Notes: generated by a model not told the origin, from the sequence alone. A stretch of DNA of 64,000 nt from Mizuhopecten yessoensis (GCF_002113885.1 NW_018407426.1:1486908-1550907), one strand, 5' to 3'; positions 1 through 64,000 are shown, counted from the first letter of the stretch. Numbers and translations: made by a program.

Positions 1-91
1 CTCAGTGATAGGCTTACAACACCATAATTGGATTTAACTAAAGAAAAAGTTTTTGTTTTTTGTGACGCATATTCAACAAAGGTGACAGGTT

Positions 92-327
92 TTAACTGTA
101 AATGGTAATTTTCTTCGTGATAGGTTTGCGACACATGTGACAGATTTTGAGTGCCTCGCCGCACTTGTTGCAGACACTGTGCCCACACAGGAAGACCATG
201 TCTCGTCGTCGCTCCATACAGATGGTACACAGTATGTTCTCCTCCATCTCCTGTAGGCGGCGTTGTAGTACGTTGGACTCGGAGTCTGTCGACAGGGAAT
301 TACTGTTTATCTGTAGTTTGGTTCCAT
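92..327 (-). CDS. MIB2: MIB2 exon 17 (coiled coil, RING2, stop)
   Basis: [33 protein letters not shown]...CHMCRKPI*. Confidence 0.93.
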
Positions 328-3300
328 CTAAAATTACATACATTCAAGATGATCAGTATTGATCTCGTAACTTATGATATAAAGTAATAACAACAGAATG
401 GTCTAATATTTCTTTGCTTATATATTCAAGATACTAAGAAAATAATTTAACTTCCTTTTCTGTAGCTTTTTAATCTCAATTTTCACACAGAATAAATATT
501 TTAGAACATATTTCATACAAAGAACGATTTGCTGTCAAACCTTTTTGACAAGAAACTCAACATCTTAAATAAACACATTCTACTTTGGTTGTTTAAATAA
601 TGTCATAAACACTTTTCAGGTGAGCTATATTTTTTTATAATTCAATTTACTCTAGTGCTAACAGGAGATTAGAATTGTGGAGTTATCAAAATGTGACTAA
701 GAATTGGTGTTTACATTTAATTAATTAGGATGGATGTTATTTGTATTCACAAATTACAGGTAAGTCAGTTCAGCGGGTCAGTTTGGTGATTTACTGTTTG
801 TTTATAGCTCAGAGACAAGGGTCCAGTAGCTGAGGAGAAAGTGATAATGTCAAAGGTTAAGAGCTTTACTAGTGTGGTATCTTTAGACCGTAGTCCAGTC
901 CTCATATTTCAGAAAGAGTTAGATATGAATAGGTATGTGGTCATTCTGAGGGATTGAGATATAAATAGGTGTGTAGTCATTCTGAGGGATTGAGATATAG
1001 ATAGGTGTGTGGTCATGCTGACGGACTGAGATACAAATACAGGTGTGGTCATTTTCAGGGACTGGTGTATTAATAGGTATATAAAGGTAAATAGGGAAGG
1101 CATGTATATCTAATGAGCTGGCCAGTTACTGGTATTAATAGATTTTCTAGTCCATACATCATGGTCTAATTTTAGACACTAATTTTGTACTAGGTGGTTT
1201 TCATAGTTTGTATTTAGAAGAAGCTCTATATTTATCTAGTCACTCTATCTTTTGTTTATCTTGTCTTTGGTGATATTTAGTATATTATACAATTAACTAA
1301 TTTAAGTCAGTCTTTGGGTATTTTAGTTTATGATGGTATTGGCTAAGTTTAGTCTGTCTTTGGGTATTTTAGTTTACGATGTTATTAGCTAAGTTTAGTC
1401 TGTCTTTGGGTATATATTAGATTACGATGTTATTGGCTAAGTTAAGTATGGCTTTGGGTTTATTTAGTATATGATGTCATTATCTAGAAATAGTAGTACT
1501 TATAAAAGGGATGTTAGGAGTTAAAGAGGGGAGTAAGTTGAGAATTAAGATTTAGTAGACAATGAAGAGTCACTTCCGAACAGAGAGTTTTGAGAAAATT
1601 CTGTAGAGAAGAATTAATGATGATTCGGAGAGTATTCTGTAGACTTGTGAGGAGTCTAGTAGAGTGATTTGTAGAGTGAAGATTTTAGTAGTTTGTTGAA
1701 TTTAGCAGTGTATTGAGTAGTTTAGACTTCACTTATTCAGTTATACTGCTTTTGAATGACATTTTCAGACTTCCAAAGTTTGGCTTAACTATTTTATTTA
1801 AAGGAATTTCAGTCGACTTAATTTGATCTCAAATTTGATATTACTAAGAGCTTATTACAAAGTGTGTCAATTTTGCTTTGGTTATACACTTCACTCCTGA
1901 AGACACTTTTATCTAACAATTTACTGGAACTAGTAACAAGTACATTGATTTAATTTCTTTTAATAAAACTTAAGTTCACTTTATGAAATCCTGTATGTTG
2001 TGTTTTTATAAATTTCATTTGTCAGACAAACTGAACAACTGGACTATCATTAAACATAGAGAAACAAACAAATCATTAACCCTTTCACCCCTAGGTACCT
2101 TTAGTAGACTCTACCGTGCATTGATCTGGATGAGTCCATTATGGTCTACAGTGGTGAAAGGGTTAATCGTAACAGAATGACAGTAACCCACTCAAGATTA
2201 AACTTGCACTTCAAAAGAATTCAATTTTGAATACCCTCACAACATAATGGTTTTTTTTAAACATCAACAAGAACATCATCCTACAGTTACCTCTGGAAAC
2301 CTTGGCCTCTATGTTGACTTTACAGGTCAGGCAGCGCTTTGGTTTCATACTACAATCCTGACAAGTGACCACATGTTCACAGGGCAGGAACTTGATGCAC
2401 GCCATTTGCTCTGAACACACTACACATTCAATGTCCCCGTCACTGGCCTGCTGCATCTCGGATTTAGTGCCAGTCGCACTGCAAAAACAAAAAGTATGAT
2501 AAGAAAATAATATTGTAATTTGTGTTTGAGTTATTTTATTCTTTTAGGATTACCTACCTCCTACCTCCCACATATGATAAATTTTAAGGAAAAGCCCTAA
2601 AACTAATATTAAATCAACTTCATGCCAAAATTGTTGAATAACATATGTGTAACTAATTAATGAACTAAGTTCATATGCATAAGTTCTTTTTACATATATT
2701 CTGGAACTCTTTGGAAAAGAAGGTGCTTACCATACCATATAGTATGAAAACATATAACCATGATCTAGAATTTTTATTAAACAAGTACCTGTAATGGTTT
2801 ATCCAAAGATACTCAGATAGTTCAATAAGACTTGTTTTTTCATTAATGAAATCATTTTATTTTTTCAAAATATGTATACTGTAGAATCATATTTTCGTGG
2901 GGTGAAAATTTTGTGGTTTTCATATACTAGCCTATTTCAAGGACATTAAATTTCGCTGATTTCTGATTTTCCCCTATCTATATTACACCAAATATAAGTC
3001 TCTGCGGGGATTTAATTTCGTGGATTTTTGTTATCCACAAAATAAACGAAATTAAATGTCCCATGAATATTTATGATTTTAAAGTATTTAAAGATTTTTT
3101 GGAAACATAATTTTGTTCCTAATCCAAACTACTATCCATGATACTGTATATGACCTAATAAAAGTCATACACACATTGATTTGAACAAAATCAGATAGAT
3201 TGCTAATTATTCCAAAAATTTCCAAAAATAGCCATAACAGACAATTTTTTCAAAGGAAGTCCATAAGTTATGGTGATAGGGTCAGGAATGAGGCTCTTAT

Positions 3301-6300
3301 TTGGTTAAATACACAGTTTCAAACAGTAGAAAAATTGTACTTTGATGTGGCGAACTGTTTGATGAGCTCCTCTGTACGTGCGTCACTGATGACATCCATT
3401 GGAGTCTTGCCCTGGTGGTTTTTCTGGGTGAGTTTTGCCCCTTGTTGAGCGAGATAACAAGCAATTGCAGGTCCCATTTGTTCATCATCCTCTGTCATGC
3501 CGAGTTGGTGTCGGATCTAAAAAGATACAAACGATTGTCATTACATTAACTAAAGGACAATGTTTTATTGTAGGTTTACACCTTACATACAAGAGAACAA
3601 GCCCAGAACTCCTTGCCGCCTGCTAGCAGTAAGCCCATTCTCAAATCTCCAAGGGTTACACTCACTTACGTTCTTTGCACCCCTGGAATATATCCTGGCA
3701 AAATTGAAGGCCCATGGTTAGCTATTTGACTGGTATCGGGTGAAAAAAAATCTGACCAATCACTAGGCTGATACCTAGCCTTTGAAAATTAAAGAGGAGC
3801 AACATCGGACTTCTTAGACAGTCAATTTTACTGTTACAGTGCTACAAAGGATCAAACAAGTCTATTTGTATCATCCACAAGATGGCGTGTACAAAGTCTT
3901 TGATATTGTCATGAAAATATTTCTCGGAAATTTGAGGATGCAGTAATCCCAAACCGTATCAATCTTATCATCTACCACGGCAAGCAGATACCGCCTCACT
4001 AAATGAGAGTACATATAATTGTTTTCTAATGATATGCCCATAACACCACTACCTGTTACTGCAATCTTGGATTCTAACAGAAACAAGCCAAAGGATATTG
4101 GGCATCAAGGATTGAACTATTTACAGGATTCAGTTGTTTAAAACAAATGTATGAATGAATGAATTGAGAACACACCTGTTTTGATAAAAAAGAAACATGA
4201 TGTTTTTAACTCTAGGCAAGGAGTCAAAAAAAAAAGGTAAAACACATACTACATTAGATGGATTGAATAAAAAATAAATTCCTATTTACTCAAATATGGA
4301 ACGCCTTTTTTTATTTCATTTTTTGAACAAAGTAAGGGAGATAACTCACAGCATCCAGCATTGGACTATTCTCCTTCTCTGTCGCAACAGTCTGCCTCAT
4401 GAGGGCGAGATGGAGACAGGTATCACCATCTTCATCCATTACATTGACGTCTGAGCCACACACCACCAGGAGCTCAATGATGGACGTATGGCCCTGCGAT
4501 ACCGCCAGTAGAAGTGGGGTTTGTTGTCTGTTGTTACGATTCTCTATATCAGCATGGCCCTGTACAACATAAAAATAAACACATCAATAATTGGACAAAA
4601 AATGTCTTATAAACTCTTTACCAACTTAATAATTGTGGAAAGTAAACATGATTTTATAACCAATACAATTTTACAGGGACTTCTCTCACCATATCACACG
4701 AGGTCCCGATAATTCATATCAGGCAAAAATTGATCTGTATAGCAAACACACAACAACCAAACTGTACCATTATTCAGTATCACTAATCTGCTTATTTTTG
4801 TTCTAAGACCTACTTGCGAAATAAGTGTATTTGTGACTTCCTTATGTCCATTGAGAGCGGCAAGATGGAGGGCAGAAAATCCATCGTCTTTCTTTATATC
4901 CACGATTTGTCGACACTTAGCAAGAATCTTCTCTGTTGCTCTGTAATGTAATTTTTCAAATTTAAAAATCTTGTTCTGATATCATGAGACTCTTACATAT
5001 TTATTTGTAGTAGATGGAGCTAGTTTATCTGATGAGATACTGATACATCAGCTTTTTGCTAAGCTATTTAATTCTCAGTTCATAAACCTCTTTGACACAA
5101 TACTATAAAGCCTTTCAATACATTTTTTTCTTTCATATCCAGTTTTTATTTTTAAAGAACATTAACATATTGTAGGATAAATAAATCCTTTTTACCAACA
5201 GGTCATCTTTTTGCATTGTGAATTACAATGACAACAAAAATTAATGAATGAGTGTAGGATGGATTTCTCTTGAACTTGCAATGCCAAGGGATGATTATTT
5301 TGTCAGGATCGTATAAATCGCTGGAGTATAAATTGTGTGGCATCTCTTTCAAGCACTTGTGGTGTGAGCAAGTCAGAGCAACTCACAGAAAGTGAGAAAA
5401 ATATGTTTACAAAGGACAAGGGTCATTAAGGGTCATTTCAGGCCCAATCAAGGATTTAGAATAAGTTGTTTTATTCGTAATCTGGAATATGTAATGCACA
5501 ATTTTGTTGTTATGACAGGGCTTCCATACATGTGCATTGGAAAAAATCTGCACCAAGAAAGATACCCCCAATTAACCAATATTATGGTTATAACAGAAAT
5601 CGGTAAATAAATTCCAGTTGAATTTTTTTACTTTTATATGAGGCCAAAAATGACCAATAATGACCCAAGTCCTTTATGTGTAGGGAAAATCATACTACTG
5701 GTATGCTTGTTTCTAGAATGTCAACATCATTATCTAACATTTGTCATCAAGTGTTCTTACAAATTGTTCCCTTTCAGGGCAGCATGGTGAAGCACATTGA
5801 ATCCTCTCTTGTTTTTCAGTGTAAAGTCTATGACATTGACGTTCACCAGCAGGTCAATGATCTCCCGATTCTCTTTACCGATGGCATCGTGTAGGGCGGT
5901 GTCTTCATACGAGTCCTGTGCATAAACAGTTTATTGTTAAAATCACTCATAAGCAAGACATGTGTAACAAAGGTTACTATTTTTTCAATGCCTCCCCTAG
6001 GAGTCGAACACGAGACCTCTGTTTTACTAGTTTTACCCTCTACGGAATGAGCTAAAGAGAAATTATCTCCAGCCAAGTCGGTAGGAAGGGGTTAGTATTT
6101 TACCAGGGTGGCATACTCCCCCTCCAAGTAAGAATGTGTCCTGAGTTTTCCAGGGGTCATAGCGATTCTTGTGAAAGTATCGCAGAGCATATTTGTCAAT
6201 ATTTCCCGGGTCCCTATGTGGGCACCATTGTAACGGAGGTAATTGTTTTTCAATGCCTCCGCCAGGAGTCGAACCCGGGACCACTGGCATATTAGTCTTA

Positions 6301-9300
6301 CACTCTCTTGAATGAGCTAAAGAGAAAGTCTCTCTAGCCGAGTCCGTAGTAAGCAGCTAGTATTTTACAAGGGTGACACATGTTTTGATAAAAATGATAC
6401 AATGTACCATAACCATTACACATGTTTAAAATTAAGATGCTTGTAAATAACTAATAAATGGGGATACAAAGATAATCATTTTCATAATAATATTTAATAA
6501 ATACACTTTTCATATATTGAACAAATATTCATTCAAACATTGAAGAAGATACGACTGTAATTAAATAGTATTTACATTTTAAACTGCTCCATCTGACAGT
6601 GAACCAGTCTGTCGTCATATGATATAGATACCTTAAATGACCTTGGTTTCTTTCTGTAGTAAGTCGTGTAATATTAACCCTTTCACCACTGTAGACCATA
6701 ATGGACCCCTCCATATCAATGCATGGTAGAGTCTACTTAAGTTACACAGGGGTGAAAGGGTTATCAGTATTACAAGACCATAGAACATCAGATAGTTCTG
6801 GTTTCCACTGTTCTGTCATGGTATACCAGATTTAAAATTATCTGTAATACCTGATTTGAAATCTTGCCATCTGAGGCAAAAATCTAGACCAAAATCTAGT
6901 TTTATGAGATTCTTATAAACAGTTTTCTAGACATTGGGTGCAAACAAACTTAACTGTAAACTCATTTTAACTCATTCACCCCTGAAATTTCAAAATGAAC
7001 TATTCAGACCTTTGAATTGGAAGAGTTCAAATGTATATTCAGGGGTGAATGAGTTAAAGATGGATGAGAAATGTTTTTCAGCATCACCTAATTTTGTACA
7101 GATAAGGGTATTAAACCCCAAATGAACAATGGAAGAACATCTACCATCTCCCAATTATTTTATCCTTTCGCTTGAATTCCCTGATCTATAACTCACAATG
7201 GCGATTGAATTCCCTGATCTATAACTCACAATGGCGATTGAATTCCCTGATCTATAACTTACAATGGAGATACATGTTATCAATCTCCATGTGGAATTTT
7301 AGTCCCCAACACCAATATGTTGAATCAATACCTGTATGTTGACGTTGCACTGATCATGTGCGAGGAGGATCTTGACACAGTCGAGGTGTTGTTTGTTGAC
7401 GGCCACGTGGAGTGTGCTGCAGCCACCATTGTTCAGGGCGTTTATATGAACCTTCTGTCTCAGTAGTAAACGCATCACTTCAGCCTGATTCCTGTTTTAC
7501 ATACCATTCAAACTTCAAAGAGGTGCAAGTTAAGTTTCGGGTACCAATAGCAAAATGAAAACATAACGTGATGATGACTTTGAACAAGAAAGTTGTAAGG
7601 CAAATACCTGGAATATTAATGGTACTGTAATATTTTGCATTTTTTTTAAACATCAGGGTTTTAAATACTAACCTAATTCAATGTTTAATTAGATTTCATT
7701 GGATTTGTAATTTTCATTGTTTTGACAACAAACTTCCAATAAATTTTTCTTTGTGAAAAGGTAATGTTCAATAAAAAAAAATGTGGTTTTCTGCCCGAGT
7801 TGTATAAAGCAGATTAACGTATAATTTTGAAGCACTTACCCAAATGCTGAATAGTGGAGAGCCGAGTCTCCATCTTCGTCCTGGAGCTCCAGATTGGCCC
7901 CAGCATGTAGCAGGATCTGTACGATCTCCGTGTGTCCCTGATGACTGGCCACCTGTAGAGCTGTCTTACCTGAACTCTTCATGTCCACCTACAAAAGCCA
8001 TGTTAACTTGAATGCTATGTATTGATATGCATACAAACCGCACATAATATTGATCAATTATGGACTTTATCTGAGGTGAACATGCATTTATATAGACCTG
8101 AAAAGGATATTATAATCGAGACAATGTCGAGGTCAATATAACTTTTCAGGTCCATATAATCACATATTTACCAAAATGAATAGTTCTTAATTATTAGATA
8201 TGAAATCATGCTGTTTTCTTATTAAGCAAAATAGAAGGTAATAAAATTGGCAAGAAAAAATGACTGTTTTAGGCAGTGAACATTGTACTGTTACAATTGA
8301 ACTGACATCATATGGAGAATATTAACCTGATGTATCTAAAAAATAGTAACTTAAGGTTAAAATAACACCAACCTCCACGTGATTGTGATTGACCAAATGA
8401 GAATATAGGAATAAGTTGTGATTGTAAATGCTAGATAATGATTAAAGATGTTTATTTCATAAGCTATCAGGATGATCATAACTAACCTTGTCAGGATGTT
8501 TACTGAATGAGCTATTGGGATGATCATAATTAACCTTGTCAGGATGTTTACTTCATAAGCTATTGGGATGATCATTACTAACCTTGTCAGGAAGTTAACT
8601 GAATAAGCTATCAGGGTCATATCAAACCCTATCAGGATATTTACTGAATAAGCTATCAGGTTCATAGCTTACCTTGTCAGGATGTTTACTGAATATGTTA
8701 TCAGGGTCATAGCTTACCTTGTCAGGATGTTTACTGAATATGTTATCAGGATCATAGCTTACCTTGTCAGGATGTTTACTGAATAAGTTATCGGGGTCAT
8801 AACTTACCTTGTCAGGATGTTTACTGAATAGAATATCAGAATGATCCTAATAAGCTATCAGGGTCATAGCTTACCTTGTCAGGATGTTTACTGATTAAGC
8901 TACCAGGGTCATAGCTTACCTTGTCAGGATGTTTACTGAATAAGTTATCGGGGTCATAACTTACCTTGTCAGGATGTTTACTGAATAGAATATCAGAATG
9001 ATCCTAATAAGCTATCAGGGTCATAGCTTACCTTGTCAGGATGTTTACTGACGATCTCCTTGACGATTTCAGTGTGACCTTGAGCAGCCTCCCTTACAAG
9101 CCTGTCTGGTCCCGAGTCCAAGGACTTTATCTCCATCAGCTGTTCCAACAGGGAGGTCAAGCTCACTGTAAAATGAAAATATGGTTTAAAATTATTTTTA
9201 TTACTTATTTTTACAAAGGAAATCAACATTTGAGAAGAGTATTATTTATGACAATTGGATGGCTCTTTACCTACAGACAATGCAAGGCCACACTTACCCA

Positions 9301-12300
9301 GCACACCAATTATTAACTGACCATTCTGCCTGTGAACTATTGCCCTCTATTTTACTTTTAGGTCTCCATTGTCAAACTTCACATCTTATCTCTGACTTCT
9401 ATAAACAAGATCAACACTGATGACATTTGACCTTAATAACAGAGACTACCACTGCCAGCAACCCCTGACCTTGACCATTGCTTAGAGTGCTAGTGACCCT
9501 GATGTTTAAAACTTAAACCACCACTTATTACCCAGACTTGATTAACCTAGGCTAACCCAAGTGACCCCAGACTTTTAGCACAAAACCAAAATATCAGTCT
9601 CTGACTTTTAAATTCAGACCGTAGTTGAGCAAAGGCAACTAAATAAGGCAACCTTTGACTATTATTACACAATACAAACAATCTGCCATGACTCTGCATA
9701 TTATGAACACGGCCCTCAACAGGTGACCCCTGACCTATACATGTGACCTCTTGCCAATATTTACCCCCTGAAGCCTCCTCACGCTCAGGTGCCGCCCCAT
9801 TGGTGTTGTTGACATTTGGCTGCGCATGCTGGGCTAGCGTACAACTCGCAGGGTTCAAAGTCCATGTTTGACCAGCAGACACAGACACTCTGAGGTCCCC
9901 ATCCGGATAGACCTTCAGTACTCGACCAGTCTTCCCTAGGGCCTACAACAGGGAGGCAACGTTTGGTTCGCAAATAATATCACAAGATTAAATGAGATAC
10001 AAGAAAATTTAGACATATGTCGAAAATTTATAACAGTGAACATTTTGTGTAAAAGAAAACTGGTGTATCAGCATTGAACCGAAAAAGCTTACTACAAATC
10101 ATATTTTAGAGACGCTTTACAAAATTTATAAATCTTGAAATTAATATTGCTGCAATACATACATTGTAAAGAAAAGGCAGTAGATCATATACTGTTTTAT
10201 CTACATGAATGATATTTAATACATGAAATTGGACATTTTCTTATCAGGAACTGGGGAAATGTAAATTAAATGATTAAGATTTTTTTGTTTTACATATATA
10301 TCACAGCTTTCCTACTTTTATCTGCAAAGCTGCATACTACAGCCATCAATACTTCAAAAGGTCAACCTGTATATTGCAGTCAACATTTTCATCTACAAAG
10401 CTGTATACTTCAGCCATCAATACTTCAAAAGGTCAAACTGTATATTGCAGTCAACATTTTCATCTACAAAGCTGTATACTTCAGCCATCAATACTTCAAA
10501 AGGTCAAACTGTATATTGCAGTCAACATTTTCATCTACAAAGCTGTATACTTCAGCCATCAATACTTCAAAAGGTCAAACTGTATATTGCAGTCAACATT
10601 TTCATCTACAAAGCTGTATACTTCAGCCATCAATACTTCAAAAGGTCAAACTGTATATTGCAGTCAACATTTTCATCTACAAAGCTGTATACTTCAGCCA
10701 TCAATACTTCAAAAGGTCAAACTGTATATTGCAGTCAACATTTTCATCTACAAAGCTGTATACTTCAGCCATCAATACTTCAAAAGGTCAAACTGTATAT
10801 TGCAGTCAACATTTTCATCTACAAAGCTGTATACTTCAGCCATCAATACTTCAAAAGGTCAAACTGTATATTGCAGTCAACATTTTCATCTACAAAGCTG
10901 TATACTTCAGCCATCAATACTTCAAAAGGTCAAACTGTATATTGCAGTCAACATTTTCATCTACAAAGCTGTATACTTCAGCCATCAATACTTCAAAAGG
11001 TCAAACTGTATATTGCAGTCAACATTTTCATCTACAAAGCTGTATACTTCAGCCATCAATACTTCAAAAGGTCAAACTGTATATTGCAGTCAACATTTTC
11101 ATCTACAAAGCTGTATACTTCAGCCATCAATACTTCAAAAGGTCAAACTGTATATTGCAGTCAACATTTTCATCTACAAAGCTGTATACTTCAGCCATCA
11201 ATACTTCAAAAGGTCAAACTGTATATTGCAGTCAACATTTTCATCTACAAAGCTGTATACTTCAGCCATCAATACTTCAAAAGGTCAAACTGTATATTGC
11301 AGTCAACATTTTCATCTACAAAGCTGTATACTTCAGCCATCAATACTTCAAAAGGTCAAACTGTATATTGCAGTCAACATTTTCATCTACAAAGCTGTAT
11401 ACTTCAGCCATCAATACTTCAAAAGGTCAAACTGTATATTGCAGTCAACATTTTCATCTACAAAGCTGTATACTTCAGCCATCAATACTTCAAAAGGTCA
11501 AACTGTATATTGCAGTCAACATTTTCATCTACAAAGCTGTATACTTCAGCCATCAATACTTCAAAAGGTCAAACTGTATATTGCAGTCAACATTTTCATC
11601 TACAAAGCTGTATACTTCAGCCATCAATACTTCAAAAGGTCAAACTGTATATTGCAGTCAACACTTTTATCTACAATGCTTCATACTACAGCCATCAATA
11701 CTTCAAAAGGTCAAACTGTATATTGCAGTCAACACTTTTATCTACAAAACTGTATACTACAGCCATCAATACTTAAAAAGGTCAAACTGTATATTGCAGT
11801 CAACATTTACATCGACAAAGCTGTATACTTCAGCCATCAATACTTCAAAAGGTCAAACTGTATATTGCAGTCAACATTTTTATCAACAAAGCTGTATACT
11901 GCAGTTGTCAATACTTTAATCTTTTCATCACTGTAGACCATAATGGACTCATCCAGATCAATGCATGGTAGAGTCTACTAAAGTTACATTAGGTGAAAGG
12001 GTTAAACTGTCAAGCTTTACATTGCAGCTGTCAATATTTTTATGTAAACCTGTATACATTGTACTACACCTGTCAATACTGTAATCTGTTAAACTGTATA
12101 CGGCAATACGTGTATCTGTTATTAAAGAGCTTCAGTTGTCATGATTCAATACAGACATTTAGCTATTTTACAAAGACGAAATCAAAATAGGGGAAATACC
12201 TAGACACCTAGAAACTGCTGCTACTGATAAGTCCTTTCACCACTGTAGACCAAAATGGACTCATCCAGATCAATGCATGGTATAGTCTATTAAAGTAACA

Positions 12301-15300
12301 TAGGGGTGAAAGAGTTAAGTACACAGCATGGAATAATGGTAAAAGAATCTAACTGTTGATACAGACATGGATGAAGTCATATTACAAAATAAAACAATGA
12401 CTGACGTAACGTCACAAGGAAATGTTAAACAGTGAGTATACTGACCGGCCGCATGTTTTCTGACCATTCTCCATGACCCTTCTGTAGTTCCTTCACTATA
12501 TGTATGTCCTGCGATATCTTTACAATGTCATTTAATGCAAACAAGTGCACCTGAAAAAATACAGCTTCAAAATGAGTTTGCATTTTAAGAAATGTCACTG
12601 AAGGATAATTAGTATTTGGTTTTCAGTTTTAAATCAAAAGGATTAAAAGAAAATGAATGTGATCAGATATTTTTTAATGCCTAAAGATTTCATAATTCAT
12701 CTGCATGAAAACTTCAATTTTTCTCTTTTGTTCATCCAACTGGATGCATGTTTATCTTATTTTTGTAATAGATCCATTTCTTTAATAAGGATTAAGTCTC
12801 ATGCAGAAAACTTTCAGCAATAATACAGTTTTAATAGTGGTTAAATATAACTGGAATTTTATGCTGCATGAATATGAACCTTTTTATTAAAATATTACCT
12901 CATGAATGCAAAGTTGTATAGAGTAGGTGAACTATCTTTCACCATGATTTCGTTTTACCTTGGTCAGGGCTCCAGCATGGAACGTCCATCGATTACTACA
13001 TCCTTCATACTGTACCCTTACATCCCCGCGGTCTGTGATGCGATGGACTGACCCAACCTTGCCAATGTACTGAAAACAAATCAAATGATGTTACTTCTTC
13101 AAACAAAATAACATTACTCGATTAACTTTAATCAATCAAAACCATAAATCAATATAGTATTAGTATTGTACATAAGTAACCTTTGAGGAATGTACATACA
13201 GACAAAAACTAAACACAAACCCAAGAACTACTTTTTAAAAGCTTTGGAATAGGATCCAATAAGGGGCAGAATTTGTAAACACGCTACCTGTCCCCCTGAC
13301 TGCCTGCAGTATTGAGTGAAATGTCTCTATGATTTTTGACAACTGACTTTGCTGATGCGGCACATGGTGGCTCAGTGAGTTGTTGTCAACTTGACAAAGG
13401 TAACAGACATTTTCGACAGCTCGCATAATAAGGTTTCAATTCCTGTTTGTGTTCAAAACAAACTTATCCTTTACTTTTGAAAGTATTGTTCGATATCCCC
13501 CCCCCCCCCCCCCAATGGTTGGGGGTTAAAACTCGTTTCATAAATCTCATATGAAATTGAAACTCATGTAAGATCCTATACATCTGTTATTATATCGGAA
13601 AAGCTACCAAAATTACAATCTGCAAATGAACATGTCCAACAGACACACAGAATACCCCCATATCATCAGTGGAGTTAAAATACATCCTAACATAATGTAA
13701 ACTTAGCTTCTTTTTGCCTGAACTCATACCTCTGCCATTCGTGGATTCCAGCCACCATGACCTTCCTGCATGGCCTTCAGGATATCTGCTTCTAGGTCAA
13801 CCTTGACCTTGTCCCCGACCTTGAACTGACACTGCACACCTCCTGAGGTCACTATATCTGGGAACTCTCCTGCAGTGTGGAGTTGTGATAATTAAGTTTT
13901 GCAAAAAAATAAACACTCAGCAAAGTTCAAGAAACAAGATAGTAATTTGCAACAAATATGACACATTATAATCAGGACAATAGACACTTTTCAAGATGTT
14001 GGTATCAAAGGAAAAGACCATGGAAACATTATTTTTTTCTCAAAATATTGGCAAAAATGTTAAGAAATCTGATGAAATGTACCTTGAAATAATTCTTGAG
14101 ATATGAGGTTTATTAAAATTGTCCATAATTATAAGCTTTTGTTTTAACCATTAAATGCAACCTTAAAACCCATTGAATAAATTTCAAATGAGGGTTGAGG
14201 AGGACATCGTATTCTGTGATTTCTGCCAGTCTATTAGAGACTGTTATGACACCAATCTACACATACCCAGTACAGGAAGGTGCTCCTTGTAGTAGGATGG
14301 TCCGTTGGCAGCACTGATATATTTCAGGTCTACCTTGCCCTTGTGTCCTACACGGTAAACATTGGTAGATCCGGACGTCCATGTTACGTGGGCTACACTT
14401 CGCCCTGATTCCGAGTCCCATCCTCGTATATCTGTCACCTTGCCTATCTTTCCTTCCCCACCTGTATGGGTGTGATTTATATCAATACATACCATCATGT
14501 TCAACAACTTATGAATGTATCATGTTAAGAAACTTCAATAAGTTAACAGAAGACTGGGATATAATCAGCAACTTCACTTCAAGGTTTACATAGTTTGGCC
14601 CACTAGGTTGGGTCATTATCAGAATACTTTAACAGTTTTTAATAACATTTATAGCTACAACTCTTTAATTTTTCTGGTTACCATCATTCTGACCTGAGAA
14701 ACAAGACCTGTTTTTGGACAAACATATCTTACTTGATATATATATCATGAAACAAATGTTCAGAGTTACAGCATAATTGATAACATCCACAATTTACAGT
14801 TCACCTACAAGAAAAAATTCTCTGTCCATAAGTTTTTGAATTATTTATTATAACGGCAAAAGATATCTAGGACACTAAATATATATGCTTTGTACTGCTC
14901 CCTGCTATACTCTGACAAGGGAAGCTTACCATCCTGGTTAGCCCAATCCCAGTCTGGTCCTCGTAAAACCCTGGCCCCGGGGAAAATTCCCCAGGATTGG
15001 ATTTTATTACTGTTCACACTATCCTTCCTTTTTGGCATTTTCACTCTAAAAATAAATAAAGCATTCATTCTTTTTTTATAACATTCTCAAAACTGGAACC
15101 TATATTATATAGCTAACAGATTGAGTAAATAGGAAATGTTTGTGATCATATAAAAATGCTTCATGTATGTCCATGATGTGTTCTTATATATATGAATAAA
15201 TACATAGAGTAATTTTCTATTTCAGCAAAACAGTTTCATTAAGTTTTAGATACATCTAATGTTCAAAGTCTTAGCAACACCATTTAGGTTTGGAGAGTGA

Positions 15301-16661
15301 ATTTGTTATATTTCACTAAATATTTGTAATAGACAACTTATATATAGGCTCCTACAGAATCGGAAAGCAGTCTTCCATGTTCTCAGCATAAGGGACAATA
15401 TATAGGAGTCAAAATGTGACACCTCTGATTTCCATCTTTTCATTCCTCAAATCTATACTATTGGTGTTTTTTTTAAATATAAACTTTCGTTATTTCAACT
15501 TATATTAATCACTTAAACACTCTTGTTGGTCTAGATGTTAGGGTGGGGTGGGGTGGGGGGTGCGGAGAGAGGGGGGTTGGTGGTCTGATTTTGGGAGGAA
15601 ACCAGAGTACCCGGAGTAAACCCACGTGGTTGGGCAGGTGACCCCATACCTTTAATTTTTCACGTCCGAACCCCGGCCACCTTGGTGAAAGTGCCCTATC
15701 CACTGCTTCACCTGACTACCCACTATTGTTACTATTACTGTCGTTCTGTGTATTCTCCCTTTCCACCAATTGTCATATATGACCTTAATCAAAACAGTGT
15801 AATATCACAAACATATAAACATGTACATACCCTTTTGAAGGAGATGTCTCAAATCTGAGAAAGGAGTGGCCTAGGTCGTGTTTGTCCGACATGTAACACT
15901 CGGTACACAGGTCAAAGTCGTGACACTTGGTGCACTTCCACCGCATTCCCTGGATGCCCTGCTTCTTACAGCCATCACAAATGATGTTCGGATGTTTTAC
16001 ACCTAAAACAACACATTTTATATACATGGTTACATGTCAACAGCAATACAGTTAACAAATTATTGTAGAATCTTTTTAATTTAAACACTTATATTTAACT
16101 TTCCAGAAAATACATATATTCAAACTGGTTACAACCCTAGCACCAGGTATGAAACCCCTTGCTATAATCAAGCCTGGGTTCTCAAGCACTTAACTTTCTA
16201 CACTTCACAAATAATTGAAAAAATTTCAGAGATTATGCTTGATAATTGCAAAAGATACAAAATAACATGTATATTCATCCACAAGAAAATCAATAGTGAT
16301 AAGCTTAGTGAAACAAGGAAATAGATGAGAATTTTATTTTGTTGATGTATTTTACATCTGCGAGTAAGAACAAGATAGCTAAATCATGACTGAATCGAAA
16401 TGTGATCTGTGATAATAATAAAAGTTATATTCACAAACCTGTGGGTGCATTGTCCAGAACTCGAAGGTCATAGGCGCCCTGATAACCCACTCGATAATTG
16501 GTGCGAGCTCCAGAATCCCACTGAACTACAACAGTTTTATCTGGCGAAGTGGAACTGCTCGGCTTGCCTATTTCCACCACTGTGCCAACGTGACCCTCTC
16601 CGTCATCTTGGTTACCCCATTTCCAGTCTGGGCCACGGACCGCCCGTAACCCCACCTCCAT
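92..16661 (-). CDS. MIB2: E3 ubiquitin ligase mind bomb 2-like, 17 coding exons, 924 aa (whole coding span)
   Basis: Exons join with consistent phases (sum 2775 nt). Starts [19 protein letters not shown] (Mib/Herc2), then ZZ finger, second Mib/Herc2, two REP repeats (GHGGWN, GHGEWS), ankyrin repeats and two C-terminal RINGs. Two RINGs fits MIB2; MIB1 has three. Confidence 0.93.
920..1082. repeat. 36-bp tandem repeat, about 4.5 copies
   Basis: ATAGGT recurs at 929, 965, 1001, 1073. Confidence 0.8.
1297..1480. repeat. about 46-bp tandem repeat x4
   Basis: CTTTGGG at 1312, 1358, 1404, 1452. Confidence 0.8.
2076..2166. mobile_element. TTAA-flanked piggyBac-like MITE, subfamily A
   Basis: TTAA CCCTTTCACC...GGTGAAAGGG TTAA; 83 bp between TTAAs. 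Confidence 0.85.
2291..2478 (-). CDS. MIB2: MIB2 exon 16 (RING1)
   Basis: CVVC...[11 protein letters not shown]...CLTC. Confidence 0.92.
2877..3086. mobile_element. degenerate TIR element (TACTGTAGAATCAT...ATGATTTTAAAGTA)
   Basis: Imperfect terminal inverted repeats with TA ends; internal TTTCGTGG/CCACAAAA motifs. Confidence 0.55.
3341..3516 (-). CDS. MIB2: MIB2 exon 15
   Basis: IRHQLG...[11 protein letters not shown]...NHQGKTPMD. Confidence 0.88.
4350..4559 (-). CDS. MIB2: MIB2 exon 14 (ankyrin)
   Basis: [24 protein letters not shown]...[12 protein letters not shown]. Confidence 0.92.
4814..4940 (-). CDS. MIB2: MIB2 exon 13 (ankyrin)
   Basis: [32 protein letters not shown]. Confidence 0.92.
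5761..5915 (-). CDS. MIB2: MIB2 exon 12 (ankyrin)
   Basis: [15 protein letters not shown]...[16 protein letters not shown]. Confidence 0.92.
5963..6378 (-). mobile_element. miniature non-autonomous LTR retrotransposon (TRIM) with tRNA-like sequence in both LTRs
   Basis: LTRs 5963-6113 and 6229-6378 (TG..CA); TSD CATG on both sides; minus-strand PBS TGGTGCCCACATAGGGAC from 6227; PPT GGAGGGGGAG 6125-6116. Confidence 0.85.
6674..6764. mobile_element. TTAA MITE subfamily A (inverted relative to 2076)
   Basis: Same TIRs and interior, 83 bp. Confidence 0.85.
6967..7057. mobile_element. TTAA MITE subfamily B
   Basis: TTAA CTCATTCACCCCTGAA...TTCAGGGGTGAATGAG TTAA, 83 bp. Confidence 0.85.
7172..7268. 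repeat. 33-bp tandem repeat x3
   Basis: TTGAATTCCCTGATCTATAACTCACAATGGCGA at 7172, 7205, 7238. Confidence 0.9.
7332..7491 (-). CDS. MIB2: MIB2 exon 11 (ankyrin)
   Basis: [10 protein letters not shown]...[13 protein letters not shown]...CNVNIQ. Confidence 0.92.
7840..7988 (-). CDS. MIB2: MIB2 exon 10 (ankyrin)
   Basis: [19 protein letters not shown]...[13 protein letters not shown]. Confidence 0.92.
8440..9051 (-). repeat. 45/48/67-bp tandem array built from the MIB2 exon 9 end plus its splice donor
   Basis: ACCTTGTCAGGA at 8485, 8533, 8581, 8671, 8716, 8761, 8806, 8873, 8918, 8963 and 9030 (real donor). Confidence 0.92.
9032..9165 (-). CDS. MIB2: MIB2 exon 9 (first ankyrin)
   Basis: SLTSLLEQ...[23 protein letters not shown]|GTAAGC. 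Confidence 0.9.
9765..9942 (-). CDS. MIB2: MIB2 exon 8
   Basis: [34 protein letters not shown]... Confidence 0.88.
10310..11915. repeat. 71-bp satellite, about 22 copies
   Basis: Near-identical units in the core, diverged edges; explains the three long repetitive ORFs. Confidence 0.97.
11916..12005. mobile_element. TTAA MITE subfamily A
   Basis: Matches 6674 copy; 82 bp. Confidence 0.8.
12228..12318. mobile_element. TTAA MITE subfamily A
   Basis: Matches 6674 copy; left end degraded. Confidence 0.8.
12446..12550 (-). CDS. MIB2: MIB2 exon 7 (REP2)
   Basis: [35 protein letters not shown]. Confidence 0.9.
12959..13069 (-). CDS. MIB2: MIB2 exon 6
   Basis: [37 protein letters not shown]. Confidence 0.9.
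13730..13869 (-). CDS. MIB2: MIB2 exon 5 (REP1)
   Basis: [32 protein letters not shown]; not in ORF track, read manually. Confidence 0.9.
14267..14461 (-). CDS. MIB2: MIB2 exon 4 (second Mib/Herc2)
   Basis: GGEGKIGKV...[12 protein letters not shown]...EHLPVL. Confidence 0.92.
14930..15045 (-). CDS. MIB2: MIB2 exon 3
   Basis: VKMPKR...[20 protein letters not shown]; donor G|GTAAGC. Confidence 0.92.
15480..15722 (-). mobile_element. tRNA-derived SINE with V-domain-like core
   Basis: Minus strand GTGGGTTTACTCCGGGTACTCTGGTTTCCTCCCA and B-box GGTTCGGAC; homologous to the 43.1-kb copy. Confidence 0.7.
15831..16002 (-). CDS. MIB2: MIB2 exon 2 (ZZ zinc finger)
   Basis: [12 protein letters not shown]...[14 protein letters not shown]; AG/GT bounded. 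Confidence 0.93.
16439..16661 (-). CDS. MIB2: MIB2 coding exon 1 (Mib/Herc2 domain)
   Basis: ATG 16661 preceded by acceptor ttttctttccaag|gct; ends AG|GTTTGT, phase 1. Confidence 0.93.
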
Positions 16662-18136
16662 AGCCTTGGAAAGAAAATTGAAAATCAGTCAATGTATCAA
16701 TGCATTAGTGTTGCAAAATACTTCATATTAATTTATAATTCCGAAAAAAACCATATTAATTTTGGAGAAATGTTTTAGTTATCTTTCTTAATGCTAAATG
16801 TTTTGAGCAAAGGAGACAAATTTAGAATCTAATTACAATAAAATATGTGGAGAAGTAAGTAGGTTAGATATGCTAGTAATAAACATTTGAAGGTGTGGAT
16901 TTACTGCAGAAAATAATTTGATTAAGCATGGTTGAGTAGGTGATAAAATGGAAACAGAGATAAGTATAGTTGGTTCTGTGAAAAAAAATCAATGAAATTT
17001 GTCTGCATGGCATTTGTTTTATATGTAAATGTATGTTTATCAAGCTGTCAACTCAGCTGGTATTTATATGTTGATCTTATACAAATTTAAATATTATCAA
17101 CTTATATTCTCTTTTCTTTGTATTGCAATAATTTCTAAAGGTTTTTTTCAGCTAGTCCCAGAAACACAGCTAACTTTGATAAAAGAACAGATTAAGTTCA
17201 ACTTGGAAAATAATTTGGACCTTGATATATATACCTGCCACGAACTCCAACTTAGATAAGATATATATATATGCCTACCAATACAAACTCCTTCTCTGCT
17301 TCCATTTATCAAGTCTGTCTCCCCCAACCCCCGACATTGGACATTTATCAGTGCTAGGCCTACTGTGTGCATTTGTATTACTTTCACATTTATTTGGATT
17401 ATACCAATTAAACTATAAACCAAATAACAATTATATGTCACATATCATATACAATGCCTCCAGTAAAGATCTATACCTTTATAATGTTTCACTCTTATGA
17501 GTTGTGCTGCATGAAGAACAAGAATGATCAAAAGTTTTGTATTCAGAGGAGTTTAAAATTTGCTAACTTAACCTAATTCACTTTGTAGTGTTAGGCTCTT
17601 TAAACTATTGTTGTTGATCTTGGCACAATATCTGGTTAACAATTACTTTTCCACATCAAATTGATAGATGTACACATGTATAGAACATACATAGTACAGT
17701 TGGTACAAAATCTTTTTGGAGTAGCCACTGCTTCAGAAAAAAATAATAGTAGCAGTAGGTTTCCTTGACATAAGGCGGACAAATTACAGGCGTTTTCCTT
17801 CCCCTCCCCCCTTCAAGCCCCAAAATTAAACCATTTTGCCCCATTTTTGTTCAGATTGCCCCAATTTACAGTTCATTTTGCCTCATGTTTGACAACCATA
17901 TCGCCCAAAAATTTCTTTTTTGACCAAAAATCTAAATACATATATGTCGCCTCAAGAGCTAGCAAACAATATACTAAAACTGGTGGTAACTCATGTATTT
18001 TCAGAACTGGTATTATTTCCTTTTTATTACAAATACCCATGTTTGTGTATTAAATTACAGTCTCATTAAGTTTATATCTAAAGGATAAAGAATGAGACAT
18101 TCAGTCTGCTCTTTTGAAAGTGGTGCACTTATTACC

Positions 18137-18251
18137 TAGTCCGAATTATTTTGACGTTTTATCGACTTCTTTTTATATAGGTCTGGCGTCGTTAATCAAC
18201 ACCAGACCTATATAAAAAGAAGTTGATAAAACGTCAGAATAATTCGGACTA
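18137..18251. mobile_element. 115-bp foldback MITE with 10-bp TSD
   Basis: 55-bp arms, 5-nt loop; ACTTATTACC at 18127-18136 and 18252-18261. Confidence 0.88.
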
Positions 18252-19271
18252 ACTTATTACCTTGCTGTTCAGTTGACTAGCAAGTTCCTCTGCATAATCA
18301 AATATTCCATGAATATTAAAATCTGTTCTTAAAATATCAGCATTTAAAGATATGAAACAATATTAGCAAAGTCAGTATTCTTACAGCACAGGTGTTTTTT
18401 TAACAACAAGTCTCTATATCTAAAAGTAAACTACCTCAATAAAACTTTGCTAAATGGTCTATTATAGTTAATCAGGTTTGGAATTTAGGGTTCAGGATTT
18501 TTTTTTTAACCTTTCTATATGTTCTGAATATGTTAACTGAGTTTTGTGTTACTAAGTCCACAGGTCAATAAACCAATCAGTATGATTGATGACTGAATGT
18601 GTGACACAAAAAATCAAAATGAAACGTTTTTGTTTATGTAATTATGCAACTTGCAGAAACATCTTAAAACGAACATTATTTTTTTAACTATATGCTGATT
18701 AAAACGTTTAAATGGGGAAAATGAAAAGTTAAAACATTCAACAAATCAACTTTTTGAATATAGCATCCAAAAACACTATTGAACGGTAAACTAACTCACA
18801 GGATATTAAAATTGAACAACAGATTGTGAGGGAAAATCAAATGCCCAGATCACAAAATAGATTACATGCCACTCAAAAAATGCATTGATTTTTGGGTGAT
18901 ATATGTTTTTTTGGGGAAAATAGTTTTTTTGATACATATGCAGCGTTATGGTTTCGAGTGTGTCTTGCTGTATAGAGTGCCATAGCTATATATAGGTAGT
19001 ACACCCAGCTGACAGTCCTGTAGTGTAAATAAACTTTTAATAGCTTTTAACATGCTCGAATACCATATAGTGAAAATTCACCTGCGGACTCATCAGATTG
19101 AAGTTCTCAGGGTGCTCCAAGACTGGAAGGAAATTCTATCAACAGAACAGAACAGTATGGCGAAATTGTTTGGGTAATATGAATCAATTTTGGGACGTAA
19201 CAGCTTGAGGCATTACAGTTTTGGGGGTGAAACATTTTACACTAAGATGGACCTTATAACCTCACACTAAC

Positions 19272-19438
19272 CACAGGGGCACGGTTCAATCTATATCTGA
19301 GGCTGCCTTGTTTACCATATATATATACATAATAATGTTAATAGTTATGATTAACAAGGAGGCCTCGGATATAAATTGATAAATTGAACTGTGCCCCAAC
19401 TGAAATAAAGCCTTTACTTCAGTTGGGGCACAGGGGCA
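19272..19438. repeat. compound inverted repeat
   Basis: GGGGCACGGTTCAAT...ATTGAACTGTGCCCC, overlapping GTGCCCCAACTGAA...TTCAGTTGGGGCAC. Confidence 0.75.
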
Positions 19439-20058
19439 TGAACGAAGAGTGACTAAAGGCTATCAACATTTAAAAGAAAGTCATGTTATCTACTTCAGGA
19501 CATAAAAGTAATCTGACAATGAATGAGTCCCAACTTTCTAAACATAAGTTTCATTTTGAAGTTTTACACATTATTAAACATCCTCATTTATACTTGACAT
19601 AAAATAATCTGTATTGCGTTTCATTTTTATGTGTATTCTATGATAATAAAAAAAAATCATTTGTTTGATAACATTGATATGAAACATTCTAAGAAATCAA
19701 ACATTTCTTTTTGCCCAATTCTTCCAAAAAAAATCTGTGTAGTATTGATCACTGGACCGAAAATGAAAATGCCCATCCATTTCTGGTATAATGGTAAATA
19801 ATGTTCGTGGGAAATCCTATTTATCTATAAGAAATGTAGACTAATTAGTCCAGCATATGAAAAATATGATCGCAACAAGGCTGAATAAATTTACAAAAAC
19901 AACATCCCGGAAAATCCGACACAAAATATCTGACAAGAAATGACAGACAACGGTGAACCCCTTCCATAAGGTCAAACCAATATTGCAATAAACTCGTTTC
20001 AGTCGTTCTAGGAGAGTTGTAAATAAACTATGCTATATCAACAGTGTACAACATATAC

Positions 20059-20160
20059 CTGTGAGGTTACAACAATGCGACTCCTTCGTCAAAGATCCCG
20101 TATTTCTCAAAACAGGACAGAAATCTTTCGCCAAATAAAATCTTGATATTCCAACCGGAA
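20059..20160 (-). other. MIB2: putative non-coding first exon of MIB2
   Basis: The ATG exon begins at an acceptor 3 nt upstream of the ATG, so an upstream exon is required. Donor CAG|GTATAT at 20059/20058 lies next to an ETS motif. A second candidate donor GCAG|GTGAAT is at about 19082. The 5' end is a guess. Confidence 0.45.
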
Positions 20161-20830
20161 GTAGAATAGGTATTTGCACCGAGAGACTATTCACTCATTT
20201 TATTTGCCAATATAAAATGTAAACAAAACAGTTAATCACATTTATCTAATTTAAGGATGACAGGATTACTACGTTTTAAGGAAATATATTCTTAAACAAA
20301 ATGTTACAAATTTTTTTTTTTCTCTGTCTGATATTTCTTTATAGGAACGGGCAATCTGAAAGGATTGTTTATCGCTGTTCCATTTTGTTGGTTGTCACCC
20401 CCTATATCATAATAGAAGTTATAACCACAATACGTTCATATCAAAATTTAATGCATGATTTAGCAACGCATTGCAAACAATGTCGACAAATTAGTAATGT
20501 TTGGGCAAAACAATGGTATTTATTGATATATTTTAATTTGTGTATCGATTAGTCATCCCAAATCACAAGCACCTGCTTTACTTCATAAGCAGGACTTGTC
20601 GTCACCGTAGTAAAATATCTTCAAGACATTATTTATCTAGCATGAACGACATTTCTATAATTGATTTTAAAAAGAGATTATATACTGAGTGAAAAAAAGT
20701 CTAAGAGATATTTAAAGCAAAAACTATGATAAAGTTGCATATATTTTCGGAATTCAGATTCTTGCCTCCCGTTAGAGCCTCGGTCTGACATCAGTCTTGG
20801 AACACTGAAAATATTTGGACGCCATCTTGC
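20154..20830. promoter_or_regulatory. putative bidirectional promoter MIB2/dvl with ETS (ACCGGAAGT 20154-20162) and YY1 (CGCCATCTT 20820-20828) motifs
   Basis: Exact consensus motifs between divergently transcribed genes. Confidence 0.5.
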
Positions 20831-20885
20831 AGAAGATAACTGATCATCATTGTGGGATTTTCCGTGGATATCTCCTTCCTTCGGG

Positions 20886-21046
20886 ATGGAGGAGACTAAA
20901 ATAATTTACTACATCGATGATGAGGATACTCCATATTTGATAAAATTACCGATACCTGCCGATCGTGTCACTTTGGGGGATTTCAAGAATGCTTTGAACC
21001 GTCCAAATTATAAATTCTTTTTCAAGTCTGTGGATGACGACTTTGG
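20886..21046 (+). CDS. dvl: dvl exon 1 (DIX)
   Basis: MEETKII...KSVDDDFG|GTAAGT. Confidence 0.95.
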
Positions 21047-24000
21047 GTAAGTGATAAAACGAGACATTGAATTTGATCGACCGATTTTAGTATTTTAACA
21101 CTCTTAGATGTACTATATATTTACGTATAGGTATGTTTTAACGACAACATCGCTGTTGATGTTGCATTGGTACCCTTTGTTCGTGCTGCAGAAGTAGACA
21201 TCGTCGGCAACTTTATTAAGTGCAAGGTCGTTTGAAATCTGTGATACAGTGAAGAAAAAGTGGAATATCACCACAGATGAGTCGGGTTTCCATTGTTGAG
21301 TATCAAAACACGATTTCAAAGAAAGTATGAAGTGTTATTATAATACTGTTTGAACTAAACAAACCATCGGCGTCCCAGTAAACACCCTACGAGGCCCTAC
21401 ATTTGTGTTTATTGTAATGTTTTGAGTGACAGGTGAAAACTGGCGGTGAAAATGTGTGTGTGTTAGGGGGGGGGGGGGGGGGGGGGGGGTGTATCATTAA
21501 ATTATATATCATTAATCAACAATATTGACATGTTATTTCATGACATAAAAGAACACTGACATCGACATTACTATAAACACCTACAGTTTAAGTTATATTT
21601 TGAAGATCATGTTGTAAGGAGATACAGAGAAAGAAAACCTCAGTGTATTTTGTGAAGGGACATTGGAAATAGTTTTGGGGATTATGTCTGCGTGTAGTGT
21701 GTTCAATTCAACAACAGTTTTTGGAAAACATGCCAATACATAGTCCAGAAAGCTTGAGACACCATCTAGTAATTTGTGCTGAGATGGCATTGATCAGTAT
21801 ATAGTGAAATGATTAGTTTGGTTAACGCAAAGTTGTAGATGATAAATGTGACAAAAAAAGAATAAATGTTCCTATTCAAAAAGGAGTGAACACACTGATC
21901 AGACTGCTATGAGATAGTTTGATGTAAATGGATAAGTAATAAATGGAAAGGAAAAGTGTTGAATTGCTTATTTCAATATTGAACTGGATTTTTTGTTGTT
22001 AGAAGTGATGATTAGTAAGAATTCTTCAGGTGATTCCCAAACTGAAATTAGCACATTTTTAATGGAATATTTCTGACAGTGACCCAGCTCTCATGATGCA
22101 CTACAATTTTTATTGTCAGCTCCACAGAATGACAGTTTGATATTGGAATATTTGAATTCATGTTTGAGTTATTGACCAATTCCTGAAGATTTACTATTTG
22201 CGTACTGAACAACACATCACTGTATGCTATATATATATGTCGTCAGTGATAACTGCTACATCACAAGAACCAAGACCCAGTGTACGTTATATTACATAAG
22301 TATGGTTTTCAACTTGAAACAATAAAAATGATGCCAGTATGTTTTAAATTTACAATTTGTATTCTAAAATGAAATTGATGGTGTTGAGTCCCCTTTTCGT
22401 AATAAAAGTTAAAAACAACTTCAGGGTCAGTGCTACTTACGTATGGATAAGTTATTTGTGTGACGGGAAACAAGTAGTTTAGGCCTTGATTGAACATTTA
22501 CATACATTTCTGTTTTTAAGCCCATCATCATCAGATGGTTAGCTATTCAAATCACACTGGTCCGTCGTCTGTTCTTAAACAATTCTTGTTATTATTACTG
22601 AAAAAAAGTCGGCTGTAACTCTTGTTTTTTGTTTATTTGTGAAATGTGATGAATTCATGAATAATTGACTGTTCATGTACTTAATATAGTGAATAAATGC
22701 ATTACATAAATATGTAAATTTTAAAACATGGGACTTGGCTAGATGCCCAGTCATAACAAATCTTTTATGTTTACAAATAAGTAAGGAAAATAATTCATGA
22801 ATGCATGTGATTTTGAAGTCAGATATTGTTGCCAGTCATACCACGTACATGTAACAGATCTTGACTGGACCAATCAGCAATGACCAGCTATAGAGCACAG
22901 TTGGTAGATTGTCTCTCAAAGTGCACAGGTTTCAGGTTCTTTAATTTCTTGATCATCTGTCAAAATCATATGGATGATTAATTTAAGTGATTCTTAAGTC
23001 TTTAAACTGTGTGCATGTTATAAGTTGGTTGTAATATATATATTATTTTTTATTTCCAAAATTTCAAGTTCACCTTATCTTCTAATGGCCTTTTTTTTAT
23101 TTTGCAGTGTTGTTAAAGAAGAAATAATTGATGATGAAACCCGATTACCCTGTTTTAATGGACGAGTAGTATCATGGGTATGTATCTTTAATTGATGATG
23201 AGACCCGATTACCCTGTTTTAATGGACGAGTAGTATCATGGGTATGTATCTTTAATTGAGGTATTAATCTCCTGTTGTAAATATTCTTGTGTTTACCCAG
23301 TGATTTTGGGACACATTCATTTTAAATACAGGACTCGTGCTTTTCCTGTAAGGCTCACTCCTGTCTTCAAAGCCTGGGACTCATCATTACTTTGAAAATG
23401 ATGCTGAGGACTCGAATATAACAAATACTCTTTTCAAATTCAGAAATTGACATGCATTGCAATATGTAAAGATACATATTGGAATGCACATTCTGTGTTA
23501 ACGAACACAACATTAGTTTCAGTTTACAATATATCAAATATTTGTTCATGTTTTATGTAAATTTAATTAGGTTTGCTATTACCATGTAATTTGTGATTGA
23601 AATGGGGGAAAAATGTGAATGTGTGGGTGAGTCAGCATTTCCCTAGCAGGAGTAGTTGTGTCTAGATCATATGTATACACATGGTTAGTATATATTGTCT
23701 AGGCCTGTTCTAGTGTAGTATTTCATCCAGCTAGTTCTTAACAGTATGCCAGATTCTGTTTTTAAAATATCCCAGATTCTGTTTTTAAAATATCCCTATT
23801 ACTGCAGAAGCTACAAAATTGCAACAGTTGATTTTTTTCCCATATTAATATGCGCATGATTGCACCAACTGCGGATTTAGGGCTAGTTACATAATATTTG
23901 ACATTCCAGAATGTATAAGAGGTGTTCTGGGTTTCTCTACACTGCTAAACATTTCTTTTTCCAATAATCTGGATAGAAAACTGTACCCTATTTCTTGGAT

Positions 24001-27000
24001 CACACTTCAGCAGCTGTGATTAAAATTTGTAACACATATGACAATGTATGTGTGTACATCAATTCAGTGATTATAATTAGCTGGTTTATATGATACAGAA
24101 TATTTAATACTTCCAGTTTGTATGATATTATGTTTGTGTAAATTTGTGTTTAAGAATCATTAATGAATTAAAATTAACAATGCAAACAATTATTTACACA
24201 TATATTGTAACCATTGTTAAGTTTATGCATTGAGTGATACTATATAGAAAGATGACCTGGTCTAAGTGAAATCACGTGTTCGTGAAATAAAAGTACTGTA
24301 ACCTGCAGTATTTGTTGTACAAACATGTGATCTTTGCCCTAGTAATAATATAACAGACCTGTTCTACAACAGTAGTGTGGCACAGTGATTAACCCAAGAT
24401 TGTCAGTCAATTAGACAACTCCATAAACTCACACCATTATTAATTAGTATAATGCAGGGGTTCATCTTGATAAGGTGTGGTATTGATGATAAAAACATTG
24501 CAGCATCATTTATGAATCATCACACAATACTGTAGCAACCCCTCTGCTGAAATGGTGGAATCCATTTTGAAGTATGGTTGTGGTCAAACTCTAATTATAG
24601 AAGAGTGCAATGTTCGTGTAAAGGTAAGGGCAACTAGTAGGAACACCAGGTGGTTTATAGTGAAACTAGACATCATTGGGATGTTAATTGGAAATATCTG
24701 TTTTTAATTCCTTTGATGCCATGGAGAAATCAATAGCTGGGTCATGTTGGGACCAATCATTGTACTAGGACCACTTTTGATAACTGCTAAATTTCTTCTA
24801 TAATTTATTTTATGGACAGATGATATCACATGTGGGAGATAATAAACTGATAAGGTGTTAAATATTGTAAGGCCAAATAAATCATATGTATGTTTCCTAT
24901 TCCAATACATATATATACGAGGAGAAAAAATCCTGTCTTCCTAAAATATTTATATTTCATAGCCAAAATTCAGGAAATTTAGTATGAACATCCAAACTTT
25001 TTTTGTAGAATTCAATCAGTTAGAACCACTGAGTGAGAAACCACAGATGTTTGTGATTGGTTAAAACCGTTAAAATCAAATTTTATTACAAAATTACATA
25101 ATTGTGTCTATAAATTCTACTATTGTTCCATGTTACCGGCATAAACATCTTTGAACATCTCTCTAATAACTGACGATGCTGAGTGCCCCACCCCATACTT
25201 TTCATTGACATCATCATCTGTATATATATAGCAATTGTTTCCTATATTCTTTACTCATGTTTTCTGTGATCAATGTTCTAATGATCACCCAGGCAAAAAA
25301 ATAAAATGAATATGTTAAAGTTGCAGTGGTGAGCACATGTAATGTCGGTTCTAAAGAAAGTAATTTCGGAAATCTACCATCCACCAAAAAATCTGAAATT
25401 ATGTTTTGTCTACTTAATGGCAAGGGTTTGTAGCAGGAGTGGAAGTCCTGTAGACATCGTCGGAAACTTCCTGTAGCTAAATTAACGTACACGTGTGTGA
25501 TCACAGCACAGTAAGGGCAACTACAGGTCTGAGAGGTTTTGGGGGTATTGAAATGATACAAATCTGGAGGGATGTAAATATTTTATGCTCAACTTGAAAG
25601 GCTGGTGTCTAAGCCAGGGCACTGTGGTAGGTGCTGTGAAGCTACTGATCGTATGGTAGGTGCTGCAAGGCTACTAATCGTACAAGTTAAGACACAGCAT
25701 TTTTATTGTAAATACTTTTTTTTTTGCTCCTAATCTTTCTATCATAGCAAGGTAATACCTTATCAAGGCAAGTCTGCTCTTAAGCTTTAGTCAACCTCTA
25801 TGTTTTCATACTTTTGAGTAAATATATTCAAATATTGATACATGTTGATCAGTATTCATTTTGTTGTAAATAGCTTATTACAACAGAAAAGTATTAAAAG
25901 AAATTAGATACAGGTATAAATTAAAGATAGGCTATACCTGTCATTGACCTACTCCAGGTAATGCTTGATTAAACTGTCATTTAATGAAGTTACAGTCTGG
26001 TAACCATGTTTGTCTGTCTGCCAACAGAGTTGTACATGTACATTTGTAACTCAACAGAAAAATATCTACATATATGTTAATACAATTTATTAAAAAAAAA
26101 AACAGCCATTCATGTTTGAACATTTCATGCTTAAAAATGTTGTCCCCTAATTCCTAATTACCAGGCTATGGATAAATAACAAGGGAATAATAAGGACTTT
26201 CTTTCCCTGAATTTCAAGATTTTGTGATGAAACGTTTAACCACCTTTTTGTGTTTTGAAAATAAAATAAAACTTAATGGATCCCATTTCTTTGAGTTAAA
26301 AGATCATTCTTAAGGAAACTACATTACAGGCCCTCCATTTGCTGAATCACCAGATATAAAGAAAACTACTTAAGTTGTCATTCTGTGGTTCTGTTATATA
26401 TATTATTATAAAATTCTCCATTAAATGTGATTCCTAGGTACATTTACTTGAGCAGTAATTCAGTTCAGTTTCTAGACGTTCATTGTCACCTCCTGGCTTT
26501 GAAGTTTTGCTTTATAGATGGCTTCACCTAGATCGAGATATAAAAGTAGATAGTGCTCCCAAACAGTCATATTTAGTATCTCCTCGATGTCTGTTTACAT
26601 TCACAAACTGTTTTGATCCTGTAGCTGCAGTTATAACTCACCACTATCCTGGAGCACTGGAGCTTACAGATAGACCATTGAACCATAGGCAACGAGATGT
26701 ATTTCTCCAGTAAGGTTTCAGTATGGAGCGCAGCAAATGTTTGTGTAATTCTGGGGATCCTGATGTAAAATTTACATATTAAATACACACTTCTACGATC
26801 ATCAAAAAGTACGCTATTAATATGTCGGTGTATCAAGTATTGTCAAGATTTTTATTTCTGTTTAATCATTGAACCGAATGATTTCTCTGCAACACATTTT
26901 GTTTCTACTTGGATGCTCCTATGAAAATGTCCAACAGAAAACATTGCTGCAGTAAATAGACATGTTTATGTATCTAATGTAACGTTCTCTATTTTTTCGT

Positions 27001-30000
27001 GTTCTTGTAAAATGGATCACTCATCTGACATGCAGTACAAACATTGCTATAGTGTACAGATGTTAACATTAAAAACACTGGAGATTGTGTATGTAAAGAA
27101 CAAATGAAGCAAGGAAGTGTTTTCTATAGACTGGCATACTGACAAAAGCTTTACCCCCAAAAAAAGTAAGACACATGCCCCATACTTATAAATGAGGTCA
27201 TGATTCTGTTGCAGTAATTATGATGCCAATAAAGAAAGCTCCCCTCCCAGGAAAAGTGGTGGGGTGAATAGGACTGATTTAAATCATTAGGGAGAGATCT
27301 TTTTTGCATGTCTTTCATCAAGGTTTCTTTGAATGTGAGCAGTAGATTTGTTCCATCACCCCTCCCACCTTCTCTACAGAGGTAAAACTGTTGCGGTAAA
27401 TATCTGTAGGTTTTGATGTCAATAAATATACCATCTATCTGAATATTGGAAAATAAAGTAACGTTTACAGGGTGTGGCTGAGATGCCCTGTAGGACTTCC
27501 AGGAATAAACACAGCACTGCCAAGACTGCAGGCATAAGCCAAGGTTAGAAACGGTGGAAAGAATTGAAGCATAACCACAAAATTTGGCATTATAATGCAT
27601 GAAAGTTCAACATTCATTTTCAGTTCCTCGGTAGAAATAATTTAAAGAAGTTTGCTTTGCTGCTTATCTAGGACCCTGCCAGGCAACTGTTGTTAAATTA
27701 AATTGTTATTAAAATTGATGTTTTGTTACAACATACAAAATCTCATTGTGCTTAAAATTGACAGATTTGATCGAAGTATTTGGATATTTAAATGTACTGG
27801 TCAGTATGTAAAAGTAGTAGCAATGTCAATGAACTGGATATATATAACTTCTCATATCAATATTAACAATTTCTCTCTAGCATCGTGTAAGTATAGTTAC
27901 CATACCAGACTTACATATAGAGGGTTGTTAGGTACATTATACCTTGTCTATATTGGGACTAATGAAAAGATTGTCAGAATAAGTACTACAGTATATGTAC
28001 ACATATCAACTTACATCTACAATTAGGGAAGTTTTGTGGTCTTCCTAGTTATTAAAAAAAAATACAGTTGTTCAGATTTCTTTTGAAAAAAAGTAATTTG
28101 TGTTAAAATCTTTCGAAGTTGCATAGAGAGATATTATAAGTTGTGGTTTCATAATTAGTTTACATGATTAGTGTACATAATTACACTGTAGTCATTTCCT
28201 CTTCCCCCAGGTGGTTGTTGAACCAGTGTCTATACTCTAGTTATAGGGATTTCATGAAAAGTGCATAAGGAACAATGTGAAAGCCGTATATTATTCTGTT
28301 GTTATACTGGATTAACTCCCTTTGTGATCAGGATGTCAACCTGACCTGATGATAATAGTACATATTCAAGATAAATGTAGTATCTTGTGAAAAATCTAAA
28401 TACCTTCAATTAAAACCAAATGACATGGCGGGATAGTAGACCAATAAGTACTTAATACAGGTTTAGAAGTTGATGGTCTTAATTGTTTTGGTAGGTAATT
28501 ATATTATAATGTAATTTCTGTCTGAAATCACCAGAGTTTTACATGTTTGTCTGTCCCCAGCTGTGAGTACAAGTAACTGTATGTATGTACAAAGTCTACA
28601 AACAAATAGAACTGGACAAAGCTTAAGCTCTAAATTGAGTGTACTAGGTAATCTGTACAAAACACAACATTGGATTTAAGCTCAAGTTGGACTAGAGACA
28701 CACAAAAACTAACATCTTCTGGCTAGGGCTTATGTGGCTAGCTTAGACCTGGTGCCATTGTCACCCACAGTGTTGAAGATCGGTTAATAAAACATGTCTG
28801 ACTTCACGTAAATAAAGTGCTACATTCTACATAGGGTTGAGTCCAAACTAAATGTTTAGGTAACGTTGTGTTTTTGTTTTATTCAGCTTTATCCAAATTA
28901 TTGTGTAATGGTCAACATAATGTTGCATCAGAATTTTTCATTCTCGTCAAATACAATCCAGGATTAAGAACTGTAGATAAGACAGATATAAATTGGTATT
29001 CAATACAGGTGAGGGGATTCAGGCCGGCGAGTACCTTTTCTTTGGCAGGATATGAAATGAATAACTCTCAAAATAGATGTAGAAAAAAATAAGACTTAAG
29101 TTTACTTCACTTTTAATGATTTGCCCTATAACAATATCCTTACAATATTTGGAAGTACATTTGAATTTGAAAAGATATCTTTTTGCAGTGCTAATATAAC
29201 TGACACTCGTTAATTTAGGCTATGTAAGACAGATTAAATGCATGTAGTAATTTTCTATTCTACCACATGAACATGAGCTTGATTTATGTTATTGAGACTT
29301 ATAATTTATACGGTACATTTAAAAGACCATCCACACATGTCAGAGGACCAACAAAGAACTTCAAAATTTATATTAAGTTTGTGTTACCTGTATTTTCATG
29401 GTATTGAATGACACAGAAAACAAAAAACAACCATGCTTATGGTGCACTTCTTGTGATCATTTTCTTTCCTTTTTGTTTGTGTAGTTGACATTGAAGTTAG
29501 CATGATAAAAACACTATTATCAGTAACATTACAACCATACACCATCTTTTGGGTAAAATTCAAATTTTACAAGGATTGTATTTCCTACACAGTAGTCAAG
29601 ATAATTTTATCTTGTGTCGATCAGTCAAGGTTTCATTTTCGGTACAAGTGGGTATGGGTGTCCATTTTATGTGAGCCCTGTGTTCATTGATTGTACAAAG
29701 CAGTGATTAATGGCAGGTCTTCCTCCATTTAACAGCCTGTCAGTACAAACAAAGCTAATAATAGCTCTCTTTTAATGTTACATTTAACCTCATCACACCA
29801 ATCACCGGTAATGGGAGGGTCCAGACAACAGAACAGGCATGCTCCATTATGGAACTATGGGTGTTATTACCTGGGGTATGCAAGATCAAAGGCTTCCTCA
29901 ATACACTAGGACTTTGTAGTATGGAGGTGTAGCTCTACCATTACTAAGAGGGCCCACTGATATGAGGTAGTGATGTCTGGTTAGCTTTAATTTGTAGTAT

Positions 30001-33000
30001 AGGTAGGACTTTGTAGTATGGAGGTATAACTCTACCATTACTAAGAGGGCCCACTGATATGAGATGGTGATGTCTGGTTAGCTTTAATTTGTAATATAGG
30101 CAGGACTTTATAGTATGGAAGTGTAAGCTCTACCATTACTAAGAGGGGCCCACTGATATGAGATGGTGATGTCTGGTTAGCTTTAATTTGTAGTATAGGC
30201 AGGACTTTGTATTATGGAGGTATAGCTCTACCATTACTAAGAGGGGCCCACTGATATGAGATGGTGATGTCTGGTTAGCTTTAATTTGTAGTATAGAAAG
30301 GACTTTGTAGTATGGAGGTATAGCTCTACTATTACTAAGAGGGGCCCACTGACATGCAATGGTGATGACTGGTTAGCTTTAATTTGTAGTATAGGTAGGA
30401 CTTTGTTGCAATTCAACTTTAGAAGAAATATGAATGTTGCGGACAACACGAGGTTAAAAAAATGCAATGTATGTTTGGGGTTTGAATAAGATGTTTTATT
30501 TTTGATTTGTTTGCAGATGTCAAAAGTATTATAATAATAATGAAATGTTCATTTTATGTGCCAAAGTAAGGGGGGGGGGGGGGCACAAACATGTTATGTT
30601 TTTGAGAAACTACAGAAGAAGAAAAAGTTGTTTACAATGTTACATACAACAGACTTTAAAAATTCATTCATAAATTCATTCTCAGGTGGTAATAATTAAA
30701 ATTAAAAGGGATTGAAGATAAAAGATATGAGATTTTAAGAAGAGATTGTTTTTAAAATATTCCAAATAGGATTTTTTTTAGAAAGTGACATATCCTGTTC
30801 TATATTTCCAGTTGGTGCCAGCAGAGAGCAGTACGTCAGATACCCAATCACAATGTACGGATTCACAGTCGGGGGATGTACAGATGCCTTCCGAGAGGCT
30901 TGGTGGTATTGGGGACAGTCGGCCGCCATCTTTTCAGTGAGTCGACATAAGTCACAGTATTAATGTAGATATCTGTTTTGATGGTTACATTCATGCTAAC
31001 TCTGTCATATGTATATATGTAATGGAGTTAAAATGAAATTCATCTGCTGAAGGTCTACAGAAGCATTTTGCAGCAAACAAGAAAGAAATGGTTTGCAGAA
31101 TAATAAGATGTTTTAGAATGTTTTTCTGATTGGATGATATATTATCTTGGTTTGTGAAACTTGTTAGATGAAGTCATTATAACCTATATTAGTATACCCA
31201 ATATGGGCAGAATATGGGCATAGAGTAATTTTACAGATATTGCTTATCTTTAGGGAAACCTGTGGTAAAATAATCACTTATCAGCATGAAATTAATTGAT
31301 GTATACATATAGAAAAAGAATGAAAACAATATTTGGAGATACATCTGGAAAAGTTGCTGCTGTTCTTAAAAATAAATCGAGAGGTTATAAAAGAACATTG
31401 AAAGAAATTCAGATGCAACCAGGAAGAATTTATTATAAATACAGACAATTCCTTTTACTTTTAGCATCAGGCTTAAGTTTCCCGTATATTCCTTAACTTA
31501 GTATTATTGAGTTCAGGAAAGTTGCTTTCTGAAGGAAATTTTCTTAAGTTAGGGAATGTTGGAGAAACAAGAATCAGTATGCTAACGAAATAGTACTGCT
31601 TTAAACGGAAGAAGGAGAATTAGGGATGAGGACTTCTAAAAAAGTAAAATTGTTGGACAGAATTTAACCTTGGAAATCTATTTTGCAGTGCAAATGCGTC
31701 TGTCGTAAGTCGAGATCAGAGCTGTGACACGTGTACGGAGACCGACTCAGTCCTGAGTTCACGACGAGGTAGGTGGCGCCACCGTAGATGTTGTGTGTCT
31801 GTATTCAGGCTGTATCTATGTATGCTTGCACTTTTATCTGCTTGGTGTTTGCTATGTGATGAATGACTTCAACTTATGTGTGCTTTTGGTTACAGGTCAG
31901 AAACGCTTATGCCTAACTTGTGACCTCAAACTTTGCCTGACAGGTACTCGTAGTATTCAAATTTTAAAAGTTGACAGGGAAACAAAGTTATTACCAAAAC
32001 AATTCTACACAAACAGTACAATTTGGACTAGGTTTCAAGCTTGGTAACATTACTGTATCAAAAGCAAAAAAAATCTCCTAATTTTGAATGATCAAGGAAT
32101 TCTTTTTGAAGAAATCTTGAGTGGTATTAAGTTGAATTTTCTTCAGTTAAACAATTTACATTTCTGTATAAAGTTATCAATATCACAGTCTGTTTTCATA
32201 GTTTAACATCTAGTTTATATTAGGTGTGTAGTTGTGCATTTTTCTAAATCATTTGTAGTCCACATAAGCTATCATTTTTAGCTCACCTGCCCGAAGGGCA
32301 AGTGAGCTTATGTTATGGTGCGGCATCCGTCGTCCGTCCGTCCGGCGTCCGTCTGTCCGGCGTCAACTTTTTGCTTTAAACAACTTCTTCTCAATAACCA
32401 AAAGGCCTAGGAAGATGATATTTGGCCAGTAGCATGCTGGGATGAAGGGCTACCAAGTTTGTTCAAATAAATGACCTTTACCCACTTTCAAGGTCACAGG
32501 GGTCAAATATGTTAAAATCTTCAAACAACTTCTTCTCAATAACCAAAAGGCCCAGGGTACTGAAATTGGGCCTGTAGCATGCTGGGATGAAGGGCTACCA
32601 AGTTTGTTCAAATGAATGACCTTGACCAACTTTCAAGGTCACAGGGTCAAATGTCGTAAAATCTTCAAGCGACTTCTTTTCAATAAGCAAAAGAGCCAGG
32701 GTACTGAAATTGGGCCTGTAGCATGCTGTGATGAAGGACTACCATGTTAGTTCAAATGAATGACCTTGATCCACTTTCAACCTGATGTCCTTGTTCAACA
32801 ATCAAGGTCAGAGGCGTCATATGTTTAAATCTTTTAATAGGTTCTTATGAAATCTTAAGATTAAAAGTGTTAGATTAATAACAGGTGAGCGATGCAGGCC
32901 CATTGGGCCTCTTGTTTTTTAAACAATTGTAAGGAAACTTTCAGTCAGCAGTTGCTAATGTTTTGCAAGACTAACTGTAATGTTCTGTGAGTGGTTACGT

Positions 33001-36000
33001 CATTAAAAGCTTCAATGCTGTACTTGATTTTGTTCGCAAGATTTTGCAACCTTCATCATGCCATAGTTGGTATAGCAGAGCAGCACTGAAAAGATTTAAT
33101 TGTCTTTCAGGTCCTTGAAAGGCTTGAATGTGTTTTGAATGTCAATAAATTAGATTAAAGTATGTTCAAGGTCCTTGAGGTGCTTATCGCTGAAGCATAT
33201 TTGACAGTTTGGTGTTCTCAAGTAGCACTTAGAGATAAATGTTTTAACATCAGTGCAACTGCATAACACACTGTTTGGGCTCAGAGTAAGCTTTTGTTGT
33301 GCTGGAGTAGAACAGTTAGACATTCTGTGCCAGGTTTTCATACTATTTTAGCAAGTTTTCTTGTCTTTTGAGTACAGAGTTATGTTACCTAATACCAATA
33401 GCCTTAGATATGCTGTTATTTCTAAGTGTCAGCATTTTGTTTGGTCTTTACCTTGGTAGAGTTCAGATTGACATCGACACAGGTCTCTGATATTGAACTA
33501 ACCCTGTGCAGTGGACAACATGCTTCTGATTTTGTCGAATATGATGCTTCAAAATACAGCAATATTTGATACAGATCTGTATGCTTATATATATGATGGT
33601 TTGAGTGGAATTTAATATAAGATATAAAGGGGCAGGGGATTTTGATCAAACCTATGCTTGTGTGTGATGGTTTGACAGGAATTTTAAACATTAGATATTA
33701 AACCTCATTTGATTTGGATTATATCTAGATGCGTAAGTGTTTGATGCCGATACAGAAATTAAATGTTGACTAAAAGCCACATTAATATCCATTATGTAAA
33801 TGCCGTGTCAATGTATAGCTGGGTTAAAGGGCAACACGTCAAGTACATTCTAGAAATAGAGATCTGTGTAAACAATTCCTTATAGAACAAAAACCATTCC
33901 TGTTGCTGCTCTTTGGAAATTAAGCAAGTCTAGGTATAAATATATGCTGCGGTATAATTGTACATGGGGGCTGATGCTGCTGTCTTGTTTAATTACCCGG
34001 AGACAAAGTGGAGAATTCCTCGCCCAGGTTAACACATGTACATGTCTAGATTAGTGTTAGGGTTGTCTGCCTTGTAATTACAGGCTATTTTGGTGTTACA
34101 TTAAGTTGTCCAATGTCAGCAGCCATAGAGATGCTAAGGTTTGTCGTACTCTGTGCTGATTGCTGTACTCTTGAGGGTGTTGCTGCCAGTTACATCTGTC
34201 TATGTATTATATACTAAAACACAACAGCCGTGTTAATGATAGGTGTTCTGTGTACATGACACTGATTTTAACCACTTCGCTAAATCGCTACACTTGGATA
34301 CGTTCCTGGGTACCTGACCCAAACATTCACCTCATTTCTAAATAAATGTACTATACATAATTACCTGGGTGCATGACACTAACATCGACCTCATTTCTAC
34401 ACTAGGGTACTTACCTGGGTACATGACACTAACATCAACCTCATTTCTACACTAGGGTACTTACCTGGGTACAAGACACTAACATCGACCTCATTTCTAC
34501 ACTAGGGTACTTACCTGGGTACATAACCCTAACATATACCTCATTTCTACACTAGGCCCTAGTAAATTAATGTATAATAGATGTAATAAGTGTTTGTTTT
34601 GTTAATCCAACAGTAGGTACCTCAATTAATCACCTATTGACCATGCTAAAAGGATCTGGTGGTAATTGCTTTGGGCTCCAGTGAGCACGCTTGCCGGACA
34701 CCTGTGGGCTTGTCGTCCGGTCCCCCTCCCCTCTAATTACAGGCCCCCTGTGGCAATACGCCTATTTTGCAACTGACCAGTGGGGTCATTGCTGGACTTG
34801 GGTCAGCTGTGTGATTTAATCAGTGTCAATTTCTTGTGTAAAAAGACCACCTTCAGTACAAATAACAAGGTGATACGGTTCACAGCCTGAAGGTGATACG
34901 GGTCAATTAAGCTGATACGGCAGAGAGGATTTCAAACTGAGGGAGAACCCTGTAGGGTACTTACCTGGGTACATAACCCTAACATTCACCTCATTTCTAC
35001 ACTAGGGTACTTACCTGGGTATATGATACTGATATTATTAGAGTACATACCAGAAGTTGGTTTGAATTAGTAGGTCACTGTGACCATCTTCTTTAACCAT
35101 TTAGGATAACAAAGGAAGTTATTTCCTGGAGCCTAAATCTGTTATCATTTGAGATTTAAGATCACAACTGAAATATGCCTGTCCATCTTTGTATTGCAGA
35201 ATGAGACATTTGAATAAACCAAAAACAATCACCAACGATACTAATATTTACACAACTGAAACCATATTGTCCCTGGAATGGTCTGTATTTTCTATAGTAA
35301 TTTGTCTCTGATCCTGAATTCTCTATTTTATATTATAATTGTTTTTAAAACAGACTACATGTGTTATTGAACACAGCTGTCATCTTCAATTCACACACAT
35401 GATATAAAGTAACAGTTTTCCGTATGGTAATCTCCTACAGCACTAGCTCATGTGGAAATCTGAAAAACCAAGTTTAGCATGGAATGACAAATTCATTCCT
35501 GCTCAGCAGTGCACACATGTCAGCAGAGTACAGCAGTATTGTTGTGAAGCAAGTACTTTAGAATTAGGCTAGAAGTGTGAACTGTAGCCCAGCAGGAGAG
35601 GGGCGTTGTTATGTAACAGTTGTATAGACCAGTAGTATAGCACTCAACTCACCCTGTTTACAAAGCTATTCCACAGGTCTTACCCGGGAAAGCCTGATGT
35701 GTCCATCTCATCGCTAAAACAGATATTAATGTTTAAAATTTCATTCGGTTTAGGTAAAGGTTTCATGTATATAGAATGCACAGGGACAGCAAAAAGTAAA
35801 GGTTTATCATTTATAGTGTAATGAGAATTAAGATGGAATATAAGAAGCTATATATAGATCATACAGGTAGACAAAACAAAATCTTTATGCAAATTTATTA
35901 TCGATATAAGCACAATCTGCAGCTGCCAAAAGCTCCAATTGTAGCTGAGAGTAACGCGGAAAATGTTTCATTTACAGGATTTTTGAGAAAGGATTGTTCA

Positions 36001-39000
36001 CACAATGTTTTATGGGAAAATGTGACAATGTTCCATTTACAAAATGTTTTGTGGGAAAAACGTTTCATTCACAGGGTGTTTTGTGAGGAAATACTCCTAG
36101 TGATACGACTTTGCAAATGTATATTGATAATTTTGCGTGATATTTCATATATAGTTTTGTATATGATACATCACGATGTATTATTCAGGTGCCTGAATAT
36201 CGGCTAGATGGATTGGTATGTGTGTGTTATACAGAGGATAATAACAGGGCTACGGTATTGATCTGAGGGAAGCCAGTAGACGGTCGAACCCTCACCTTCC
36301 ACCTGTCTACAGTCACGGGGACTGTCTGTCAATAACATACAAGACCTCTGTGTGTAATTGTCTGTCCTCCAGTCGAGGATTCCTATAACATATCGTCTAT
36401 GTTGGACAGATACACAACACTCCCCAGATTTTGTCTAGCTAGCTCTCTCCTATGTATACCGTTAAAACCAATGTAAATGTCTCATTGATAATGACAGATA
36501 TTCCAGAGGTTAAAACACAGCAAAAACCTGCACAGAGAAGAACTGCTTGGTACCATTTGTCTGATAAAGAGATAAGTTGGATGTATCGTTCTTTGGCTTA
36601 ATTGGTAATGACAGATATTTCAGAGGTTAAAACACCGGAAAGACCTGAAAAGCAGGAAGAAAAAGGACTATTTGGTTACCATTTGTTTGATTTACTAGAT
36701 ATTTTGGGGGAGAAATGCTATCGCTCTTAGGGTTTATGAATATTAAGGAGAATTTAAGCAGTAAAAAAATAGTAACTCAGGATCATATTGATATGTAAGG
36801 AAAGGTTTATACACCACAAGTCATAGGAAGACGAGCAGATATGTTGGCGTCACTTGTTAGCTAGGCTATTTCTCTTTACTACAATTTTGTATTGGCCCTA
36901 ATGACCTTTTTTGTGTTGATGGGCCTTTAAGGATCCAATAACTGACTTTGCTACAATAATATAAATTTAAATTGACCAATTACATCACTCAACATTTATA
37001 CACACAGATGTCTCAAAAGCACTTTCTTTAAAAAAAATCTGCCTTTTTTTAAAGATTTGTTGACTTGCCATAATAGAATGGTTTCTGGTACTAGAGTGTT
37101 AATGGATTTTGTTCTGTGTAAGAGTACAACTACACAATTTTAATGCAGCTATCCATTCCTAACAAGGTTTTCCTTGTGTCTGTGTCATGCCTGTGTCATA
37201 ACTGTGTCAGTGTTGTTTGGGAGAGAGTAGACGTGAGCAGGTACTCGGTGACCGGGTTTATTATCGCATTCACTCGACTGTGATATTGCGCAAATAAATT
37301 GGCAGTTTTTCACAGATCAACGACTGTGAAATTTGAACGGTAAATATGCATTGTAATTATCTTGTCAACTTCAAACAGTAGCTGCTGTTAGCTGGAGGAT
37401 AGTTAAATGTATCAAGTTATTTTTTTTATCGGGGGAAAAATCTACATACCCTGTGTTAAAAAGTGTATGTGACATTTGAAGTATGTGAAATAATATATTC
37501 TGATTTTGTTGAATTTGATTAAGAAATACACAGAAATGTGAAGGTAAATGTTGTTTGTCTGTCTTTCAACAGGTGTAGAATATTTAATGCTGGATAAATG
37601 GGAGCTGTTCAAAGGATTATTTCCTTTAAATTCAATAATTGAAGTGGAGAATTTTTTAAATCACACTACAAAAGGTCTCGCTTAAAGGAACACAAAATGC
37701 TAAGCATTATTGAGACGATTGTTTAGATCAACTATTATGGAATACACACCTGTTTATTGGTGTACAAACTAAAAGTAATGTGGTCCAGATATTTTTCAAT
37801 TAAAAACATGAAGTACATGTATTTCATTGTAGTCTGAATAAACTTTTTCAATTTTGTTTGTAGTTGTTAGTATAATATGTGGAACGTCATTATTGAAAAT
37901 CTTCACATAATTTCACACCCAGGTTCTACTGTCGGTGGGTCTGTTTCTGTAAACATACAGGTACCTTTGAATATTTGTATGACTTGGAGAACTATATTCG
38001 TATCACTCTGTAAGGCCAATACATTAACATATATATATCATCAATGTGTTGTATTTGACATCCGTTATAGTCAAAAGGCCTGGGTATAAACAGTTCCGTG
38101 ATCAGGAACTTTCCTTTATGCCGTGACCAATATATCTATATCATTAAGTGAAACACAATGAAATCTATTACAGGTAGAAGAAAACCGACACCTTCCTTTT
38201 CTATTCATATTAATAGGTTAGGTATTTTATATTTCCTAGTCAAAACAGTATCCTTTGTATTTGACAATATTGCCTGCATGATATTCATTACCATGTGGGC
38301 CAGAGTCACTTTCATTGCGTTGATTGCATGACACTTTCCATTTACCTATAATGATTGCTGTAGATTGAGGTGTGGCATTCATTTGAAATCGTAGATCGGT
38401 ATATGTTCTATTTCAATTTCTGTTTTGCATAAATAACCTGTATGGTGTTGAACCCACAGACTATATAACAAAATCAGATTACTGTTTATAAGTAGGCCAG
38501 TGGCACCTAGCTTAGGGTAATATATCTGGCCTTAGGATTATACTACACTGACCGATGAGAGGATTATCATTAGTGAGTGGACCGAGGGACAGGTGACATT
38601 GAATTGTGTGTTGGTCATTGATGTGGTCAAGGATGTAGAGATAACTGGCTGGACATGGCTTGGTTTATCCTTGCTCGTGTCAGAAACACAGCCCACAGAT
38701 CGAATACAGGTAAATCTTACTATGTAAGGGCAGGAATACAAGTGCTTGATTCTCAGTGTCTGGGTTTTTGGACTATTTAACTTCCCCCAAATGTACAGTG
38801 TTATGATGGATTTCAATGAAACTTTTGAACACTTAATCAGTATGCAAGATAGCTTTTAGCTAAAGGATTTATTCAGTATCATTGATGCGCCATTAGTACT
38901 CTACTACATCAATGCAGGATTCAAACTAACACATATCTACTAAAATGTAGTAAAATGCATATATTTTTTATTACTAGTTAAAAAAATCCTCACTGGCAAC

Positions 39001-42000
39001 TTTCTGCAAGTAGATTTTCTGACTCTGAAAATATCCAATATATCTATTTACCAAGAAGTCAGAGAGGTATCAGTCCAGTCCTCTACATTTGAGCTGTACA
39101 TCATTGAGTGTTTGTCTTTCCTAGCGACTGTTCTCAGTCTAACTTGTTGATCGTCATTCATTTATTTGAGGAAAAGGTCATTAATTTTTGAAAGCGAGTT
39201 TCTGATTAATTTAGCAAGTGAAATGATTGATCACTTGCAAAATTTTCGAAGTGGTTGACATATTTTTGACCCCTGGAGGAGATGACAAGTTTCTGCTCTG
39301 TTCCATCAGTTCAATTATCACTTAATCTGTGGCATATCTTGTGTACTCTGAAGTTGCCATATTTTGTGTTTGTGTACTTCATGTGATGGAGAGGTGTCAC
39401 ATACTGAATTTTTGTTTCGTACACGTGCCTCACTGTATACAGTGGTTTGCTATGGTGTATATTTTACACTATTTTAAGGCAGTGCAAATAGCGAATCTAA
39501 AACCTCTAAAATGTAAATAAGAAAGACTGCAACCATTTTATTGGTAGAGTGTCTGAAGCGCAACAAACACAAGTATAAACATAATGGGAATAGATAGGAA
39601 ACCCTAGATTGATGTTAAAACAATATTTAAGAGGAAAAACTGAAAATATATGGTGGAGTATGTATAAAAATATGTCTGTATCAGTAACAGCCTTATCACA
39701 GTATGTTCCCCTGGGGGAGGGAAATTTCCAGCCCATTAGGAACGGTTACATGTGATCTGATGTAGAAACCAGAGGCTGTTTTGAAATGTTTCAACATGAA
39801 CTCACACCTACACTTAGCTAGGAGTTCAGTCTCGGTTTAACAGACAGCCCAGTATTATATATATTACATCAGAATGGAGCTGGAAATGGAGAATGTTTTG
39901 GGTTTTTTTTTGAAGTTGTTTAAATCTCTTTTTGTGTATTATTGGTAGGAGTTACTCAGAACTTCAACATCTGGGCCTGTTTGCTGAAGCTCAGCTACAT
40001 GGAGGAGATTTTTAGGCTTACAGATAGCTCTGTATTACTTGTCATAGGAAATTTTTGAACCTATGTACCAGTAAATTTAACTTCTGAACTTCCTTTTTAA
40101 TAAATATGATCAAAGATTTACATTAACTGCTAAATTTGGCTTTGAATATGATGGTTTTAAGGCCAGGTCAAGTAGCAAGTGAAGGATTTGTACATGCGCA
40201 CAGCTGAATTCAAGAAAAAGGATTTTTTTAGTGTAAGAAAACAAATATTAAATATCATCTGATCCCTTTTAGGTTTTCCCTGCAAAATGCGGTCATCATT
40301 TCACATAGATTTGTTGTGCTCTGCACACAGAATTGATACCTTGCATTGCACGGCACAGGGGTGATTCATGCATACACCTATCATTGTGAATTGCACCGTC
40401 CAAAACATAATGGGTTTTAGAGTAGTGCCAGCCTTGTAGGCAAAGATGTCTGTGTAACATAAGTTGTTTCTGATAGCTTTAGCCAATATATAATCAGTCC
40501 TAAAGTACAACATACTCTTGGCTTCCTGTTCATAACAGCACGCTTCAAAAATTATGATAGAATTCTCCAAAAATAGATAACTGCATTTGCTGATGGTGGC
40601 TAGAAGAAAAAAAATTGGAACAAGTAAAATTTAGTTTAAACGGATATATCCAGGTCTAACCTTCGAGTGTTACCCAACTGCTTTGACAAAGTAATAATTG
40701 ATTCTAAAGTACAAGTTACATTTGTTTGTCAAAAAAACATGTCAGAAAAAATAAGATACATGTATTTTACAAGAAAATGTGACATGTCCTGTTTAAGATA
40801 ATAGGTATGTAACAACACTAACCACAAAATAATAGGTTTTAAAGTACATAGAACAGGTACAATCGTTCCCAGCACGGGGGGTTTTACAAAAGATTTCGGC
40901 ACAGAGGAAGGGAGTTATGTATATCCAAACTTTCTCCTCAGGAATTTTAGATGCATGTTTCATTGATTTTCTCAAGAATATACAGATTTCAAATCAAATG
41001 AATTTATTAAAAGAAAGAATAATCAGCAGTTTGTGGGAGAAAGCTTATTACATTTTCTCCATTTCGGTTACATTTTTATTTTACTTTTGTAATTACATAG
41101 TGATTTGACGGCAAAGAAGAAATCTATCACAAATTAACATTTATGCATGAAGTAGCCTACATCTGTGACGCAATTTTAGTAACCCCGTTTATACTATGAT
41201 CAAGTCTGTCTTATTTTTGTATACTGATTTATGTATAAACAAGAACCACGTACACAAATATGTATCTAGGAACTTCAGATTCAAACCATTCACCCCTAAA
41301 GTCACATTTGAACCTTACCAAATCAAAGACTGGGCAAGTCTGGTTTTAACATGTAGAGGTAAACGAGTTAACTACAGTGTATATTGATGGAGGTTTTCTC
41401 TATCACACAGATTGGTATTTATTCTGCTGCTGTTGCTATCAGGATTAATATATTTCTAGCTGACTTGTTTGTAGGAAAGTGGGAAAAAAAGAATCATTTT
41501 ACACTACTGCACATTATAAAGTCCCCATCGTGTCTCATGTTCACTTATAAATGACATTTCAAATGCAGAGTAATGTGTAGAGTTTCATTATTTTAAAATA
41601 ATTGTTCCATAAAATTTTCTTTTTAAATTTCGAAAAGGATACCAAAATGGAAACTGCATTGATCTGTTCCCGGAGAAATGTTGAATAAATGCTACTTGTG
41701 TGATAAATTGTGGTCCCGAGTTTAGCATAAGTTGTTCCTAACGGTATTGTCCAGGTCTGTAACGGGATTGGTTTGTGGAGTATTGGCAGTCACAGACAGG
41801 ATTCTACCCCCAGGCCGATTCTGTTACAAGGTTTACGAATGTGTCCGTCTCCTTGCACTGCCATTGCCGGCTCTAACAGGAGCCATATGCTACAGAAAAT
41901 GGGGATAATCAGGTTTGGAGCAGTAAAAGTTTGACTTGTTTCATAATATCTGCTCCACTGATTACACGTATAGGTAATAAAAAGCATAACTCCCACCTAC

Positions 42001-45000
42001 CTTATCCCCCAGACTGGGTAATGGACCTGCTGATATGAAAGGGAGGATGAGTCAAGTGCGGGAGATAAGGGGGTGCGAGATATGGATGAGATACCTACCA
42101 CCAACTGCTAGTGAATATTGGATGGAGATGAAGATAGGTGGAGGAGATACTCGCATGCCTTGGTGTTTTGGGAATTCTTGTTGTTTTAATATGCTGGTCA
42201 GGCCGAGGAGCATTTATGGCACTTACATATATGTATCATGAGAGAAGGGTGGAAAATTGGCACAGAACGCTTCCATGGTTTAGTGTGTACATGTAAATGA
42301 TGCCAAATTGATAGGGCAGGAAGTAGTTCATGGCAAGAGAAATACAGGCAACAGCATTAATCTTAAAAAAATTCCAAGTTGTCCAACATTAGGTAAAATT
42401 GTCAATTTAGACATTTTTTGAAGCATTCCAGATCTGAAAAACAAAAGAGAAATAGGCTGAAATCAAGGCTTGAGTTGGTTCTTGTTCAAAGTTTGATATT
42501 GGTCATAGTGGTGTTAAGGACTACTGCAGATTACAGGAGTATAGCATATGAGGGAACTGGCAGATAAAACTTTCCCTTTACAGAACAACTGTTCAAAGCT
42601 CTGTGTTGTAATTTAATGTGTGTTAGCAAATCCCTCAAAGTGTTTTTCATGTAGCTAGTGTTTTAGATTGAATCTTCAAAGCTTTATGTGTAAGATGAGT
42701 TGTGAAGCTAACAAATCTATGCGTACAGTACGATTAAACTTGAAAACATTTTCCCATGGTAGTCCTGCAGGCTACATGTTCAATAAAGTGTCAAACCATG
42801 GGAGGGTAGCTAAGCTTCCAATGTGTGTCTCTGTGTCAACAGAGGGAGCTTGACATAACCCATTCACCCCTACATATTTCAAATAGACTTGCCCAGCGTC
42901 TGATTTGGTTAGGTTCAAATGGGAGTTAAGGGGGGTGAATGAGGTGAACAAGTTTTCTCTGTTTCCCAGCTGTGCATGTCAGTAGAAGAAAGGTTGGCTA
43001 AGCTTTCACTGTGTGTCTCAGTATACATGTCCGTATCCCTTTATTAGTCTATAAAAGAAAGATTGACTATGCTTCCCTATGTGTCCCCATGTAAGGGTGG
43101 TCGGGGGGGNGGTTCGATTCCCTGATCGCACATGAAAATATATGGTGTCACCTGCCCAACCATGTGGTTTTCTCTGGGTACTCCGGTTTCCTCCAACATT
43201 AAGACCCCCACACGCTAACATCCGGGCCAACAAGAGTGATTAATATAAGTTGAAATTAATTGATTCATAATTGCTGTAAAATAAATAAAGTTTATATTTA
43301 TATGTCCCCTATATCCAGGGCTATAGAAGAAGCTTGGTTAAACAAGTCTTCTCGGTTTCCCTTTATAAGTCTGTAGAAGAAAGATTAGCTAAGCGTCCCT
43401 ATGCGTCCCCTGTATACAGGGCTATAGAGGAAGCCTGGCTAAGCATTTGCTGTCTTTCCTGTTATAGATTTGTAGATGTAGCAGCTGTCACCTATAGGTA
43501 TACAGGGCGTTTATCTTGGAAATTACTGATTGGTTCACATATTGATTGTGTGTTGTTCTTGGTAAGGGTTTTGAGCAGCTATTAACTTCATTCTGTAAAG
43601 GTCAGCCTTCTAGCTGTATGATTGTTAATATATCCTGTGCCTACAAAACCCGGTGGTTTAGTTCTCTACAGCGTATTTGTCACTGATATTCTCCAGTAGG
43701 ATTGTGTAATATTACTGGTTTACCATTGTATTGTGGTATGGCACTAGTCGATACATTAGATTAGTCTGCAAGAATAAAAATTCGGCAGTATAGAGTTTTA
43801 TTTTCTTTATTCTGGTACAAAGGGAACATGGTGTTGAAATAATTAAAACTGGATGAACACTTGCTAAAACACATCAGTAATAATAATAATAATGATTGAA
43901 GGTTCTTATATACCGCTTTATCACAACCTAGTTCGTAGGTCGTCTCAAAGTGTTTCACAAATTATTATCCGTGGTTATAGGGCCTTTGCAACTAGCAAGT
44001 ACATTTCTCAACTCCCTGGGGAGCATACAGCCAGAGCTGCCATTTCGGCGCTAACAGCTAGCATTCAACAATTCTAGCACTGCCCAACCACATACTCATT
44101 TACAGCTGAGTAGACTGGAACAAGCAGAGTAAAGTATCTTGCTCAAGGATACAACACATTGCCGTGGCGCGAACCCGCAACCCTTCAGACACGAGCCCGG
44201 CGTCCTACCACTAATCTACCGTGCCTCCGTATCAGTAGAATATATTGTTTATTAAAAATATAACATGAAAACAATTACAAGAATTCAAGAAATCTTCCTC
44301 AGAGGATTTTCATTATGCAATATATTGCTGTACAGATTTGCTTCCCAATATTCATCCCTATTCTCCAGATCCATGAATACGAAAAAGTTTTTCGGGTAAT
44401 TCATAAAGGAGACATTAAGTATAAAAGATGAAGCAAATTATGGTGGTCAACATGAGTAAATGAAAATATTCTAATAGAAGTAACCTCCAAATAGGTAACA
44501 CTAATGATAACTTCCCAGCCAATATTTAATCTTGTCTGTAAACACTAATATTAACAATGAGTGCTTGAGGATCAACAACTGATAGAGATGTTTGTATGAG
44601 GCTGATCGGAAGGTATTTGTCTGGGTGATAAGACTTTTGGGAATGTCACTGTCATAGTTCAAACAGACCAATTGGGACGTCCAAGTCTGGGGTCCTAACA
44701 TACTGATGGTGAGGTCTAAATATAGTCTTGACACACTGACGGGAAGGTACAAGTCTGGTCTAACAGTCTGATGGGATGGTCTAAATCTGGTCTAACAGTC
44801 TGATGGGATGGTCAAAGTCTGGTCTAACAGTCTGATGGGATGGTCCAAGTCTGGTCTAACAGTCTGAGGAATGGTCCAAGTCTGGTCTAACAGTCTGAAG
44901 AATGGTCCAAGTCTGGTCTAACAGTCTAAGGGATGGTCCAAGTCTGGTCTAACAGTCTGAGGGATGGTCCAAGTCTGGTCTAACAGTCTGATGGGATGGT

Positions 45001-48000
45001 CCAAGTCTGGTCTAACAGTCTGAGGAATGGTCCAAGTCTGGTCTAACAGTCTGAGGAATGGTCTAAGTCTGGTCTAAGTCTGGTCTAACAGTCTGAGGAA
45101 TGGTCTAAGTCTGGTCTAACAGTCTGAGGGATGGTCCAAGTCTGGTCTAACAGTCTGATGGGATGATCCAAGTCTGGTCTAACAGTCTGAGGGATGATCC
45201 AAGTCTGGTCTAACAGTCTGAGGAATGGTCTAAGTCTGGTCTAACAGTCTGAGGGATGGTCCAAGTCTGGTCTAACAGTCTGAGGAATGGTCTTAGTCTG
45301 GTCTAACAGTCTGATGGGATGGTCCAAGTCTGGTCTAACAGTCTGAGGGATGGTCCAAGTCTGGTCTAACAGTCTGACGGGAAGGTACAAGTATGGGATC
45401 TAACAGTCTGAGGGAAGGTCTAAGTCTTGTCTAACAGTCTGATGAGGTACAAGTATGGGGTCTAACAGTCTGATGGAAAGGTACAAGTATGGGGTCTAAC
45501 ATTCTGATGGGAAGGTCCAAGTCTGGTCTAACAGTCTTATGAAAGAATAACACAGCCTTTAGTGTTCTTAAAATAGTCAGTAATTTCTTGTTAATAATTT
45601 CTTTATTGTACAAAAATCTATTCCTGCCAATTTGGAACTCTGTTATCTGCAGTCTGTATCTATCTTTGGAGTTCACTAGCTAGAGAAACAGAAAACAGAT
45701 TTTTTTTCCTTGTGCTCGTTTCCAAAAGTCAGTTTCACATTTAAAAACCAAAATAATTGAGTCTGGGGGGGAAAAAAGAGGGAAAAAAAGACGATTACAA
45801 GACTCAAAATTGAACAAGCTACATTAAACACTGACTTAATTGCTAATACTCTTTTGGTGAGTGCTTGTTTAAGCGCTTGACTTGTCTCTCACTATAATTT
45901 GACACTAAAGAACATTTTGTTATGAATTGAAAATAGAAACAGTGAATGCTTGGGTACAGGATGAAAAAAACCAAAAAACTTTGATTATATAATATGTTAT
46001 TATTACTACAAAGTTTTTAAATGAAATTGCAGGAGGACATCTAATCCAAACTAGGTGTGATTTAATCTCGTGTGTGTGTGTGTGTAGAGTAGAGAGTAAG
46101 CCAGTACAGGTAAAAAACACTGTAATCCTCGTGGATTGGAAGTCTGCAGCCACAAAATGCACTTGCTCTTGGCTGTTGTTGCAGTATGCTGGGTTTAACA
46201 TGTTTGTATGATGGAGCCAGTTGATGTTAATGTTTTCTTGGTCAAACTAAACAGCTGTTACCGAGGCAATATTTATCCCAGATCCTGGTGAAGTTAGCCG
46301 TAGTTTGGGGTATAAAAACCATCCCCACACTCCCCCATCCTTACCCACACCCAGACACTGGCTAGTCATTATAGGTGCAGAAAGGAACTTCATGTGTATC
46401 AATTATCACTATGTCCTCTTCTGTAGCTCACTGTCCATCAGTTCATAACTATCTACATTATTTAAAAAAAATTATATTGAGATGATCCTTTTTTGCTATG
46501 TTAATACCTTTTGAGATGACCCCCTTTATTGGTATATTAGTACCACCATCAATTTGAAAGGGATGGTATTACATGTTCTGTTCATCCCGACTTTCTATGA
46601 ATCATTTGAGTGATTTGGACCGTTGACCCCCCAAGTACAGTATGAACCTTCTAACCTAACGTACCGTATTCATTCTTATAATGGCAATGTTGTAAGCAGA
46701 ATATAGTGATCAGGAATGCAGTTTAGAAAAAACAAAAACTTTGACTAAATGCCTCATTAATTTACCAAGAATCTCATACTTGATTTAATATATAGAATTA
46801 TAGAGGCAGAAGCATTTTCTACCAAAAGTTTATTACTTTTTCAAAAAAATATAGGACCAGGGATATTTACATGTAATCTAATGGAAGTCTGTACATGTAA
46901 TACATTTCTGAGTGCATAGGACCAGGAATTGATACTTGTGATTTATCGGAAGTCTTTAAGACATTGTTCATTGTTCAGATTTCTGGCATTATTGCACGAT
47001 TAGATAATTTCTGTTGCAGATGTTTCCCGAATCAGATAAGGCAGTAATATGAGTGGCTGCTGCAAAAACGCGGACCAAAAGTTGACGTAATCTGTCATAT
47101 ATTGTATCCTAACAGACTTTCTTACATTCTTATGAACATTCTATTCGGTACGTTGCCTGGTTAAAATCCTTGCACTTACTCATGAGATGTTAGCTGTCAT
47201 CCTATGCGCATGACTCTGTTCTGATAGCATGTAACTGCATTCATTTTGAAAAATTTCATATCTTAAAAAGAAGTAACTTTAAGAATGATTTAATGAGCCT
47301 CAAAGTTATTTCAGCAAATCTTGCCTGAAAAAAGTATTAACCTTAGGCCACTTTCATATAAATTTTATATGAAAATATAATTAATTTTAGGTTATTTATC
47401 AAATAACAAATTTTTAGGCAAACAACAAATAAGAAGCTTTATATTTTGTCAAATGTACACCATCTTCAAATCTTCCAACATCATTGAAATGTCACACTAT
47501 TGGGTTGGGTACATTGACATATTCTGCAAAATATGCTGACAACAGGGTTTTTCAAGTGTTTATGCTACAGTTGTGTCACAGGAGAAAGTATTTCTTGAAT
47601 CGTCTTTCCTCAGAATGATTTTTTTCTCAAAAATTGTATGTTCAATCCTGTCAGTAAAACATTCATAATAAACCACAGAGAACGTAAGAACTACATTTTC
47701 ACAGTAAAACAAATTTATAAAGGATCCCAGAGACCAGAAAAACATTGAAAATTCCCTACAGTGAACAAAATAAATAAGGTTACGCAGGGAACCTGAAAAA
47801 TATGCTGTGGCAGTGCAGTAAAACAGGTTTATGAAGTATCCCCAACTGGCCTTAGAGATACGTTCTCAACAGTATAATGTGTTTATATGGAACCCAAGCT
47901 GAGCTAGATAATTAGTTCTTTACTATATAGAGGGTTTATAGTAGATCCCAGGGAACATAAGAAAAAAATAGTCCTTTACAGCAAAGTTTGTTTATAATAA

Positions 48001-51000
48001 ACACCAGAAGAGCTGAGAAATGAGTTCTCAACTATAAACTATGTTTATAACAAACTCGTGGAGTTGATAAATGATTTCTCTGATGAAATAGGTTTATAAC
48101 AAATCTTAGGGAAGCTTAGAAATAAGTTTTCAACAGAAGAATATGTTAATAACAAACTCCAGGAGAGCTGAGAAATGATTCTCTATAATAAAATATGTAT
48201 AACATATAGGGGACCTTAGAAATAAGTTCTCTACAATAAAACCGATTTATAGCCAATATCTGGTTACCATTATGAGTTTTTGATTTCATGTTCAAGTGTA
48301 ACATCTTGCTAGTGTACTGGGGGTATCAAGTGTACTTCGTGTGTGATTTTTATGAGATTTAATCTTATTACCTACAGTTAATTACTTATCAATAAGCTGA
48401 TACTCTTTTACCAAATTAATCTTGTTAGTATATTATTGAAACATTCTTACTTTCTTTGGCTCAGCATTTAACAATAATTAATCTCTTTAGCTTTAGTTCA
48501 TACACTATTGTAGGTTATGGATTTTGTTAAAACTATTGGATCTGGTTGCATTCCTATGCTCGAAATCTTGGAAGAATTTCAGGAAAGATCAAAAGTTACC
48601 ATTACATTAATATGTAATATGCAATCCCCCTAACTATGGAGGGTAAGCTTACTGGATACACTGGTATGTGTGAATGATAAATCATTTAAGACGCCAAGGC
48701 ATACTGGATCAGTGGAGGATATGTAACAGAATGGAAATAAAGTTCTGTTACAAAAAGAAATAAAATGTCACAGTGATAAGTTGTACCACAATTTTGTTTT
48801 GACTTATAGGAAGACAAAACGAGAAGTTTGAATATATACATGTCAAGCTTACCCAATTGTCTTTTGGTATATAACGACAGGTACAAATCAAGATTACCCA
48901 TTAGTCGGTTGATATCCAAACGGCAGTTGATTTAGTCCCAAGCTAACCAATTATCTGACTAATATCAAATATTTATGTACAAACTTTACCAAAAGTCGAG
49001 TGATATTATATACGTACATGTAAATATGGGACAAGCTTACCAAATAGTGGGTTGATAAATATACGAGTCAAGCTTACCTAATCGTTGGTTAATTTATATG
49101 TGTACGGGCCAAGTTTGCCTGATATATGTAGTTGGTTGATATTATACATGTAAATATGGGACAAGATTACCAAATAGTCTGCTTATCTTATATAACTACC
49201 AGCCAAGCTTACCAAATAGTCTGTAGTTGTTATATATGCAAGTCAAGCTTACCTATTGTGCAAGTCGTCCTTAACCAACAGTCTGCTGATCTTATAATCA
49301 GGTATATGTTCTGGTGTATTGTATAATTTCTGCTTTCTACTTGCATGTTATATGCTCTTTCTTACTTTAATATCAGTACTAGCATTGTAACGCAAAATCA
49401 ATAATGCTTCAGAATTCCCCAATCTCAGACCTGACCTTGAACAATGCCTCTGATAATTGCAAATACATCATCAAGTCAAGATAACAAAGATTAAATGATC
49501 CTGGTAAATCAAAATTCTTACACAAGAAAAGTAGTTTCTGTCTTGATTGAAATGTTTACACAAGGGAAATAAGTCTTGTCTGAGTCGGAATTTTTCTGTA
49601 AGGGAAAGTATTTCTTGGTAAATCAAACGTTTTACCCAAGGGACAATTCCAGGTACAAGTTTGAGGCCTGGTCATCCCCACACCACCAAACAAGGTGCCT
49701 ATAATGATGAGAGGGTAATACTTTGGTTATGATCGGGGATTGTCTCTGTAAGCTGGTATCAATAATGGAAATTGACTCCAATATCAAAGTGTACATATCG
49801 TCAGTAGATAGTTGCCTCAAAGATGATATAGACAATTCTGTTGCCATCATCATCATCATCATCATCATCGTTGTTGTTGTCATTGTTGTTTACTCTGCCC
49901 TTGCTACCCGTGTATACAATTATTGCTGTACTGCTTTGCTTGTTCTTAGTACTAAATCATTTACATATGCTTGCAATTTCAGTTTTCCTTTTTGCTTCTT
50001 TTATTTTGAAATGTAGATGTAGTGAAAGTTGTTTAATTTTAGGTTTTTGTTTTTACTTTTTTTCTTCTCTAGATCGACCTAGAAGTTCACGCCATACTCA
50101 CAACAGTTTTAACAGTTATCGAGACCGTCGTAACCATAACGACCCCAATGGTAAGCCTGCCATTGCCTAGTAACAACTCTGACTCCTCCCTTCTTCCTGT
50201 ATACCCTCTAACCCAAAGTGTTGCTGGAGTGTGTCAGATTACAATTATTTGTAACTCATACTAATGTGTGGGTTTCATTTTGCCTTCTCTAACCATCATT
50301 ATAGATAGACTCAATCATTGATGGAATGGTTTCCATTTGTTGCACATTAATCCAACAGAAGTCCCATCCCCAATTATTACATTGTACTTTGAAATTCATA
50401 ATTGTTAAATCAGAATGATAACCCCTTTGTTTTACAAAAGTTTATTTAGTTTAAATCAGCTATAAAGTTATAATATTGGAAAGATTCCTATGAATTTATG
50501 TTTAATTTATTCACAAATTGATTTTTTTCCACAAATTGAAATTCTTCCCCTTCATTAAATAAATCTAGAGACTGCTGTGATTTGTATAATCCCTACTGGA
50601 TAATTTCCCTTACCGATAATTCTCCTGTTCGGAGTTGACCTGGTTGGACTACTGGTGGATTACGTGACATGATTGAAACTTTTAATTTTAATTTGTGCCT
50701 TGTGTAGTGTGTGTTTGTCTTGCAGTGTGCTTTGTGATGTATTTTAGTATAATGTACACCGGTATAGTCTGCACACAATTTAATACGGGAACACTTGATA
50801 TTAAAACACACCAAGCACCTCACTATGTCACATGTACTAACATAAATGGTATTTTTCATGTACTGATATTTACACAGATGAATCTCCTTAATTCACGAAT
50901 ATATCAGTCTCATTATTTGAATTTTCTAGGTTCTGCTGACATTTATTTCAAAGTTCATTGTTACTTTTGATGTACAATTACTGACAGCAAGGGAGGACAA

Positions 51001-54000
51001 TACAGGGCTTGTTCAACCCTCACATCAGAACTGTCTGGAAACCCCAGGCATGTGTTATAGTACCAGTAACTAAAGCTTACCTGTAATTAGTCTGTGTGCT
51101 TGATTTCAAATACTAGTATAAAATCTCCATTTTCTGAGGAGAAAAAATGTACAGCCTAATTTTCGCACTAAGGCATTTCTAATTGGAATTAAATTTTTAG
51201 AATGAATTTTTTTATTTATTTGAAATATGTTCTTTATTATTTTTTTAAGTTTGTCATTTTAATAGCTAGACTGCCAATTTAAGCAAAAAAATCAAATCTG
51301 AAAGAAACTATGCCAATTTTTGTACAAAAATTCATGCATTAACTGGGATCATTATTGATATTTCATAAAAATTATGAACAATAACGGTGCATGAATGCAA
51401 AGCACAGTTTACCAAAGTCGCGTGTAGGGAAAATGAATCTGTTATGTTATCCTGTAGGTCGACAAGACAAGTGATAGTCTACCTGCATTGATTTCTGTGT
51501 AACCTACCTGTCTCTCAATTTCTCAAGTCGTTTTTATGAGTCATATACAGCATTCACTTATAATAGCAGCAACCCTAGCAATCCATTTTACCTATTGATT
51601 TTTTCAGCATTTCCCTACGACTTGAAGACTTTCAATGCATTTCCAGGTTTATATATAGAATTCCAGGTCTTATTGTCTTAACATTGCCATACTGCTGCAA
51701 ATCCAGCACAATGTGACGAATTTTAAGAATTTTGGTTTCTTGAAGACATGCAATTCAACTGAACAGTTGGTAAAAAAAAAAGATGAATACCCTAAGGCTG
51801 ATATGGCATTTGGATTATGTTCAGAGATAGTAAAACCAGCTGCAAGAAGGATTTAGATAAAATTGACAAGAGAGATTAGTTTCTATTTCTAAGTCAACAA
51901 CATCAAACATCATTTTCAGAGCATTGATTTTCAATCTAGTCACCATTAGATTGGGGGGGGGGGGGGGGGGGGGGGATTGTTAAATAAAAATCAAATTTCG
52001 GAATATAAAAATATCAATTCGGCAGTAATTCTCCACATTACACTTGATGACAGGTGGGGTTGGAGTTGTCTGTGTAGGTTAATCATTTGGGAATATATTT
52101 CTATGTTATATTGGTGGGAGTTCGAGTCTATCTTTACTGCCTGTTTATTGACTCGCTCCATGTTGTAGCCTTACTATAACTGTACAAGATTTCATTATTG
52201 CTGTTGTCTGACTTACCCATAGATATCTTTTTCAAGGGTCATTTGTAATAGACGTTTTAGCTTAGATTTCACCCCAGTCTTCGTTGTTTCGTTGACTATA
52301 TGTAGCCAGAAAAGGAATTCAGAGTTCACGGAGAATTAAGAGATTTGAGTACAAGAAATGACATCACACAACTGAAACGAAAACTGATTCCTGGCTATCG
52401 TTCTAAAAGCAAATAATGGTCTGGACAGTCACCGTTTGTTAACTCATTCAACCTGAATTTTCATAATGAACTATTCCAACCTTTGAATTGGAAGAGTTCA
52501 AATGTGTTGTCAGGGGTGGATAAGGTAAACATTGGTCATGTTTCTACTGTCAAATATTTCGCACAGATAAGACAGGCCATTAATGGCAGTTAAGTAATAA
52601 AGTTTATTAGCAAGATTAAAACACTGCATGTTATTGTAGTATTTCAAAAACAACCTTTGAATACATCAGTTGAATCATCCACAAGATATTTTTCATTGCA
52701 GGTATATATGTTCTGTTTCATTAAGAAACATAACTTCATTTAACTCATTCATCACTGGAATTTATATATTGAACTATTCCAACCTTTGAATTGGAAGCGT
52801 TCAAATGCGTCTTCAGGGGTGAATGAGTTGGGAGAATATAATCGGAATAGTTTATATATATTTACTTTTAAGTAATACTAATTATTCAGCAGACCATAAC
52901 CGTGTTTAATTAATATGTTCTTTTTCCTTATAAACTCACATAAAATGAAATTGTACAGTATTTAGTTCCGTGTGCTTTATATAATATGGGAATAGATATA
53001 TAGTTATGTGTTATGCATGTTTCCAATTATCATTTAATAATTTAAATATGCATATGTCTCGATATATACATGATGGAAGCACTGGTTTACATGTGTAGAA
53101 AGCTGTCAGATTGGACCTTCTTATATATACAACAAGTTACAAACATTTAAGACTATTAGCAGATTCTGAAAAATTCTACTACCTAGTGCAAATTTACAAG
53201 ACCTGGGCATCAAGTTAGTGGAATTGTACAGTTCTGCACTTGTAAAATATGTATGAGAATATTTTCTTAATTGGATTTTTTTTAAAAATAAGTATGGTGT
53301 GTCGAAATTAGATTTCAAGGTTTAGTGAGGATATGGAGTTTCTTGGACGATTTTAGCTTGAACTATGGAGATTCCACTTGCATATTTGACCATGTTTGTA
53401 TTTGTGAACAGCTCCCCCTAGGATCAATGGCCACAGTAAACATCACAGAGACAGAGGTCACGCATACGACTCGTCAACTGTACTCAGTAGCGATATCGAC
53501 ACCACCAGCTTCTTCGACTCCGAAGATGATAGCAGGTACAAACTGAACAATAGAAGTCTACATAACAGAAACTTGTTATTTGTTAACTCATTCACCCCTG
53601 AAGACACATTGAACTCTTCCAAATCAAAGGTTGGAATAGTTCATTACGAAATTTCAGGGGTGAATGAGTTAAAAAGTTCCCATACTTGACAGCTGGCTGC
53701 AAGCAATTCCAGCTTTTCAAATTTGTCTGACTTAGTATAATGAAAGGGAGGTATCTACTGTTTGTGTTTTGATAGAAGTAGCCAAGAAACATTCAAGGTC
53801 ATGAAAGAAACCGTCCACGTTTGCTAATTGTTCAATTTCTGATATAAAAAAAAAAGATAATTAATGTTCCAATTAAGAAATATGAAGTCATTTAATTACC
53901 TGATAATTGATACAAAAGTATGTAGGAATGGTTAAAAGCAGCTCTGCATGTATATGTAAGAGAAAAATGTAGGCCATCATGATTTTATAACGACATTTTG

Positions 54001-57000
54001 AATAATGTCAAGACTGGGAACAAATCTAGTTTGACTGATAAGAAATATTGATAGTGTCGATGTATAAAGTGGTTAAAGCATGGTATAAAACAGATTTGAA
54101 CACTGAGATATTTACACCCCGGGTTCCCCTTACAAACTTATTATTAAAGACATCTTGGAACCTAAGCTGTCTAGAATTATTATTACATGAAGTGGCACTT
54201 GAATTTAATCCAGAAATGGTGCAGGGAAATGTTTTGTAATCTTTTATGTAAAAAGTTCGTAATTTTTCTACGCAGATTCTCCACAGTCACAGACACTACC
54301 AATAGGTCGTCAAAATATGGTCGACACCGACGAAGACGGCGGAAACACAGACTCCCTCCTATCAGCCGGGTAAGTCCGCATTCAATGAGTCCCTCCAATT
54401 ATCAGGTTCAATCAGCGGGGCAAGTCCAATACATTTACGGTGTGTCATGTCAATGTCTGCAACAGGGATAAATTGTCATGTTTTCGTGCAAAAATGTGAA
54501 TGGCAGAGCATTGCATTATCTGATGTGTAAAAAATGACAGTTTTTATACAGAAACATTATAGGTTGTAATATTTCGGAGTAGATAACAAGAAATATCTGA
54601 ACAAGAGAAAGTTATCTTGATAACTGCTATATAATAGAGGTAACCTTGGGATAGAACAGTATATAACAGCTACATGGTGATGGGAGTCGTTTTATTACAG
54701 AGGTTCTGATAGGGGGGGGGGGGGGGTATATATCATATAGGTACCTAAGGAAAGGTGGTTGCTAAATCACAAAGAGTCTGGTGTATTTAAATTTGGTTAC
54801 CAGGGAAAGTAAGAGGGGGATCAATAGCGTTGTCAATACTGCCAGTTAACCCTTTTTAGTCGACACTTATTAGCCTACATTGTTTAGTCTACACTATATA
54901 GAGTCAACACTGTCAGTCTACACTGTTCACCTGAAGTGTATATATATATATCTAGGTTGTATCTAGAAAATGAATGTTTTTGCATCCAAGATGGTTCAGA
55001 GGAAGTCCCGTTTGTTATCGGAGCTGTGCAGGTGGTTTGGCCCACAGTCAATACTGCCATCCATCATCAGATATCTTGCACTGTTGCTAATATATAAATA
55101 GATACCTTTATGTTTGTTACACAGGATATAAATAGCCGTAAGATGCTACCTAAGCTTTTCAACTTGAGAAATCTTGAAATCTGTTGAAAGTTCCATCAAT
55201 ATCCTGATAGAAAAGTCAAGTTTGTGATATAATTTGACACTCTGTAAATAGTTCCTCGATCTGTAAAACTCGTCAGGATACAAAGATAAAACAGAAGAAA
55301 AATGGAGGTAAAAAAAACCTTAGATCCTGTTGATGTCCCGCAACTAAACAACTGACTAGTATATTCCCTGTATAAGGTAGCTTTGTTCCCAGCATATGGC
55401 AGTACCAGTTTGTACAGTTGATTAGACTAAAACAACCGGTAAATTAATAAGTTTTATTATATAGGAAAAAGATAAACATCCATGTTACCATGGAAACAGA
55501 ATCAAAACACTGAAGACTACATGCTGCTTGTACTTTCTCCCATGTCTTGTACACCCTGGGAGGATGTTTTCCCTGTTAGGGGTTGATAATGGTACTAAAT
55601 ACTTCTGTCCATAACTTTTGTGATTTATATATTAAGAATGTGGGTTATACAAGTATGTACATTATTCTTCACCTATTGGTGTTTCCATATGGGCTATAGG
55701 TTTGCACTTCACTCTTCAGTCAGCCCATGCAGCAAATTGTCCAGAGCATATCATATACTCTGTCATCTAAAATTGTCAACGAGTCTTCTGTGTCATCTAC
55801 AATTGAGTCTTCTGTGTCATCTAAAATTGTCAATGAGTCTTCTGTGTCATCTACAATTGTCAATGAGTCTTCTGTGTCATCTACAATTGCCAATGAGTCT
55901 TCTGTGTCATCTGAAATTGTCAATGAGTCTTCAGTGTCATCTTAGATTATTGTCAATGAGTCTTCTGTGTCATCTAAAATTATTGTCAATGAGTCTTCTG
56001 TGTCATCTAAAATTATTGTCAATGAGTCTTCTGTGTCATCTAAAATTGAGTCTTCTGTGTCATCTTAAATTGTCAACGAGTCTTCTGTGTCATCTTAAAT
56101 TGCCAATGTGTCTTCTGTGTCATCTAAAATTGTCAATGAGTCTTCCCACTGTATAGAGTTATGGCCCTTACTTGATTTGGGATGTCAAAATTATTCTGGA
56201 GGCGGGTGATTAATACTCATGGTTTTTAATTTTGTTCTGTTTCAGGCATCTTCATTTAGTAGCATAACAGACTCAACTATGTCTCTCAACATCATTACAG
56301 TCACGTTAAATATGGGTAAGTCTGTCACATTTAGTAATCCTATCTCATGTAGTACTCGTAACTGCATACATATTGGTCAAACCTATTGTTCATAAGTAAA
56401 TTACATCTTGGAAAAAAAAAAAAAGGTACTTCTTACCTGAATGACTTCACAACCCGACTGAACATGTATTGATACACTCTTTACTGTAAAACGTGCTGTG
56501 GTATTTTTAATTTTTATTTGTCAAAATAAAATTTGTTCAAATTAAAATTAAATATTTAGAATTAAACTCTACTGATTTTACACTTCATTGAATGGTTGTC
56601 GCACCAGTACTGTTATTATGCTTATCCTGCAATGTATCTGTATATAAAACGATTGATCTGTTTTGTTTTTCAGACACAGTGAATTTCCTTGGTATCAGTA
56701 TTGTCGGTCAGAGTAATAAAGGTGGGGATGGGGGTATATACGTCGGCTCAATAATGAAAGGGTAAGTATCTTGGGAGTGTGTCTCTTACTAATTTACTCT
56801 ATAGAAGGGGGAGAAAGGATGAAAAGGGTTTTAACTTATTAGCATTTTCATGTTCCCCTTACGCAAAGGTAATAAATGTATATATTTGTTTAAAATATTG
56901 AAACAAGTTCAAAATTGATTTGAAAGTCTTAAATACTGATAGAAAGAAGACCCAACACATTAACTATGACAATGGATTTTTTTTGTGAATTTTGTTCCAT

Positions 57001-60000
57001 AAATATAACTGGACTCTAACAAGCTGTATATATGTGATACTGTGTATCTTCTTGGAGGCTAAGTTTAGAGTTAATACTTTGTTCTCAGACACTTATATAG
57101 TATGAAACCATGTTTTTTCCCCAGGGGTGCTGTAGCCCAGGATGGTCGTGTGGAGCCTGGGGACATGATCCTAGAGGTCAATGGGGTCAGTTTCGAGAAC
57201 ATGAGTAATGATGATGCTGTCCGAGCGTTACGGGAAGCTGTCCAAAAACCAGGGTCAGTACTGAAATGGGAAATTTTTGTCCATGTTTCATTTTCAAATT
57301 TGAACATAAGGGATAATTGGGGGGAAAAAACAGAGCGAAAATATCAGATAGAGTTCACAGTATATAGAGTAAGCAGAATTATTATTATATATGGGGAAAA
57401 CATTCTTTGTTGAGTTAATTTGTTTTGAAGGCCAGAGAGTAAAACTTCTTACAGAACAGAATTATTACTGTTTACAGTATGCTTACAAGAATATAAAGCA
57501 TAAAATTTAGCTATATATATTTCAAAGCAAGAATGAAATTAAGTTTCTTCACTTTTGGATGTCCATACATATTTTTTGTTGTAAATTTCAGCTTTTCAGT
57601 GCATTTTAATATCCGAAATTCATAAATTGTGTCAGTTTACCTTTGAAAGAAATAAGCAATATAATAGTTTAGGGAGCTTAACAAACTATTCAGAATTAAC
57701 TGTAAGAAATATCAGTTCCTGAAATGCCCTCTGATTTTATTTGCAGTCCAATTACACTAGTCGTTGCCAAATGTTGGGACCCCAATCCTAAAGGCTACTT
57801 TACAGTCCCTCGACAGGAACCAGTGCGGCCCATCGATCCTTCAGCATGGGTGGCGCACACGACCGCTATGAGGGGGGACTTCCTGTCACGGGGCGGGCCA
57901 AGCCCGTCTCTCAGCAACATGACCTCTACTAGCTCCTCCCTCACTAGTTCTATACCTGAGTCAGAACGTAAGTATTGTAACTCACCAATTATACACTAGT
58001 GTCAGAGCTTGCCAAGAGCGTAAGTATTGTAACTCACCAATTATACACTAGTGTCAGAGCTTGCTAAGAGCGTAAGTATTGTAACTCACCAATTATACAC
58101 TAGAGTCAGAGCTTGCCATTTCGTCATCCAAGTCAGAGCCTCAGTATTTTAACTTGATATAGTTATATACCAAAGTAAGTGGAGAATTTAAACTCACCAG
58201 CGATATGCCAGGGCAGATTGTTAGTATTGTAATTGGCCTGGTTTATAACAGTCTGAGCAGGGTATTGTGTGTAATTCATTTGTATTACAACCAAATTAGA
58301 GCAGAGTCCTATTACCTATTTCTGAGCAGTACATACTTTTTTACATAAAGACAAATCTAGGAGATGCATTTGTGCAGTCTCCACTCTTTCAAGTATTTTT
58401 TGCATTTAGTGGATTATTACATAGCTCTAATCAAAACGTCGTACCAGAAGAGGTTTTTTAAATCGACAAATATTTTGAGGTTATTTTTTTGGTAGAATGA
58501 TTTAACAGATTAAGTGAGAAAGAAAAAAATGAATAAGCTAATGAATAAAATATTTAATTTTAATTCAGACTGCTTATGTAACCTGTTATCTGATGAGACG
58601 AAGAGCACTCATCCTTATAACAAAATTATGGTTTTTTCCAGGATTTGACGATTTAAACCTCACCATTAACACTGATATGGCAACAGTTGTCAAAGCGATG
58701 GCACAACCAGACTCCGGACTGGAAATCCGGGATAGGATGTGGCTCAAAATCACCATACCAAATGCTTTTATAGGTTAGTAACATCAATGTTGGTAGGTTT
58801 TGAATTCACAGTTTAGAATCCTTTGAAATTTTTATCCAGAGTTCTGATAAGAAATAATTATAATCTGAAACTCAGATTTTAGTTTCTAAAAAAAAGATTT
58901 TATAATATTTGAAAAATATCTGTGCAAGGATAAAATTTGTTTGAACACATTTAAAGGTTTAATTTGATGTATTTCATGAGTTTTACATTAAGCATCATTT
59001 GCACATTCGTTAGTCTTGTGAACAATTTTATATATGGAGAGATGTATGACACCTCTCTATATGTAATGGATGATATACACTTTAGTGAAATGCAAATTAT
59101 TGTTCTTACAAATAAATCCTTAAAAGTTGAATATTTTGTATAACATCTACAGACAAATTAGTACAATGTAATAAGAAACCTAGATTACTAGATTATAACG
59201 ATTATGTGACATTGTGTTTTGCAGGTTCAGACTTAGTAGACTGGCTCTTTACACATGTAGATGGGTTTGCTGACCGAAGGGATGCAAGAAAATACGGATG
59301 TAATTTGCTGAAGGCAGGGTACATCCGACACACTGTCAATAAAATCACATTTTCGGAACAGTGCTATTATGTGTTCGGGGATCTCTATGGAAGTAAGTAA
59401 AGCCGAAAAATGAACTTTTCTCCAAACACACCTCAACTTTCATTATTCTTTCGTATCTTCATGACCATTTTTCAAACAAACTTCCATTTTCATTATTCTT
59501 TCATATCTTCATGACCATTTTTCAAACACCCTTCAATTTTCATTGTTCTTTCATATCTTCATGACCAAAAGAATGATCACATAGTTTTGAATTCATCATC
59601 CGTCCTCTAGATGAATGTGTTGTGTAGACTGGTTATCAGTTGAATGTTAACTCATGTTATAGTTGCTGTCTATGACGCTCAGATAAACCGCCGTAACGTG
59701 ACTAGGGGCTTAGTTTGACAGACTTTAACGAGTCACCATAACACAATCAGGGCTGAGTCTTGACTGACTCCTTAAATGCGACAACATGTCACCATAACAC
59801 GACTGTGGCTGAATTTACACTGACTTTTCGACTTTGACAAGTCACCAGAACAAGACTGGGGCTGAATTTTCACTGACTTTTAGACTTTAACAAATCTCCA
59901 GAACACAACTAGGGCTGAGTTTTGACTGACTTTTCGAGTCACCAGAACATGACGAGGGCTGAGTTTGACTGACCTTTCGAGTCACCAGAACACGACTAGG

Positions 60001-62031
60001 GCTGAGTATTGACTGACCTTTCGAGTCACCAGAACACAACTAGGGCTGAGTTTTGACTGACCTTTCGAGTCACCAGAACATGACGAGGGCTGAGTATTGA
60101 CTGACCTTTCGAGTCACCAGAACACGACTAGGGCTAAGTTTGACTGACCTTTCGAGTCACCAGAACATGACAAGGGCTGAGTTTTGACTGACCTTTCGAC
60201 TGTGACAACAACAGGAACATGTTGCTGTGTTTCGCATAAACATGGAATTCAGCTACTACATGATTCATATTTTCTAATTAGCCTTTCTCATATTCAAGGT
60301 CATTCGGCCATCTGAAATGTATGCCCTACTTCATTGAACATTTTGCTCATATTTCATCGTTTCCTTTTTTCTCCATTCCCAATTTTAGATGGACCCGTTT
60401 ATCCAGGTTAGTAAATTCATAAACTCATAGTTACCTCCCCTGTATATATTAATCTGCTGTACTGCTACTAACAAACCATATATATTATACTGTGTATGTC
60501 TGCTTGTCCTCAACTTTTTAAGCTGGAAAAAGGTCTCTTTATCGCTCATGTCAATGTTGAACATGTTCAAATGTCAAGGTCACTGCTTCAGAGGATTGGT
60601 GCTAATACATTATATGACAGGTTGGATTATCCTGTGCCGACAAAAATACTGAATATAAAATTGGTGCTAACAGGTCATTGGTGTTGTGTTTTCAGTACTT
60701 TGGCGACTTGTCAATGTTACGGGTAAATTGTTTTATATTGGATGCAGGTTTACGCTCTGAAAATTTCTGATTGTAAAAATCTCTTGCATGACAAGAAATA
60801 TATTTTGATAAAATACGTTTTATGCACAAGTGTTTTCCTCAGAACGTTGGGAAGCTCAAACATTTCATTTCTCCAAGAAAAGCAGCTAGATACATCAATT
60901 GTCTTTAGCATGATCAGTTCACTATTGCATGTTGCGTACAAAAGTTTCGTGCTCATTTTTCTATGAACCACCAAAATTTCAAAACAAAATCCCAAATCTT
61001 GGTTTTAAATCATGTATAGTCGCTGAATGGACATATTGTACTCTTTTTGATGTTTATAAAAGTATTTTTCTGTGTTTTAATTATGAGGAACAAATCAGAG
61101 ATTTAAATTATTTCTTCAATTTATGTGTACATCTGAAGTATCGTTGTAAATGCATTGTTTTCGCTTGGCTCCAATACCTTGTATCTTTTTTTAGTGCACA
61201 AAAACAGTATTTAAAAATGTATATTAACGTGTGATTTGGTTTCCATTCTTTGAACTTCTCTTCATGAATTAGCAATTAACTTCAACTGAAAGGAATATTA
61301 TGTTTTACAATATCAAAAACATACATTAAAATGACTGCTATAACAGTGAATACATTTGGCGAGTTCATACTGGGGTTAAACAAAAACTCATCTAATAATT
61401 TGCATCTTGTTTATATGGATCCTTTATAGCACCAGTTACTTCTTGGTTATACAGGGGTTAAGTTCTAGTATGATCCAGGAGTACTGGTATGCTTTTGAGT
61501 TTGTATATGACAAAAGAATTGTTCAAAAGAATTTCTAGAATTCCTATCTAACTATAAATTGTGGTTTTGAGTATGTATGGAAAGCATATTTTTCTGGATT
61601 ATAGATTTTGATATATATCAATATATAGTATATATAGTGTATATTGACAGATCTTTAGAGCTTGAAGCTTCTGCGAAATATAAATTAAGTATGGTATATG
61701 TTGAATGATATGTAAGGCTTGAAGCTACTGAAGTATATACAATAGTTGTGGTGTTTGTTGACAGATCTATCAACCTTGAGTCTAGAGGATGTGGACTCGG
61801 TGTCGGAGGCTGACCGTGACACGCTTGCTCCCCTGCCTCCTCCCCACTGGAACAACCAGTATCCCTATGGTAACACCAGTTACTTACCCACCAACCTCAG
61901 CTACATACCGCCCTACAGCTACACCAGTACCGACAGCCAAAGCTACGTGGGAAGCTTCGTGGACGGAATGGACAAGTCGGTGACGGGCGGGGGAGGCAAT
62001 AACAGCGCTGGCAGTGTACACAGTGCATCAG
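20886..62031 (+). CDS. dvl: dishevelled (DIX-PDZ-DEP), 14 coding exons traced, 3' end beyond window
   Basis: [20 protein letters not shown] (DIX), [11 protein letters not shown] (PDZ), [16 protein letters not shown] / [11 protein letters not shown] (DEP); phases consistent; conserved C-terminus not reached. Confidence 0.95.
22513..22600 (+). mobile_element. 5' fragment of a HINE-like element
   Basis: T-run start, short hairpin CCATCATCATCAGATGG, then GTCCGTCGTC and AAACAATTCTTG, similar in layout to the 32275 element. Confidence 0.4.
23108..23177 (+). CDS. dvl: dvl exon 2 (DIX)
   Basis: [23 protein letters not shown]. Confidence 0.95.
23125..23259 (+). repeat. 64-bp tandem duplication of the dvl exon 2 3' part plus donor
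   Basis: TAATTGA at 23125, 23189, 23253; one mismatch between copies. Confidence 0.95.
29907..30406. repeat. 97-99-bp tandem repeat x5
   Basis: GGACTTT/GGACTTTA at 29909, 30006, 30103, 30202, 30300, 30398. Confidence 0.93.
30812..30936 (+). CDS. dvl: dvl exon 3
   Basis: LVPAES...[15 protein letters not shown]. Confidence 0.93.
31689..31768 (+). CDS. dvl: dvl exon 4
   Basis: ANASVV...[11 protein letters not shown]; phase 2 to phase 1. Confidence 0.85.
32275..32915 (+). mobile_element. non-autonomous Helentron/HINE-type element with internal ~145-bp tandem array
   Basis: TTTTTAGCTCACCTG start, 5' hairpin, GTCC microsatellite, about 3 core repeats (32381, 32526, 32670), sub-terminal CAGGTGAGC, 3' hairpin GGCCCATTGGGCC, T-rich target. 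Confidence 0.85.
34305..35030. repeat. 50-bp tandem repeat interrupted by a 396-bp insert
   Basis: TTACCTGGGT at 34361, 34411, 34461, 34511, then 34961, 35011. Confidence 0.88.
41281..41371. mobile_element. TTAA MITE subfamily C
   Basis: CCATTCACCCCTA...GGTAAACGAG TTAA, 83 bp; reverse-complement related to 42855 copy. Confidence 0.65.
42855..42947. mobile_element. TTAA MITE subfamily C
   Basis: TAA CCCATTCACCCCTA...GGGGTGAATGAG, about 85 bp. Confidence 0.65.
43095..43295 (+). mobile_element. tRNA-derived SINE with V-domain-like core (contains an N at 43110)
   Basis: B-box GGTTCGATTCCC; GGTACTCCGGTTTCCTCC; shared 3' region CCAACAAGAGTG...ATATAAGTTGAAAT with the 15.5-kb copy. Confidence 0.75.
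43878..44229 (-). mobile_element. full-length tRNA-derived SINE, Meta/Deu(Nin)-domain-like, (ATT)n tail
   Basis: Minus strand: tRNA head with GGTTCGCGCC, CCTTGAGCAAGATACTTTAC, GGCTGTATGCTCCCCAGGGAGTTGAG, ATT repeats; domain naming from memory of SINE consensus motifs. Confidence 0.7.
44679..45537. repeat. 31/32-bp minisatellite, about 25 copies
   Basis: GTCCAAGTCTGGTCTAACAGTCTGA(T)GGGATG. Confidence 0.95.
47690..48255. repeat. old degenerate ~55-60-bp tandem array
   Basis: Recurring GAGAAAT.AGTTCTC..ACA.TAAAA...GTTTATA. Confidence 0.55.
48840..49290. repeat. degenerate tandem array with CAAGCTTACC core
   Basis: CAAG(C/A)TTACC(A/C/T) recurs about 9 times. Confidence 0.65.
49845..49890. repeat. 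(CAT)n(GTT)n microsatellite
   Basis: Direct reading. Confidence 0.9.
50073..50150 (+). CDS. dvl: dvl exon 5 (78 nt, symmetric phase 1, possibly alternative)
   Basis: Strong pyrimidine tract and AG; [26 protein letters not shown]; G|GTAAGC. Confidence 0.7.
52439..52528. mobile_element. TTAA MITE subfamily B
   Basis: Matches 6967 copy. Confidence 0.8.
52740..52831. mobile_element. TTAA MITE subfamily B
   Basis: Matches 6967 copy. Confidence 0.8.
53412..53535 (+). CDS. dvl: dvl exon 6
   Basis: PRINGH...[22 protein letters not shown]. Confidence 0.92.
53583..53672. mobile_element. TTAA MITE subfamily B (inverted)
   Basis: Intact TIRs and both TTAAs. Confidence 0.85.
54276..54369 (+). CDS. 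dvl: dvl exon 7 (basic region)
   Basis: FSTVTDTT...[16 protein letters not shown]. Confidence 0.93.
55758..56145. repeat. 24/30/33-bp minisatellite, about 13 copies
   Basis: GAGTCTTCTGTGTCATCTAAAATTGTCAAT. Confidence 0.93.
56246..56315 (+). CDS. dvl: dvl exon 8
   Basis: [23 protein letters not shown]. Confidence 0.95.
56674..56761 (+). CDS. dvl: dvl exon 9 (PDZ)
   Basis: [28 protein letters not shown]. Confidence 0.95.
57125..57253 (+). CDS. dvl: dvl exon 10 (PDZ)
   Basis: [19 protein letters not shown]...[15 protein letters not shown]. Confidence 0.95.
57747..57967 (+). CDS. dvl: dvl exon 11
   Basis: [38 protein letters not shown]. Confidence 0.95.
57967..58117 (+). repeat. 52-bp tandem repeat x3 starting at the dvl exon 11 donor
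   Basis: CGTAAGTATTGTAACTCACC at 57967, 58019, 58071. Confidence 0.93.
58642..58773 (+). CDS. dvl: dvl exon 12 (DEP start)
   Basis: [33 protein letters not shown]. Confidence 0.95.
59225..59392 (+). CDS. dvl: dvl exon 13 (DEP)
   Basis: SDLVDWL...RRDARKY...[18 protein letters not shown]. Confidence 0.95.
59420..59567. repeat. 50-bp tandem repeat x3
   Basis: CATT(A/G)TTCTT at 59441, 59491, 59541. Confidence 0.88.
59700..60200. repeat. about 43-bp tandem repeat, about 10 copies, 5' copies diverged
   Basis: GAGTCACCAGAACACGACTAGGGCTGAGTTTTGACTGACCTTTC. Confidence 0.9.
61765..62031 (+). CDS. dvl: dvl exon 14
   Basis: LSTLSL...[12 protein letters not shown]...; CAG|GTAACG. Confidence 0.9.
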
Positions 62032-64000
62032 GTAACGGAAGTGTGGACAAACTCGTGACGCTTGGTCTAACTCACATAACAGCTCATACTGTTACGATGA
62101 ATTTTGAATTTTCAGGACTGTTTGAAATCTTATGTTATAGCAGTATCCCACTGTTAAGTATTACATGGATAGGTATTAGTCTGTTCATTACCCAAATGCA
62201 AGATCAAGTTTTACCCAATATTCCAATGCAGTTCTAGTGTCTCTACCCAGTTCAGGAAATACCTTGTTAAAGTCGGGAAGATTTTAGAATATGGGATACC
62301 ATATTCCTCCACTCAAACTTACTTCTTAGCCTTTAGAAATGACAAGGAGACCGAGGGAATAGAATTACTTTGGGAGCTCTACAGGGCATGGCATAGCGAA
62401 CAGCCTAACCTTGGTTTATCTCTTCTGCAGCTAAATGCTTGGCGTTTCTTTTAGAAGTTTTTGATTTGCTTCATTGACAAAGCTTATATGATGAATATCT
62501 CCTTGAAAACTATACAAGTGCAAACTTTCTGAAATGAGTCCTAGAGCTTTAGTACTTTAGTGTGGGGTGGGGTGACTGTTTACATGCCGATTATTTGTTG
62601 TGAAAACAAATGTCAAAGATAAACCTTCAGGGTATTTGCACAAATTGTGGTACATTTCATATACAAAGGCATTCTATTGAAAAATGAATATTCCTCAACT
62701 GAAACCATTTAAGTGATATAGGGCCATCCAATGAGAACATGCTTTTATGCTTTTATGACTTTTAAGAACGTCTGTACTATGAACTTGTTTCTCAGGATGC
62801 TTCGTGCTAACTCTTGCTATGGATAGACTTGAACTGCATGCTGCTATGTAGTTCAAAAACAAGAACAAGCAAGATTCAGGTGAAATTTGAAATTTAAATA
62901 AACTGATGAAATGAAATTTCTGATTTCTGTCTGAATTGTGACAAGGTGTAGTATTAAGTTGTGGAGAACTTATTAGGTATTCTATGCATGTAAGAGTGTT
63001 TGATGTTTTCTGTCTCCGCATGAAACAGCATCATTATTTCTGTAACTTTCATTTCTAAATGGATGTGATTATCATGATTTACCTGGTATTGTAGATGTGT
63101 AAAAAAAAAATCAGTTCTGAAACGTAATGTTTGTATTCCATAACATATTGATTTAATTTGTAATTAGTTGACATTGCCCTGTCTGCCTTTCCGATATTAC
63201 CACATGGTATTGGACCTTGTATCCCTCTGTCCACACCTTCGGATACCAGAAATCCTACCTAATGGTCTTCCTTGTGTGCTGAAAGTGTGTGTTGTTTCTT
63301 TTCCCCTTAATTTTTTTTCCTTTCCCCAATTTTTTTTTGGTTTTCTTTTTTTCAGTTGTCCAAAAAGATTGTGCATGTATTGTCAGTACATACAATCATT
63401 TGAAAAAACTTTGGGAAAATAAGGATAAACAACAATTCAACCAGCTCCAGCAACAACCAAATTCCATGGTAACCCCATATACGGCCTCCATGGATTTTGC
63501 ATGTTCACGGACCTCCACAGCTAGTTCTGGTTTGTAGTCTTGTTTGTTACCCAGTGCTTCAAGGTCATGACCTCTATAAACTTGCTGCTGTCAAGGTGAT
63601 GACCTTTACACCGGTCGCCATGGCTTTCTCTCTTTTTCCCCTTCAGTTTTTGCCTAATTTGGTGTTGGTGCCTATCTTTGGGTGTTTATTTTTCCATTTC
63701 AATTTGATTTTTGTTTAACGCTGCTTTTCAATTAAAATGCTTGTTGTTTTTGTTGAATTGGGATATTGTGCAATATCTCACACCTTACACAGCACTTGGC
63801 TTTTGATCCGTTGTTACCTGTTGTTTCACATGTTATTAACACAATATATGTTGTATGTACATTGTTATATGAGTCAGTATTACCAAGAGCTTTGCGTTAA
63901 TATACATTGCCTCGGGGAGTTACACTAAATTGTCTTGAGTCGGCTCTGATAAGATGCATGTGCCATACTTACAACAGTATATACTAGCGCTGCTACTTCT

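What the first reader, a model, noticed from the sequence alone, without database searches (positions are those of the whole stretch)
5963..6378. Miniature LTR retroelement whose LTRs each carry a tRNA-like Pol III promoter
Seen: two diverged ~150-bp direct repeats, each TG..CA, around a 115-bp non-coding interior, flanked by a CATG duplication. On the minus strand a PBS (TGGTGCCCACATAGGGAC, loosely tRNA-Lys-like) follows the 5' LTR by 1 nt, and a polypurine tract precedes the 3' LTR. Each LTR contains a tRNA-like block (about 6326-6254: A-box TAGCTCATT..AGAG, B-box GGTTCGACTCC, ending GGAGGCA). Established: plant Cassandra TRIMs carry 5S-derived Pol III promoters in their LTRs; I recall tRNA-in-LTR elements being described as Ajax but cannot verify membership. 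Inference: a SINE/LTR hybrid transcribed by Pol III and mobilised in trans by a Gypsy-like partner (4-bp TSD). It lies 47 bp upstream of the MIB2 exon 12 acceptor, in sense orientation.
Basis: partly seen in the sequence, partly recalled or inferred. Interest (0 to 1): 0.85.

Follow-up and report, generated by a model that had tools for sequence, protein, structure and literature searches.

The report
Old Helenus tRNA-LTR mini-retroelement copy
This is a real but old and decayed copy of Helenus-1_MiYe, a 417-bp non-coding LTR retroelement with a tRNA-like unit in each LTR that was already published in 2024 from this same scallop assembly, so it is correctly read but not new.

Summary
On the minus strand, window 5963-6378 reads: 150-bp LTR, 1 nt, 18-nt PBS, a 115-nt non-coding interior, PPT, 151-bp LTR. 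It is flanked by a CATG duplication.

It belongs to a dispersed family. At least 40 full-length copies exist, with about 1,085 LTR starts. Ends are sharp (TGTC...TTACA). Perfect 4-bp target duplications occur in 13 of 28 copies, against 1.6% in controls. Within-copy LTR identity reaches 99.3%, against about 88.6% between copies, which is the signature of true LTR retrotransposition.

The family PBS is an 18/18 complement of the host tRNA-Lys(UUU) 3' end plus CCA. Each LTR holds a 73-nt tRNA-like cloverleaf with A and B boxes and anticodon AGU. It scores 27.5 bits on the Rfam tRNA model, just under the threshold of 29.

The family is already published: Helenus-1_MiYe (Kojima 2024, PMC10886601), LTR 151, interior 115, total 417, TSD 4, from assembly ASM211388v2.

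The window copy is the oldest examined (LTR-LTR identity 79.7%, PBS hit by two CpG decays). It sits in sense orientation in an intron of a mind-bomb-type E3 ligase gene.

Pol III transcription and a Gypsy partner remain inferences. RNA reads showed only read-through.

The parts
6379..6382 (.). Target-site duplication CATG, upstream side of the element in its own (minus-strand) sense
   Evidence: The same 4 nt recur at 5959-5962. 13 of 28 family copies have perfect copy-specific 4-bp TSDs.
6229..6378 (-). 5' LTR, 150 bp, TGTC...GTTACA
   Evidence: Direct repeat D1. The family alignment shows a sharp 5' boundary at TGTC and the LTR end CTGTTACA before the PBS.
6254..6326 (-). 73-nt tRNA-like unit in the 5' LTR. 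It has an A box (TAGCTCATTC..AGAG), a B box (GGTTCGACTCC) and a degenerate acceptor.
   Evidence: The homologous segment in copies L007 and L009 aligns to the whole Rfam tRNA model (positions 1-71) at 27.5 and 27.3 bits against a threshold of 29; the L007 alignment shows anticodon loop CUAGUAA. In the window copy only a T-arm fragment scores, and ARAGORN finds nothing.
6210..6227 (-). Primer-binding site TGGTGCCCACATAGGGAC, 1 nt after the LTR
   Evidence: The family form TGGCGCCCACGTAGGGAC is an 18/18 complement of the 3' end plus CCA of the host tRNA-Lys(UUU) gene at L046:1442-1514. The window copy differs at two CpG sites (CG>TG and CG>CA).
6114..6228 (-). Non-coding interior, 115 nt, including spacer, PBS and PPT
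   Evidence: The length equals the published Helenus-1_MiYe interior of 115 nt.
6116..6125 (-). Polypurine tract GGAGGGGGAG, followed by TA and then the 3' LTR
   Evidence: Conserved across copies as GGGGGAG-TA-TGTCACCC. The PPT/LTR junction occurs 383 times in the genome at up to 2 mismatches.
5963..6113 (-). 3' LTR, 151 bp. Its start is mutated to TGCC; it ends GTTACA.
   Evidence: Identity to the 5' LTR is 79.7%, K2P 0.238.
5989..6061 (-). tRNA-like unit in the 3' LTR
   Evidence: Same register as 6254-6326.
5959..5962 (.). Target-site duplication CATG, downstream side
5761..5915 (-). Ankyrin-repeat exon of the host mind-bomb-type E3 ligase gene. Its acceptor AG is at 5917-5916, and 47 intron bases separate it from the element.
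   Evidence: The open stretch 5760-5930 hits Pfam Ank_2 and Ank. Neighbouring minus-strand exons hit MIB_HERC2 (twice), ZZ, Ank and two RING fingers.

Best explanation
Window 5963-6378 is an ancient, inactive insertion of Helenus-1_MiYe. This is a 417-bp non-autonomous LTR retrotransposon (a TRIM of the proposed 'TRIMp3' type) of the Yesso scallop, and each of its LTRs contains a tRNA-Thr(AGU)-like unit.

Shown here:
- The family moves by the LTR-retroelement route. The two LTRs are near-identical at insertion.
- Termini are TG..CA, and integration makes 4-bp target duplications.
- An 18-nt PBS exactly complements the host tRNA-Lys(UUU) 3' end.
- A PPT precedes the 3' LTR.
- LTR starts outnumber internal junctions, which leaves room for solo LTRs (none was checked individually), and tandem LTR-interior arrays exist.

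Inferred, not shown:
- The element encodes nothing, so gag, RT and integrase must come in trans from a Ty3/Gypsy element that uses the same tRNA-Lys primer.
- The A and B boxes in the LTR recruit Pol III. Transcription would start near LTR position 54, so U3 is about 53 nt and R runs to the LTR end. I put this at about 50-60%.

This particular copy is dead. Its LTRs are 20% diverged and its PBS is mutated. It is a neutral passenger in an intron of a mind-bomb-type gene.
For: Genome identity: 987,588,634 bases in 82,659 contigs. This fits the assembly ASM211388v2 named in the paper (my recollection of that assembly's size) and is corroborated by the near-match to the published consensus below.

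Family evidence:
- At least 40 full-length matches at 80-86% identity, from 1,538 candidates.
- Sharp boundaries with unrelated flanks.
- Perfect 4-bp TSDs in 13 of 28 copies and at least 3 of 4 matching bases in 19 of 28. Shuffled pairings give 1.6% perfect; P about 1e-16.
- Within-copy LTR identity of 99.3% (L004, L005) and 98% (L002, L003), against 88.6% between copies. No site distinguishes 5' from 3' LTRs.

Primer and tRNA-like unit:
- The PBS is an 18/18 complement of the host tRNA-Lys(UUU) 3' end plus CCA.
- The Rfam tRNA model aligns end to end to LTRs at 27.5 and 27.3 bits, with anticodon AGU in the L007 alignment.

Copy counts: 306 LTR-end/PBS junctions, 383 PPT/LTR-start junctions and 1,085 LTR starts.

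Literature:
- Kojima 2024 Table S1 lists Helenus-1_MiYe with LTR 151, interior 115, total 417 and TSD 4, from ASM211388v2.
- By eye, the published consensus matches the 5' LTR of natural copy L002 at 149 of 151 positions.
- Animal Helenus have 4-bp TSDs, and bivalve families use tRNA-Lys primers and carry tRNA-Thr-like units.

Possible partners: Ty3/Gypsy-type elements with the identical PBS exist in this genome. Their domain order is gag(PNMA-like)-RT-RNaseH-integrase.
Against: - The window copy is only about 80-86% identical to other copies, and its own tRNA-like units no longer score as tRNA.
- I could not align it formally to the published consensus, because that would mean typing the sequence. 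Membership rests on natural near-consensus copies.
- Pol III use has no direct support. About 90% of family-matching RNA reads run on into unrelated flanks, both orientations are about equal, and no pile-up of starts was seen.
- Near-consensus copies have no T4 run on the sense strand: 0.36 T4+ runs per copy against 5.4 A4+ runs. But only about 1.35 T4+ runs are expected by chance, and the copies share ancestry, so this is not significant.
- No Gypsy element shares more than 24-31 nt (LTR end plus PBS) with the TRIM.
Confidence: 0.93

Rival explanations
1. The tRNA-like unit is a passive passenger. Under this reading it is a tRNA-SINE (SINE2) or tRNA fragment that once landed in an ancestral TRIM LTR and was copied to both LTRs. 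The element would be transcribed by Pol II or by read-through, and Pol III would play no part in its propagation.
For: - RNA reads matching the family are almost all chimeric with flanking sequence, lie in both orientations, and show no common start.
- The sense-strand T4 depletion is not statistically significant.
- Kojima himself states that Pol III function is unvalidated and proposes a SINE2-insertion origin.
Against: - A and B boxes are reported as conserved across Helenus families in fungi, animals and plants.
- The tRNA-like unit keeps a nearly complete cloverleaf in near-consensus copies.
- The libraries laid are standard RNA-seq and may under-sample short non-polyadenylated Pol III RNAs, so one search is weak negative evidence.
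Confidence: 0.35
2. The element is a local tandem duplication of a tRNA pseudogene, or a dimeric tRNA-derived SINE moved by a LINE.
For: Two tRNA-like units lie 265 bp apart. Bivalve genomes are rich in tRNA-derived SINEs (literature titles listed).
Against: - The whole 416-bp unit recurs at least 40 times with unrelated flanks.
- The tRNA-like unit starts 53 nt inside the repeat, not at its 5' end.
- There is no A-rich or simple-repeat tail.
- TSDs are a fixed 4 bp.
- A PBS and a PPT sit at the expected places.
- The two repeats of one copy are up to 99.3% alike, while copies differ by about 11%, and no 5'- or 3'-specific sites exist. A unit copied as a whole by a LINE would not give this pattern.
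Confidence: 0.01
3. The element is a fragment of a short satellite or tandem-repeat-bearing element with a 265-bp period, not a retroelement.
For: Some loci carry two or three PBS copies at 264-285-bp spacing, and overlapping full-length matches occur at C2179:882711-883609.
Against: - Most copies are single LTR-interior-LTR units with TSDs.
- Such arrays are a known secondary product of LTR-LTR recombination in Cassandra, biv-TRIM and LTR-11_DR (title).
Confidence: 0.01

Closest known systems
Helenus-1_MiYe (Helenus group of TRIMs, 'TRIMp3'; Kojima 2024, Biology 13:119, PMC10886601)
   Same: - Same assembly.
- LTR 150-151, interior 115, total 416-417, 4-bp TSD.
- Same LTR termini, and same PBS and PPT strings.
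- tRNA-Thr(AGU)-like unit in the LTR.
- Natural copy L002 matches the published LTR consensus at 149 of 151 positions by eye.
   Different: - The window copy is an old, roughly 15-20% diverged member of an older subfamily (interior variant TTTCACAAGAA...CTTGGAG).
- Small refinement found here: the primer is the host's own tRNA-Lys(UUU), 18/18 with no gap. The paper aligned the PBS, with a gap, to Aplysia tRNA-Lys-CTT because no scallop tRNA set was available.
Ajax (Kojima 2024)
   Same: A TRIM whose LTRs carry a small-RNA-derived Pol III promoter.
   Different: Ajax carries a partial 5S rRNA promoter, is known only from two nemerteans, has a tRNA-Leu PBS and makes 5-bp TSDs. No 5S match was seen here.
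Cassandra (plant TRIM with 5S rRNA in the LTRs; Kalendar et al. 2008, as cited in PMC10886601)
   Same: Same design: a non-coding TRIM with a Pol III gene-like unit in each LTR, and tandem arrays occur.
   Different: Cassandra is a plant element with a 5S-derived unit, is 565-860 bp long, and has experimentally shown Pol III transcripts.
biv-TRIM (Satovic et al. 2019, PMC6934838)
   Same: A bivalve TRIM with solo repeats and tandem arrays.
   Different: Terminal repeats are 202-218 bp, the interior is 77-80 bp, the PPT is GGGGAGA, no canonical PBS was identified, and no tRNA-like LTR unit is reported.
tRNA-derived SINEs (SINE2) of bivalves
   Same: A tRNA-like unit with A and B boxes. A SINE2 is a plausible source of the LTR insert.
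   Different: SINEs have the tRNA head at the 5' end, a LINE-type tail and variable TSDs, and lack LTRs, a PBS and a PPT.

Membership tests
Helenus (TRIM with tRNA-derived LTR sequence) | Two LTRs around a short non-coding interior (TRIM architecture) | tested here: met
   LTRs of 150 and 151 nt around 115 nt. The family alignment agrees. No gene-like reading frame: the open stretches that overlap the element are read from repeat DNA, and the 115-nt interior is filled by PBS, spacer and PPT.
Helenus (TRIM with tRNA-derived LTR sequence) | tRNA-derived sequence with box A (TRGCY..YGG) and box B (GGTTC) inside each LTR | tested here: met
   TAGCTCATTCGG and GGTTCGACTCC are present in near-consensus copies. 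The Rfam tRNA model aligns end to end at 27.5 bits in copy L007. The window copy keeps the box strings but scores below detection.
Helenus (TRIM with tRNA-derived LTR sequence) | PBS complementary to a tRNA 3' end just after the 5' LTR, and a PPT before the 3' LTR | tested here: met
   The family PBS is an 18/18 complement of host tRNA-Lys(UUU) plus CCA. The PPT is GGGGGAG. The window copy matches the PBS at 16 of 18 positions.
Helenus (TRIM with tRNA-derived LTR sequence) | 4-bp TSD in animal members | tested here: met
   CATG in the window. 13 of 28 copies have perfect 4-bp TSDs, P about 1e-16.
Helenus-1_MiYe (the specific family) | Sequence match to the published consensus (LTR 151, interior 115) | tested here: met
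   Dimensions are identical. The published strings match natural copies L002-L005 by eye, with the L002 5' LTR at 149 of 151. The window is 86% identical to L002 over 416 nt. No formal alignment to the consensus was run, because it would have had to be typed.
Helenus / TRIMp3 | Functional Pol III promoter in the LTR | tested here: inconclusive
   RNA-seq reads show read-through only and no discrete start. T4 avoidance is not significant. The published paper also leaves this unvalidated.
Ajax | 5S rRNA promoter fragment (box A, IE, box C) in the LTR, with a 5-bp TSD | tested here: not met
   No 5S_rRNA match in Rfam scans of the window or of six copies. The TSD is 4 bp.
Cassandra | 5S rRNA-derived sequence in the LTRs; plant host | tested here: not met
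   No 5S match. The host is an animal: it carries a mind-bomb-type gene, and the family is published from a scallop assembly.
tRNA-derived SINE (SINE2) | tRNA head at the 5' terminus, LINE-related or A-rich tail, LINE-type variable TSDs, no LTR/PBS/PPT | tested here: not met
   The tRNA-like unit starts at LTR position 54. Ends are TG..CA with a 4-bp TSD, a PBS and a PPT, and LTRs are homogenised within copies.

The most novel reading that the evidence does not exclude
Helenus-1_MiYe may be primed specifically by tRNA-Lys(UUU) and mobilised by one particular Ty3/Gypsy lineage of this genome, the L055/L073 type.

That lineage shares with the TRIM:
- an identical 25-nt LTR-end/1-nt-spacer/PBS junction;
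- a similar LTR start (TGTGGCACCCTG against TGTCACCCTG), in both cases preceded by TA after the PPT;
- 4-bp TSDs.

If true, this would be the first concrete autonomous partner named for an animal TRIMp3 element.
Probability: 0.2. Interest if true: 0.35.

Novelty: already known. Interest (0 to 1): 0.12.

Why it matters
It matters little beyond annotation. The element should be masked as Helenus-1_MiYe, and its tRNA-like units should not be counted as tRNA genes or SINEs.

The class itself is interesting: LTR retroelements that appear to have swapped a Pol II promoter for a Pol III one, in parallel with SINEs. But it was described in 2024, including for this species.

Two small additions come from this work. 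The primer matches the host tRNA-Lys(UUU) gene exactly, 18 of 18. Gypsy elements with the same PBS exist in this genome and are candidate partners.

Pol III transcription of Helenus is still unproven anywhere.

Tried and rejected
- ARAGORN found no tRNA in the window copy or in 29 other copies. The units are too degenerate for it, and only the Rfam covariance model sees them.
- My guess at the primer tRNA's 5' end as GCCCACG had no exact match. The real gene starts GCCCGCG with a G-U pair.
- Partner search. The PBS followed by a non-TRIM base gave 22 sites, falling into about 8 non-TRIM contexts. Two were confirmed as Ty3/Gypsy-type. Similarity to the TRIM is limited to 24-31 nt at the LTR end plus PBS, and terminal alignments are weak. 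The partner is unresolved.
- RNA evidence for Pol III. The four raw-read runs gave only read-through-like, two-orientation coverage, mostly on LTRs. This neither supports nor refutes Pol III use.
- T4-run avoidance on the sense strand is real in count but not significant.
Only the junction counts speak to them.
- A formal alignment to the published consensus was left out, since it has no reference and would have had to be typed.
- The dimeric-SINE, local-duplication and satellite readings were rejected.
Full report
**1. Observation**

Read on the minus strand, window 6378-5963 has the following layout:

- a 150-bp repeat at 6378-6229, TGTC...GTTACA;
- one spacer base at 6228;
- TGGTGCCCACATAGGGAC at 6227-6210;
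- an interior of 115 nt in all (6228-6114);
- a purine run GGAGGGGGAG at 6125-6116, followed by TA;
- a second repeat of 151 bp at 6113-5963, TGCC...GTTACA.

CATG flanks both ends, at 6379-6382 and 5959-5962. The two repeats are 81% identical without gaps over 133 nt and 79.5-79.7% identical overall.

**2. Repeat family, not a local accident**

A search of the window's own genome returned 43 matches from 1,538 candidates. Forty of them cover essentially the whole 416-bp query at 80-86% identity, on many contigs. The genome has 987,588,634 bases in 82,659 contigs.

I extracted 30 loci and aligned them. Similarity begins exactly at TGTC and ends exactly at GTTACA, and the flanks are unrelated.

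The four bases before and after the element agree as follows:

- identical in 13 of 28 independent copies;
- at least 3 of 4 matching in 19 of 28;
- identical in only 1.6% of mismatched flank pairs (binomial P about 1e-16).

The TSDs differ from copy to copy (CATG, CCAT, TTTA, TAGA, TTAA, TGGT and others).

**3. LTR retrotransposition versus a unit copied as a whole**

If a dimer were copied as a block, for example by a LINE, the 5' repeats of all copies would share differences from the 3' repeats. They do not: no alignment column distinguishes the two sets.

Instead, the two repeats of one copy resemble each other more than they resemble other copies:

- 99.3% in L004 and L005;
- 98% in L002 and L003;
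- about 88.6% between copies.

That is the signature of LTRs regenerated at each reverse-transcription cycle. The window copy has the lowest within-copy identity of the 29 examined (79.7%, K2P 0.238), so it is an old insertion.

**4. PBS and PPT**

Across copies, the LTR end CTGTTACA is followed by T and then TGGCGCCCACGTAGGGAC. The 3' LTR is preceded by GGGGGAG-TA.

I located a host tRNA-Lys(UUU) gene at L046:1442-1514 (74 bits on the Rfam tRNA model). Its 3' end is ...GTCCCTACGTGGGCG. With the CCA that is added after transcription, it is an 18/18 complement of the family PBS.

The window copy differs at two positions, both CpG decays (CG>TG and CG>CA).

**5. The tRNA-like unit**

ARAGORN finds nothing in the window copy or in the other copies. 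The Rfam tRNA covariance model does align the LTRs of L007 and L009 end to end (model positions 1-71), at 27.5 and 27.3 bits against a gathering score of 29.

The L007 alignment shows:

- an intact D arm and T arm;
- five of seven acceptor pairs;
- an anticodon loop CUAGUAA, giving anticodon AGU (Thr).

The unit occupies LTR positions 54-126. The box A (TAGCTCATTCGG) and box B (GGTTCGACTCC) strings are present. In the window copy only a T-arm fragment scores.

**6. Abundance and derived forms**

Counts of 21-nt junction strings at up to 2 mismatches, with zero hits for reversed controls:

| String | Count |
|---|---|
| LTR-end/PBS junction | 306 |
| PPT/LTR-start junction | 383 |
| LTR start | 1,085 |

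LTRs therefore outnumber twice the interiors, as expected if solo LTRs exist.

Several contigs carry two or three PBS copies at 264-285-bp spacing, and C2179 has overlapping full-length matches. These are tandem LTR-interior arrays.

**7. What is known**

A literature search found Kojima 2024 (PMC10886601). Its main points are:

- TRIMs with tRNA-derived LTR sequence are named Helenus.
- Ajax is the 5S-bearing group from two nemerteans, with 5-bp TSDs.
- Animal Helenus make 4-bp TSDs.
- Helenus occurs in five orders of pteriomorph bivalves, including Pectinida.
- Bivalve families use tRNA-Lys among other primers.
- Seven bivalve families carry predicted tRNA-Thr.

Table 1 of the paper names Mizuhopecten yessoensis. 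Table S1 lists Helenus-1_MiYe from ASM211388v2 with LTR 151, interior 115, total 417 and TSD 4.

The published LTR and interior strings are those of my near-consensus natural copies. By eye, the L002 5' LTR differs at 2 of 151 positions. The window copy is 86% identical to L002 over its full length. Its interior carries variants (TTTCACAAGAA, CTTGGAG) shared with L006, L013, L014 and others, apparently an older subfamily.

I did not align the window to the published consensus formally, because that sequence has no reference here and would have had to be typed.

biv-TRIM (PMC6934838) is a different element: repeats of 202-218 bp, an interior of 77-80 bp and no canonical PBS.

**8. Mechanism: shown and inferred**

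Shown: the LTR-type replication signature, the PBS-primer match, the PPT, the 4-bp TSD and the non-coding interior.

The first inference is that proteins come in trans from a Ty3/Gypsy element. The evidence is as follows.

- The PBS followed by a non-TRIM base occurs at 22 sites, in about eight different LTR contexts.
- Two contexts are full LTR elements with the domain order gag(PNMA-like)-RT-RNaseH-integrase.
- The L055/L073 type shares an identical 25-nt LTR-end/T-spacer/PBS junction with Helenus-1.
- Once its LTR boundary is set by its TGTT duplication, it also has a similar LTR start: TGTGGCACCCTG against TGTCACCCTG.
- Similarity goes no further, so the partner is only a candidate.

The second inference is Pol III transcription from the LTR boxes.

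- I laid four raw-read RNA runs of the same species on a near-consensus copy at 90% likeness.
- Reads cover the LTRs far more than the interior.
- Both orientations are about equal.
- About 90% of reads run on into unrelated sequence.
- No place shows a pile-up of starts.

That pattern is passive co-transcription of many copies. Standard libraries may miss short non-polyadenylated RNAs, so it is weak negative evidence.

On the sense strand, T4+ runs are almost absent (0.36 per copy, none in 20 of 28 copies), while A4+ runs average 5.4 at nearly equal A and T content. This fits a unit that Pol III must read through. But only about 1.35 T4+ runs are expected by chance and the copies are not independent, so I do not count it as support. 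Kojima also states that Pol III function in Helenus is unvalidated.

**9. Gene context**

Minus-strand open stretches around the element hit the following Pfam families:

- MIB_HERC2 at 16434-16688 and 14247-14519;
- ZZ at 15788-16036;
- ankyrin repeats at 7839-7988, 7302-7496, 5760-5930 and 4697-4981;
- two RING fingers at 2214-2543 and 95-343.

This is the mind-bomb architecture, and two RINGs are consistent with MIB2. The element lies in an intron in sense orientation. Its last base is 47 intron bases from the exon that starts at 5915. The remaining 47 nt still hold a plausible branch site and pyrimidine stretch. The insertion is old, and I see no sign that it matters to the gene. The exon number was not checked.

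**10. Verdict**

The structural interpretation is right, the name is wrong (Helenus, not Ajax), and the family is already published from this very assembly. Novelty: already known. Interest is low.

Two small additions come from this work: the gapless 18/18 match to the host's tRNA-Lys(UUU), and a list of Gypsy elements with the same PBS as candidate partners.

Other first-stage notes on this genome describe similar tRNA-bearing mini-LTR elements. They agree with this reading but are unchecked.

Noticed in passing
window 10316-11916; also 6673-6763, 2077-2167 (-), 11916-12004, 12233-12317: A 71-bp unit is repeated 22.6 times at 98% identity. It is directly followed by a roughly 90-nt dispersed repeat that recurs three more times in introns of the same gene. 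This looks like the satellite-bearing MITE/Helentron-type elements common in bivalves.
   Followed up: partly
window 6651-6793: A long hairpin gives a sub-threshold Rfam MIR1222 match (28 bits against a threshold of 90). It overlaps the dispersed 90-nt repeat, so it is probably a MITE hairpin rather than a miRNA gene.
   Followed up: no
window 8447-9051, 7172-7271, 921-1078, 1262-1486: Several intronic minisatellites with periods of 45, 33, 36 and 46 bp.
   Followed up: no
L046:1442-1514 (-) and L046:631-702 (-): Host tRNA-Lys(UUU) and tRNA-Gln(UUG) genes lie about 740 nt apart. The Lys gene is the exact primer match for the Helenus-1 PBS.
   Followed up: yes
G000 contigs C4865:187348-187935, C5434:1661281-1661866, C3070, C4116, C4304, C4687, C5367, C76428, C2179:882711-883609: Two or three PBS copies lie on one strand at 264-285-bp spacing, and overlapping full-length matches occur. 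These are tandem LTR-interior arrays of Helenus, as reported for Cassandra and LTR-11_DR.
   Followed up: partly
L055 with L073 (C1829:~123,450-131,600) and L062 with L076 (C5024): Two Ty3/Gypsy-type LTR elements use the identical 18-nt tRNA-Lys(UUU) PBS. Their LTRs are 541 bp (98.2% alike) and 450 bp (98.7% alike), and the second has the TSD CAAC. The pol region of the first is split into several reading frames.
   Followed up: partly
L064:1502-1718: A second, related Helenus family (LTR 77-85% identical to Helenus-1) has the same PBS. It is probably the published Helenus-3_MiYe. Part of the locus is N.
   Followed up: no
L007 (C2064) and L011 (C5455): The same Helenus insertion with the same flanks and the same TSD (TGGT) appears on two contigs. 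This is either a segmental duplication or uncollapsed haplotypes in the assembly.
   Followed up: no
If real, it would be an Ajax/Cassandra-type element in a mollusc, where none is published.
   Followed up: no
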